64,000 bases of DNA from the human T2T-CHM13v2.0 reference genome, Homo sapiens. How positions within the stretch are numbered: position 1 is the first letter of the stretch; each line of letters opens with the position of its first letter. Positions 1-64,000 of the stretch are shown one piece after another. The stretch lies in assembly GCF_009914755.1 (NCBI RefSeq), contig NC_060925.1. One strand, written 5' to 3'. Under the pieces are notes generated by a model. It searched no databases. It saw nothing but the letters and a program-made list of their open reading frames with translations, and had not been told where the DNA came from. The translations under genes and the position numbers were made by a program.

Positions 1-114
1 ACATTTTAAAATGCTCAAATTGTCCCCAAATCCCAGTGACTGACACACCTGTGTGAGAAACGCTGCAAGACGCTAAAGTCCCCCTCATTTCTGAGGACTC
101 TGTTTTCAAGGATC

Positions 115-277
115 TTTTTTTTTTTTTTTGGAGACAGGATCTCACTTTGTCACCCAGGCTGGAGCACAGTGGCATGGTCATGGCTCCGTGTAGCCTCAAA
201 CTTCTTGTCTTAAGCAATCCTCTCTCCTCAGCCTCCCAAAGCACTGGGATTACCGGCATCAGCCACCGTGCCCGGCC
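115..277 (-). mobile_element. Alu monomer (FRAM/AluJ-like)
   Basis: Poly-T followed by reverse-complement Alu sequence ending agccaccgtgcccggcc. Confidence 0.85.
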
Positions 278-603
278 TCAAGGCTCTTAAAACTAAGACC
301 CAGGATGGCCACATTTCAACCATGTTGCGCCACTGCTTAGGAAATGCTTCGGTGAAACAAAGCATTTGCCACTAATAAGACTTTAACACCAGCAATCTGT
401 TAATATTACAGATGTAAGTTAAATATTTCCACCACAGAGATGCTTCATCAACTTCAGTCAGATTAAAGTAATGGCCGTGGCATTTTCTGACCTTAATCTG
501 AATGAAAGTTTACCTGGATGTCCCACGCAAGCCTTGTAGGTGAAAAATGTTACCCTTGTTCTGGCATATTCTAACCACCTGGAATAAAATTGAAGCCTAA
601 TGC

Positions 604-820
604 TTATTGAGCAGTCACTTGGTTACACTTATTATGTGCTAAGCACTTTACATGAATTAATGTATTTAATATTCATGAAAACTTTATGGGGCAGGTCATA
701 TCCTTATTGCCCTTTACAAGTGATAAACAGAGGCACAGAAAGGTTAGGTAATTTCTCCAAAGTCCTACTGCTAGCAAGAGGTGTAGAGCTAGGATTAAAG
801 ACAGTCATCTGGTTACAGAC
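604..820 (-). mobile_element. MIR SINE
   Basis: MIR core-like tracts: tgtgctaagcactttacatgaatta...aaacagaggcacagaaaggttaggtaattt. Confidence 0.75.
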
Positions 821-826
821 ACCATC

Positions 827-960
827 TTTTTTTTTTTTTTTTTAAAGACAGGGTCTCACTTTTTTGCCTAGGCTAGATTCGAACTCCCAGGCTCAAACAA
901 TCCTCCCACCTCAGCCTCCCAAGTAGCTTGGACTGTAGGCGTGCAGCACTGTGCCCAGCC
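827..960 (-). mobile_element. FLAM / Alu left monomer
   Basis: Poly-T plus reverse Alu monomer; agacaccat flanks both sides (TSD-like). Confidence 0.85.
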
Positions 961-1819
961 AGACACCATGTTTTAATATAACTGACAACAAAGATGTTTA
1001 TTCTGTGTCCAGACTCATCTCTTGGGCCCAGGCCTGAGACCTCAAGTGTCACGCAGAGCTCCAGCCCTGTCTGCCTCCTACCTCCCTGGCCTATAGCAGT
1101 TTTGCTATATCAGGCTCTTTCGTGAGGGCTTATGCTTCCCTTTCACTGTCTATTCACCCTGGGACACAGCAAAAGGTGAAATGCACTATCCCTATATTGG
1201 ATACTAGAAATTCCAATCTACTTCCTACCTCCTGTTCCAATCTACCACCGTAGAGGCAGTGAAGAGAAAAATGGAATATTCCCCCCCACCATGCCTCTCT
1301 GTCTTCACTCTATTCCCTTAGTCTACCTTTTTGTGACCTTTTTCCTTCAAAGATTTCCCTGGAAAAATGCTGGGGTTACAGGAGAGACACCATGTGGTTT
1401 GTCTCAAATTTCCTAGGAATGGATAGGCTTCCAATTTCAAGAGATCCTTTGAGTCCTTAATCATTTCTTCCTTCATCATGACTCAGATATTCTTGCACAC
1501 TGATCACTAACTTTGTCTGTGTCAGTGAAATTTGGTTCTAGTTGAGATTCAGTTCCAGGTGACTGAGTACTTGCACATAGCTGCACTCTCTAAGGTGTAG
1601 TACATTCTCATGTTCCTAAAGATTTGCTCTTCTCTTTCTAGCATGTGTTCCCAGGAAGAATACGATCCACTGTGTAAGAATGCATTCTACAATGCATTCT
1701 ACCAAAGACTTGTGCTTGTTTTGTTGTCTTGGTTGCATTTCTGGGAGGCATAATCCTGATCCTCGTCCAACTGAAGAATCTAAGTACCCAAGCTTGGAAG
1801 CCCTTTCTCTAAGAATATA

Positions 1820-2476
1820 CAGTAGTCCCCCACTTATCTGAAAGGGATACATTCCAAGACTGCCAGTGGATGCCTGAAGCCACAGATAGAACCAAGCCTC
1901 ACATATACTATGTTTTTCTGATCTGATAATCAAGATGGCTAAATGATTTTGTGCAGATAAAAAGGTAGGATTCGCATCCTGGGCAGGAATGGAGTAGGAC
2001 AGCCTGAGATTTCATCATGCTACTCAGAATAGCACAAAATTTAAAACTTATGAATTGTTCATTTCTAGAGTTTTCCATTTAATCTTTTTGGGTTTTTCAT
2101 TTGTTTGTTTGTTGAGACAGGGTCTTGCTCTGTTGCCCAGGCTGGAGTGCAGTGGTGTGATCATGGATCACTACAGCCTTGAACTCCCAGGCTCAAGTGT
2201 TTCTCTCGCCTCAGCCTCCTGAGTAGCTGAGACTACAGGCATGCACCACCACAACTGGCTATTTTTAATTTTTATTTGTAGAGACAGGGTCTCACTATAT
2301 TGCCTAGGCTGGTCTTGAACTCCTGAGCTCAAGCAATGCTCCTGCCTCTACCTCTCAAAGTGCTGGGATTATAGGTGTGAGGCACCATGCCCTGCCATTT
2401 AATATTTTTGGACTGCAGTTGACCAGAGGTAACTGTAACTGTGGAAAGTGTAACCGTCAATAAGGGGGGACTATGG
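1820..2476 (+). mobile_element. MER44A-like Tigger (Tc1/mariner) MITE split by an Alu
   Basis: TIRs cagtagtcccccacttatc ... aataaggggggactatgg, TA on both sides; internal sequence matches recalled MER44A consensus. Confidence 0.75.
2100..2394 (-). mobile_element. AluJ inserted in MER44A
   Basis: Full reverse Alu dimer; TSD ccatttaat(c/a)tttttg at 2075-2090 and 2395-2410. Confidence 0.9.
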
Positions 2477-2660
2477 TATAGACAGTCCTCAAAAGGCCCC
2501 AGTCAATGATGAAAGCTGTGCAGATGTCCTGACAACCAAGAAGCAACTCACTGTAGAATATTATAATAATATAAAGATTACATAAGGTCAACTTTGTGGG
2601 GTTCTCAAATTATACCTCACTTACTCTGAGGTGAGCAGATCCATATTAGTTCTACTGTTC

Positions 2661-2963
2661 TTTTTTGTTTAAGAAGCAGTCTTACTCTGTTGCCCAGGCT
2701 GGAATGCAGGGGCGTGATCTCAGTTCACTGCAACCTCCACTGTGAAACCTCTGGGTTCAAGTAATTCTTCTGTCTCAGCCTCCCAAGTAGCTGGGATTAC
2801 AGGCATCCACCACCATGCCTGGCTATTTTTTTTTGTATTTTTTAGTAGAGATGGGGTTTCACCATATTGGCCAGGCTGGTCTTGAACTCCTGACCTCAAG
2901 TTATCCACCCGCCTTGGCCTCCCAAAGTGCTAGGATTACAGGCATGAGCCACTGCGCCTGGCC
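2661..2963 (-). mobile_element. AluS
   Basis: Full reverse Alu dimer. Confidence 0.9.
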
Positions 2964-4091
2964 TCTCATTTCTTAATCATTGATTTCCAGTTCTACCTGA
3001 AAGACTCCAAACTCTGAAGTAGTTAACCCCACAGGTTTTCTCCTACGTAGTCCAGATTAGGGTCTGTGTCTGGCGTCTAAGAATCCCACAGCACCAACAG
3101 CCACCCTGACTCTCTCCTTGGATTTCATCTTTTAGTCTCTGGACTCAGCCCCAACATTTGGACATTTGCAAGCAGAAAGATATGTTCCCGAATAAGGAAG
3201 TCAATAAAAAAATCCATGTTTACATTTTTCACTCCTTTCTCATTCCCTGCACTTATAGGGCCCTTCTCTAAGATAATATCAATCTATTTAATCTGCTTCC
3301 CTAAACTGTAAAGTTCTTCAGAGAAAAAACAATCCATCAAGTGCTCTGTTTCCCCTTCACTTCCCCTGGTCAGGGTCCATCAGACAATCCATGTGGCTGA
3401 CAGAGTGAGTGAGAAACCCCAGCCCTTCCGGCCAGGTAGGCATACTTCCTCTGCCCCCAGGTTCCTTAAAAAATGGTCATTCTTATTTTGTTATTTAGTG
3501 CGGTTTTTATCCAGAGAGGTCAGTTCTTCCGAGGGGCAGACTTTCAACCAACTGATTAAGAAATCTGGCAGAACCTTTCCCATCTCAGGATTCCCGGTAG
3601 AAAGAAAACCATGCTGCATGTGGCTCTGGGAGAGGAGACCACTTCTGAGCATGGTTGGCTGCTTTATCCCCTGCCCCTCCGAGATCCTGGCAGCCGCTTT
3701 ACAGAATCCCTAAATGTTATGTTTATTGGTCATTCTGGCTACCCAGACTTTAAACATCCTTTCCCTTTGGAAAGAAGCATCCAAAAGAAGGGAGGCAAGA
3801 CTCCATTTCCTACTTCAGAAGCCAAAGAGGGCAGAGAGTTTCTTTCTTTGGCGCAGCAGCTAGGGAACCAGCATATTACCCTGGGTTCAGCTGATCAGTG
3901 ACCCCGGTAGGACAGGAAGACTGTGGGGAGGCAGAACGTTTTGGCGGTGGCTGTGCTGGAGTTGAGTGTCCAGCAGCGCAGCAATGAGTGTTCAGGGGTG
4001 CCAGAGCCCAGCAGCATGATGACAAGTGCTCAGCATTGACAACACCAATGGCAGCATGCCAAGTAGAATATCTTTGTGCCTTGCCACCTTG

Positions 4092-4350
4092 TTTTTTTTT
4101 AAACAGTCTCGCTTTGTCACCCAAGCTGGAGTGCAGTGGTGTGATCATGGCTCACTACAGCCTCGACCTGGGGCTTAAACGATCCTCCTGCCTCAGCCAC
4201 CTAAGTAGCTGGGACTACAGGCACACACCATCATGCCTGGCCAATTTTTAATTTTTTTTTTTTAATTGATGAGGACTCTCTATGCTGCCAGGCTGGTCTT
4301 CAATTCCTGAGCTCCTGCCTTGGCCTCCCACAGTGCTAGGTCATGAGGCC
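4092..4350 (-). mobile_element. AluJ, partly deleted
   Basis: Reverse Alu right arm plus degraded left arm. Confidence 0.85.
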
Positions 4351-5045
4351 TCCCTAGATTTTTATCCAATTTCATCACCTGGTTCTCCAGCCTTGCACTG
4401 ATTCTTTGAACCATATGATACATTTCCAATAAATCCACTTTCCAACTGAGATTTCCATTGGTGGCAACCAAGAATTCTGTCTGATAGACCATCTGTTTCT
4501 TCTTGAACACACAATCCAGGAACAACTGAGTTTGGTGGACTTGATGAGGCCATTTCCTGCACTCTTACCGATCCTCCCACTATGTGCTAATTGCTTTACT
4601 TTCTCTTAAAACTGAAGAAGCTGTGTGTGCTCCCGAAACTGCCATGCAGGACCTCAGTAGATGTGTGCCATAGAACCACAAGCAAGCTCAGATAAATGAC
4701 TAGGAAGCAGGAAGATGCATCTGATGGCTTCTCTGCATGAAGACCAAATAAAAGGAACCTTGTACGTGGACTCTTTTTAAAAATTAAAATTTATTTTGTT
4801 TCTTGCATCTAATATAGAAATAATTCATATTCATTGTGGAAGATCTGTGGGAAAAAAAATAGAAAGAAAAAAAGACTCACCTGTCATCTACCAAACACCA
4901 ATAGACACAATTGAAATGATGATGTGTTTCTAATGTTTTTTTTATAAAGATCTTTTCATAGCTATGTTCATCCTGAAAATTCTGAAAAGAGCAGCAACAT
5001 TTCCAGTACATTATTGATATGCACACACATACAGTATATACACAT

Positions 5046-5471
5046 TGTATTAGACTGTTCTGGCATTGCTATAAAGAAATACCTGAGATTGAGTAATTTA
5101 TAAAGAAAAGAAGGTTTAATTAGCCACAATTCTGCAGGCTGTAAAGGAAGCATGATGTTGGCATCTGCTCGACTTCTGGAGAGGCTTCAGGAAACTAACA
5201 ATCATGGCAGAAGGTGAAGAGGAAGCAGGCACTTCACATGGCCAGAGCAGGAGCAAGAGAGAGAGGGGGGAGGTGCTACACACCTTTAAATGACGAGATC
5301 TCATAAAGAAGTCACTCACTATTGCAAGGACAGTACCAAGGGGATGGTACTAAATCATTCATGAGAAATCTGCCCCCATGATTTAAACACTTCCCACCAG
5401 GTCCACCTCCCATATGGGGAATTACAACTGAACATGAGATTTGGGTGAGGACACAGATCCAAACCATATCA
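5046..5471 (-). mobile_element. MSTA-like ERVL-MaLR solo LTR
   Basis: Starts tgtattag and ends ccaaaccatatca, the reverse complement of the MST TGATATGGTTTGG...CTAATACA termini. Confidence 0.88.
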
Positions 5472-5474
5472 GAT

Positions 5475-6220
5475 ATAAAGTATGTATATATGAAAATGTA
5501 ATGGGAATGTTTATCATATGTTATATATATTCCTCCACTTTATATATAATATAAATATTGAGATATAAACATTATGAATATAAATTATATATGTAAATAT
5601 AAATTATAATTATAGGCTGGGCATGGTTGCTCACGCCTGTAATCCCAGCATTTTGGGAGGCCGAGGCAGGCAGATCACTTGAGGTCAGGAGTTTGAGACC
5701 AGCCTGGGCAGCATGGTGAAACCCCATCTCTACCAAAAACACAAAAAATTAGCTGGGTGTGGTGGCAAGAAACTGTAGTCCCAGCTACTCAGGAGGCTGA
5801 GGCAGAAGGATTGCCTGAACCCCAGAGGTGGAGGTTACAGTGAACAGAGGTCCTGCCAGTGCACTCCAGCCCGGGTGATGGAGCGAGACTCCATCTCAAA
5901 AAAAAAAATAAATAAATAAATAAACAAATAAAATTATCATTATACATATTATATTTATATTATATAATACAATACATAATATAATTATATGTAATGTAAT
6001 ATAGAATATATTATATATTAGAATTATGTTAATGTTATAATATAAATATAAATTATAAACATTTATATATCATATATAATATTTATATTATTATCACTAT
6101 AAATATATTTATATTTATGTTATATAATATTATATACTATAATATAATGATTCATATAATATATAACATATATTATAAATATTCATATTATATACTATAA
6201 CATAAATACATATATTTATC
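5475..6220. repeat. AT-rich (TA)n-like low-complexity tract interrupted by a plus-strand Alu (5615-5930)
   Basis: Almost pure A/T tataat/atatta runs on both sides of a full Alu. Confidence 0.9.
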
Positions 6221-6265
6221 CCCAGTACTAAATATAAGACAGTGAACTCTATTTTTCAGTAGGAA

Positions 6266-6530
6266 GCATTTCTCAAAGTGTCACATAGAACACTTATTCC
6301 TCCATTTGTTAATATCTGCTATACACATAATATAAAAAGATATTTTCTTGATCAGATAAGTTTGGGAAATGCTGAGCTAAAGTCAAACATATTTCTTTAT
6401 TGCATGAATTTTCAGAGCTTTTAACACAGCAGAGTGCAAACATGCATTTCCCAACCCCTGTGTGACCACAGGACTCCCTTTTAAAGCACATTTCTCAGGA
6501 TTAGTGTTCTAAGGAGCACGGACCCAGAAA
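6266..6530. mobile_element. hAT-Charlie MITE remnant (MER103C-like)
   Basis: catttctcaaagtg...ataagtttgggaaatgctg...gcatttcccaa...tagtgttct resemble recalled MER103C. Confidence 0.45.
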
Positions 6531-9126
6531 GCTTAGAACTTCCTATCATGTTCCTTCTTCTTCCACCTACTTCATTATTGAAGAAACAGCTCAGAGTTGG
6601 TGGGAGGAAAAGAAGAATGTATTTCAGACACACAAAAGCAAAATTTGGAAAAGAAATAACAGAATGGGACCTTGGAAGTGATTTTCCTTTGTGGATGTGT
6701 TTATCTGTAAGGACATGTTTGAGGGTATGAGGTTCACAGACAAATGCCACGATTCGCACCCGAGAGAACTGAGGATAGAGCCATGCTGAATTCTAAGGGG
6801 GCAATCTTGTCTTGAGAAATATTGCTTCATAAGTGGGTCTACCCCTGCTTAAGTAAAATATCCAATTAATTTACTAGAACGCTGCATTGTCTGACTACAA
6901 GCAATTAATTTAATGTTACTCAATATCATTTCATTATTTGCCTCCCAAAAAAGACAGTTCTATATAACACATTTTCTAAATGATGCAAATAAGGATAAAT
7001 GAGAAAATAAGGTAACACAAGAGGCATCGTTGAAGATGATGAGCATGTTCTTACTGGAACAAAGCTTGGGTTGACACAGGAAATCTCCATAAGAAATCCT
7101 GTTTTTGCCCCATGACTTTCCCAACTGACCTAAAGTCTGGTCAATCTCCAAGTGCAGTCTGCGCAGAATCTGAATTCATCCACAGATTAAGAATGAAAAC
7201 ATGCCTCTTCCATTAAACCAACAAGTGTGAATGCCAAACTGCAGTTTGACATATACAGAAATTGAGGGAAACTGGAAGTAAAAAAAGAAACCTGAAATGG
7301 GTGATGTCTCCTAATAAACACCTTATTCACTGCCAGCTCTGCAAACTTGCTTTGTGCCAAAACCCATCCACGAGACTCCACAATACTCCTGACCCTGGTA
7401 GCTGTCATTTTTGGGATACGCTAAGCGTCTAGGAAAGTCTGGGAAATACCAGAGTTCAGAAGCACCTTCTTTCTGTGAAGGAGCCTAAAGGATATTCCAA
7501 GGCAACTTTCTAATTTTTTGGTTGAAATTTTCTTCATGCTTCTGTTTGGTGAGCTGCTCAGCTGACTCCCATGCCTGAGCTTCACAGTGCCAGCTCCCGC
7601 TGACCCTTGAGAGGGAAATGGAACCTGAGATTGTCAAAGCTGGAGGGGACCTGAATGATCATCCCCTCTAGCCCAACCTCCTCTGTTTACAGATCTGAAG
7701 GCAGGGAGCCTGAAACCCACCCAGCATCCTGGGAGTAAATGTGCTTTCCTCCCTTCTTCTATTTCTGTGCGATTTTCCCATGGCATCCAGCCAGAGCATC
7801 TACACCAGTAATGTCTAGAGGATTTATGAGGCCAAGCGATCCTTTGGGTTTCTACGCAGACCTAAACAGGAAACCCACACAAGGAAATGCCCTTTCTGTT
7901 TGCAGGCCAAATTCCCAGGATGCCTTCGCCAGAGTGCCCTGGCTGGAACAAAACAAAGGCCTGGCACAATAAATGCCCTTAGCTCCAAAGGCAGAGGTGC
8001 CCTCCCCACCTCTCCCCACCTCTCCCCATCCCCTCCCTAGTCCAGGAGGCCCTCTATTAGTTTAATGAGAATGAAACTTCCTTCTCTCAGAACTCAGCTT
8101 CACTTAATCCAACTGGTTGAGATGCTGGAGGGGGTCCCCCTGGATCTCCAGGTGGATTTCAGGGTATTACTTCTCCTTACCTGTGCAAAGTCAACCTGGG
8201 CAAGTCCTCCAGGTTAATTAACCAGACACCCTACTCACACCCCTCTTATTCTTTCTCCATGTTTAGCCCCTAGAAGATGCCTTAGAGATGAAAAAAAAAA
8301 CACACGCATTTCCTAATGAAGAGGCAGCCAGATGCAGCCTCTGAGCCCTGACTGCACAGTGTGACAGTCACTCAACCCAACACAGCTCTCTTGCCTTTGC
8401 TGCAACCTCAACACCCTGCGTCCTGCCAAATCTCTTCCCATTTCATCAGTCCATCTATGCTGGTGTCCAGCCATTCCAGCCCACCATGGCATTTAAAAAT
8501 CTTTCCAGCTCTCTGTGGAAGATCTGAGACTTGAGAAAGAGACTGTTGCTCAGGGCTGGACAGGAAGGAAGTATGCATTCCTGGCTCCCAGAACAGAACA
8601 GCAATGTGGGTGACCCTTCGTCCCCTCCCCAAGGCGTCCCCTTGGGCCGACACAAAAATAGATTCTATCCTCCTTGGTTCGTCTCCACCTCCCTCGGGAA
8701 AGAAGACACAGGCTTCGAGTGAGTCAACAGTATTATCGGGGCTTGACTGTCTTTCAGGAATGACCAGATGTTGGGAAGAGGATAATGTGCCATTTCCTTT
8801 AACAAATAGTCCGGGCATCTGTGCATTTCCTTTTGAGCCAGCTCTTCAGGAGACTGTGCCGCTGTGACAGGGAAGGACGAATCACCCTGGTTTCTACTCT
8901 CACGGATACTAGGGGGCTCCTTGAACCCTTTGGATTCCAGCCCTCCATTAAGAAAATATTTCTGTCCTTTGTATGCATGAGTGACACCACGAGAAGACAG
9001 CATAGGGAGTGGTTACAAGCAAAGAATTTAGAGACAAAATAAATGCTCTAAGGGAAAAAGACAAGTAGCCAAGGAACGCTGGGAGAGGGCTTGGAGGAAG
9101 CAAATTGTTCATCCATTCCCCCAAAT

Positions 9127-9281
9127 CAGTGGTTCTCAGTAGAAAACCAACATGAGTAACATTTGCCTGGGAACTTGTCTACCACCCCAGCCCTACTGAA
9201 ACTCCAGGGGTGAAGCCCAGCAATCTCCTTTGACAAGCCTTCCAGGAGATTCTGATGTGAGCTCAAGATTGAGAACTACTG
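9127..9281. mobile_element. MER5A hAT MITE
   Basis: TIRs cagtggttctca ... tgagaactactg; internal gcccagcaatct...gattctgatg. Confidence 0.75.
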
Positions 9282-9343
9282 ATCCAGATAGATCTTAGCT
9301 GGTCCTGGGGCTTCCCAGAAAGCATTTTTAAAAAAGCAGAGAT

Positions 9344-9900
9344 TCTCCTCCACAGGAGGCCTACATGCTGCCACCTCTGTGGCCACCATGTCTCTAGTGA
9401 TCCCTGAAGAGTTCCAGCATATTCTGCGAGTACTCAACACCAGCATCGGTGGGCGGTGGAAAAAAAGCCTTTGCCATCACTGCCATTTAGGCTGTGGGTC
9501 GAAGATATGCTCATGCGGTGTTGAGGAAAGCAGACTTTGACCACACCAAGAGGGCAGGAGAACTCACTGAGGATGAGGTGGAACGTGTGATCACCATTAT
9601 ACAGGATCCATGCCAGTACAAGATCCCGGACTGGTTCTTGAACAGACAGAAGGATGTAAAGTCTGGAAAATACAGCCAGATCCCAGCCAATGGACAACAA
9701 GTTCTGTGACGACCTGGAGTGATTGAAGAAGTTTCAGGCCCATAGAGGGCTGCGCCACCTCTGGGGCCTTCGTGTCTTGAGGCCAGCACAGCAAGACCAC
9801 TGGCTGCCATGGCTGTACTACGGGTGTGTCCAAGAAGGAATAAATCTGTAGGCCTTGTCTGTTAATAAATAGTTTATATACCAAAAAAAAAAAAAAAAAA
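9344..9900 (+). pseudogene. RPS18P3: Processed pseudogene of ribosomal protein S18 (probably RPS18P3; paralog number from memory)
   Basis: Intronless copy of the RPS18 mRNA: 5'UTR, ATG 9388 (MSLVIPEEFQHILRVLNT), [47 protein letters not shown] 9841, AATAAA 9864, poly-A 9883-9900, TSD aaaaa(a/t)gcagagat. Disabled by a +1 frameshift near 9460, an in-frame TAG and a 5-nt deletion near 9693. Confidence 0.95.
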
Positions 9901-10951
9901 TGCAGAGATAGTGTGGGATGATTACCTGAGAAAATGCTTTAGCTCCCTTGCAGGGGTGGAAGGAAGGGACAGGACTTGTAAATGAGGCTATTCTGGCAAG
10001 AGAAAGATCCTACAAATAGAAATGAACTGACAGCAAATAAAACAATCCAAGATGCATCTTATCTCTCTGCTCATACTGCATTAATTTGCAGCACTTCTAG
10101 AATATGGCTCAATGACGTAAGAGTATATTCACAGCATATTTTTCAGTTTAAATAAAATGCTCAATGTGGGCCCAATTATGTAAAACGTACGTGCATATCA
10201 ATCCATATTTAGAAAAAATATTAGAAGATTATATATCAAAATGTGATCATCTCTGGGTGGTGGAATACGAATAACCTTTACTTCATCCTTTATGATGTTT
10301 TGTTTTTTCCCCAATGTTTCCATAATAAATAGGTATTTTTTAATAACAAAACAACTGTAATAAAGTGACAAGCTCGTTGGGTCAAAATAGTCATTTAAAA
10401 AAATCTGTATAGCCCTCTCCAGAGGCTACCTCTCCAAGAATTTATGTCACACTGATAATTAGCACCACCTGTTACACTTGTGCTAAAATGGGCACAAAGA
10501 ACGTTGGATTCAGAACTTATAAAGAGATTGTTAAACTCATCAGCTCTAGTTGAAACCAGCACAGCAGGGAGAGCTGCAGAAAAATGTCAGTCAGAGCCCA
10601 CCCTGGGGCTCCGGGGCCTCGCTGGGGCTGGCCCAGGGCCCTCGTGTGCTTCCAGCACGTGAATCTGGGTTGCTGGGTGTCCTCAGCAGCCTGCAGGGAT
10701 CCACTGTCCTTCTGCACAGCTTTGTTCGGGAGCCCCAGCACCCTCTCAGTTTTTACACCCTGATTTCCTACCAGGGAGAGGCCCTGGGCAAAAACAAAAC
10801 AAAATGAAAACACTGAAAGGGCTCTCAAAGCCTAGAAAGGAAGAAAGGACAATGGAACGTGATGTAAGGGTCGCTAAACAGCCAGTGACTCAGCGCTTCT
10901 GCACCATCAACACCAGCTGCAGCCTGCAGCGGTGGCCGTGGCAGCTCACAG

Positions 10952-10952
<1 letters not shown>

Positions 10953-11001
<49 letters not shown>
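10953..11001. repeat. (CA)n microsatellite
   Basis: About 24 perfect CA units. Confidence 0.97.
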
Positions 11002-11004
<3 letters not shown>

Positions 11005-11135
11005 CAAACATTACACTGCCTGGAGAATGGCAAAAATTCTGACTCTTAGACTGTGCTACAGCCAAGAAGACACAGAATCAAAGACTTATGGAGCTTCAGG
11101 GAGCCTGGAAGAATATATAAGTATGTTAGATCTTA

Positions 11136-12624
<1,489 letters not shown>

Positions 12625-12630
<6 letters not shown>

Positions 12631-12729
12631 GGAAAGGGAAGTGAAGGGGAGGGGAGAGGAGAGGATGGGAGGGGAGTGGGGAAAGAGAGAGAGGAGAGAG
12701 GGAGAAAGAGAGAGAGGAGAGAGGAGAGA

Positions 12730-12777
<48 letters not shown>

Positions 12778-12792
12778 GAGAGAAAAAGAAAG
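12625..12792. repeat. (GA)n/GGA purine-rich microsatellite derived from an Alu tail
   Basis: Nearly pure purine run gagagagaga... Confidence 0.92.
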
Positions 12793-12795
12793 GCT

Positions 12796-13500
12796 TTAGC
12801 TGCCATCTTGCATCACCACGTGTGTGCGCCTAGTCTCAGCTGGTCCACCCAAGAGCCCCTGAGCACCAAGCCTAGTCCCCCGCGTGGCCCCTTATCCACT
12901 CTGACAAGATGAAAGAAACAATCATGAACCAGGAAAAACTCCAAAGAACAATGATCCACTTTAACAACCCTGAAGTTCAGGCATTTCTGGCAGTGAACAC
13001 TTTCACCATTACAGGCCATGGTGAGACAAAGCAGCTGACAGAAATGCTACGCAGCGTCTTAAACCAGCTTGCTGCAGTCAGTCTGACTAGTTTAAGGAGA
13101 CTGGCTGAAGCTCTGCCCAAACAATCTGTGGATGGAAAAGCACCACTTGCTACTGGAGAGGATGATGACGATGATGAAGTTCCAGGTATCGTGGAGAATT
13201 TTGATGAGGCTTCCAAGAATGAGGCAAACTGAATTGAGTCAACTTCTGAAGATAAAACTTGAAGAAGTTACTGGGAGCTGCCATTTTATATTATGACTGC
13301 TTTTCAAGAATTTTTTGTTTATGAATCTGATAAAATCTAGATCTCTAATATTTTTAAGCCCAAGCCCCTTGGACACTGCAGCTCTTTTCAGTTTGTGCTT
13401 ATACACAGTTCATTCTTTACAGTTAATTAGGCCGAAGAAGCCTGGGAATAAAGTTTGAAACAAAGGTTAATAAAGTTCTTTGCCTAGAGGAAAAAAAAAA
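12796..13500 (+). pseudogene. BTF3P9: Processed pseudogene of BTF3 (beta-NAC, short isoform) with an open 107-aa ORF at 12909-13232 (probably BTF3P9; number from memory)
   Basis: BTF3 5'UTR; [11 protein letters not shown] joined to [69 protein letters not shown]; full 3'UTR, AATAAA 13469, poly-A 13491-13500; no introns. Confidence 0.95.
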
Positions 13501-13524
13501 GAAAGGAAGGAAGGCTAGATTAGG

Positions 13525-13835
13525 GGCTAGGTGTGGTAGCTTACGCCTGCAATCTCAGCACTTTGGGAGGCTGAGGTGGGAGGATCACTTGAGCCCAGGA
13601 GCTTGAGACCAGCCTGGGCAACATGGCAAAACCCCATCTCTACTAAAAATACAAAATATTAACTGGGCATGGTGGTGAGCACCTGTAGTCCCAGCTACTT
13701 GGGAGGCTGAGGTGGGAGAATCACTTAAGCCCAGGAGGTCGAGGCTGCAAATGACCCATGATTGCACCACTGCATGCCAATGGAGGTGACAGAGCAAGAA
13801 CCTGTCAAAAAAAAAAAAAAAGGAAAAGAAAAGAA
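13525..13835 (+). mobile_element. AluJ
   Basis: Full Alu dimer with A tail. Confidence 0.9.
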
Positions 13836-14525
13836 ATTCAATGTCTGGGCCAAGAATCCAGAATATTAACACTTTAATATTCATTTAAAGAAGAGGCTTT
13901 CCAGCACTTCACATGCCCATCCTGTAGGAAAGAGCAGAGCTCAGGAGACACAGTTCTTACCAGGCTCTCCCTGTTACAATTGTCCCGTCCATCTCAGCTC
14001 CCCAGGCTTGGATTGAATTTAGAATGTCTCCCAGCCTGCTCTCTCTGCCATGAGGCTTCCATCTGTTGGTCCCAGCTCTCTGTGGAAGTGTAATTCTTTC
14101 CTAAATGCAGCTCTGTTTTCTCCATCACCTACCTCCTCTGCCAAGGCTGCTTTCACAGGAGTTCCCCAAATACAGATCCCAGAGTATTTACACATCGAAA
14201 TAAGCAAATGCTACAAGTTAGAGTTTTCTCCTCTCCCTTCCCCAGCCAACTCTGGTTACTAACATTTACCAGCATAGCACTGCATGCAGTTATAAATGTA
14301 GTAAATCATACTGCTATATATTTCTATATCCAGATCCTTCATATGGCATGGCTGGAAGATAAGGTTCCCAGTCAGAGCCACGATAGAAAGAGGGTGGATG
14401 GGTGGAGGCTTCGTTTCACCTAGGAATTTCCCCACGGGTAGTCAGCAAAAGTATGCTGAAGGAAAAGACAACAGACTTCCTAGGGCCTGGAGGAAGCACC
14501 TGTTTTCTAGGAAAAGTAATTTTCT

Positions 14526-14997
<472 letters not shown>

Positions 14998-16038
14998 TAA
15001 CAGGTGAAGGAGATGAGTGGGTCTGTGTTCCTCAGAATGGGGACACAGGCTGGGTGGCTAGAGAGTGGCCCACTGAGGCAGGGCTGCCCCCAATAGGCAG
15101 TCTAGGTCCTTGCTCATCTGGCTGGCAACTCTCCCTGCAGTAGTGGGGATGTACCCAGACTAGGAGGATTGGTGAGAGCCCCAGACTCGGGATGTGGAGG
15201 GCTGGTTTCTGACTGTGACAGTTATGATGGTCCCCGGAGAGGGTAGGGGAAGAGGGAGAAGGCTGTGAGTTAACAGTGAAACACCCTGTAGCAATGGCCC
15301 AATGAATGAGGGATTGGCAGTGCCAAGTTCCTAAAGGAGCATTAACTGTGCTGGGGGCACGGATGCAGGCTCCCACAGAGGTGGAATGAACTGCCCTGGC
15401 AAGTCTAGGACCCGTGGAGCCCCACTGAGACTCCATCACCTTAACTCCAAAAACAGGAAAATGTTTGTAAATCAAATCCGCTCTGTTTTCTCTATTTCTC
15501 CAGATTTGTTTTCTTCTTGGACTCATTATCTTTATGGAAACTAGGTCGAATTGGATTCTTTTCTATTTCTATCAGCCATGTATAGCCCCATTAGCTTTCT
15601 AATACTGTTAGAGAGTCTTTCAATTATGTTAAAAATGGAGCCAAATTTGCCATTCTTAAAAACGTTTAAGCTTCCATGCAAGTTCCCTTGACCTGGTTTT
15701 CTTTTGTTCCCTTGGGACACAGAATTCCTGTTAATGATACCTTATGACACTGCAGAAGACAGGAAGACATTGATGTCAAAGGGCAGCTGACCCTTGAAAC
15801 CAACAGACTGGAGAAGAGCCATTTTTCCCTTTCCCAGGTCACAAATGATGTGGGAGAGAAGTTGCCAAACACTGCCCTTGTGTGTTTTTTAAACATCAAT
15901 TTAGGAAAGTATAGACACAAGGAAGAGAAAATTCAATACTAATTCAAAGAAATGTATTTAATTTGAATGTTGGATAAACAATAGCTCTGTCATGAGGTAA
16001 TAATAAATTATATATTTCGACATCCAAATTTCGAAAAC

Positions 16039-16348
16039 TTAGCCAGGTGTGAGGATGTGTGCCCATTGTCCCAGCTACTCCAAGGCTGAGGTGGGAGGAT
16101 CGCTTGAGCCCAGGAGTTTGAGGCTGCAGTAAGCTGTGATCACACCACTGCACTCCAGCCTGAGTGACAGAGCAAGACTCTGTTGAAAGAAGGAAACAGA
16201 GAGCGAGAGAAGGAGGAGAAAGAAAAGAAAGAAAAGAAAGGAAGAAAGAAAGAGAAGAAAGAAAAGAAAGAAAAGAAAGAAAAGAAAGGAAGAAAGAAAG
16301 AGAAGAAAGAAAAGAAAGAAAAGAAAGGAAAGAAAGAAAGAGAGAGAG

Positions 16349-16395
<47 letters not shown>

Positions 16396-16450
16396 GAGAA
16401 AGAAAGAAAGAGAAGGAGGGGAGGGGAGGGGGGAGGGGAGAAAAAGAGAG
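16039..16450 (+). repeat. Alu right arm followed by a complex (GAAA)n/(GAAAA)n microsatellite
   Basis: Alu arm to about 16185, then about 260 bp of purine repeat with longer repeated sub-blocks. Confidence 0.9.
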
Positions 16451-18004
16451 GCCAAAAGCTGTGCTAAGGAGTCTCAGAACAACACCCCCAACCCATCCAA
16501 GCATTCTTAGGCTTAAATGATAATTATCCCAGATCTGGAGGTAACAGGGCAACCTGAAACCAATGCTCCTGTTTATAACATTCACCCCCAATCTGACTTG
16601 CCACAGTCTTAGGACTAAGGTCCTAGACCCAAATCTACGGTGTTGGGGTTGACGAAGACCATCTGATGGTTCTATTAAACCAACTTAGACCTTTCTGATC
16701 TTATTTAAAATGGGGGACGAGACCGTGCCTCTACCCCTAAATCGTTATGTCTATTACTGTGCTACCATCTAATGGCGAAGTGTATTAAAACACAAATGAA
16801 ACCTACTCCAAGGAACACTGACTACCGTTAAATTTTTTTTCCTATGGCCAATAGTTATATCTCTCTATCTCTCCAGATAAGGCACCAAATTTTCTCCATC
16901 ATTCATAAAAAATGCCCCCAGATTAAGATTTCTGGCAGGGAAAAAGTAATAAAGTCTAATTTACGCAGAAAAAAATTATGTAACATTAGGGAGGACAGAG
17001 GGATTTTTCTAAAACACTCTCAAAGTGTACAACATAAGACAAAACATTATTTTAAGATAGATATTGTTTAACTTTCTCATATATGAGAAGTTACTAATGG
17101 CAGAAATATTAACGCAGTATAGTTTGTGCAGAATGCATTACCGTCTTACAGAGAGGATAAAAATGAAGCTATCACCCTCTACAGAGACTATTCACCACCC
17201 TAAAAATAAAGTCTCATAGCAAAAATAAAGTTTGACTGTTACGTGATAAAAAAGATAGCGGATTACCAACATTTTTCCCTCTGCTCCTGCTGGCTAAGAT
17301 TTCAGATTCCTATTACAACTTATTTGGGAATTTTCCTCCCAGGGCTAAATGTTAGAAGTGGGGATCATTTAGGGAAATGTAGTAGGCAATGAAAACAAAG
17401 AATTCTCCTCCCCACCCCTAAGCTCTTCCTTTTCTCTAAAAGGGCACAGGACATATATATTGGGGATTTTCTACTTCCTGAGCAGTTGCATTAATGTCAC
17501 CAATAACTCAAACTTTAAATCACATCAGGAGACAGCCAGGTCCCCAAGAACTCCTGGGACACAGCCAGCTGGTCCACAGTGCATCGAGGCTTGCTGCAGA
17601 GCCCCCACAGAGTGGTCCCGTATGGGCTGGGAGGGTGACATGGACAGGTGACAACCAGACACTCAATCAGTTGGTAGGGCACAGCTGCCATGGGAACAGA
17701 GAGTGAGATGGGTAGGCAGAATTAGGACACCCCAAAACATGGCTTCGAACACCAGTTGTGCTGTGAAATTTTGAGACACGTATTAGTACACTTAAAAAAA
17801 ATCTAGAGATGCAAATTTCAAGTTGATTTCCAACCAGGGCGTGGACAGGGTCACTATAAGAGCAGAGAATATAGCTTCTGGGTTGGGATACACACTGATG
17901 TGCCCCTTCCCAAACAGTGCCTCTCTTTCCCACAACTACTGGAGCACGGAGTAATGGAAATCGTGTACTGCTAAGTTATAAGCATATGTAAAAACACAAA
18001 ACTG

Positions 18005-18235
18005 GGCCAGGCACAGTGGCTGGTGCCTGTACTTTCAGCACTTTGGGAGGCTGAGGTGGGAGGATTGCTTGAGCCCAAGGGTTTGAGACCAGTCGCTACT
18101 GAGGCAGCTGAGGCAGGAGGATCCCTTGAGCCCAGGAATTCTAGGCTGCAGTGAGTTATGATCAAGCCACTGCACTCCAGCCTGGGTGACAGACAGCAAA
18201 CTTCTCTTCGAAAAACAAACTAACAAAAAAAAAAA
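18005..18235 (+). mobile_element. AluJ with internal deletion
   Basis: Left arm joined directly to the middle of the right arm. Confidence 0.85.
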
Positions 18236-18338
18236 CAACTCACAGAACTGTACAAAACACCACATCTGTTCCCCTCTTGACCTTTATTTTCACCCCAGCC
18301 CACAGGTAAGATACAACCACCAGTCCTGTCTCCTAAAT

Positions 18339-18847
<509 letters not shown>

Positions 18848-20329
18848 TTCCAAATGCAGATGCTGAAAGCGCATACAAGGATGCAGTTTGTTGGCTAAAA
18901 GATGTCAAACAAGGGTGTAACCAAGTCTAGCTAAAACGTGAAGCTCTGGAATCAACACCTTCCTCCTGTAACTTCAACTCCCTCAAATGTCATATGATGT
19001 GGCGTTTTGGTCCAGACCACCCCAGCAGCTTTAGTGGGGTCAGCCCACCTCAAGAGCCTGGTTATTTTCTCCGGGAACTGAAGCAAAGTTGTTGGAACAA
19101 AGCTAGTAATCCGAGGTAGAGTTAAATAGAGAAGTCCTTGGGGACCCTATATCTCCCTATTTTGTTTTCTAATCTTTAGGATCAGTAGTTCATTTCCTAA
19201 TCCAGCAAGAATGGTTGGCAAGTCTGGGCTGTTAGGTGGGAGAAACACCGCCCTGGAACACTGAGATCTCGTTGTACACAAAGGAAACAGCGTGGTCCTG
19301 CTAACAGCTTGGGAACTGAGATAGCAACAGAACCACCAACAGAACCCCGTGAAAAGAGGACAAAAAGCCATTTATCGTATGGTTGTTCTTTTCTGATAAA
19401 TATGAAAGTTACAGAAAAGTCTAAATAATACTGTAACTGAAACCTATATTCCCACCACCTTGATTAATAACTGTTAACACTGTGTCAAATTAAACAGCAG
19501 TTTTGCAAAGCTGTGAAAAACTGCATCTGGCAGTGAGCTGGGAAACAAAGAGGAAAACAGCTAGAATAGGGAGAAATGAGCTAAGTATTTCTGAAATAAT
19601 TTTTTAACAAAGAATGTCCCCATTCTTTTATCAGAAAACATTTCAAATATGAAGTTTCCACAGAGCCACTAATAATAGTTTGTAAATTTGCGTAGCTGGA
19701 GGCTGGAGAGTTGAAATTTACAAGTAATGAAGAGCAGAAAAATAGCTGTAGAGGAAGCCAGCTCGTTTCCTTGGGGAAAACAGAATATGCTTTAGGACAA
19801 CCCCCTACCCTCTGAAGAGAGCAGGAAAGAAATCAGGCTGGTTCAACAGAAATCCGGCTGCAGATCAAGAAAGTGTGAGGCTTTCCCATCGCTGTTTATG
19901 GAGTTGAGGCCAAACGCTGGAAGACCCACAAGAAAGAACTGTTACCCAGGGCATTCCCTCGCTGGCTGACCTTGGACTATCTGCTTGGTGTTACCCATCA
20001 AAGCAGAGGGGCAGTAAGAACATGCACTGAAGTAAGAATCATGAGCTATTAGTGCTTCTACCCAGGGTGGGGAAAACATGGAAGTGTGGAGGCTGGAGGG
20101 CTGCTTTCCAGAGGACAAGGTCACAGGGAGCTGAGCTGGCCAAGGAGCAGGCAGGAAGGGCTGTCATCTTTGCTCTGATTCAACCAGTTTTACAGTCACC
20201 ATGGCAGCCCCTGTGGCAACATCCAGAACTTCTGAAATGATAACTCCTGCAGCTCTGAGGGTGTGTCTTCTGTTCTTTGACAAGTGCATTCCATTGCTGA
20301 AGGGGAACAAAATTTAAAATATTTATCCT

Positions 20330-20802
<473 letters not shown>

Positions 20803-21906
20803 CTAGACTAGACATCCCCTGGGTATCTCTTGTTTGTGTACATATTGGTAAATTTAATATATTCATTGGAGAATTTAATAAAGTGAAGCATAGAGTTCAG
20901 CTGGGCAGCCTCAGCTAAACTTCCCACATTCCCACACTCCAGGTGCAAAGCTGTGTTGTCTATCAACCAGCACCTGCCCTTTCAAAGAAATGTTATGTGT
21001 CATCACAGTCACAGGCTTTATGAGGACCAAGGGCACCAAGCCCCCAACTGATGTGCTTCCTCCCAGATCCTTTGGAACCCAATTGATGCAATGAGAGTCT
21101 GTTTGCCATAGCCAGAGGAAACTGTGGAGGATGGCTGCAGAAACATTCAGGCCCATTAAAAACCAATAACAAGAAATGGATTTTTCACCTGGTTTCCTAT
21201 GTAAAAAAAAAAACAAAAAAAAATTGCAGGAAAAAGAGAATGTAAAATACTTGTATGTGTGGCTGTGTATGCATTGCTCTTACCTCTATTAGAAATTCAT
21301 TCTTTCAGCATAAACATTTTTGACACTTACTATGTACAAAACTCTGTGCTAGATTCTGTTAACAAACATGAGTAAGGTGTAGTTCCTGGCTTCCAAGAGC
21401 TCATGATGTGGAGGAGAAAATCACACATAAAAACTAAAAAATCGTATTATAAGTTCTATAATTAAGGCTCATTCATCTGGTCAACAAAGATTTATTGTAC
21501 ACAATGTGCCAGCCTCAAGTATGAACAAATAATTTTGAGAGCACAGAGGCCAAATATAACTACCATTCTCCTTTCAACCATGAAAGGTGTGATAAAAGAA
21601 CTCCCATGAAAATGCTCTTTAAGGAGGGGGTCCCTATCTTTTTGTACACCGGTCGTACCTGGTGTGTGCCTGGCAAACGTTCAATAAATACTGCTCGTTA
21701 AATAATGGATTTTTTGTCCTGTTATTCATTAAGCATTTTCAACCCCATCTTTCTTTGCCATCTACTCCCTAATTTCATAAGCACTTACGGAACATCTACA
21801 CATATGCTGGGAGCAAGGGCTATAGAAACAAGAAGCTGTTCAGTGAGGGAAACAGGAGCGAAACTAAACTGAGCCTCAAAGAATGTGTAAGAATAAAACA
21901 AATTAT

Positions 21907-22050
21907 GGCCAGGTGCAGTGGCTCATGCCTGTAATCTCAGTACTCTGGGAGGCCAAGGCGGGAGGATTGCTTAAGCCCAAGAGTTCAAGGCCAGCCCGGA
22001 CAACATAGGAAGACCCCGTCTCTACAAAAAAATTTTAAAAATAAAATAAA
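21907..22050 (+). mobile_element. FLAM
   Basis: Alu left monomer with A tail. Confidence 0.85.
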
Positions 22051-22895
22051 ACAAGTTGTGTGTTTCTGAGGGATGACATTTCATGGAGGGAGGACGGTTT
22101 AAGAAAGACATAGAAGAGAGGTGCAGTGTGGGCATGTGGGGATCTCCAAACAGTTCAATGTCTTGAACTTTGCATTTTCAAAAACTTGATCTTGTCAGAT
22201 CTAACCTTGAGCTAACCAAACTTTTGAGGGAAAGTGTATCAACTAGAATGCCAATTCCTCAAGTCATTACTCTGTCAGTGGGCTAGGTGTTCATATGGGC
22301 ATTGGAATCTGTGTATGTCCAAAAGGATGCTTGAGTGAGCATGACCTTGGGGCAAGTTGCAAAGCTAGTGATCTTGTCATCAACGTAGGATAGCCGGCTG
22401 CATCTGTCTTTATCACCATCTTCCCTCTCCCTCTCCCTCAGTCATAAACAAGCTTCCAGGATGCTGCACTCTTTTCCTACTTCCTCAGCTCACACACTCC
22501 TCACCCCATTGCAATCTGGATTCTACCCCACCTCTCCCCTGAAGCTGCCCCCACCTAGGTCATAAACGCTCTCTCTGTCGCTAAATACAGGATTCCCCTT
22601 AGTCCTTCTTTCTTGATGTGTCTGTAGCTTCTGACCCTAAGATGAGCTCTCTTTCATCCATTTTGACGCTACCACTCCTTCCTGTTTTCCCTCTGATGTC
22701 ACAGGCCCTCTTGCATCTTCCTTTTACTCTGCCAACCCTACAACTAGTAGTTTCCTCCACTGTTCTCTCTCTCGGTGAGATCATGACTTTAGTTGTCACC
22801 TATATAGTCTAAAGATTCCCAAATTACGACCGGTGGCTCTAATGGCTTTTTCAAGAAATTGAGGTAAAATACACACAATATGAAGTTTACCACCT

Positions 22896-22991
22896 GCTCT
22901 GGTTTGAATATTTGTCCCCTCCAAAATTCATGTCAGAATTTATTCCCCAGTATGGCAGTATTGAGAAGCGGGGCCTTTAAGAGGTGATTAG
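22896..22991 (+). mobile_element. 5' fragment of an MST/MLT1-type MaLR LTR
   Basis: tgctctggtttgaatatttgtcccctccaaaattcatgt...ggggcctttaagaggtgattag. Confidence 0.65.
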
Positions 22992-23004
22992 TCTCAGTTA
23001 TCAC

Positions 23005-24060
23005 TCCAGCTAGGTGGCAATGCCTTGTGATGCCAGGGCAAGGCTATTCAGGAGGCTATACGTGCTCTGAATCAGCATCCAATATATGGTGCTGTTTCTC
23101 CGAGGGCCAAAATTCAAGGGTCCAGGAATCAAGGGGTGGAAATAGAAATAGCACCACTTGCCATTACCCCTAGTGACCCACTAGCAAAATTTTTGTTTCC
23201 TGTTCCTGCAATTTTATGCTCTGCTGGCCTAGAGGTCTTAGTTCTGGAGGGAGGAATGCTTCCATTAAGAAACACAACAATGATTCAATTGAACTGGAAG
23301 CTAAAACTACCACCCAGCCTCTTTGGGCTCTTTATGCCTCTGAGTCAATAGGCCAAGAAGGGAGTTACTGTGTTGGTTGGGGTGACTGATCCAGACTTCC
23401 AAAGGGGAAATTGGACCTCCACTCCACAATGGAGGTAAGGAAGAGTATGTCTGGAATATAGGAGGCCTCTTAGGGCATCTCTTAGTATTACCACACCCTG
23501 TGATTAAGGTCAATGGAAAACTACAACAGTGCAATCCAGGCAGGACTATGAATGACCCAGATCCTTCAGGTATGAAGTTTTGTGTCACTCCACCAGGTAA
23601 CAAACCTCGACCAGCTGAAGTGCTTGCTGAAGGCAAATGGAATACAGAATGGGTAGTAGAAGAAGGTAGTGATCAATACCAGCTGTGACCACATGACCAG
23701 TTATGGAAATGAGGACTGTAACTGACATGAGTATATCCTCCTCATTTTGTTATATGTTTGTGTATATGTACACATGTTTTAAGCAAATATCTTTGTTTTC
23801 TTTCTTCTCTTACTCCCTTATTATGTAACATAAGATGTATTCACTTTATATCGGTATTTAAGTTAATTTTACGTCATAGTGTTTACCTGGAGAACAGTAA
23901 ACATCACTCAAGAGCTTCATCTCCTCTTCTGGGGAAGGCATTAGTATGAGATAAATATGTCATGTTAGAATTAGGATCTTGTTATTGTTTTTATTTGGGG
24001 ATTAAGTATGGTTTAAGGAGATGCAATGCATATGGGTGCCACATTGACGAGGAGTGAATT
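23005..24060 (+). mobile_element. HERV-L internal 3' fragment (integrase end and dUTPase, decayed)
   Basis: Translates PLAITPSDPLAKFLFPVPAILCSAGLEVLV..LNWKLKLPP..GVTVLVGVTDPD and VIKVNGKLQQ..DPSGMK..RPAEVLAEGKWNTEWVVEEGS, typical of the ERV-L pol/dUTPase 3' region. Confidence 0.85.
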
Positions 24061-24813
<753 letters not shown>

Positions 24814-25402
24814 AACAGGTGAAGAAATACCTCAGGCAATAGAGGCAACAAGCAAAGATGCAGGTGTGTGATACAGAATGATGCATCAGAGAACTGCAGG
24901 TTATGCAAGGTGGCTGGAGCACTTGAACTACAAGGCAAGGAGTGGTCAAGGACAAGGCCAGGTAATGTCTGCCAATAGACTCAGAGGATGGACACTATCA
25001 GGCAGTCCTGACCAGGAGACCAAAGTATGGATCTATTACACAAGACCAGATAGAGGTGACACATGGAAACCAGGAATCAAAATTAAGGAGGAAATGACTG
25101 ATAACAGGTAAACGTATTATCCTTCCAGAGTATGTGCGATGGAATGTTTGTTGAAAACATGTTTGTTGAAAAAAAAATTAATCAAATATGTAATATACAC
25201 TAAAATATGAGCATAAACCTAGATTAATACAGCTATGAAATTAAATTATGGCACTTCAGGTATGAGTCAGGTTGAGGGAGATATACGTGTCGTCAGTGTA
25301 CTGAAGTTCCTGAAACTGGGAACCACTAGTTCTTCCTACTCTTTAATGAGCAAGAGGCCAGAAAGTAGAAGGAGTAGAAGCAGGAGGGGTGAGGAAGAAA
25401 AG

Positions 25403-25720
25403 AGATTGGGCAATTTACAAACGAAAGAAGATTAATGGACTCACAGTTCCACATGGCTGGGGAGGCCTCACAATCATGAGGGAAGGTGAAAGGCAGGTCT
25501 CACATGGTGGCAGACAAGAGAAGAGAGCTTCTGTAGGGAAACTTCCCTTTATAAAACCATCAGATCTCGTGAGACTTATTCACTATGACGAGAATAGCAC
25601 CGGAAAGATCCACCACCATGATTCACTTATCTTCCACTGGGTCTCTCCCACAACACGTGGGAATTATGGGAGCTACAATTCAAGATGAGATTTGGGTGGG
25701 GACACAGCCAAACCATATCA
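25403..25720 (-). mobile_element. THE1B/C LTR (3' end truncated)
   Basis: gactcacagttccacatggctggggaggcctcacaatcatg ... ggggacacagccaaaccatatca. Confidence 0.88.
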
Positions 25721-25905
25721 CCAACATTAGGTGAGATGACTCTGGATTCTGATTTCCGCTCCTCATGGCAATGTGTCCCCTTACGCGCCCTTCAGCTTTC
25801 TGTGTTCCTCACTCGGTCCTTGTTCTCTATTCTTTCATCTGCCCCCAGCCTTCTGTTTGCTCTTTCCTCACTCAGAGAGCTGTATTTCCTTGGTAAATTC
25901 CAGTC

Positions 25906-26188
25906 TTTTTTTTTTTTTTTTTAGACGGAGTCTCACTTAAGCCCAGGCTGGAGTGCAGTGGTGCGATCTCGGCTCACTGCAACCCGTGACTCCCGGGTTT
26001 AAGCTATTCTCTTGCCCCAGCCTCCCGAGTAGCTGGGATTACAGGCGCCCGGCTAATTTTTGTATTTTTAATAAAAAGGAGGTTTCACCATGTTGCCAGG
26101 CTGGTCTCAAACTCCTGACCTCAAGTGATCTGCCCACCTCGGCCTCCCAAAGTGTTAGGATTACAGGCGTGAGCCACAGCGCCCAGCC
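25906..26188 (-). mobile_element. AluS
   Basis: Reverse Alu dimer; TSD-like gtaaat(t/c)ccagtc on both sides. Confidence 0.9.
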
Positions 26189-26329
26189 GGTAAATCCCAG
26201 TCCTTTACCTACATCCTCCAGAGGTATTTTGAGCCTGTTGCCCCTGGCCTTTCAGAACCGGTCTCCCCCTCCCGGGCCATGCCCGTCTCTTTCTCATATT
26301 CTAACCCAGCTTTCCCACGTCTAAACCTA

Positions 26330-26995
26330 TTTTTTGATTACTGGTGAGGCATTCTCTGGGCTCCCCGCAACCTCCCCGGGACTTGACTGGGAAGGGCTCC
26401 CTTAGGCTCTCTGTCTCTTTGGTGCCTGGGCTGCAGCCACAGAGCAGGGAGAAAGGCCCCGGTGGCCCTGTCGGCTCCGCGCGGCGCCCTGCGAAAGGCC
26501 GGCCATGCGACACGGAAGCTCCTGCAGAACTGTCGCCGTCGAAAAGAAAGAGGCCCTCGCCGCAAAATGACTCAGTCAGTTCAGGCCTCGGCCCCAAGAG
26601 AAGTTCCCTGGTCATGTCACACCCTCCACTGAAGCAGTTCCAAAAGGCTGGGGAAAGAGCTGTTTTCTGGGAATTTGGAATGTGGGAAAAATTTCCCCAG
26701 GGAGTCAAAGTCGCCCGCGGCAGGAAGCGGGGTTCCGGCCACTGGACGGCTGGTTTTCCTGCTCTGCCACCTCCCGGGGGATGTGAGACCTGCAGGCCTT
26801 CTCCCGGGTGGAGGAGAGCAGCTGTTCATGCACCGAGGATGGATTCATTTACTGTGCACCTAGAACAGAGAGGACTAGACAACGTCCCCGACCATAATGA
26901 GGCTACACTCGGGACGGGAGGTGTCTGTAACGGGTCGTTGTTGTAAATGCGAAAGAGAGAAGTGTGCAAGTCAGAATCCCGGGAATCCTCGGCCT
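26330..26995. promoter_or_regulatory. Small orphan CpG-rich island, candidate promoter/enhancer
   Basis: Non-repeat GC-rich stretch keeping many CpGs (ccgcgcggcgcc, tcgccgtcg, tcgcccgcgg); AP-1 TGACTCA 26568-26574; GAS TTCTGGGAA 26665-26673; ETS-type GGAAG cores. Confidence 0.55.
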
Positions 26996-26999
26996 CCAA

Positions 27000-27617
27000 T
27001 CCATTATCAAGTCCTCTCAATTCCAAATCCAGCACGTCCCTTAGATCCATCCACTTCCCTTTCTCCAGGTCCAAACCACTCCTCTGTCTCCTCTCTGAAT
27101 GCTTTCTCCTCCCTCAATCCATTCTCCACTTAGCAGCCTGCTTAAATCCATTTAGCTTAAATCCCCACCACAGTCCCAGCCCCGCCAGGTCCAGCAGGCC
27201 CTTCATCCAGAGCCCTTCTCCCCGACCCTCTCTCACATCAGCACCCAGGTCTTTCCGTACTCCAAACACCACAAGCTCTTCTCGCCTTCGGGACTTTGCT
27301 TCTTCACAGCTCCTTCTACCAAGCATACTCTTCCTTATCTCCCCCCTATTCATTTCATTCTATTGACCCTTGGATAGCGGCTCAGCATCAGTTCTTCAGG
27401 GAAAGCTTCCCTGACCTGCAGGTAACAGATCCTCCAGTCATCTATTCTAAAACTTCTCATGCTCTTCCCTCATAGCAAACATCACAGTTTAATTACATCT
27501 GTGTGCATTAGTTTAATTAATGTCTCCTTCCCCCGAAGCTGTAGCTGCAATATCACTAGTACCTAGCATGGTACCTGACATATGGTAGATGCTGAAGAAG
27601 TATTTGTGGAATAAATT
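27000..27617 (+). mobile_element. L2 3' remnant
   Basis: cagggaaagcttccctgacc ... cctagcatggtacctgacatatggtagatgctgaagaagtatttgtggaataaat, typical L2 3' end. Confidence 0.65.
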
Positions 27618-28238
27618 TGAAAGGACCTGTGGACTTCTTACAAGCAAGAGGAGAACAATCTGGTTTGCTGAGTGGGTGTAGAAGTAAAGTTTCCACCACA
27701 GAAGTAGAACAGGACCAGGATTTCCCAGCCACTTTTATGGGATGCTTTAACCACAGTGGCATCTCCTCTTGAGCCTTCCTGGACTGTATCACTAGAAGTC
27801 CAACATCTGTTCCATCCTTGGACCCTGGGGGCAAGGGGCTATCACTGCTAGAGGGAGGGGAAGCTAATGGCCCAGTGAGCTGAATGAAGCAGAGAATGGG
27901 GAAAGATAGTGGAGGGAGATCATTCAAATCAGAAGGCCATTGGATTGATGACCTCTGAAATCTTGACGCCCCCAGGTACTTTCTCCAGGTTCCTGAGCGG
28001 ATGATGCTGTCTGTACAATGGGGAAGATCAGACACCTACTTGAGTGTCATACCCTGAGACTCAGCCTGGTTGGATTCGTTCATTCAGTAACCTTTACATT
28101 AAAGTTCCTGACCTCTAAGAGGTTATACATGCTCTTGACCCCCAGAGGGCACCCTGGAGACTCTTCTAGCAGCCTGTTGAGCACCATTACTGGTCAGCTT
28201 CCAGGGTCAGTGGAACTTGATGTAAAAGCAGCTGGGGT

Positions 28239-29278
<1,040 letters not shown>

Positions 29279-31298
29279 GGGTCAAAGCCATATGATTATG
29301 GAGCAGGCCAGGCAGGATATGTGGGAGAGCTTTCCTGTGTGGTCTCTGCAGCGGTGAGGTGAGCTGATGGAACGTACAGCAACATAGGTACTTGTAGTGG
29401 CCATTTTTTTAATTGCTCAGCCTCCATTTCCCTTTTATTGGATACAGCACCCCAATTTCTGATTTGTGGACTTAACCCTCTCTCCTTGTGTGGACTCTTG
29501 GTAGGACAGTAAATCAAGGGGCTTTTCCTCATAGCCAAGAGATGGGCACGTGACCTAGGCTGGAGCACTCAGACTGTCTCCTGAGACAGGATCTTGCATC
29601 ATCAGAAATGAACACTTGGATGACACTTGTCTCCTCAGCAACTCTCAGACAAAATAGTTGGCCAGTTTCTGTTGGTTCCAGTTCTATTTCAAGACTGGCT
29701 CTCCAGCCTGTCTCCTCTGTGAGCTACCTGATAACCTTTCAACAAGTTATCCTTTTGTTTGATTAGCTGAAGTTGGTTTCTGTTGCTTGCAACCAAGGAA
29801 CCATGATAAATTATCATCTGGTTCATAATTTCCATTTCATGAACCTCAGATGGTGAGCAATACTACAAAGACTTGGATAGCAGCTGCTAAAAGAGGAGGT
29901 GGCTGGAAGCATCTGAAATGTAGTCCAGAATAGTCCTGGGAGGCTAAACAGGTAAGCACTAATTGGTGAGGATATGGGAAATAGCTGGAAGAATTAAGTG
30001 CACCAACTTGCTGAAATTTGCTCTTACCAGTAGGAATGAGCCAGGGATATATAAGCAAGGAATGTAAGAGGTGAAGCATAGAAAATTCATATTCCATGGA
30101 AATTTAGGACTGAAGATTGTGCAATGATCCTCAGATTACCCAAGGCACAGATGTCAGAGGTGATGTCACAATACAAGAAAGCAAGTGAGAAAAATGCCCC
30201 TTTCTAAAAGGGCTCTCTGACCTCTGCTGCAGCCGGATTCTGAGAAAAATAGGCACCGGGGAGGCCCCTTCCTCTGCTGAAGTCTTCTGTTCTCAACAAT
30301 GTGAGGCTGGGCTTGGTCAAGATGAGTTGGGATGACTGCAGAGGTGGTGGGTACTTGGTAGTGCTGGAGATGGGAGTCTGAAGTGTGGTGAGAAGTCTGG
30401 ACATGGCTCGAGGACATGGCTGCCCCTCAATAGGAAGCTGAGGCAGTGGATGACAATGCTAAGCTCTTGACATGTTCCTCCATGAGCAGCTGGTTGGGGA
30501 AGAGCTTGTGAGTCACACCTCTTCTGCAGAGGATATGTGTTGGCTGTGTCCATCTTCACCTGAGCAGTCCTGGATCATGCTGGAGGCTTGCTCTGATAGA
30601 CCGAGGCTTGCTCCACAGCCTCCCCATGTTCTGAATCCATAGTGCTTTGATCTAAAGGCAGAACCCTGCCCTTCCTTTCCCCCAACCTGCCCTCAGAGCT
30701 CCAGAAGACTGAGGAGCCCTCCACTGTGGCTGCAGCCTGGTGGCTGGGGTCAGGAAAAATGCGGCTGGCATTTGGCCCATCCTATCCTCTGCAGTCAGCA
30801 GGTGGAGGGGAGCCGAGGGTTATGTAGCAGGGGCCAGGATGAGGCATACTACAGGGATCTTAGTTGTAAGCAACAGAAACTAATTATAGTAATTTAGAAT
30901 GGAAAACAAGTACACCAAAAAGACATTGGGTACCTCACAGAATTGCTAGAAGGACTGGAAAAACAAGATCTGGAGGAGACACAAACAGAAACAAAGACCC
31001 AGCCCACTGCAGGAAGGGTTCAGTGCAGACATCATTGCTTGTATGCTGGACAGCAGACATCACAGCCACCCTGCTAATGCTTGCAGCACTGGAAGTGGGA
31101 TGTTGCTGTAATCCTTTTATAATCTGACAGGATCCCCTTGCTTGTTTGTTTCACTGACTTCCATTTCTGACTTTGGTGCAGTGCTTCTGATTGGCTGGGA
31201 AAAAAGAAGGAAAGATGTCCAGTAGAACTCCCCTCTACCTTCATTTAATCTTATTCTTTAACTTACCTTCTTTTATCATCAGAATTCTCCCCCCCCCC

Positions 31299-33029
<1,731 letters not shown>

Positions 33030-33149
33030 AGCTTTGCTGTCAGGATCATTATCGTACTCTCTCTGCCTTCTATTCTGAGCCTGATCATCTAATGTGTCTC
33101 ATCTTCTGCTTCCTGGGCAGACAGGCAGAGAGAAGCTGGAGTCTTGTGA

Positions 33150-33865
33150 CTGGTGCCAGGGAGACAGGTTTTAACCCAATAATCGTGCAAATGAATGCAG
33201 GGGTGTGAGTGTGATCACCCTTGTGAAGGACAGGTGTGTGCTGCTGTGTAAGGGGGTTTGACCTAGTTAGGAGGTCAGGGAAAGCTTCTCCGTGAAATCG
33301 ATGAGCTGGTGTTCAGAAAATGAGTAAAAATATAAAGTGGGGAGAGTAGAGCATTTGTGGCAGAGGAACCACACACGGGAGGGAATATGCAGAGGGTAAG
33401 AGACCATGCGATGCCAGTGTAATTGGGGCAGAGAAATCAAAGGCTGGCAGCACTCATAGGCTGCGGGGCTGGGCAGGGACCAGAACAGGCAGCCTTGGCT
33501 TTGTAAGGAATCTGGTCTGTATTGTAAAACAAAAGGAAGCAATGAAAAGTTTTATGCCCACGGGAGAAGGGTAAAGTGACAAGTTTGCGTTTTGAGAGAT
33601 TTCTCTGGCTGCAATGTGGAGAATGGATTTGAAAGGGGCCCATGGGGTAAGCCAGGGAGAAGGCTTTTGTAGAGCTCAGGGGAAAGCAGAGAAAGAGCTT
33701 GGCTGGGGTGGTATGGTGGGGGTGGCAGTGGAGGGAGGGGGCAGATTTGGGAGATCTTTAGGAGGAACACTGACAAGATTTGGTGATGGATTTTATGCGA
33801 GGGCTAGGGGAAGAGAGGGAGTTGTTAAGGGTGACATCTGAATTTTTGGTTCTCCTAACTGCAGG
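33150..33865 (-). mobile_element. L2 remnant
   Basis: gaggtcagggaaagcttctc..tctggctgcaatgtggagaatggattt..gacaagatttggtgatggatt. Confidence 0.65.
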
Positions 33866-34465
33866 GATTGTAGGAAATGCTGGGAGACACCAGGGCAGGC
33901 TCTACCCCAGACCTCGGCTTTCCTCTAGAGCCAGGACAGTCTTCTCTAGTGTTACCTACGTGTGCTTGCTCAGCATGTGTGGCTGACCGTCCGATATGTT
34001 TTGCAACCGACCAGTTGTCTTGGATGACAACAGATTTCCCTCCAAGATTGGCTCTGTATATTTGGTTTGAATCAGGGTGAGATGATGAAAGGGTGAGGAG
34101 GGAAAGAGAGGGAAGAGCTGTGGAAGGAAGGGCAGGGGGGTGGCAGATGGGGGTGACATCCTGGGAAGAACAGGGTAGCAGTGTCCCTCTTGTATTTGGA
34201 ATAAGTTCCACCTCTGCCAGTCCTGGTTTATCCTCTTCTTGCTACCATCTGGCTTACATAAATATTCTGAATTGTGACTCTGAAATACTCAAATGCCATT
34301 TGTCACCTGGAGGAAATAATTTCCTTCACGCTAAAGGAGTTCTTTATAGAGAAAAAAATGGCCCTGAAAGTCTAGTGATGCAACTACCCTAGTTCAACTA
34401 TGGCTAGAAAGCACCTGTCTACAGGAATAACAAATATGACTTGCCTCACCAACATGCATGTATCC

Positions 34466-40450
<5,985 letters not shown>

Positions 40451-40900
40451 AGAGATCCTGGAACCCAGAGCTGATGACAATATCTAATCCAGGCAGAATA
40501 CTAGAGGAACCCCCTGGACTTGCTTTGTGGAATATTTTTGTTGTAAAACTGCAGGTGTTACATAGGCTCTTCCAGTTGCAGATAATAGACGTTCATTCAG
40601 ATTGATTCAAATAATCAGTGTTTTCTTTTGTCATCATGCTCATGAAAATAAAGATGAGAAATTTAGCCCACAGCCTAACCTCATGAGAACCCGGGGACAG
40701 CCAAAGAGCTGTATTAGCTTAATGTAGTTTCGAAGAAATTTCGGTGGGTTGATGCTAGCTAAGCTGCAATTGCTTCTTATAACACTGCTTGGCTTAGGCC
40801 ATAGAACATAGTACTAGAGCAGAGTTAACTGTGAAGAAACATAACTGTGAGGTCCAGGTATGTATGAATCTGAGAGTCTGCCTTAATCAAAAGAACAAAA

Positions 40901-42700
40901 CTGGGTGCAGTGGTGGGCACCTGTAGTCCCAGCTACGCAGGAAGCTGAGGTGGGAGGAGCCCTTGAACCCAGAAGTTCAAGGCCAGCCTGGGCAACATAC
41001 TGAGACCCTGTCTGAAAAATAACAAAAAACAATTCTAGATTAAGTAGGGAAATAATTTGACTACATATATTTCAGGCTATTCTGGTAAATATTATTTTTG
41101 CAATCAAACTTTTGATACGTAGTCTTAGAGGTTATTCTTTCCAAGTAATATCTGAATTGCCTGGCATATAGTTGTTCAGTAAATATTTCTTGAATGAGTG
41201 AGAGTTATTTTATGTTACTGATTAAGAACATACCTTTGTGCTTTAATGAGAGGTAGGCCACTTGAGTAAATTCAAGTCCAATGCACAAAGAAGGGCCAAG
41301 GGAGTGTTCACAGGCAAAACACATATTTTAGAAAATAGTTCTAAGTCTGTTCTGCATGGAACAAATGGATGATTGAAGTCCAAATTTCTATGTCATGAGA
41401 CTTGGTAATGATGACTTTTGTTTAGATTTTAAAAATATGAGCATTAATAAATGCTTAAGCAAACACTATAGAGTCTCAGTAAAGTAGCCATAGAACATCT
41501 AAACAAAACTAATTGGCTATATATGTCCAGGTGAATTTCTAGATTCTATTCTGTTCCATTGATCTCTATATTTTATATAGGTCTGATATCTTTTATGACT
41601 TAATCTAGATTTATAGTAAATAATAAAATGTTGTAGTGTATGTCCTCTAACACATTTCTTATTCAACTTTTGATTATTCTAAAACTTTGCATTTCCTTAT
41701 AAATTTTAGTATCAGCCTATCTGTGGGTTTTTTTTTTTTTTTTGAGATGGAGTCTTGCTCTGTCACCCAGATTGGAGTGTAGTGGCGCAACCTCAGCTCA
41801 CTGCAACCTCCACCTCCCAGTTCAAGTGATTCTCCTGCCTCAGCCTCCTGAGTAGCTGGAAACAGGTGGCTGCCACCACACAGCTTTTTTTTTTTTCAGT
41901 AGAGTCAGGGTTTTACCATGTTGGCCAGGCTGGTCTTGAACTCCTGACCTCAAGTGATCTGCCCACCTCATCCTCCCAAAGTGCTGGGATTACAGGTGTG
42001 AGCCACTGTGCCTGACCCTGTCTGTTGGGATTTTAATTAGGATTCCACTGAATCTGTGGAGTAATTTGGGAGATAACTGACATTTTTAAATATATTGAAT
42101 CTTTCAATCCATAGACAAATTATATCTCACTATTATTTAGATCTCCTTTAATTTATCTTAGCAATGTTTTGTTATAGAGGTCAGCTCATATTTTGTTAAA
42201 TTTATCTGGTGGTGTACTGGTGAACCTGCTCTTTGGGGTGACGGTGGTTAGAAAGCCCTAATTTGCGCTATTTGCCAATTTCTGTGATGTAGATACACTA
42301 TGATCAATTTCAGGCTATCAATGTAATGTCATTAATGAGTTTGGAAGAGATGACAATAAATTGTTGTGTGAGCCAGTTCCAATACACATTGGATATATTC
42401 CTAAATATTTCATGGTTTTGGGCACTATTTTAAATACCTAGTATTGTAAGTGTTATGTTTTGAGTGATTGGCTTTTACTGTCTTTTCTTTTCTTTTTTTG
42501 AGATAGGGTTTTGCTCTGTTGCCCAGGCTGGAGTACAGTGGCACAACCACAGCTCACTGCAGCCTTAACATCCTGGGCTGATTCTCCTGCCTCAGCCTCC
42601 TGAGTAGCTGAGACTATAGGCATGTGCCACAATACCTGGCTAATTTTTGATTTTTTTTTTTTTTGTAGATATCAGTTCTCACTATGTTGCTCAGGCTGGT
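40901..42700. mobile_element. Alu monomer (40901-41030 +), old minus-strand L1M remnant (about 41515-42460) and Alus (41728-42017 -, 42483-42700 -)
   Basis: ctattctgttccattgatct..gaatctgtggagtaatttggggagataactgacat are reverse L1 ORF2 motifs. Confidence 0.7.
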
Positions 42701-42828
42701 ACTATCTTCCTTTAAAGAGTATAAAACTTTGTTTTGTTAGGCACTTAAGTTACTTATAGAACAAGTTGATCCTCTTGAGTCTCTTTAAAACTTTGTTTTG
42801 GATGTGTGTGATGGCTCACGCCTTACCT

Positions 42829-45800
42829 ATGGGTAAGACACAGAGTTCTAGCATGTCCCCCAGCGTCAACCCCAAGCAGGACAGGGGCAGGAGGTCAGTG
42901 GAACCCTTCTGCGGGTCTGAGATCTACGAGTAGGCAGCAGCCAGCAAGGGCCAAGGTGGCGGCAAAGAGGAGCAGATGCACATCATGGGTGTAAAAGGCT
43001 GACCACTTGTGTGTCTCCCAATGCCAGCCCCAAGCAGGACAGGCACAGAAGGTCGGGAGGGCCCTCTGACCTGTCTCAGAACTATGAGCCAGTGGCAGTG
43101 AGTGAAGGCACAGATGGCAGCAGAGAGGGGCAAAAGCACCCCATGCATAACACACTGACCTCTTGGTGACCGAGAGTGCCAACCCCAAGCAGGGCCAGTG
43201 CAGGAGGTCAGTGGACCCCTACTGCATATGTGAGATCAACAAGCAGATGGCAGCAAGAGAGGACACTGGCAGCAGTGGAGAGGAGCAGAGTCGCCCCATG
43301 GGTAGCAGGCTGAGCTCTCGTGTGTCCGAGTGGTGGTTCCAAGCAGGGCCGGCACAGAAAGTTGACGGAGTCCTACTAAGGGTGTGAGATCTCTGAGCAA
43401 GCTGCAATGAGCAAACACGCAGATGGCAGAGGAAAGGAGCAGAAGCACCGCATGGGCAAGACACTGACCTCTTGCATGTCCCCCAGTGCTGGCCCCAAGC
43501 AGTATTGCTGCAGGAGCTCAGAGAAGCCCTACTGCGAGTTTGAGATCTATAAGCAGGCTGCAGAGAGCAAACATGCAGATGGTAGAGGCGAGGAGAGAAG
43601 GAGCCCCATAGGTACCAGGCTGACCTCTTTCATGTCCCCTAATGCCAGCCCCAAAAGGGCCGGTGCAGGAGGACTGCAGAGTCTCACTTCAGTTCTGAAA
43701 TCTACCAGCAGGCAAAAGCAAAAGATAGCGCAGGTAGCGACAGAGAGGAGTAGAGGCACACCTTGGGTAAGACATTGACCTCTTGCATGTCCCCCATTGC
43801 CAGCCCCAAGCAGGACAGGTGCAGGAGGTTGGCAGGGCCCTACTGTGGGTCTGAGATCTACGAGCAGGCAGCAGCCAGTGAGGACTCAGGCAGTAGTGAC
43901 GATGAGCAGAAGCGCACCACGGGTAACAGGCTGACCCCTTGTGTCTTATGCCAGCCCCAAGCAGCACAAGCACAGGAAGTTGGCAGAGCCCTACCATGGG
44001 TCAGATCTACCAGCAGGCAGAAACAAAGAATGGTGCAGATGGCAGTGGAAAGGAGCAAAGGCACACCAAAGGTAACATGCTGACCTCTTCCGTGTCCTTC
44101 AGTGCCAGGCCCAAGCAGGACCAGTGTAGGAGGTAGGCAGAATCTTACTGCGAGGCTGAGACCTAGGAGCAGACAGCAGCTGCAAACATGCAGATGACAG
44201 AAGAAGTGGAGGTGCCCTGTGGATCACAGGCTAACTTCTCATGTCCTAGAGTGCCAGCCCCAACCAGGCTGACCCAAGACTTCGGCGGGAACACTACTGT
44301 GAGGCTGCATTCTCCAAGCAGCCTGCAGGAGGCATACAAGCAGATGGCAGAGGAGAGGAGTGGAGGCGCCCCATGGGTCACAGGCTAACCTCTTGCATGT
44401 CCCGGGGTTCCAGCTCCAAGCAATGTCAGTGCAGGAGATCGACAGAATTCTACTGTGGGTCTGAGATCTCCGAGCAGGCTGCAGAGAGCAAACATGCAGA
44501 TGGTGGAAGAGAGGAACAGAGCTGCTCTATGGGTAACAGGCTGGCCTCTTGTATGTCCCAAAGTGCCAGCCCCGAGTGGGGTTGGCACAGGAGGTTGGTG
44601 GGGGACTACTGCAAATCTGAGATCAAGGAGCAGCCAGCAGCAAGCAAGGGCACAGGCAGCAGCAGAGAGGAGCAAAGATGCCCCATGGGTAACACTCTGA
44701 TTTCTTGCATGTCCCCTAGTGCCAGCCCCAAACAGGACAGGCATAGGAAGTCGGTGGAGCCCTACTGTGAGTTTCAGATGTATGAGCAAGCGGCAGCGAG
44801 TGAAGGTGTAGGTGGTAGTGGAAAGAAACAAAGGCACCCCTTGGGTAATGCATTGGCGTCTTGCATGTTCCCCAAAACCAGTCACAACCAGAGCTGGTGC
44901 AGGAGGTCAGTGGAACTCTACCTCAGATCTGAGATCTACGAGCAGGCTGTAGTGAGCAAACATGCAGATGGCAGAGGAGAGGGGCAGAAGTGCCCCAAGA
45001 GTAATATGCTGATCATTTATGTGTCTTGAAATGCCAGCCATGAGCGGTGCTGGTACAAGAGGTTGGCGGAGCTCTACTGGGGGTCTGAGATTTATGAGGA
45101 ACAGGAGGCAATGATCAAAGGTACAGATGGCAGTGGATAGGACTGGAAGAACCCTCTGGGGAACATGCTGACTACTTGTATGTCCCTCAATCCCAGCCCC
45201 AAGTAGGGCTGGCACAGGAGATTTGTGGAGCCCTATTGTGGGTCTGAGATCTATAAGCATGCAGCAGTGAGTAAAGGTGCAGGCCACGGTGGAGAGAAGT
45301 GCAGGTGCCACATGGGTAACATGATGACCTCTTGCGTGTCCCATGCTGCCAGCCCCCAATAGAGCTGGTGCAGGAGGTCAGTGGAGCCCTATTATGAGTT
45401 TGAGATCTATGAGCATGCAGCATTGAACAAAGGCACAGGCAGTGGTGGAGAGGAGTGGAGGTGCCCCATTGGTAACATGCTGAACTCTTGCATCTTCCCC
45501 AATGCCAGCCCTGTGTGGGGCTGCTGCACAGGGCTGGTGGAGCCCGATTGTAGGGCTGAGATCTATGAGCAGGTGGCAGCAAGCAAAAATGCAGGCAGTG
45601 GCAGAGAAGAGTGGAAGCTGGTCTGGCACAGGAGATCAGTGGAGCCCTACCCACAGGTCTGAGATCTGCAAGCAGGCAGCAGTGAGCAAAGGAACATATG
45701 GCAGTAGAGAAGAGCAGAAGTGCACCATGGGGACCATGCCGACCTATTGTGTGTCACCCAATGCTAGCACCAAACTGGGCTGGATCAGGGGGACAGCGGG

Positions 45801-45962
45801 GTCCTACTTCAGGTCTGAGATCTGTGAGCAGACAGCAGCAAGCAAAGGTTGACATGGTGGTGAAGAGGAGCAGAACCACTCCATGGAAAGCATGCTGACT
45901 TGTGTGTCCCCCAATGCCAGCTCCAAGCTGGTCTGCCAAAGGACATCAGTCTGAGCCCTACA
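42829..45962 (+). repeat. About 20.5 x 156-bp diverged tandem array derived from CCNYL-family exon 1 (5'UTR plus first ~35 codons)
   Basis: Unit starts at 42829, 42985, 43143, 43298, 43452, 43608, 43763, 43919, 44068, 44219, 44373, 44529, 44685, 44841, 44997, 45156, 45312, 45468, ~45620 (partial), 45727, 45883. Example unit MGNTLISCMSPSASPKQDRHRKSVEPYCEFQMYEQ versus recalled CCNYL1 MGNTLTCCVSPNASPKLGRRAGSAELYCASDIYEA. Confidence 0.9.
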
Positions 45963-46951
45963 ATTTATCATTCTATGAGACTTTTTCGAAGCTTTCTTCA
46001 TATCTTCTTTGCCTTTTCTTAATGAGAACTCAAATACTCCAACTTCTGAGTACCCATCCCATTCTCCTTATCTATCTAGATGGTACCTAAATGAAGGAGC
46101 CAGGTAAGAGTCTGATTGTTCCCTTTCTCTTATGTGTTAAGGTAGCTGATACTTGGGAAAATTTAGACCCAATGTTTAGGGATTTCTTGCTTAAATTCAG
46201 AATAGAGGTTGGCGTATGGAGTTTTTAATAAGTTGTTTTAAGTCACCTCGATAGAAATGGCTTTATTCCTCCAACTATAATTTGAACACTGAAGGGAAGA
46301 AAATTGGAGAAGTGCTTAAAATGATTATGAATGGTGTAAAATGTTACTGCCAGGGCTGCAGAATAGTTGATGGTTTTTTAAACCCAAAGCTTACCCACAG
46401 TGTTTTGATTGCTTTAAGATTTCCTCTTTAACCCAAATATATCTTCAGATCTACTCTGGTGACTTACTGGACTTCATTTTCCTCCTTGTTCTAAAAGTGG
46501 AGGGGTGGTTCATAGTAAAAAAATTTCAAGAGCTGGAACATAAATTCAGAGTTACATTTGTGATGTAAAGGTTTGGGAGTTTAAAATGCCAGATGCTGCC
46601 TGTTCAAGTGTTTGTTTCCATAGCTCCCTCCTCATGTCAACAGAATTATGTTCAAAGATGAGAGTGTTAGAGTTCAAACTCTAATCTCTGATAGGGATGG
46701 AAAGGGGGGAGATGAAAGAAAATTTTTAATATTTTACCATCAGAAAAAGAACGAATTTAAGTAGAAATGGTTTTGAATAATATGGTTCTTGAATAAAAAC
46801 TAAGTTCTTTGAAATAGAAAACATTGTATCATAAAGATAGTTAAATCTGGTTGTCTCATTTGTTTTAATAAATGCCAGATATTTCATTAGTATAGAGAAA
46901 ATGTCTTATAGCTCTTCTGTTTAAACTTTGATTGGGCTCTTAATTTCTTTA

Positions 46952-47270
<319 letters not shown>

Positions 47271-47873
47271 AAGAAGAAGAATTAAAGCTCATGATGTATG
47301 TGCCTTTATAACTGGAAAGTACCATATTCAATTTTCAGAATATTCAATAATAGTGAAAGAACGAATAGATTGTGTTAATAGATTGTAACTTTATGCACAA
47401 AGTATGGAAGTACTTGTGAATATTTATGCTCTGTTTGGTGGTGTAAGGTAAACCTCAGTGACTTTACACACCAGTTGGTAGATGGGTAGTGCTGGATGAG
47501 ATCCCAAAATAGGCTCTTCATGTCTTTTTTTAGTATGTACAACACATTTTAATGTACATCTTATTTGGCCCTTCCAAACACAAATAAGGCCTGTGTATAT
47601 TCTCCCTGTATTGATGATGAAAAAACAAAGACTTTGAGATCTGAAATGACTATGTAAGACAGCTACTGAACAGAACTAAGGTTCTATAGTAAGTACCCTG
47701 AAACTGACATGGAGATGGTAGCGATGCCTAATTCAGTTCCTAAACTTTAAAACTGTGGAATACATTGTATGTTTTACCTATAAAGTAAACTTATCTCTTA
47801 GAACTTACTCCACCTTGATTAGTTCAATTAAAAGCTTATTTTATACAACTCAGAGGCAACATTTACCTGTCCA

Positions 47874-48010
47874 TTTTTTTTTCTAAAGGGAAAGGGGTCT
47901 TAACTGTGTTGCCCATACTGGCCTCAGTCTTCTGGCCAGGGCTCAAGTGATCCTCCTGCCTCAGCCTCCTGAGTAGCTGGAATTACTGATATATTCCATC
48001 TTGCCTGGCT
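47874..48010 (-). mobile_element. FAM/FLAM Alu monomer
   Basis: Reverse Alu monomer. Confidence 0.7.
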
Positions 48011-48700
48011 CCATCTTATGTCTATACATTAATTTCAACAGATACGGATAAAAGTAGAGGTAATAAAATTACCCAAATTTACCAATCAAGCAGGTTAATA
48101 ATTTTTAAAGAGTTTTCTCTTGTCACTGTAAATTGAAGCTGAGAATTTCCTGGACAAGAGAAGCTGGAGACAGGAGAGGTAAGGTATCATGCCTTAAGCA
48201 TAGAACAATAATAAGGAGTGTTAAATCAGAAAAGTTAAAAAAATAGTTTGTGAGCACAGAATTTAACATTTTGTTTATTTGCATGACACTTAAATTTTCA
48301 TTTCAATTTGCCTCTTGAAATTTATTTTTCTGGCATTCAATAAAGTGATAAGCGAAACCTCAATTTCAGCATTTGCCTACAATTCCTAAGTTTCCATAGA
48401 AACTGAGGCAGGACATTAACAGTTTGCTGTTAATATCTTTAGTTTGGACAATTTTATATCAGTTTACTTGGAAACTGAGAAATTCCTACTTAGATGTAAA
48501 ACATTTTAGTTTTACTGCAATGAAGAATGGAATTATTTTGGTTACTTAGAAAAAAATCAGATGTAAATAGTGTACTTTGTTCTTCTGAATCATTTCAGAA
48601 TAATGTGATTTCTCCAAGCCACTTCACAGAGATATTCCTAAGAACCTTTTTTCAGATAGTCCCACAGACATTTTCTACTACCTTGCCTTTATTTAAACAG

Positions 48701-51071
48701 TTATATGGTTTGGCTGTGTGTCCCCAGCCAAATCTCACGTTGGATTGCATAATTCCCAGTGTTGGGGGAGGGATCTCGTGGGAGGTGATTGGATCATGGG
48801 GGCGTATTCCCCCTTTGCTGTTCTCACAATAGTGAGTTCTTATTATATCTGATGCTTTGAAAGTGTGCAACACTTCCCCCCTTTGTTCTCTCTCTCCTGC
48901 TTCACCACTGCAAGACATGCTTGCTTTCCCTTCACTTTCCACCATAATTGTAAGTTTCCTGAGGCCACTGAGCCATGCTTCCTGTACAGCCTGTGGAACT
49001 GTGGGTCAATTAAACTTCTTTTCTTTATAAATTACCCAGTCTCAGGTAGTTCTTTATAGCAGTGTGAGAAAGAACTAATACAGAGAAGGGGGGCATTGCT
49101 GGAAAGATACTTGAAAATGTGGCAGCAGCTTTGGAACTGGGTAACAAACAGAGGTTGGAACAGTTTGGAGGGCTCAGAAGAAGATAGAAAGATGAGGGAA
49201 GGTTTAGAACTTCATAGAGACTTGTTGAATGGTTTTGACCACAATACTGATAGTGATATGGACAGTGAAGTCCAAGCTGAGCTGGTCTCAGATGGAGATG
49301 AGGAACTTATTGGGAACTGGAGTAAAGGTCACTCTTACTGTGCTTTAGCAAAAAGACTGGTGGCTTTGTGCCCCTGTTACAGAGATCTGTGGAACTTTGA
49401 ACTTGAGAGAGATGATTTAGGGTATCTGGTGGAAGAAATTTCTAAGAAGCAAAGCATTCAAGATATGGCCTGGCTGCTTCTAAAAGCTTACATTCATTTT
49501 CATAAACAAAGAAATTACCTGAAACTAGAACTTACATTTAAAAGAGAAGAAGAGTGGAAAAGTTTGGAACATTTGCAGCTTACCCATGTGGTAGAAAAGA
49601 AAACCCGTTTTCTGGAGAGGAATTGAAGGCTGCAGAAATTTGCGTAAGTAAAGATTAACTGAATGTTAATAGCAAAGACAATGGGGAAAATGCCTCCAGG
49701 ACATTTCAGAGACCTTTGTGGTAGCCCCCCCCACATCACAGGCCTGGAGGCCTAGGAGGGAAGAATAATTTCATGGGCCAGGCTCAGAGTCTTGCAGCTC
49801 TCTGCAGCCTCAGGACATGGCACCCTCTGTCCATGCTGCTCCAGCTCCAGCCATAGCTAAAAGGGGCCAAGGTACAGCTCAGACCATTGCTTCTGAGGGT
49901 GCAAGACCCAAGCCTTGGTGTTTTTCATGTAGTATTGGGCCTGCAGGTGTGCATAAGGCAAGAGCTGAGGTTTTTGAGTCTCTGCCTAGATTTCACAGGA
50001 TGTATGAAAATGCCTGGATGTTGAGGCAGAATTCTGCTGCAGGGGTGGAGCCCTTGTGGAGAACCTCTACTAGTACAGTTCAGAGGGGAAATGTGGTGTT
50101 GAAGCCCCTGTACAAAGTCCCCATTGGGGCACTGCCTAGTGGAGCCGTGAGAAGAGGGCCACCATCCTCCAGACCCCAGAATAGTAGATCCATTGACAGC
50201 TTGCACTGTGTACCTGGAAAGCTTCAGGCACTGAATGCCAGACTGTGAAAACAGCTATGGTGGCTCTACTCTGCAGAGCCATAGGGTCAGAGCTTCCCAA
50301 GGCCATGGGAGCCCACCCCTTGCATCAATATGGCCTGGATGTGAGCTATGGAGTCAAAGGAGATTATTTCAGAGCTTTGAGACTTAATGGCTGCCCTGCT
50401 GCATTTTAGACTTGTATGGGGCCTGTAGCCCCTTCATTTTGGCCAATGTCTCCCATTCGGAATGGGTTTATTCATCCAGTGACTCTACCCCCATTATATC
50501 TTGTAACTGTTTATTTGCAGGCTCATAGGTAAAAGGGATTTGCCTTGTCTCAGATGAGATGTTGGAGGTGGACTTTTGAGTTAATGCTGAAATTAGTTAA
50601 AACTTTGGGGGACCGCTGGGATAGCATGACTGTGTTTTGCAATGTTAGAAAGACATGAGATTTGGGAGGGTCCAGGGTAGGATGATATAGTTTGGCTCTG
50701 TGTCACCATCTAAATCTCATGTCAAATTGTAATTCCTAATGTTGGGGGAGGGATCTGGTAGGAGGTGATTGGATCATAGGGACATTTCTTCCTTGTTGTT
50801 CTCATGATATTGAATGAGTTCTCATGAAATCTAGTTATTTAAACGTGTGTAGCACTTCCCCCTTTACTCTCTCTCTCCTGCTTCACCATGTTAAGACGTG
50901 CTTGCTTCCCCTTCACCTTCTGCCATGATCGTAAGTTTCCTGAGGCCTCCCAGCCATGATTCCTGTACAGCATACAGAACTGTGAGTCAATTAAACCTCT
51001 TTTCTTCATAAATTACCCAGTCTCAAGTGGTTCTGTGGTTCTTTATAGCAGTGTGAGAACAGACTAATACA
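48701..51071 (+). mobile_element. Two-LTR MaLR element (MSTA/THE1D-like): 5' LTR 48701-49082, internal 49083-50682, 3' LTR 50683-51071
   Basis: Two homologous LTRs ending actaataca; internal ORF remnant GWNSLEGSEEDRKMRE..IGNWSKGH..RDLWNFELERDDLGYLVEEISKKQSIQ is the MaLR-int ORF. Confidence 0.9.
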
Positions 51072-51543
51072 GTTGGGTTTTATTCCTTTCAACAGCAAGC
51101 CTATAGAAAAAGATCAACTGCTTGGGCTGGAGGAGAAGAACACTTAGGTCAATACATGATTTGTTAGCAACCAGCTAGAGTTTAGGAGAGAACACTTTTG
51201 CTGTGCACTTGAAAAGAAACCTGTCTATGGGCACTGGATAAGACACAGGCCTTTTCATGAAGCTTCAAGCCATTCAGAAAGCTTAGCACATGATGGAGGA
51301 AAACAGGAATGGTGTTTCCAGATGTAGAGAGATAGGTGATGCTGGAGGGAAAGCTGGATCAGAAGAGAAGGAGTTCATTGTAGATGAATTAGGTTTAATG
51401 TCCCTGTGAGATAGCAGAGTGGTAGTGTTCAGTCATCATGTGGATATACCGGACTGGAACCTGAATGTGAGCTAGAGGTAATGAATGAGCAGTATGAGTA
51501 GCTACTTAAATGTGGAGAAAGTGTGTAGAGTGAAAGTGGACAT

Positions 51544-51672
51544 GCTGGGCATGGTAGCAAATGTCTCTAGTCCCAGCTGCTTGGGAGGCTGAGGTGGGAG
51601 GATTGCTTGAGCCCAGGAATTTTTGTGTGGCCTGTGCAACATGGTGAGACCCCATCTCTTAAAAAAAAAAAA
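51544..51672 (+). mobile_element. FAM/FLAM Alu monomer within an L2 remnant
   Basis: Alu monomer with A tail. Confidence 0.75.
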
Positions 51673-52470
51673 GAGAGAGAAAGTGAATAGAAGATAGGCC
51701 TGTAAGGACTATCAGGATGTAAGGAACAAGCCCTCAGATATGTAGGTAGAATTGGAGGAGGAAAAGCAGGATAGGTTACTAAAAGAACAAAGAATTCAAG
51801 ATAATAGAGGCTGTGATACAGTGCTAAATGCTGCCAGGAAGTTGTTCACTCTGTAAACACTGAATGCTGACTCTGCCACTCTTCTAAGTGCTGGAGTAGA
51901 GAGGACAGGTTGAACACAGTTTTTGCCTTTATGAGCTTATGGCCTAATGAAGAAGACATTTTTTTTTTTTCAGGTAGTGGCAAATAGCAAGAAAAGAAAT
52001 TGGGATAAAAGGAAACAGAGTGATTGGAGGAGTTCTTAATTTTAGATCGAATGAGAAGGAGCCTCTCTAGAGAAGTAACATTTGAAAAGTGACCTGACAA
52101 AAGTGAGGAAGGGAAGGAGCACGGACATTACAGGCACTGAGGTGAGTGCCAAGACTGGGACAGAAATGTGTTTCATATGTGTTCAGTGAACATATAGCAA
52201 GGGGGCCAGCATGGTCAGAGTGAGAAATGAGGGAAGTAATGGAGAAGATGAGATCACACAGGCAATGCCATAACTCACAGGGCCTTTTGTCTTGCAGGCC
52301 ATGGGAAGAAGTCAAGTTTTTATTCCAGTTTTATGGGTAACTTTTGTCATATCTTGAGCAGGGGAGTGCAGTGCTCTCAATTTAAGAAGTTATGCTGACT
52401 GCTTTGGGGGGAGTAGACCATAGCAGGGAGGCAAAGTAGAGGCAGAGTAGAAAGTTAAGAAGCAACTAGG

Positions 52471-58907
<6,437 letters not shown>

Positions 58908-59676
58908 AAGAAGCAACTAGGATGATACAGGTGAGCAGTGAAAAATGGCAGCACAGAATCAAAAATATGCAGCCTACCAGTGAAAGTAGACATAGCAGGA
59001 GTTGCACACAGATTGGAACAAGCCAATTCAAATGTATGTATCTGGCCTCACAAGTGGGGAAAATAAAAATGCCCTGTACAAGATTAGGGAAGGCTTGGGG
59101 AGTGGAGCATTGGGATGAAGAGCTCTGGTTTGCAGATGTGAAGGTTGGGCACCTTGGCATGAGGAGTCTCTGGAAAGTGATGGTGGCAGGGGCCAGGTGG
59201 GTTTGGTTAAGGAGAGATGGGAGGTGAGAAGCGGGCACCAGGGCATGATGCTGTGAGCAAATGAGGACATCTCTGGGGGAGTTTTGGAGAGTGGGATGAG
59301 AATAAAGGAAACACAGTCATATTGGGGAAGATTTCGGGCAGAGGGAAAGTCTTCAAAAAGAGGTGATTGCAGGAACAGTGTTCTGCGGAAGTGGGACAGG
59401 ATCAACCACACTGATAAGAGAGTTGGCATAGTGGGAAAAAGGAACTCTCTCTCATTGACCCAGGAAGGCAAGTGGTATCAATGAGTGTCCACAGGTTACC
59501 AGCTTAGCAGTAAAGGCAACAGGCAGTTGAGGGCTTGCCAGTGCTGTTTCAATGCTCTCTAATATCTATAGAACATTAACCTGGGGCAGGAGGTTCATTC
59601 TTAGGATACTTGAGAGTGTGGAGTTTGGGTGCAAGGGAGAAGAATCTAAGAATACATTGTGTTCAAGAGCCATTTT

Positions 59677-59865
59677 GTTTTTGAAAACACTGTTGAGTTT
59701 GGGGAACACTGCCGGATCTGAGTTGCCAACCTAACTTTCAGATACTAAACAAACTCTTAAAATGAACTGTTTTGAAAACACAGTTGGGTTTGGAGAACGT
59801 TGTCAGATCTGAGCTGCCAATCTGATAACCTTCAGACAATAAGCTCTCATAAAATGAACTGTTTT
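59677..59865. repeat. Two-copy ~92-bp tandem duplication
   Basis: ttttgaaaacac..gtttgg..gatctgag.tgccaa..ttcaga..taaaatgaactg occurs twice. Confidence 0.85.
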
Positions 59866-60151
59866 CCTTTTGTCTTGATACATAGTTCAAATGATATATA
59901 GACCATATGCTTCTGCAGAGCACCCTTTGAGGTAACAACACCTCACGGCTTACCTCCATAACCTTTACTCAACTGTTCACTTTACCAAATTCTTTGCAGG
60001 TAGATGTTTGATAGATGTAAAATACTTCATGAGATTTTCTCACAAACTGCTTGGCAAGTTTAGGGAATCCCAAGGATCAGAGACTGACAGCTGTTACTGC
60101 CTTTAAGCCAACAGAATTGACAATGTTGCAGATGATGTAAGACAGAAAATA

Positions 60152-60585
<434 letters not shown>

Positions 60586-61142
60586 TCATGCTGTTCTGCA
60601 CAGCAGCCACTGGGAGGCTCTCTTGGCTAGCTGTTCAAGCTAGCGCCACAGAAGGATTAGTTATTGTGAAAAGGAGAAGATAGCAATGTACTCAGTATCC
60701 CCTGGGTTTTATACAATCAAGCATGACATACCTGTGAAATTCCTATCTACCTGCAAACTAGATATAGCAACACATTGCACAAGGTGGGCACTGAAGTATT
60801 CATTTAACAACTTTAATGCACACTGGGCCTATGCATGTGCTGCCTTTTATGGGTGTGAAGGTAATGACTCCATCTGTCTTCATGATACCCTTGGCTGAGA
60901 TGTCCAGTCATTCCTGTGATCAAAATTGGACTGGAAATTTCTAAGGACAGAGTAGATGGCAGAGACATCTGACTTACAACTGTGATTTGATCTCTTGCTT
61001 TGGCTGACTAAGCAAAATCTGAAGAATATAAAAATAAAAGGCATTTATTTTCTGGCCAAAAACAGAAGTAATCTATCATTCATGCATTCTTATCACAGCA
61101 GCTAAATTGAACTAAAATAAAACATCAGTGCTCTCTTTGCAA

Positions 61143-61307
61143 ATTTACCTGGAAAGGATCTTGACTTATGCTGAAATTGACATTTGTCCATCTAACTGGA
61201 AAAGGATTTCCTTGGGAGTCATTCTTTTTGCCTCCAAGATTATGCATGATCAAGCTGTACAAAGTGGAAAACTGTCAGATCTTCAAGGATATCCCAGTAA
61301 AAGACAT
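61143..61307 (+). pseudogene. Decayed cyclin Y-like cyclin-box exon
   Basis: [39 protein letters not shown], then after a 2-nt deletion [15 protein letters not shown] (recalled CCNYL1 [56 protein letters not shown]); donor gtgagt 61308-61313; acceptor reads ctctctttgcAA. Confidence 0.9.
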
Positions 61308-61734
61308 GTGAGTTTATAAGGTTTTGTTAAACTTTCTAACCGTTTTCAAATACCTCATTTTTTCCCATAAAGTTAACACTTTAAAAATATTTTGAAAGGT
61401 AACATTGTACAGATAATGAAGATAGGTATAAAACTACCTAGTTTTTCTATCCAGATTCAGTATAACAATTCATATTTTTTCATTATTAATGAATAAGTCT
61501 TGATGTGTTACTGTTGCAGTAATCTGCCTGAGAAATTGAAAAGTATTTTCCAGTATTTATTTTTGGCAAGCATCTTACAAGTGTATTACCAGAACAACAC
61601 AGTACAATAAAGATTTTTATGGCTTTCTACAAGCTGTCAGTTTTAGTCATTTTTTAAGGAGTACATGTCTGGCCTTTGAAATAATTGGCTACTGGAGAAG
61701 TTATAACTTCAATGAGTTATACCAAACTTACAGA

Positions 61735-64000
61735 GTGAAAAAGGATATAAGAGAGTACCATAAGCAACTGTACACCAAAAAAATTGAATAACCTAAATAA
61801 AATGAACAAATTTTTAGAAACAAAAAACCTACTAAGACAGAATCAGGAATAGAATAGCTTAATAAACCTATTCATCAAGGAGATTCAGTATGAACATTGC
61901 ATCAGTAACCAAAAACCCAGCAACAAAGAAAAGCCCTAGACCAGATGGCTTCACTGTTGAATTCTACCCAACATTTAAAGCAGAATTAATACCAGTTTTT
62001 CTCAAACTCTTTCAAAAATTTGAAGAGGAGGTAACATTTTCTAACTCATTCTATGAGGCCAGTATTACCCAGACACCAAACACGAGAAAACTACAGACAA
62101 ACATCACTTACAAATGCTGATGCAAAAATCCTCAACAAAATACTAGCAATTTAAATTTAGCAGTACATTAAAAGGATTATACAACATGAATGAGTATAAT
62201 TGACTCCTGAAGTAAAAGTATGCTCCAACACATAAAAATCAATGTAATATCACATTAACGTAAAGAAGAAAAGAAAAAAACGTAAAGAAAAATGTGATTA
62301 TTTTAACCAAAGCAGAAAAAAGTATTTATCAAAATTTAACCCACTTTCATAAAAAATACTCAAGAAACTATAAACAGAAAGGAAAGACCTTAACATGTTA
62401 TACATTAAAAAAAAAAAACACACGGTTAACATAATGGTGAAAGCTTTTATCCTAAGAGCAAAAACAAGGATGCCTGCTTTTACCACTTCTATTTAACATA
62501 GTATGGAAGATTCTAGTTAGAGCAATAAGGCAAGAAAAAGAATAAAAAATTCCAACTAAAAAGAAAAGGTAAAAGTATCTGTTTGCAGATGATATAAACT
62601 TGTATATTAAAAATCCTATAGTTTTTGTGAAAGAAACTGTCAGAAGCAATAAATAAAATTCAACAAAGCTGCAGGATACAAAATTAATACATAAAATCAT
62701 TTGTATTTCTACAATAACAATAAACTATATCATTTATGATACCATCAAAATAATACTTAGAAACCAACTTAACCAAGGTAATGAAAAACCTGTACAGTGA
62801 AAACTATAAACATTGCAGAAAGATATTAAAGATGACTCAAATGAAAAGACACTATGTGTTTATGGATTGGAAGACAAAACCTTGTCAAGATGTCATTGTT
62901 ATCTATAGTCATCTACAGATTCAATGAAATTCCTTTAAAAATCCCAACATTTGCAAAAGTAGAAAAACCTATTCTAAAATTCAGACGAAATCTCAAAAAA
63001 ACCCAAGAGTCCCAATCTATATTAAAATAAATGAAGTTAGAGGATTAACGCCTCGTGGTTTTGAACTTACTACAATGCTTCAGTACCCAAAAAATGTTGT
63101 ACCAGCATAGAGACAGACATAAAGACCAAGGCAATATTGGTCATAATTTTCAACAAGGGAGCCAAAACTATTCAATGAGAAAGGACAGTATTTTTTAAAT
63201 AGTGCTAGAAAAACTGGATATTTACATGGAAAAGAATGATGTTGAACCCTTACTTTACACCATGTACAAAACAATTAAAAATGGATCAAACATCTAATTG
63301 TAAGAGCTAAAACTATAAAACCCTTAGAAGAAAGCATAGGGAAAAAGTTTCATAACATAGAATCTGGCAACAATTTCTTGGATATGACAGTGAAAGTGCA
63401 GGCAACAACAACAAAATACATAAAAATAACTTTATTAAAGTTAAGACCTTTTGTGTGTCTGAAGATACAATCAATAGATTGAAAATACAATTCACAGAGG
63501 GGGAGAAAATATCCACACATTATATATCTGATAAGTAATTAATATCCAGGCTATATAAAGACCTCAGCAACAACAACAACAAAATCAAATTTAAAAATGA
63601 GCAAAGGTTTTAAAATACACATTTCTTTAAAGAAGATATACAAATGACCAGTAAGCACAGGTGAGGTGCTCAGCATCAATTATCATGAGAACAATGTAAA
63701 TCAAAAGCACAATGCAATACCAACTGACACATATAAGTATAGCTACCATAAAAAAAACAACCAACAACAAACCAAAACAAACAACAAAAACCCAGAGAAC
63801 AGCAAATGCTAGATGTGGAGAAGTCAGAACTCTTGCATACTACTGGTGGGAAAGTAAAATGGCAGAGCTACTATGGAAAACAGTAATCACCATATGATCT
63901 AGCAATTCTACTTCTGGGTATATACCTAAAAGAACTGAAAGCAGGAATTTGCACAGATATTTGCACACCCATGTTTATAGCAGCACTCACAATAGCCAAA
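61735..64000 (+). mobile_element. Old 5'-truncated L1 (L1M/L1PB-type) ORF2 remnant running off the window
   Basis: [40 protein letters not shown]; tctgtttgcagatgatat; many stops. Confidence 0.88.

What the first reader, a model, noticed from the sequence alone, without database searches (positions are those of the whole stretch)
42829..45962. Minisatellite made from a cyclin Y-like gene's first exon: about 20 tandem copies of the start codon and N-terminal lipidation peptide
Seen: a GC-rich array with modal period 156 bp (spacings 156,158,155,154,156,155,156,149,151,154,156,156,156,156,159,156,156,259,156). The hand-built consensus is about atgggtaacaYgctgacctcttgcatgtcccccaatgccagccccaagcagggccggcgcaggaggtcggtggagccctactgcgggtctgagatctacgagcaggcagcagcgagcaaaggcgcaggcggcagcggagaggagcggaggcgcccc. 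Knowledge (recalled): the first ~100 nt match the CCNYL1 CDS start (ATGGGGAACACGCTGACCTGTTGCGTGTCCCCCAATGCCAGCCCCAAGCTGGGCCGG...TACTGCGCGTCCGACATCTACGAG), and the MG-x-x-x-x-C-C N-terminus is the membrane-anchoring acylation motif of cyclin Y proteins. Inference: the remaining ~50 nt is 5'UTR-like, so a UTR+ATG+35-codon segment was tandemly amplified. This is a gene-derived satellite that standard repeat families would not explain.
Basis: partly seen in the sequence, partly recalled or inferred. Interest (0 to 1): 0.9.

Follow-up and report, generated by a model that had tools for sequence, protein, structure and literature searches.

The report
Amplified first-exon relic of a cyclin-Y-like pseudogene
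A 3.1-kb stretch of human chromosome 1 holds about twenty decayed head-to-tail copies of the start of a cyclin-Y-like gene, sitting at the front of an old, broken, unlisted duplicate of that gene; it is a genomic fossil rather than a working element.

Summary
Window 42829-45962 holds 20 tandem units plus one partial unit. The period is 156 bp and mean pairwise identity is 66%.

A profile of the units aligns in one block to the chr2 cyclin-Y-like gene, from 34 nt upstream of its ATG to codon 34 (E 1.9e-27). Each unit is therefore the last ~42-54 nt of the 5'UTR plus the first 34-38 codons.

New here:
- **The array is not free-standing.** Its 3' flank is colinear with intron 1, intron 6 and exon 7 of the chr2 gene. 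It is the amplified front end of a non-processed CCNYL pseudogene that the supplied RefSeq table does not list. That pseudogene lacks the promoter, the exon-1 donor and exons 2-6.
- **Paralogs share the duplication.** Four loci on chr16 and chr20 carry the same segment in 2-3 tandem copies.
- **The array is old and frozen.** The unit tree is star-like, there is no higher-order structure, CpG o/e is 0.18 against 0.94 in the source, and units differ from each other more than the locus differs from its paralogs.
- **No coding constraint.** Third codon positions are not more variable, and 9 of 18 full units carry in-frame stops.

Verdict: a real, gene-derived, locus-specific tandem array, most likely non-functional. 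Interest is modest.

The parts
42829..45962 (+). Tandem array of 20 units plus 1 partial unit, period 156 bp. Each unit is the CCNYL exon-1 ATG to about codon 34-38, followed by the last ~42-54 nt of the 5'UTR. The first unit starts at the ATG. The last unit (45883-45962) is cut at about CDS +80.
   Evidence: TRF; alignment A1; per-unit table; nhmmer against chr2 exon 1, E 1.9e-27; alignment with paralogs
45963..48506 (+). Homologue of CCNYL intron 1, starting about 290-320 bp downstream of the exon-1 donor. The rest of exon 1 and the donor are missing. It carries an Alu-like insertion at about 46955-47275 that is absent from the paralogs.
   Evidence: blastn: chr2 208186642-208189188 at 73-76%, E down to 0; chr10 copies at 70-75%, E 1e-115 to 1e-140. 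The genome search finds only CCNYL paralog loci.
51077..52471 (+). Homologue of the distal part of CCNYL intron 6 (chr2 208217215-208219030). The about 28 kb that holds exons 2-6 on chr2 has no counterpart in the window.
52480..58912 (.). Inserted interspersed repeat (LINE-like, about 85% identical to copies elsewhere, not colinear with the gene). It interrupts the pseudogene and is not part of the array.
   Evidence: 84-85% matches to non-colinear places in the chr10 stretches
58908..61686 (+). Homologue of the end of CCNYL intron 6, exon 7 and the start of intron 7. The exon 7 relic is at about 61142-61308, 80% identical, with the acceptor AG lost and a 2-nt deletion. Colinearity ends here.
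   Evidence: The chr2 exon 7 translation matches Cyclin-Y (PDB 9r2i_D) at E 1.7e-32.

Best explanation
The array is the tandemly amplified 5' end of exon 1 of an old, non-processed (genomic) duplicate of a cyclin-Y-like gene on chr1q42.

Steps shown:
- The unit is the last ~42-54 nt of the 5'UTR plus codons 1 to about 34-38 of CCNYL exon 1.
- The array is followed in order and on the same strand by homologues of CCNYL intron 1, intron 6 and exon 7.
- The promoter, the exon-1 donor and exons 2-6 are absent, and exon 7 is disabled.
- The units form one star-like group with long, roughly equal branches.

Steps inferred:
- A 156-bp tandem duplication arose in exon 1, with its junction in a GC-rich stretch that is alike on the coding and UTR sides.
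- It was expanded in one early burst to about 20 copies by unequal exchange or replication slippage.
- The copy lost its CpG-island state. CpGs decayed and units drifted apart to about 66% identity, which stopped further homogenisation.

Today it is most likely a neutral relic with no coding or known RNA function.
For: Unit to gene mapping:
- nhmmer of 19 units against the chr2 locus: HMM positions 9-144 of 156 match L013 1498-1633 (ATG at 1532), E 1.9e-27. The chr10 copies cover HMM positions 1/2 to 151/152.
- The alignment shows the UTR tail and the CDS head.
- The chr2 gene is a cyclin Y relative: exon 7 matches PDB Cyclin-Y at E 1.7e-32, and the exon 1 peptide aligns to the Cyclin-Y N-terminus only weakly (E 0.068).

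Genomic context:
- The 3' flank is colinear with the chr2 gene and with two chr10 paralogs.
- Exons 2-6, 8 and 9 give no hit in the window. Exon 7 gives 78.9% identity, E 6e-86, with a lost acceptor and a 2-nt deletion.
- The 5' flank matches only a dispersed repeat family (40 of 407 candidates scored, none at a CCNYL locus).

Age and lack of homogenisation:
- The 19 units are one side of a branch (98/95), star-like, with end branches of 0.13-0.30.
- Identity does not depend on lag (0.63-0.68 for lags 1-10).
- K2P between units is 0.48 (transversions 0.127 per site), against 0.23 (0.080) between the flank and chr2 intron 1.
- CpG o/e is 0.18 and GC 55% in the array, against 0.94 and 70% in the source segment.

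No coding constraint:
- Identity to the consensus by codon position is 0.81/0.77/0.79.
- 11 in-frame stops lie in 9 of 18 full units.
- 8 of 20 units have frame-breaking lengths, and the ATG is kept in 11 of 20.
- The longest open frame has no Pfam family, and there is no Rfam family.
Against: - The array holds a 259-codon open frame in the ancestral frame (44250-45029).
- The period is exactly 52 codons and the consensus is open through the former UTR.
- In-frame stops are slightly fewer than in column shuffles (11 against 15.1 +/- 2.1; 4% of 2000 shuffles as low). Open frames of 188 and 173 codons on the opposite strand show that long open frames are common in this composition.
- Units differ from each other by more transversions than the locus differs from its paralogs. 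Either the array mutates faster, being GC-rich, or its amplification is as old as or older than the locus split. I could not separate these.
- Absence of function cannot be shown from sequence. I had no expression, methylation or population data.
Confidence: 0.85

Rival explanations
1. The array is, or recently was, a protein-coding repeat: an in-frame 52-residue unit repeating the N-terminal acylation peptide, translated from one of the retained ATGs.
For: - The period is 156 = 52 codons, and the majority consensus translates without a stop through the former UTR.
- There is a 259-codon open frame over units 10-14.
- In-frame stops are mildly depleted.
- 9 of 20 units keep Met-Gly.
Against: - Third positions are not more variable (0.81/0.77/0.79).
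- 9 of 18 full units carry stops and 8 of 20 units break the frame.
- There is no promoter homology upstream and no Pfam hit.
- The supplied RefSeq table has no gene model here.
- The opposite strand has open frames of 173-188 codons.
Confidence: 0.04
2. The array is a known satellite or transposon-derived repeat family that only resembles CCNYL exon 1 by chance or composition.
For: None from my calls. I had no Dfam or RepeatMasker library, so a named family cannot be formally excluded.
Against: - The whole-genome search with 651 bp of the array gave 16 matches: 11 inside the array and 5 at exon 1 of CCNYL paralogs.
- The unit aligns in one block across the UTR-ATG boundary of the gene at E 1.9e-27.
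- The flank continues into the gene's intron.
- The hub notes that the stretch is not among the long masked stretches.
Confidence: 0.02
3. The array derives from a retro-copied 5' fragment of a CCNYL mRNA that was amplified after insertion.
For: A processed copy with 3 units does exist on chr16. It maps to 9 exon blocks of the chr2 gene.
Against: The chr1 array is followed by about 2.5 kb of intron-1 homologue and later by intron 6, exon 7 and intron 7 with intron sequence kept. A retrocopy would lack these.
Confidence: 0.01
4. The array is a decayed pseudogene part that has been co-opted as a non-coding element, such as a lncRNA exon, an enhancer or an insulator.
For: - The + strand is purine-rich (AT skew about +0.25, GC skew +0.1 to +0.2).
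- GC is raised relative to the flanks.
- Nothing else in my calls supports it.
Against: - CpG o/e is 0.18, which suggests long-term methylation.
- There is no Rfam family.
- The only RefSeq functional element in the window lies elsewhere (53089-53588, hub table).
- Units have drifted as expected without constraint.
Confidence: 0.08

Closest known systems
Exon 1 of the chr2 cyclin-Y-like gene
   Same: The unit covers its -34/-45 to +102/+114 segment. This includes the ATG, the Met-Gly start and the SPNASPK...YC..IYE peptide.
   Different: - There are 20 copies instead of 1, at about 70-80% identity.
- The consensus reads Ser-Cys where the gene reads Cys-Cys.
- CpG o/e is 0.18 against 0.94.
- There is no promoter and no splice donor.
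CCNYL paralogs on chr16 (23.78 Mb processed copy; 39.10 Mb with intron) and chr20 (29.54 and 30.43 Mb)
   Same: The same exon-1 segment is tandemly duplicated in 2-3 units. The junction is within about 12 nt of the chr1 junction.
   Different: - They hold only 2-3 units of about 140 bp.
- Their internal units share a 12-nt deletion that removes the Cys-Cys region and is absent from chr1.
- The tree neither joins nor separates them from the chr1 units (AU p 0.40-0.51).
CCNYL2 and CCNYL3, the CCNY-like sequences usually called pseudogenes
   Same: They are members of the same expanded human family of cyclin-Y-like copies. A passage of bioRxiv 10.64898/2025.12.15.694124 says two extra CCNY-like sequences are typically regarded as pseudogenes and that Y-type cyclins carry N-terminal myristoylation and palmitoylation signals.
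   Different: - The chr1 locus is not in the supplied RefSeq table.
- It keeps only exon 1 (amplified) and exon 7.
- Which of my chr10 and chr16 loci bear those names was not established by any search.
Gene-derived tandem arrays (coding VNTRs such as LPA KIV-2, seen only in the listing; D4Z4/DUX4 and RS447/USP17 macrosatellites, recalled)
   Same: The tandem units are made from gene sequence rather than from a transposon or simple motif.
   Different: Those units are kilobases long, hold whole exons or genes, stay homogeneous and vary in copy number. This unit is 156 bp, holds a UTR-plus-start fragment, and its copies are only 66% alike with no sign of ongoing exchange.
Classical GC-rich minisatellites (recalled as a class)
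   Same: A head-to-tail array of a few kb, GC-richer than its surroundings and specific to one locus.
   Different: - The 156-bp unit is longer than the usual 10-100 bp.
- Divergence between units is very high.
- Polymorphism is untested.

Membership tests
Tandem repeat array (minisatellite-like) | Head-to-tail copies with a constant period | tested here: met
   TRF period 156, 17.2 copies, score 778. There are 20 units plus 1 partial unit, 11 of them exactly 156 bp.
Tandem repeat array (minisatellite-like) | Unit length in the classical 10-100 bp range | tested here: not met
   The unit is 156 bp. 'Minisatellite' is therefore used loosely.
Tandem repeat array (minisatellite-like) | Copy-number variation between individuals (VNTR) | not testable with these tools
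   Only one human assembly is held. 66% identity between units makes frequent unequal exchange unlikely, but that is inference.
Derived from cyclin-Y-like exon 1 | Significant contiguous alignment across 5'UTR, ATG and the first codons | tested here: met
   nhmmer E 1.9e-27 to the chr2 locus, -34 to +102. The genome-wide DNA hit has E 3.7e-9. The protein-level hit of the exon-1 peptide to unit 13 has E 0.0029.
Derived from cyclin-Y-like exon 1 | The source gene is a cyclin Y family member | tested here: met
   The chr2 exon 7 translation matches PDB Cyclin-Y 9r2i_D at E 1.7e-32. Pfam Cyclin_N and Cyclin score below their cut-offs for this 56-residue piece. The N-terminal peptide aligns to the Cyclin-Y N-terminus only weakly (E 0.068).
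Non-processed (duplicated) pseudogene | Colinear homology to introns as well as exons of the parent | tested here: met
   Blocks for intron 1, intron 6, exon 7 and intron 7 lie in order on the + strand.
Non-processed (duplicated) pseudogene | Disabling lesions | tested here: met
   - No exon-1 donor and no exons 2-6.
- Exon 7 acceptor lost and a 2-nt deletion.
- Stops in 9 of 18 full units.
Functional cyclin-Y N-terminal acylation signal (Met-Gly ... Cys-Cys) | Met-Gly start and the Cys pair retained | tested here: not met
   Met-Gly is kept in 9 of 20 units. The consensus reads Ser-Cys at the Cys-Cys position. That the motif is the lipidation signal comes from a paper passage, not from a test here.
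Known dispersed repeat or satellite family | Many copies elsewhere in the genome, or a Dfam/Repbase match | tested here: inconclusive
   No copies were found outside the array and the CCNYL paralogs, but no repeat library was available.

The most novel reading that the evidence does not exclude
The 156-bp duplication turned 5'UTR into coding sequence. The period is exactly 52 codons and the consensus is open through the former UTR. An ancestral CCNYL paralog may therefore have briefly encoded a protein with a tandemly repeated N-terminal lipidation peptide. The chr1 array, and the 2-3-unit exon 1 of the chr16 and chr20 copies, would be decayed descendants of that single event. Alternatively, this exon-1 segment is a recurrent hotspot for duplication.
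Probability: 0.1. Interest if true: 0.5.

Novelty: new member of a known kind. Interest (0 to 1): 0.3.

Why it matters
- It adds an unlisted member to the human cyclin-Y-like pseudogene family and explains a 3.1-kb GC-rich tandem array that neither the supplied gene table nor the masking accounts for.
- It is a clean example of a tandem array whose source can be traced to the nucleotide: the boundary of 5'UTR and start codon of a gene.
- The array then froze, which is useful for studying how arrays stop homogenising and how CpG islands decay.
- The same segment is duplicated in four other paralogs. That points either to one old event shared by a subfamily or to a fragile spot in this exon.
- It has no evident medical or functional weight.

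Tried and rejected
- **Higher-order repeat structure.** Identity against lag is flat at 0.63-0.68, and TRF gives only periods 156 and 151.
- **CCNYL promoter homology upstream of the array.** blastn found only Alu matches, and the genome search found a dispersed repeat family.
- **Exons 2-6, 8 and 9 in the window and the next 10 kb.** None found.
- **Shared or separate origin of the duplication in chr1 against chr16 and chr20.** Three AU tests gave p 0.51, 0.42 and 0.40, so nothing is rejected.
- **Pfam on the 259-codon frame and on the exon-1 peptide.** No family.
- **Rfam.** No family at gathering score.
- **Literature.** Searches found no paper describing this chr1 array or a CCNYL-derived tandem repeat. 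The one VNTR paper naming CCNY concerns an unrelated 17-bp intronic repeat on chr10 (passages).
- **Soft-masking in the window file.** It carries none.
- **Protein database searches, structure prediction and complex prediction.** Not used, because the object is non-coding human DNA.
Full report

Yes. Tandem Repeats Finder reports a period of 156 bp, 17.2 copies, 64% matches and score 778 at 42847-45511. An overlapping row has period 156 at 45157-45571.

The one 259-bp interval is a unit plus a partial unit (u18, u18b), a junction that lost about 53 bp. Eleven units are exactly 156 bp, one is 159 bp, and the rest are 149-158 bp. The last unit stops after 80 bp.

GC is 0.52-0.58 inside the array and 0.30-0.47 outside. 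Within-array matches in the whole-genome search reach E 1.3e-48.

**2. What is the unit?**

A search of the window's own assembly with 651 bp of the array gave 16 matches. Eleven lie inside the array. The other five are on chr2 (208.186 Mb), chr10 (39.05 and 43.33 Mb), chr16 (23.78 Mb) and chr20 (30.43 Mb).

It translates to a 74-residue first exon ending at a GT donor. Seven further exon blocks downstream can be traced. Exon 7 matches the solved Cyclin-Y chain 9r2i_D at E 1.7e-32. The N-terminal peptide aligns to the Cyclin-Y N-terminus only weakly (E 0.068). No call names it.

A profile HMM was built from 19 units, re-cut at the junction. The first partial unit and the damaged u18/u18b junction were left out. 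It matches the chr2 locus at L013 1498-1633, with the ATG at 1532. That is one block from -34 to +102, at E 1.9e-27 in 187 kb searched. The chr10 copies cover HMM positions 1/2 to 151/152.

The unit is therefore the last ~42-54 nt of the 5'UTR joined behind codons 1 to ~34-38. The exact junction cannot be placed within about 12 nt, because the coding continuation and the UTR further upstream are both similar GC-rich strings.

A paper passage states that Y-type cyclins carry N-terminal myristoylation and palmitoylation signals, and that CCNYL2 and CCNYL3 are usually regarded as pseudogenes (bioRxiv 10.64898/2025.12.15.694124, passage only).

**3. Context: the array is the front end of a broken gene copy**

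The sequence directly after the array (45963 onward) is homologous to intron 1 of the paralogs.

| Paralog | Identity | E-value |
|---|---|---|
| chr10 copies, over about 1 kb | 70-72% | 1e-115 to 1e-131 |
| chr2 gene, up to window 48506 | 73-76% | down to 0 |

Further on, 51077-52471 and 58908-61686 match chr2 208217215-208221754 in the same order and strand. These blocks are the distal part of intron 6, exon 7 and the start of intron 7. They are interrupted at 52480-58912 by a non-colinear interspersed repeat.

- Exons 2-6, 8 and 9 give no hit in the window.
- Colinearity ends near 61690, and the next 10 kb hold nothing colinear.
- The exon 7 relic (about 61142-61308) is 80% identical, has lost its acceptor AG and carries a 2-nt deletion.
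- About 430 bp are missing between the last unit (CDS about +80) and the intron. This includes the exon-1 donor.
- Upstream of the array there is no promoter homology. Only Alu matches and a dispersed repeat family (40 of 407 candidates scored, none at a CCNYL locus) are seen.
- A genome search with the 3' flank finds only CCNYL paralog loci at 69-76%, or 82-83% for one 200-nt block. The chr1 copy therefore has no close twin.

The supplied RefSeq table lists no gene here.

**4. The same segment is duplicated in other paralogs**

The human genome holds many exon-1-like places: 26 matches from 65 candidates with the exon-1 peptide.

| Locus | Units | Note |
|---|---|---|
| chr2, two chr10 copies | 1 each | |
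| chr20 30.43 Mb and 29.54 Mb | 2 each | |
| chr16 39.10 Mb | 2 | intron kept |
| chr16 23.78 Mb | 3 | processed copy, maps to nine exon blocks of chr2 |

These counts come from the unit profile (sequences; TRF period 140).

Their junction lies within about 12 nt of the chr1 junction. Their internal units share a 12-nt deletion that chr1 lacks.

In trees, the 19 chr1 units form one side of a branch (98/95). The first units of chr16 and chr20 group together (98/95). How the chr1 group attaches is unresolved. Holding chr1 units together with all, with the internal, or with the first chr16/chr20 units costs 0.1-2.4 log-likelihood units (AU p 0.51, 0.42, 0.40). A single shared first duplication is neither shown nor excluded.

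**5. Age and dynamics**

- The unit tree is star-like, with end branches of 0.13-0.30.
- Pairwise identity is 65.7% on average (52-78%) and does not fall with distance along the array. It is 0.63-0.68 for lags 1-10, so there is no higher-order repeat.
- Between units, K2P is 0.48 with 0.127 transversions per site. Between the intron-1 flank and chr2 it is 0.23 with 0.080 (2123 aligned sites). Against the chr10 copies it is 0.27-0.28.
- The amplification is therefore at least about as old as the separation of this copy from its paralogs, unless the GC-rich array mutates faster.
- From recalled primate substitution rates I read 0.23 as tens of millions of years, around or before the early primate radiation. 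This is an estimate, not a result.
- CpG o/e fell from 0.94 in the source segment to 0.18, and GC fell from 70% to 55%. This is as expected if a CpG-island fragment became methylated.
- The two 3'-most units keep the source's CTG codon where the others read CAG. This fits edge units escaping the amplification of an internal variant.

**6. Coding or other function?**

The period is 52 codons, and the majority consensus translates without a stop through the former UTR. The longest open frame is 259 codons over units 10-14, in the ancestral frame.

Against coding:
- Identity to the consensus is 0.81/0.77/0.79 at codon positions 1, 2 and 3, so third positions are not more variable.
- Eleven in-frame stops fall in 9 of the 18 full units examined (u18, u18b and u20 left out).
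- Eight of 20 units break the frame. The ATG survives in 11 of 20 and Met-Gly in 9 of 20.
- The consensus reads Ser-Cys at the Cys-Cys position.
- The opposite strand has open frames of 188 and 173 codons.

Stops are mildly fewer than in column shuffles: 11 against 15.1 +/- 2.1, with 4% of 2000 shuffles as low. I regard this as weak. Pfam finds nothing in the 259-codon frame, and Rfam finds nothing at gathering score.

**7. Mechanism**

Shown:
- the source of the unit;
- the gene context;
- the disabling lesions;
- the star-like divergence of the units.

Inferred:
- A 156-bp tandem duplication arose in exon 1, with its junction in a GC-rich stretch that is alike on both sides.
- One early burst of unequal exchange or replication slippage expanded it to about 20 copies.
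- The copy lost its promoter and island state, CpGs decayed and the units drifted apart, which ended further exchange.
- A deletion removed the rest of exon 1 and the donor.
- A large deletion, or incomplete duplication, removed exons 2-6.

**8. Comparison, novelty and verdict**

The array works like other gene-derived tandem arrays and GC-rich minisatellites, but differs from both. Its unit is a UTR-plus-start-codon fragment of 156 bp. Its copies are only two-thirds alike and show no sign of homogenisation.

It is a member of the human CCNYL pseudogene family by the intron-plus-exon test. It does not meet the classical minisatellite unit size, and variability is untested.

Four literature searches found no description of it. 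Tandem-repeat catalogues and GENCODE, which I could not see, may well list the interval.

Noticed in passing
window 52480-58912: A block of about 6.4 kb, 84-85% identical to non-colinear places inside the chr10 CCNYL paralog stretches. It is probably a LINE insertion splitting the intron-6 homologue. The RefSeq 'enhancer 53089-53588' from the hub table lies inside it.
   Followed up: no
G000 chr16:23776420 region (L010 about 1440-2950): A processed copy of a CCNYL paralog. It maps to nine exon blocks of the chr2 gene and carries three tandem exon-1 units, so a parent transcript already contained the duplication. Its third unit is sister to unit 2 of the intron-bearing chr16:39.10 Mb copy (100/97).
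   Followed up: partly
G000 chrX:64248516-64248721 (minus strand): An exon-1-like match to the chr2 peptide at 71-92% identity within a 274-codon open frame. It is the closest relative of the chr2 exon 1 in the genome and is possibly a young retrocopy.
   Followed up: no
G000 chr10 46.5-50.9 Mb and 74.57 Mb: At least ten near-identical-scoring CCNYL exon-1 plus intron-1 copies (48-52% peptide identity, about 70% DNA identity to the chr1 flank). The family evidently spread with chr10q11 segmental duplications.
   Followed up: no
window 46746-46946: A 200-nt block of the intron-1 homologue is 82-83% identical to nine chr10 copies, while the surrounding intron is about 70% identical. It is either a more conserved intronic element or an embedded repeat.
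   Followed up: no
window 42722-42800: A short direct repeat of about 15 nt occurs twice, 64 bp apart, in the 128 bp of unique sequence between an Alu and the first array unit. Its meaning is unknown.
   Followed up: no

What the first reader, a model, noticed from the sequence alone, without database searches (positions are those of the whole stretch)
61120..61320. Orphan intron-flanked CCNYL cyclin-box exon with a dead splice acceptor
Seen: cyclin Y homology begins right after a pyrimidine tract ending ttgcAA and ends exactly at GACAT|gtgagt, with a 2-nt deletion near 61260. Knowledge (recalled): these are the boundaries of a CCNY/CCNYL1 exon, so this is a genomic duplicate, not a retrocopy. 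Inference: AG>AA killed the acceptor. Co-linearity with the exon-1 array 15 kb upstream independently supports the array's origin and defines one CCNYL paralog.
Basis: partly seen in the sequence, partly recalled or inferred. Interest (0 to 1): 0.72.

Follow-up and report, generated by a model that had tools for sequence, protein, structure and literature searches.

The report
Decayed genomic fragment of cyclin-Y-like gene
This stretch of human chromosome 1 is one leftover exon of an old, broken genomic copy of the cyclin-Y-like gene CCNYL1, with its introns still attached; it is an ordinary dead pseudogene, and its anatomy shows how it lost most of its exons.

Summary
Window 61143-61307 (+) is a copy of CCNYL1 exon 8, 78.8% identical, and its protein reading matches Cyclin-Y at E 3.5e-15. 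It has AA where 5 of 7 family copies have the acceptor AG. It keeps the gtgagt donor and carries a 2-nt frameshift deletion.

Intron homology flanks it on both sides, so it is a genomic duplicate and not a retrocopy. It is co-linear with the upstream array at 42831-45968, which holds 21 units of about 156 bp. Each unit is the last ~52 nt of the 5'UTR plus the first ~35 codons. The order is array, start of intron 1 (to 48696), one LTR element (48701-51071), end of intron 7 (from 51072), exon 8, then 383 nt of intron 8, ending at ~61690 against LINE-like sequence.

Exons 2-7, 9 and 10 are absent. Changes on this lineage look neutral (15 nonsynonymous, 7 synonymous). The locus is a deep lineage of its own. 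It is nearest CCNYL1 by identity and weakly sister to the chr16:39.08 Mb copy, with which the array shares its duplication junction. It is a new member of a known kind and of low general interest.

The parts
42831..45968 (+). Tandem array of 21 units (19 full units of 149-159 nt, one of 102 nt, a last one of 84 nt). Each unit is the last ~52 nt of the CCNYL 5'UTR, the ATG and ~35 codons of exon 1.
   Evidence: TRF found period 156. nhmmer gave 21 hits. Unit alignment and consensus are, and the comparison with CCNYL1/CCNYL2 exon 1. Mean pairwise identity is 65%, and 70-81% to the consensus.
45963..48696 (+). Copy of the 5' part of CCNYL intron 1 (CCNYL1 locus 6642-10263), interrupted by an Alu-like insertion at about 46955-47273.
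   Evidence: blastn blocks at 73-77% identity to CCNYL1 and 72-75% to the chr10:43.3 Mb copy.
48701..51071 (+). LTR-type retroelement with two ~385-bp direct repeats (48703-49083 and 50685-51072, 79.9% identical). It sits exactly at the junction of the intron-1 and intron-7 pieces. The 5-bp flanks differ (AACAG and GTTGG).
   Evidence: The family name (MaLR-like) is recalled from the end motifs and was not tested. Pfam found nothing in its two longest frames.
51072..52471 (+). Copy of part of CCNYL intron 7 (CCNYL1 locus 37215-39030).
   Evidence: blastn at 74-80% identity.
53668..58912 (+). LINE-type insertion splitting the intron-7 copy. It is not part of the pseudogene.
   Evidence: 85-87% identical to two long elements in the chr10:43.3 Mb locus. 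RVT_1 pieces lie at 56673-57309 (E 9.9e-5 and 5.5e-8).
58908..61142 (+). Copy of the 3' part of CCNYL intron 7 (CCNYL1 locus 39016-41254), with an Alu-like insertion at about 60148-60454. The acceptor dinucleotide is AA at 61141-61142.
61143..61307 (+). Copy of CCNYL1 exon 8 (cyclin box), 165 nt, with a 2-nt deletion between about 61258 and 61263.
61308..61690 (+). First ~383 nt of the intron-8 copy, starting with the intact donor gtgagt. Homology to all five other unprocessed copies stops at 61686-61694.

Best explanation
Window 42.8-61.7 kb holds one old, unprocessed (DNA-level) and now partial duplicate of the CCNYL1 gene lineage. It has no coding function.

Shown: the layout, 5' to 3' on the + strand, is as follows.
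- An exon-1 start module amplified to 21 tandem units.
- The first ~4 kb-equivalent of intron 1.
- One LTR element.
- The last ~4 kb-equivalent of intron 7, split by a LINE and an Alu.
- Exon 8.
- 383 nt of intron 8.
The copy then ends against LINE-like sequence.

Shown: the exon 8 copy is disabled by AG>AA at its acceptor and by a 2-nt frameshift. It has drifted at the neutral rate.

Inferred: exons 2-7 were lost by ectopic recombination between two same-sense LTR elements, one in intron 1 and one in intron 7. That would leave a single hybrid element with no target-site duplication.

Inferred: the tandem duplication of the start module predates the split from the chr16:39.08 Mb copy (probably CCNYL3; the name is recalled). 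It then expanded to 21 units only here.

Inferred: the duplication is roughly 60-110 Myr old. This comes from 0.26 changes per site to CCNYL1 and recalled neutral rates of 1.2-2.2e-9 per year.
For: Exon homology and boundaries.

Co-linear blocks: blastn of window+30 kb against the 70-kb CCNYL1 locus gave 11 co-linear blocks. These remained after I dropped HSPs whose query or subject stretch was covered by more than 2 HSPs; 2000 HSPs were returned, which is the cap. The same order holds against the chr10:43.3 Mb locus, where 19 of 1141 HSPs were kept.

Exon map: 10 exons, derived from two retrocopies.

Missing exons: exons 2-7, 9 and 10 gave only chance hits (E >= 0.008) in 94 kb.

Junction at the LTR element.

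3' break specific to the window: the five other copies stay alignable to each other past it and the window does not. An intron-8 probe found 6 places in the genome, none on chromosome 1.

Neutral drift: 15 nonsynonymous and 7 synonymous window-derived changes, 32% synonymous, against 21-32% expected without selection. The exon branch is 0.22 and the flank branch 0.14-0.16.

No shared Alus: none lies at matching positions in the window and CCNYL1.

Shared CDS-to-5'UTR junction with chr16:39.098 and its relatives.

Best 2.1-kb tree: it joins the window with chr16:39.08 (71/72), inside a 100/100 split from the CCNYL2 clade.
Against: - The window+chr16 grouping is weak. Trees joining the window or chr16 to CCNYL1 are not rejected (p-AU 0.225 and 0.192). 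The 1.26-kb tree left a polytomy.
- The array-consensus tree puts the window weakly (75/80) beside CCNYL2 rather than chr16.
- Exon 8 is only 63.6% identical to the chr16 exon.
- The pairwise dN/dS against CCNYL1 is 0.19, which taken alone would suggest past constraint. Polarising the changes removes that signal, but on only 22 changes.
- The missing target-site duplication could be decay or a 1-2 nt error in the element's ends. The two LTRs are each other's best match in the window (80% against <=73%), which also fits a single insertion.
- Pfam does not reach its cut-off.
- Transcription was not testable.
Confidence: 0.9

Rival explanations
1. The exon is a fragment of a processed retrocopy (reverse-transcribed mRNA) that happens to lie near an unrelated repeat array.
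For: Three processed copies of the family exist in this genome: chr19:21.89, chrX:64.25 and chr16:23.78 Mb.
Against: In the window, intron 7 and intron 8 homology abuts the exon on both sides. The donor gtgagt and the acceptor tract are in place. In the retrocopies exon 8 is fused directly to exons 7 and 9.
Confidence: 0.01
2. The array with its intron-1 piece and the intron 7-exon 8-intron 8 piece are two separate duplicative transpositions. They landed side by side and are not one gene copy with an internal deletion.
For: CCNYL 5' fragments (exon 1 plus the start of intron 1) did spread on their own to many places. The exon-1 probe gave 48 matches, including chr4:193.28, chr10:26.6-27.0, chr9, chr20 and the acrocentric short arms. 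The two pieces meet exactly at a retroelement.
Against: Both pieces have the same strand and the gene's order. Both have the same distance profile: 78.0% and 78.8% to CCNYL1, and ~64-75% to the other genomic copies. The window's intron-1 piece reaches CCNYL1 position 10263, whereas the dispersed fragments stop near 6532 apart from a 57-nt scrap. The dispersed fragments also carry a 12-nt gap in unit 2 that the window units lack.
Confidence: 0.07
3. The locus is not mere debris. The exon or the array has been taken over for a function, such as a non-coding transcript, a regulatory element, or an array that organises chromatin.
For: RefSeq lists an enhancer at 53089-53588 inside the locus (hub table). 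That stretch lies between the intron-7 block and the LINE. In the MGN frame 10 of 21 units have no stop.
Against: Window-lineage changes in exon 8 fit neutrality. Array units have decayed to 65% mutual identity. The low stop count in that frame follows from the consensus being open in it. The supplied table has no gene model here.
Confidence: 0.04

Closest known systems
CCNYL1 (cyclin Y-like 1), chr2:208.18-208.23 Mb in this assembly
   Same: Exon 8 has identical boundaries and is 78.8% identical. Introns 1, 7 and 8 are alignable at 73-81%. The exon-1 start module is 78% identical to the array consensus.
   Different: CCNYL1 has 10 exons, a single start module, an AG acceptor and an open frame. 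The window copy keeps only the exon 1 module (21 times) and exon 8, both decayed.
CCNYL2 and CCNYL3, the two CCNY-like sequences that the literature calls pseudogenes (passage in bioRxiv 10.64898/2025.12.15.694124). They are taken here to be the chr10:43.30 Mb and chr16:39.08 Mb copies; that assignment is recalled and was not tested.
   Same: They are unprocessed DNA-level duplicates of the CCNYL1 lineage, with intron homology to the window across the same 2.4 kb. The chr16 copy shares the tandem start-module junction.
   Different: Both keep all exons tested and an AG acceptor. The window copy is not nested in the CCNYL2 clade, which is chr10:43.30 + chr9:109.03 + chr19:30.50 at 100/100. The chr16 copy's retrocopy shows 3 start units; nhmmer found 2 in the chr16:39.098 exon-1 locus itself. 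The window has 21.
Processed CCNYL retrocopies (chr19:21.89, chrX:64.25, chr16:23.78 Mb)
   Same: They are dead copies of the same family and contain exon 8 sequence.
   Different: Their exons are fused with no introns. The window copy has introns.
Dispersed CCNYL 5' fragments in pericentromeric, acrocentric and 4q35 duplications
   Same: They derive from the same exon-1 start module and have the same CDS-to-5'UTR duplication junction.
   Different: They have only about 2 units, a 12-nt gap in unit 2, about 0.5 kb of intron 1 and no exon 8. They group with the chr16 copy at 93/92.

Membership tests
Unprocessed (duplicated) pseudogene of the CCNYL1 lineage | Significant sequence similarity to a coding exon of the parent | tested here: met
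   blastn E 9e-36, 78.9% over 166 nt. Cyclin-Y in PDB at E 3.5e-15. Genome protein search E 4.9e-13.
Unprocessed (duplicated) pseudogene of the CCNYL1 lineage | Exon limits coincide with the parent's splice junctions | tested here: met
   Start and end align base for base with CCNYL1 exon 8. The donor gtgagt is kept.
Unprocessed (duplicated) pseudogene of the CCNYL1 lineage | Intron sequence of the parent on both sides of the exon | tested here: met
   58908-61142 matches intron 7 and 61308-61690 matches intron 8, at 73-81%.
Unprocessed (duplicated) pseudogene of the CCNYL1 lineage | Other gene parts present in the parent's order and orientation | tested here: met
   Exon-1 array, intron-1 start, intron-7 end, exon 8 and intron-8 start all lie on the + strand in order. 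Exons 2-7, 9 and 10 are absent.
Unprocessed (duplicated) pseudogene of the CCNYL1 lineage | Disabling lesions and neutral substitution pattern | tested here: met
   2-nt frameshift and AA for AG. 15 nonsynonymous and 7 synonymous derived changes against 21-32% synonymous expected. The sample is small.
Cyclin domain (Pfam PF08613 / cyclin box) | Score above the curated Pfam cut-off | tested here: not met
   13.7 bits against a cut-off of 21, E 0.083, on a 39-aa fragment. One exon is about a quarter of the domain, so the test says little.
Processed retrocopy | Neighbouring exons fused, no intron sequence | tested here: not met
   Introns flank the exon.
Functional CCNYL paralog | Full exon set, open frame, usable splice sites | tested here: not met
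   8 of 10 exons have no copy. There is a frameshift and an AA acceptor.

The most novel reading that the evidence does not exclude
An early CCNYL paralog acquired a tandem duplication of its translation-start module (5'UTR end plus the Met-Gly-Asn N-terminus). That one event would mark a whole lineage: the chr1 locus, where it ran to 21 units; the chr16:39.08 Mb gene, whose mRNA carried 3 units as its retrocopy shows; and the dozens of CCNYL 5' fragments now spread through 4q35, chr10p12, pericentromeres and acrocentric short arms. On this reading the chr1q42 locus is a surviving relic of the source of that duplicon family. It sits 10-25 kb from two beta-tubulin-8 pseudogenes, as the 4q35 fragment sits 68 kb from one. 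It may once have encoded a protein with a repeated N-terminal module.
Probability: 0.25. Interest if true: 0.45.

Novelty: new member of a known kind. Interest (0 to 1): 0.22.

Why it matters
The finding adds an unlisted, anatomically resolved member to the human CCNY/CCNYL family. The passage I read names only CCNYL2 and CCNYL3 as extra copies, and the RefSeq table supplied for this window has no model here.

It is a clean case of how a duplicated gene is dismantled. The steps seen or inferred are a probable retroelement-mediated loss of six exons, a truncation, a splice-site hit and a frameshift.

The shared duplication junction gives a discrete character for ordering the CCNYL duplicates and the widely dispersed CCNYL 5' fragments in segmental duplications. 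It does not bear on cyclin Y biology, and nothing suggests a present function.

Tried and rejected
- Retrocopy reading: rejected on flank homology.
- Past constraint on the exon: pairwise dN/dS of 0.19 looked like it. Polarising with four other copies put 5 of the 16 synonymous differences on the CCNYL1 side and left 4 unclear. The window lineage is left at 15:7, which is neutral.
- The chr16:23.78 Mb retrocopy as offspring of the window locus (it has 3 start units): rejected, because its exon 8 is 93.4% identical to chr16:39.08 and 64.8% to the window.
- Search for remnants of exons 2-7, 9 and 10 by blastn (word size 7) and tblastn in window+30 kb: chance hits only.
- Search for the rest of intron 8 elsewhere on chromosome 1: none among 6 genome hits.
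I therefore do not know whether those copies also lack exons or how long their arrays are beyond +/-1.5 kb.
- Pfam on frames of the 61.7-64 kb stretch and of the LTR element gave nothing usable. Calling 61.7-64 kb LINE-like rests on 65% DNA similarity to the RVT-bearing elements and on recall.
- Literature: three searches found no paper describing a CCNYL copy at 1q42 or the array. They were CCNYL2/CCNYL3, CCNYL4-7/CCNYL1P/CCNYL1B, and CCNYL with 1q42, unprocessed pseudogene, FRG1 or TUBB8. The symbol CCNYL6 occurs once in print without a location, so named pseudogenes beyond CCNYL3 exist whose positions I could not check.

Full report
OBSERVATION

The window is T2T-CHM13 chr1:226610001-226674000 (hub note). 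At 61130-61142 the sequence reads gctctctttgcAA. An exon-like stretch follows at 61143-61307, and then gtgagt. Frame A (61143-61259) gives [39 protein letters not shown]. After a shift of frame, 61258-61308 gives [17 protein letters not shown].

phmmer against all PDB chains returned one distinct sequence at E<=1: Cyclin-Y (9r2i_D), residues 198-237, E 3.5e-15. Pfam gave only PF08613 at E 0.083, below its cut-off, and nothing for the second-frame piece. One exon is too short for the domain model.

IDENTITY OF THE EXON

Searching the window's own assembly with 61100-61340 gave 6 matches. The best foreign one was chr2:208221214-208221454, 80% over query 4-241, so it includes both flanks. A protein search with the chr2 exon gave 11 matches:
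- chr2 (CCNYL1) and chr10:35.58 (CCNY).
- chr10:43.30(-), chr16:39.08(-), chr19:30.50 and chr9:109.03.
- The window itself.
- Three intron-less copies: chr19:21.89, chrX:64.25(-) and chr16:23.78.

I mapped the CCNYL1 exons by aligning two retrocopies to 70 kb of the chr2 locus. This gave ten blocks, and the block copied in the window is the eighth (chr2:208221255-208221421, 167 nt, tctattttacAG|GTTTAC...GAGGACAT|gtgagt). The names CCNYL1, CCNY, CCNYL2 and CCNYL3 for these places rest on my recall of their chromosomal positions, not on an annotation seen here.

Base for base, the window copy starts and ends where CCNYL1 exon 8 does. It is 165 nt because of a 2-nt gap between about 61258 and 61263. 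The acceptor is AG in 5 of 7 copies compared, AT in chr19:30.50 and AA in the window. The donor gtgagt is kept in 7 of 7.

GENOMIC DUPLICATE, CO-LINEAR WITH THE ARRAY

I ran blastn of the window plus 30 kb downstream against the CCNYL1 locus. I discarded every HSP whose query or subject stretch was covered by more than two HSPs (interspersed repeats). That left 11 blocks of the 2000 returned, which is the cap. All 11 are on the + strand and in order:
- 46001-48506 with intron 1.
- 51077-52471, 58908-60084 and 60526-61100 with intron 7.
- 61089-61620 with exon 8 and intron 8.

A closer look extends intron-1 homology to 48696. The same order holds against the chr10:43.3 locus, where 19 of 1141 HSPs were kept. 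The retrocopies, by contrast, run from exon 7 straight into exon 8 and exon 9.

Exons 2-7, 9 and 10 of CCNYL1 gave only chance hits (E >= 0.008) in the 94 kb searched by blastn and tblastn.

THE ARRAY

TRF reports a 156-bp period over 42847-45571. A profile search finds 21 units from 42831 to 45968: 19 full, one of 102 nt, and a last one of 84 nt that runs into the intron-1 homology.

Set against CCNYL1 and the chr10 copies, the unit is the last ~52 nt of the 5'UTR, the ATG and about 35 codons (MGN...EIYE). It is joined head to tail. Units are 65% identical to one another on average and 70-81% to their consensus.

The consensus is open in the MGN frame, which explains why that frame has the fewest stops. 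I take this as no evidence of coding.

HOW THE COPY WAS BROKEN

Between the intron-1 piece (ending at 48696) and the intron-7 piece (starting at 51072-51077) lies exactly one LTR-type element, 48701-51071. Its two ~385-bp terminal repeats are 79.9% identical. The 5-bp flanks, AACAG and GTTGG, do not match.

I infer that two same-sense elements, one in intron 1 and one in intron 7, recombined and removed the ~27 kb-equivalent carrying exons 2-7. Decay of the duplication, or a small error in the ends, could mimic this. The two repeats are also each other's best match in the window, which would fit a single insertion. I give the recombination step about 55%.

At the 3' side, homology of the window to all five other unprocessed copies stops at 61686-61694. 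Those five stay alignable to each other for 0.55-1.1 kb beyond that point, and none aligns to the window. An intron-8 probe finds 6 places in the genome, none on chromosome 1.

What follows 61700 resembles, at 65%, the part of the RVT_1-bearing LINE elements just upstream of their reverse transcriptase. Other insertions (Alu-like at 46955-47273 and 60148-60454; LINE at 53668-58912) are private to the window. CCNYL1's Alus are private to it.

SELECTION AND AGE

Pairwise dN/dS between the window and CCNYL1 is 0.19, which alone would hint at past constraint. I polarised the 35 differences with four other copies:
- 22 are window-derived: 15 nonsynonymous and 7 synonymous.
- 7 are CCNYL1-derived: 2 nonsynonymous and 5 synonymous.
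- 6 are unclear.

The window's 32% synonymous share is within the 21-32% expected for unselected single changes under a range of transition and CpG biases. The exon's branch (0.22) is not shorter than the flanks' branch (0.14-0.16). The copy has therefore drifted freely for most or all of its life.

With 0.26 changes per site to CCNYL1, and recalled neutral rates of 1.2-2.2e-9 per site per year, the duplication is roughly 60-110 Myr old. This is an inference, and it fits the lack of shared Alus.

PLACE IN THE FAMILY

- Exon-only tree (10 rows, 167 columns, rooted on CCNY): all copies fall on the CCNYL1 side. The window is a lone branch. chr16:23.78 is sister to chr16:39.08 (100/100). chr10:43.30, chr19:30.50 and chr9:109.03 form a clade (98/96).
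- 1.26-kb tree of exon plus flanks (6 rows): the same CCNYL2 clade at 100/100, with the window, CCNYL1 and chr16:39.08 unresolved.
- 2.1-kb tree: joins the window with chr16:39.08 at 71/72. The alternatives window+CCNYL1 and chr16+CCNYL1 are not rejected (p-AU 0.225 and 0.192).
- Array consensus: 78.0% identical to CCNYL1 and 68.8-72.5% to the nine other exon-1 copies. It is placed weakly (75/80) beside CCNYL2.

Exon and array thus have the same profile and do not group with different paralogs with any support.

A discrete character adds to this. The novel junction from the coding part back into the 5'UTR part is at the same place, within about 3 nt, in the window units, in chr16:39.098 exon 1, in its retrocopy (3 units), and in fragments at chr4:193.28, chr20:30.43 and others. 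CCNYL1, chr10:43.33 and chr10:39.05 have one unit. The chr16 copy and the dispersed fragments further share a 12-nt gap in unit 2 that the window lacks.

The exon-1 probe gave 48 matches, many of them in chr10:26.6-27.0, chr9, chr20 and the acrocentric short arms. These fragments carry only about 0.5 kb of intron 1.

LITERATURE

The one passage I read that lists the family says two further CCNY-like sequences, CCNYL2 and CCNYL3, exist in humans and are usually called pseudogenes (bioRxiv 10.64898/2025.12.15.694124, passage only). A review passage notes that there are no PubMed entries on the role of CCNYL2 (PMC6971155, passages only). CCNYL6 and CCNYL1B appear as bare symbols (PMC13027735 and PMC8096814, passages).

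Three full-text searches turned up no description of a CCNYL copy at 1q42 or of its array; I saw only the listings for the rest. Supplementary tables were not opened. The RefSeq table supplied lists no gene here. GENCODE and HGNC tables could not be consulted and may already name it.

VERDICT

This is an ordinary, long-dead unprocessed pseudogene fragment and a new member of a known kind. It has a tidy anatomy and a modestly interesting link to a dispersed duplicon family.

Noticed in passing
window 42831-45968; L013 (chr16:23.78 Mb) 606-1002; L049 (chr16:39.098 Mb); L051-L059: The CCNYL start module (5'UTR end plus the first ~35 codons) is tandemly duplicated with the same junction in several lineages. 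An exon-1 probe gave 48 matches genome-wide, many in chr10:26.6-27.0 Mb arrays, chr9 and chr20 pericentromeres, acrocentric short arms and chr4:193.28 Mb.
   Followed up: partly
downstream of the window: chr1:226681747-226683720 (+) and 226695393-226697367 (-): The two TUBB8 pseudogenes after the window are 97% identical inverted copies. A related copy lies at chr4:193350543-193352762, 68 kb from the chr4 CCNYL 5' fragment, so the CCNYL-fragment and tubulin-pseudogene pairing recurs at 4q35. Whether this is linkage or coincidence was not tested.
   Followed up: no
chr10:38246181-38246820 and chr10:39048433-39048571 (L027): These are further unprocessed CCNYL pieces in the chr10 pericentromere. 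One is an intron-8 copy, 82% identical to CCNYL1, with no exon 8 hit. The other is an exon 1 plus intron 1 copy close to the chr10:43.3 Mb gene.
   Followed up: no
chr19:30504329-30504567 and chr9:109029282-109030485: These are two more intron-flanked exon 8 copies belonging to the CCNYL2 clade. The chr19 one has AT for the acceptor AG and a 1-nt deletion. The chr9 one keeps AG, but the exon's second half is scrambled.
   Followed up: partly
window 64486-67997 (partly beyond the window) and 5046-5471: Other copies of the same LTR family as the element at 48701-51071 occur here, including a second near-full element in the opposite sense just downstream of the window.
   Followed up: no
window 53089-53588: The RefSeq 'enhancer' lies in the gap between the intron-7 block (ending at 52471) and the LINE insertion (starting at 53668). 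It is in sequence with only weak repeat-like matches to the chr10 locus.
   Followed up: no
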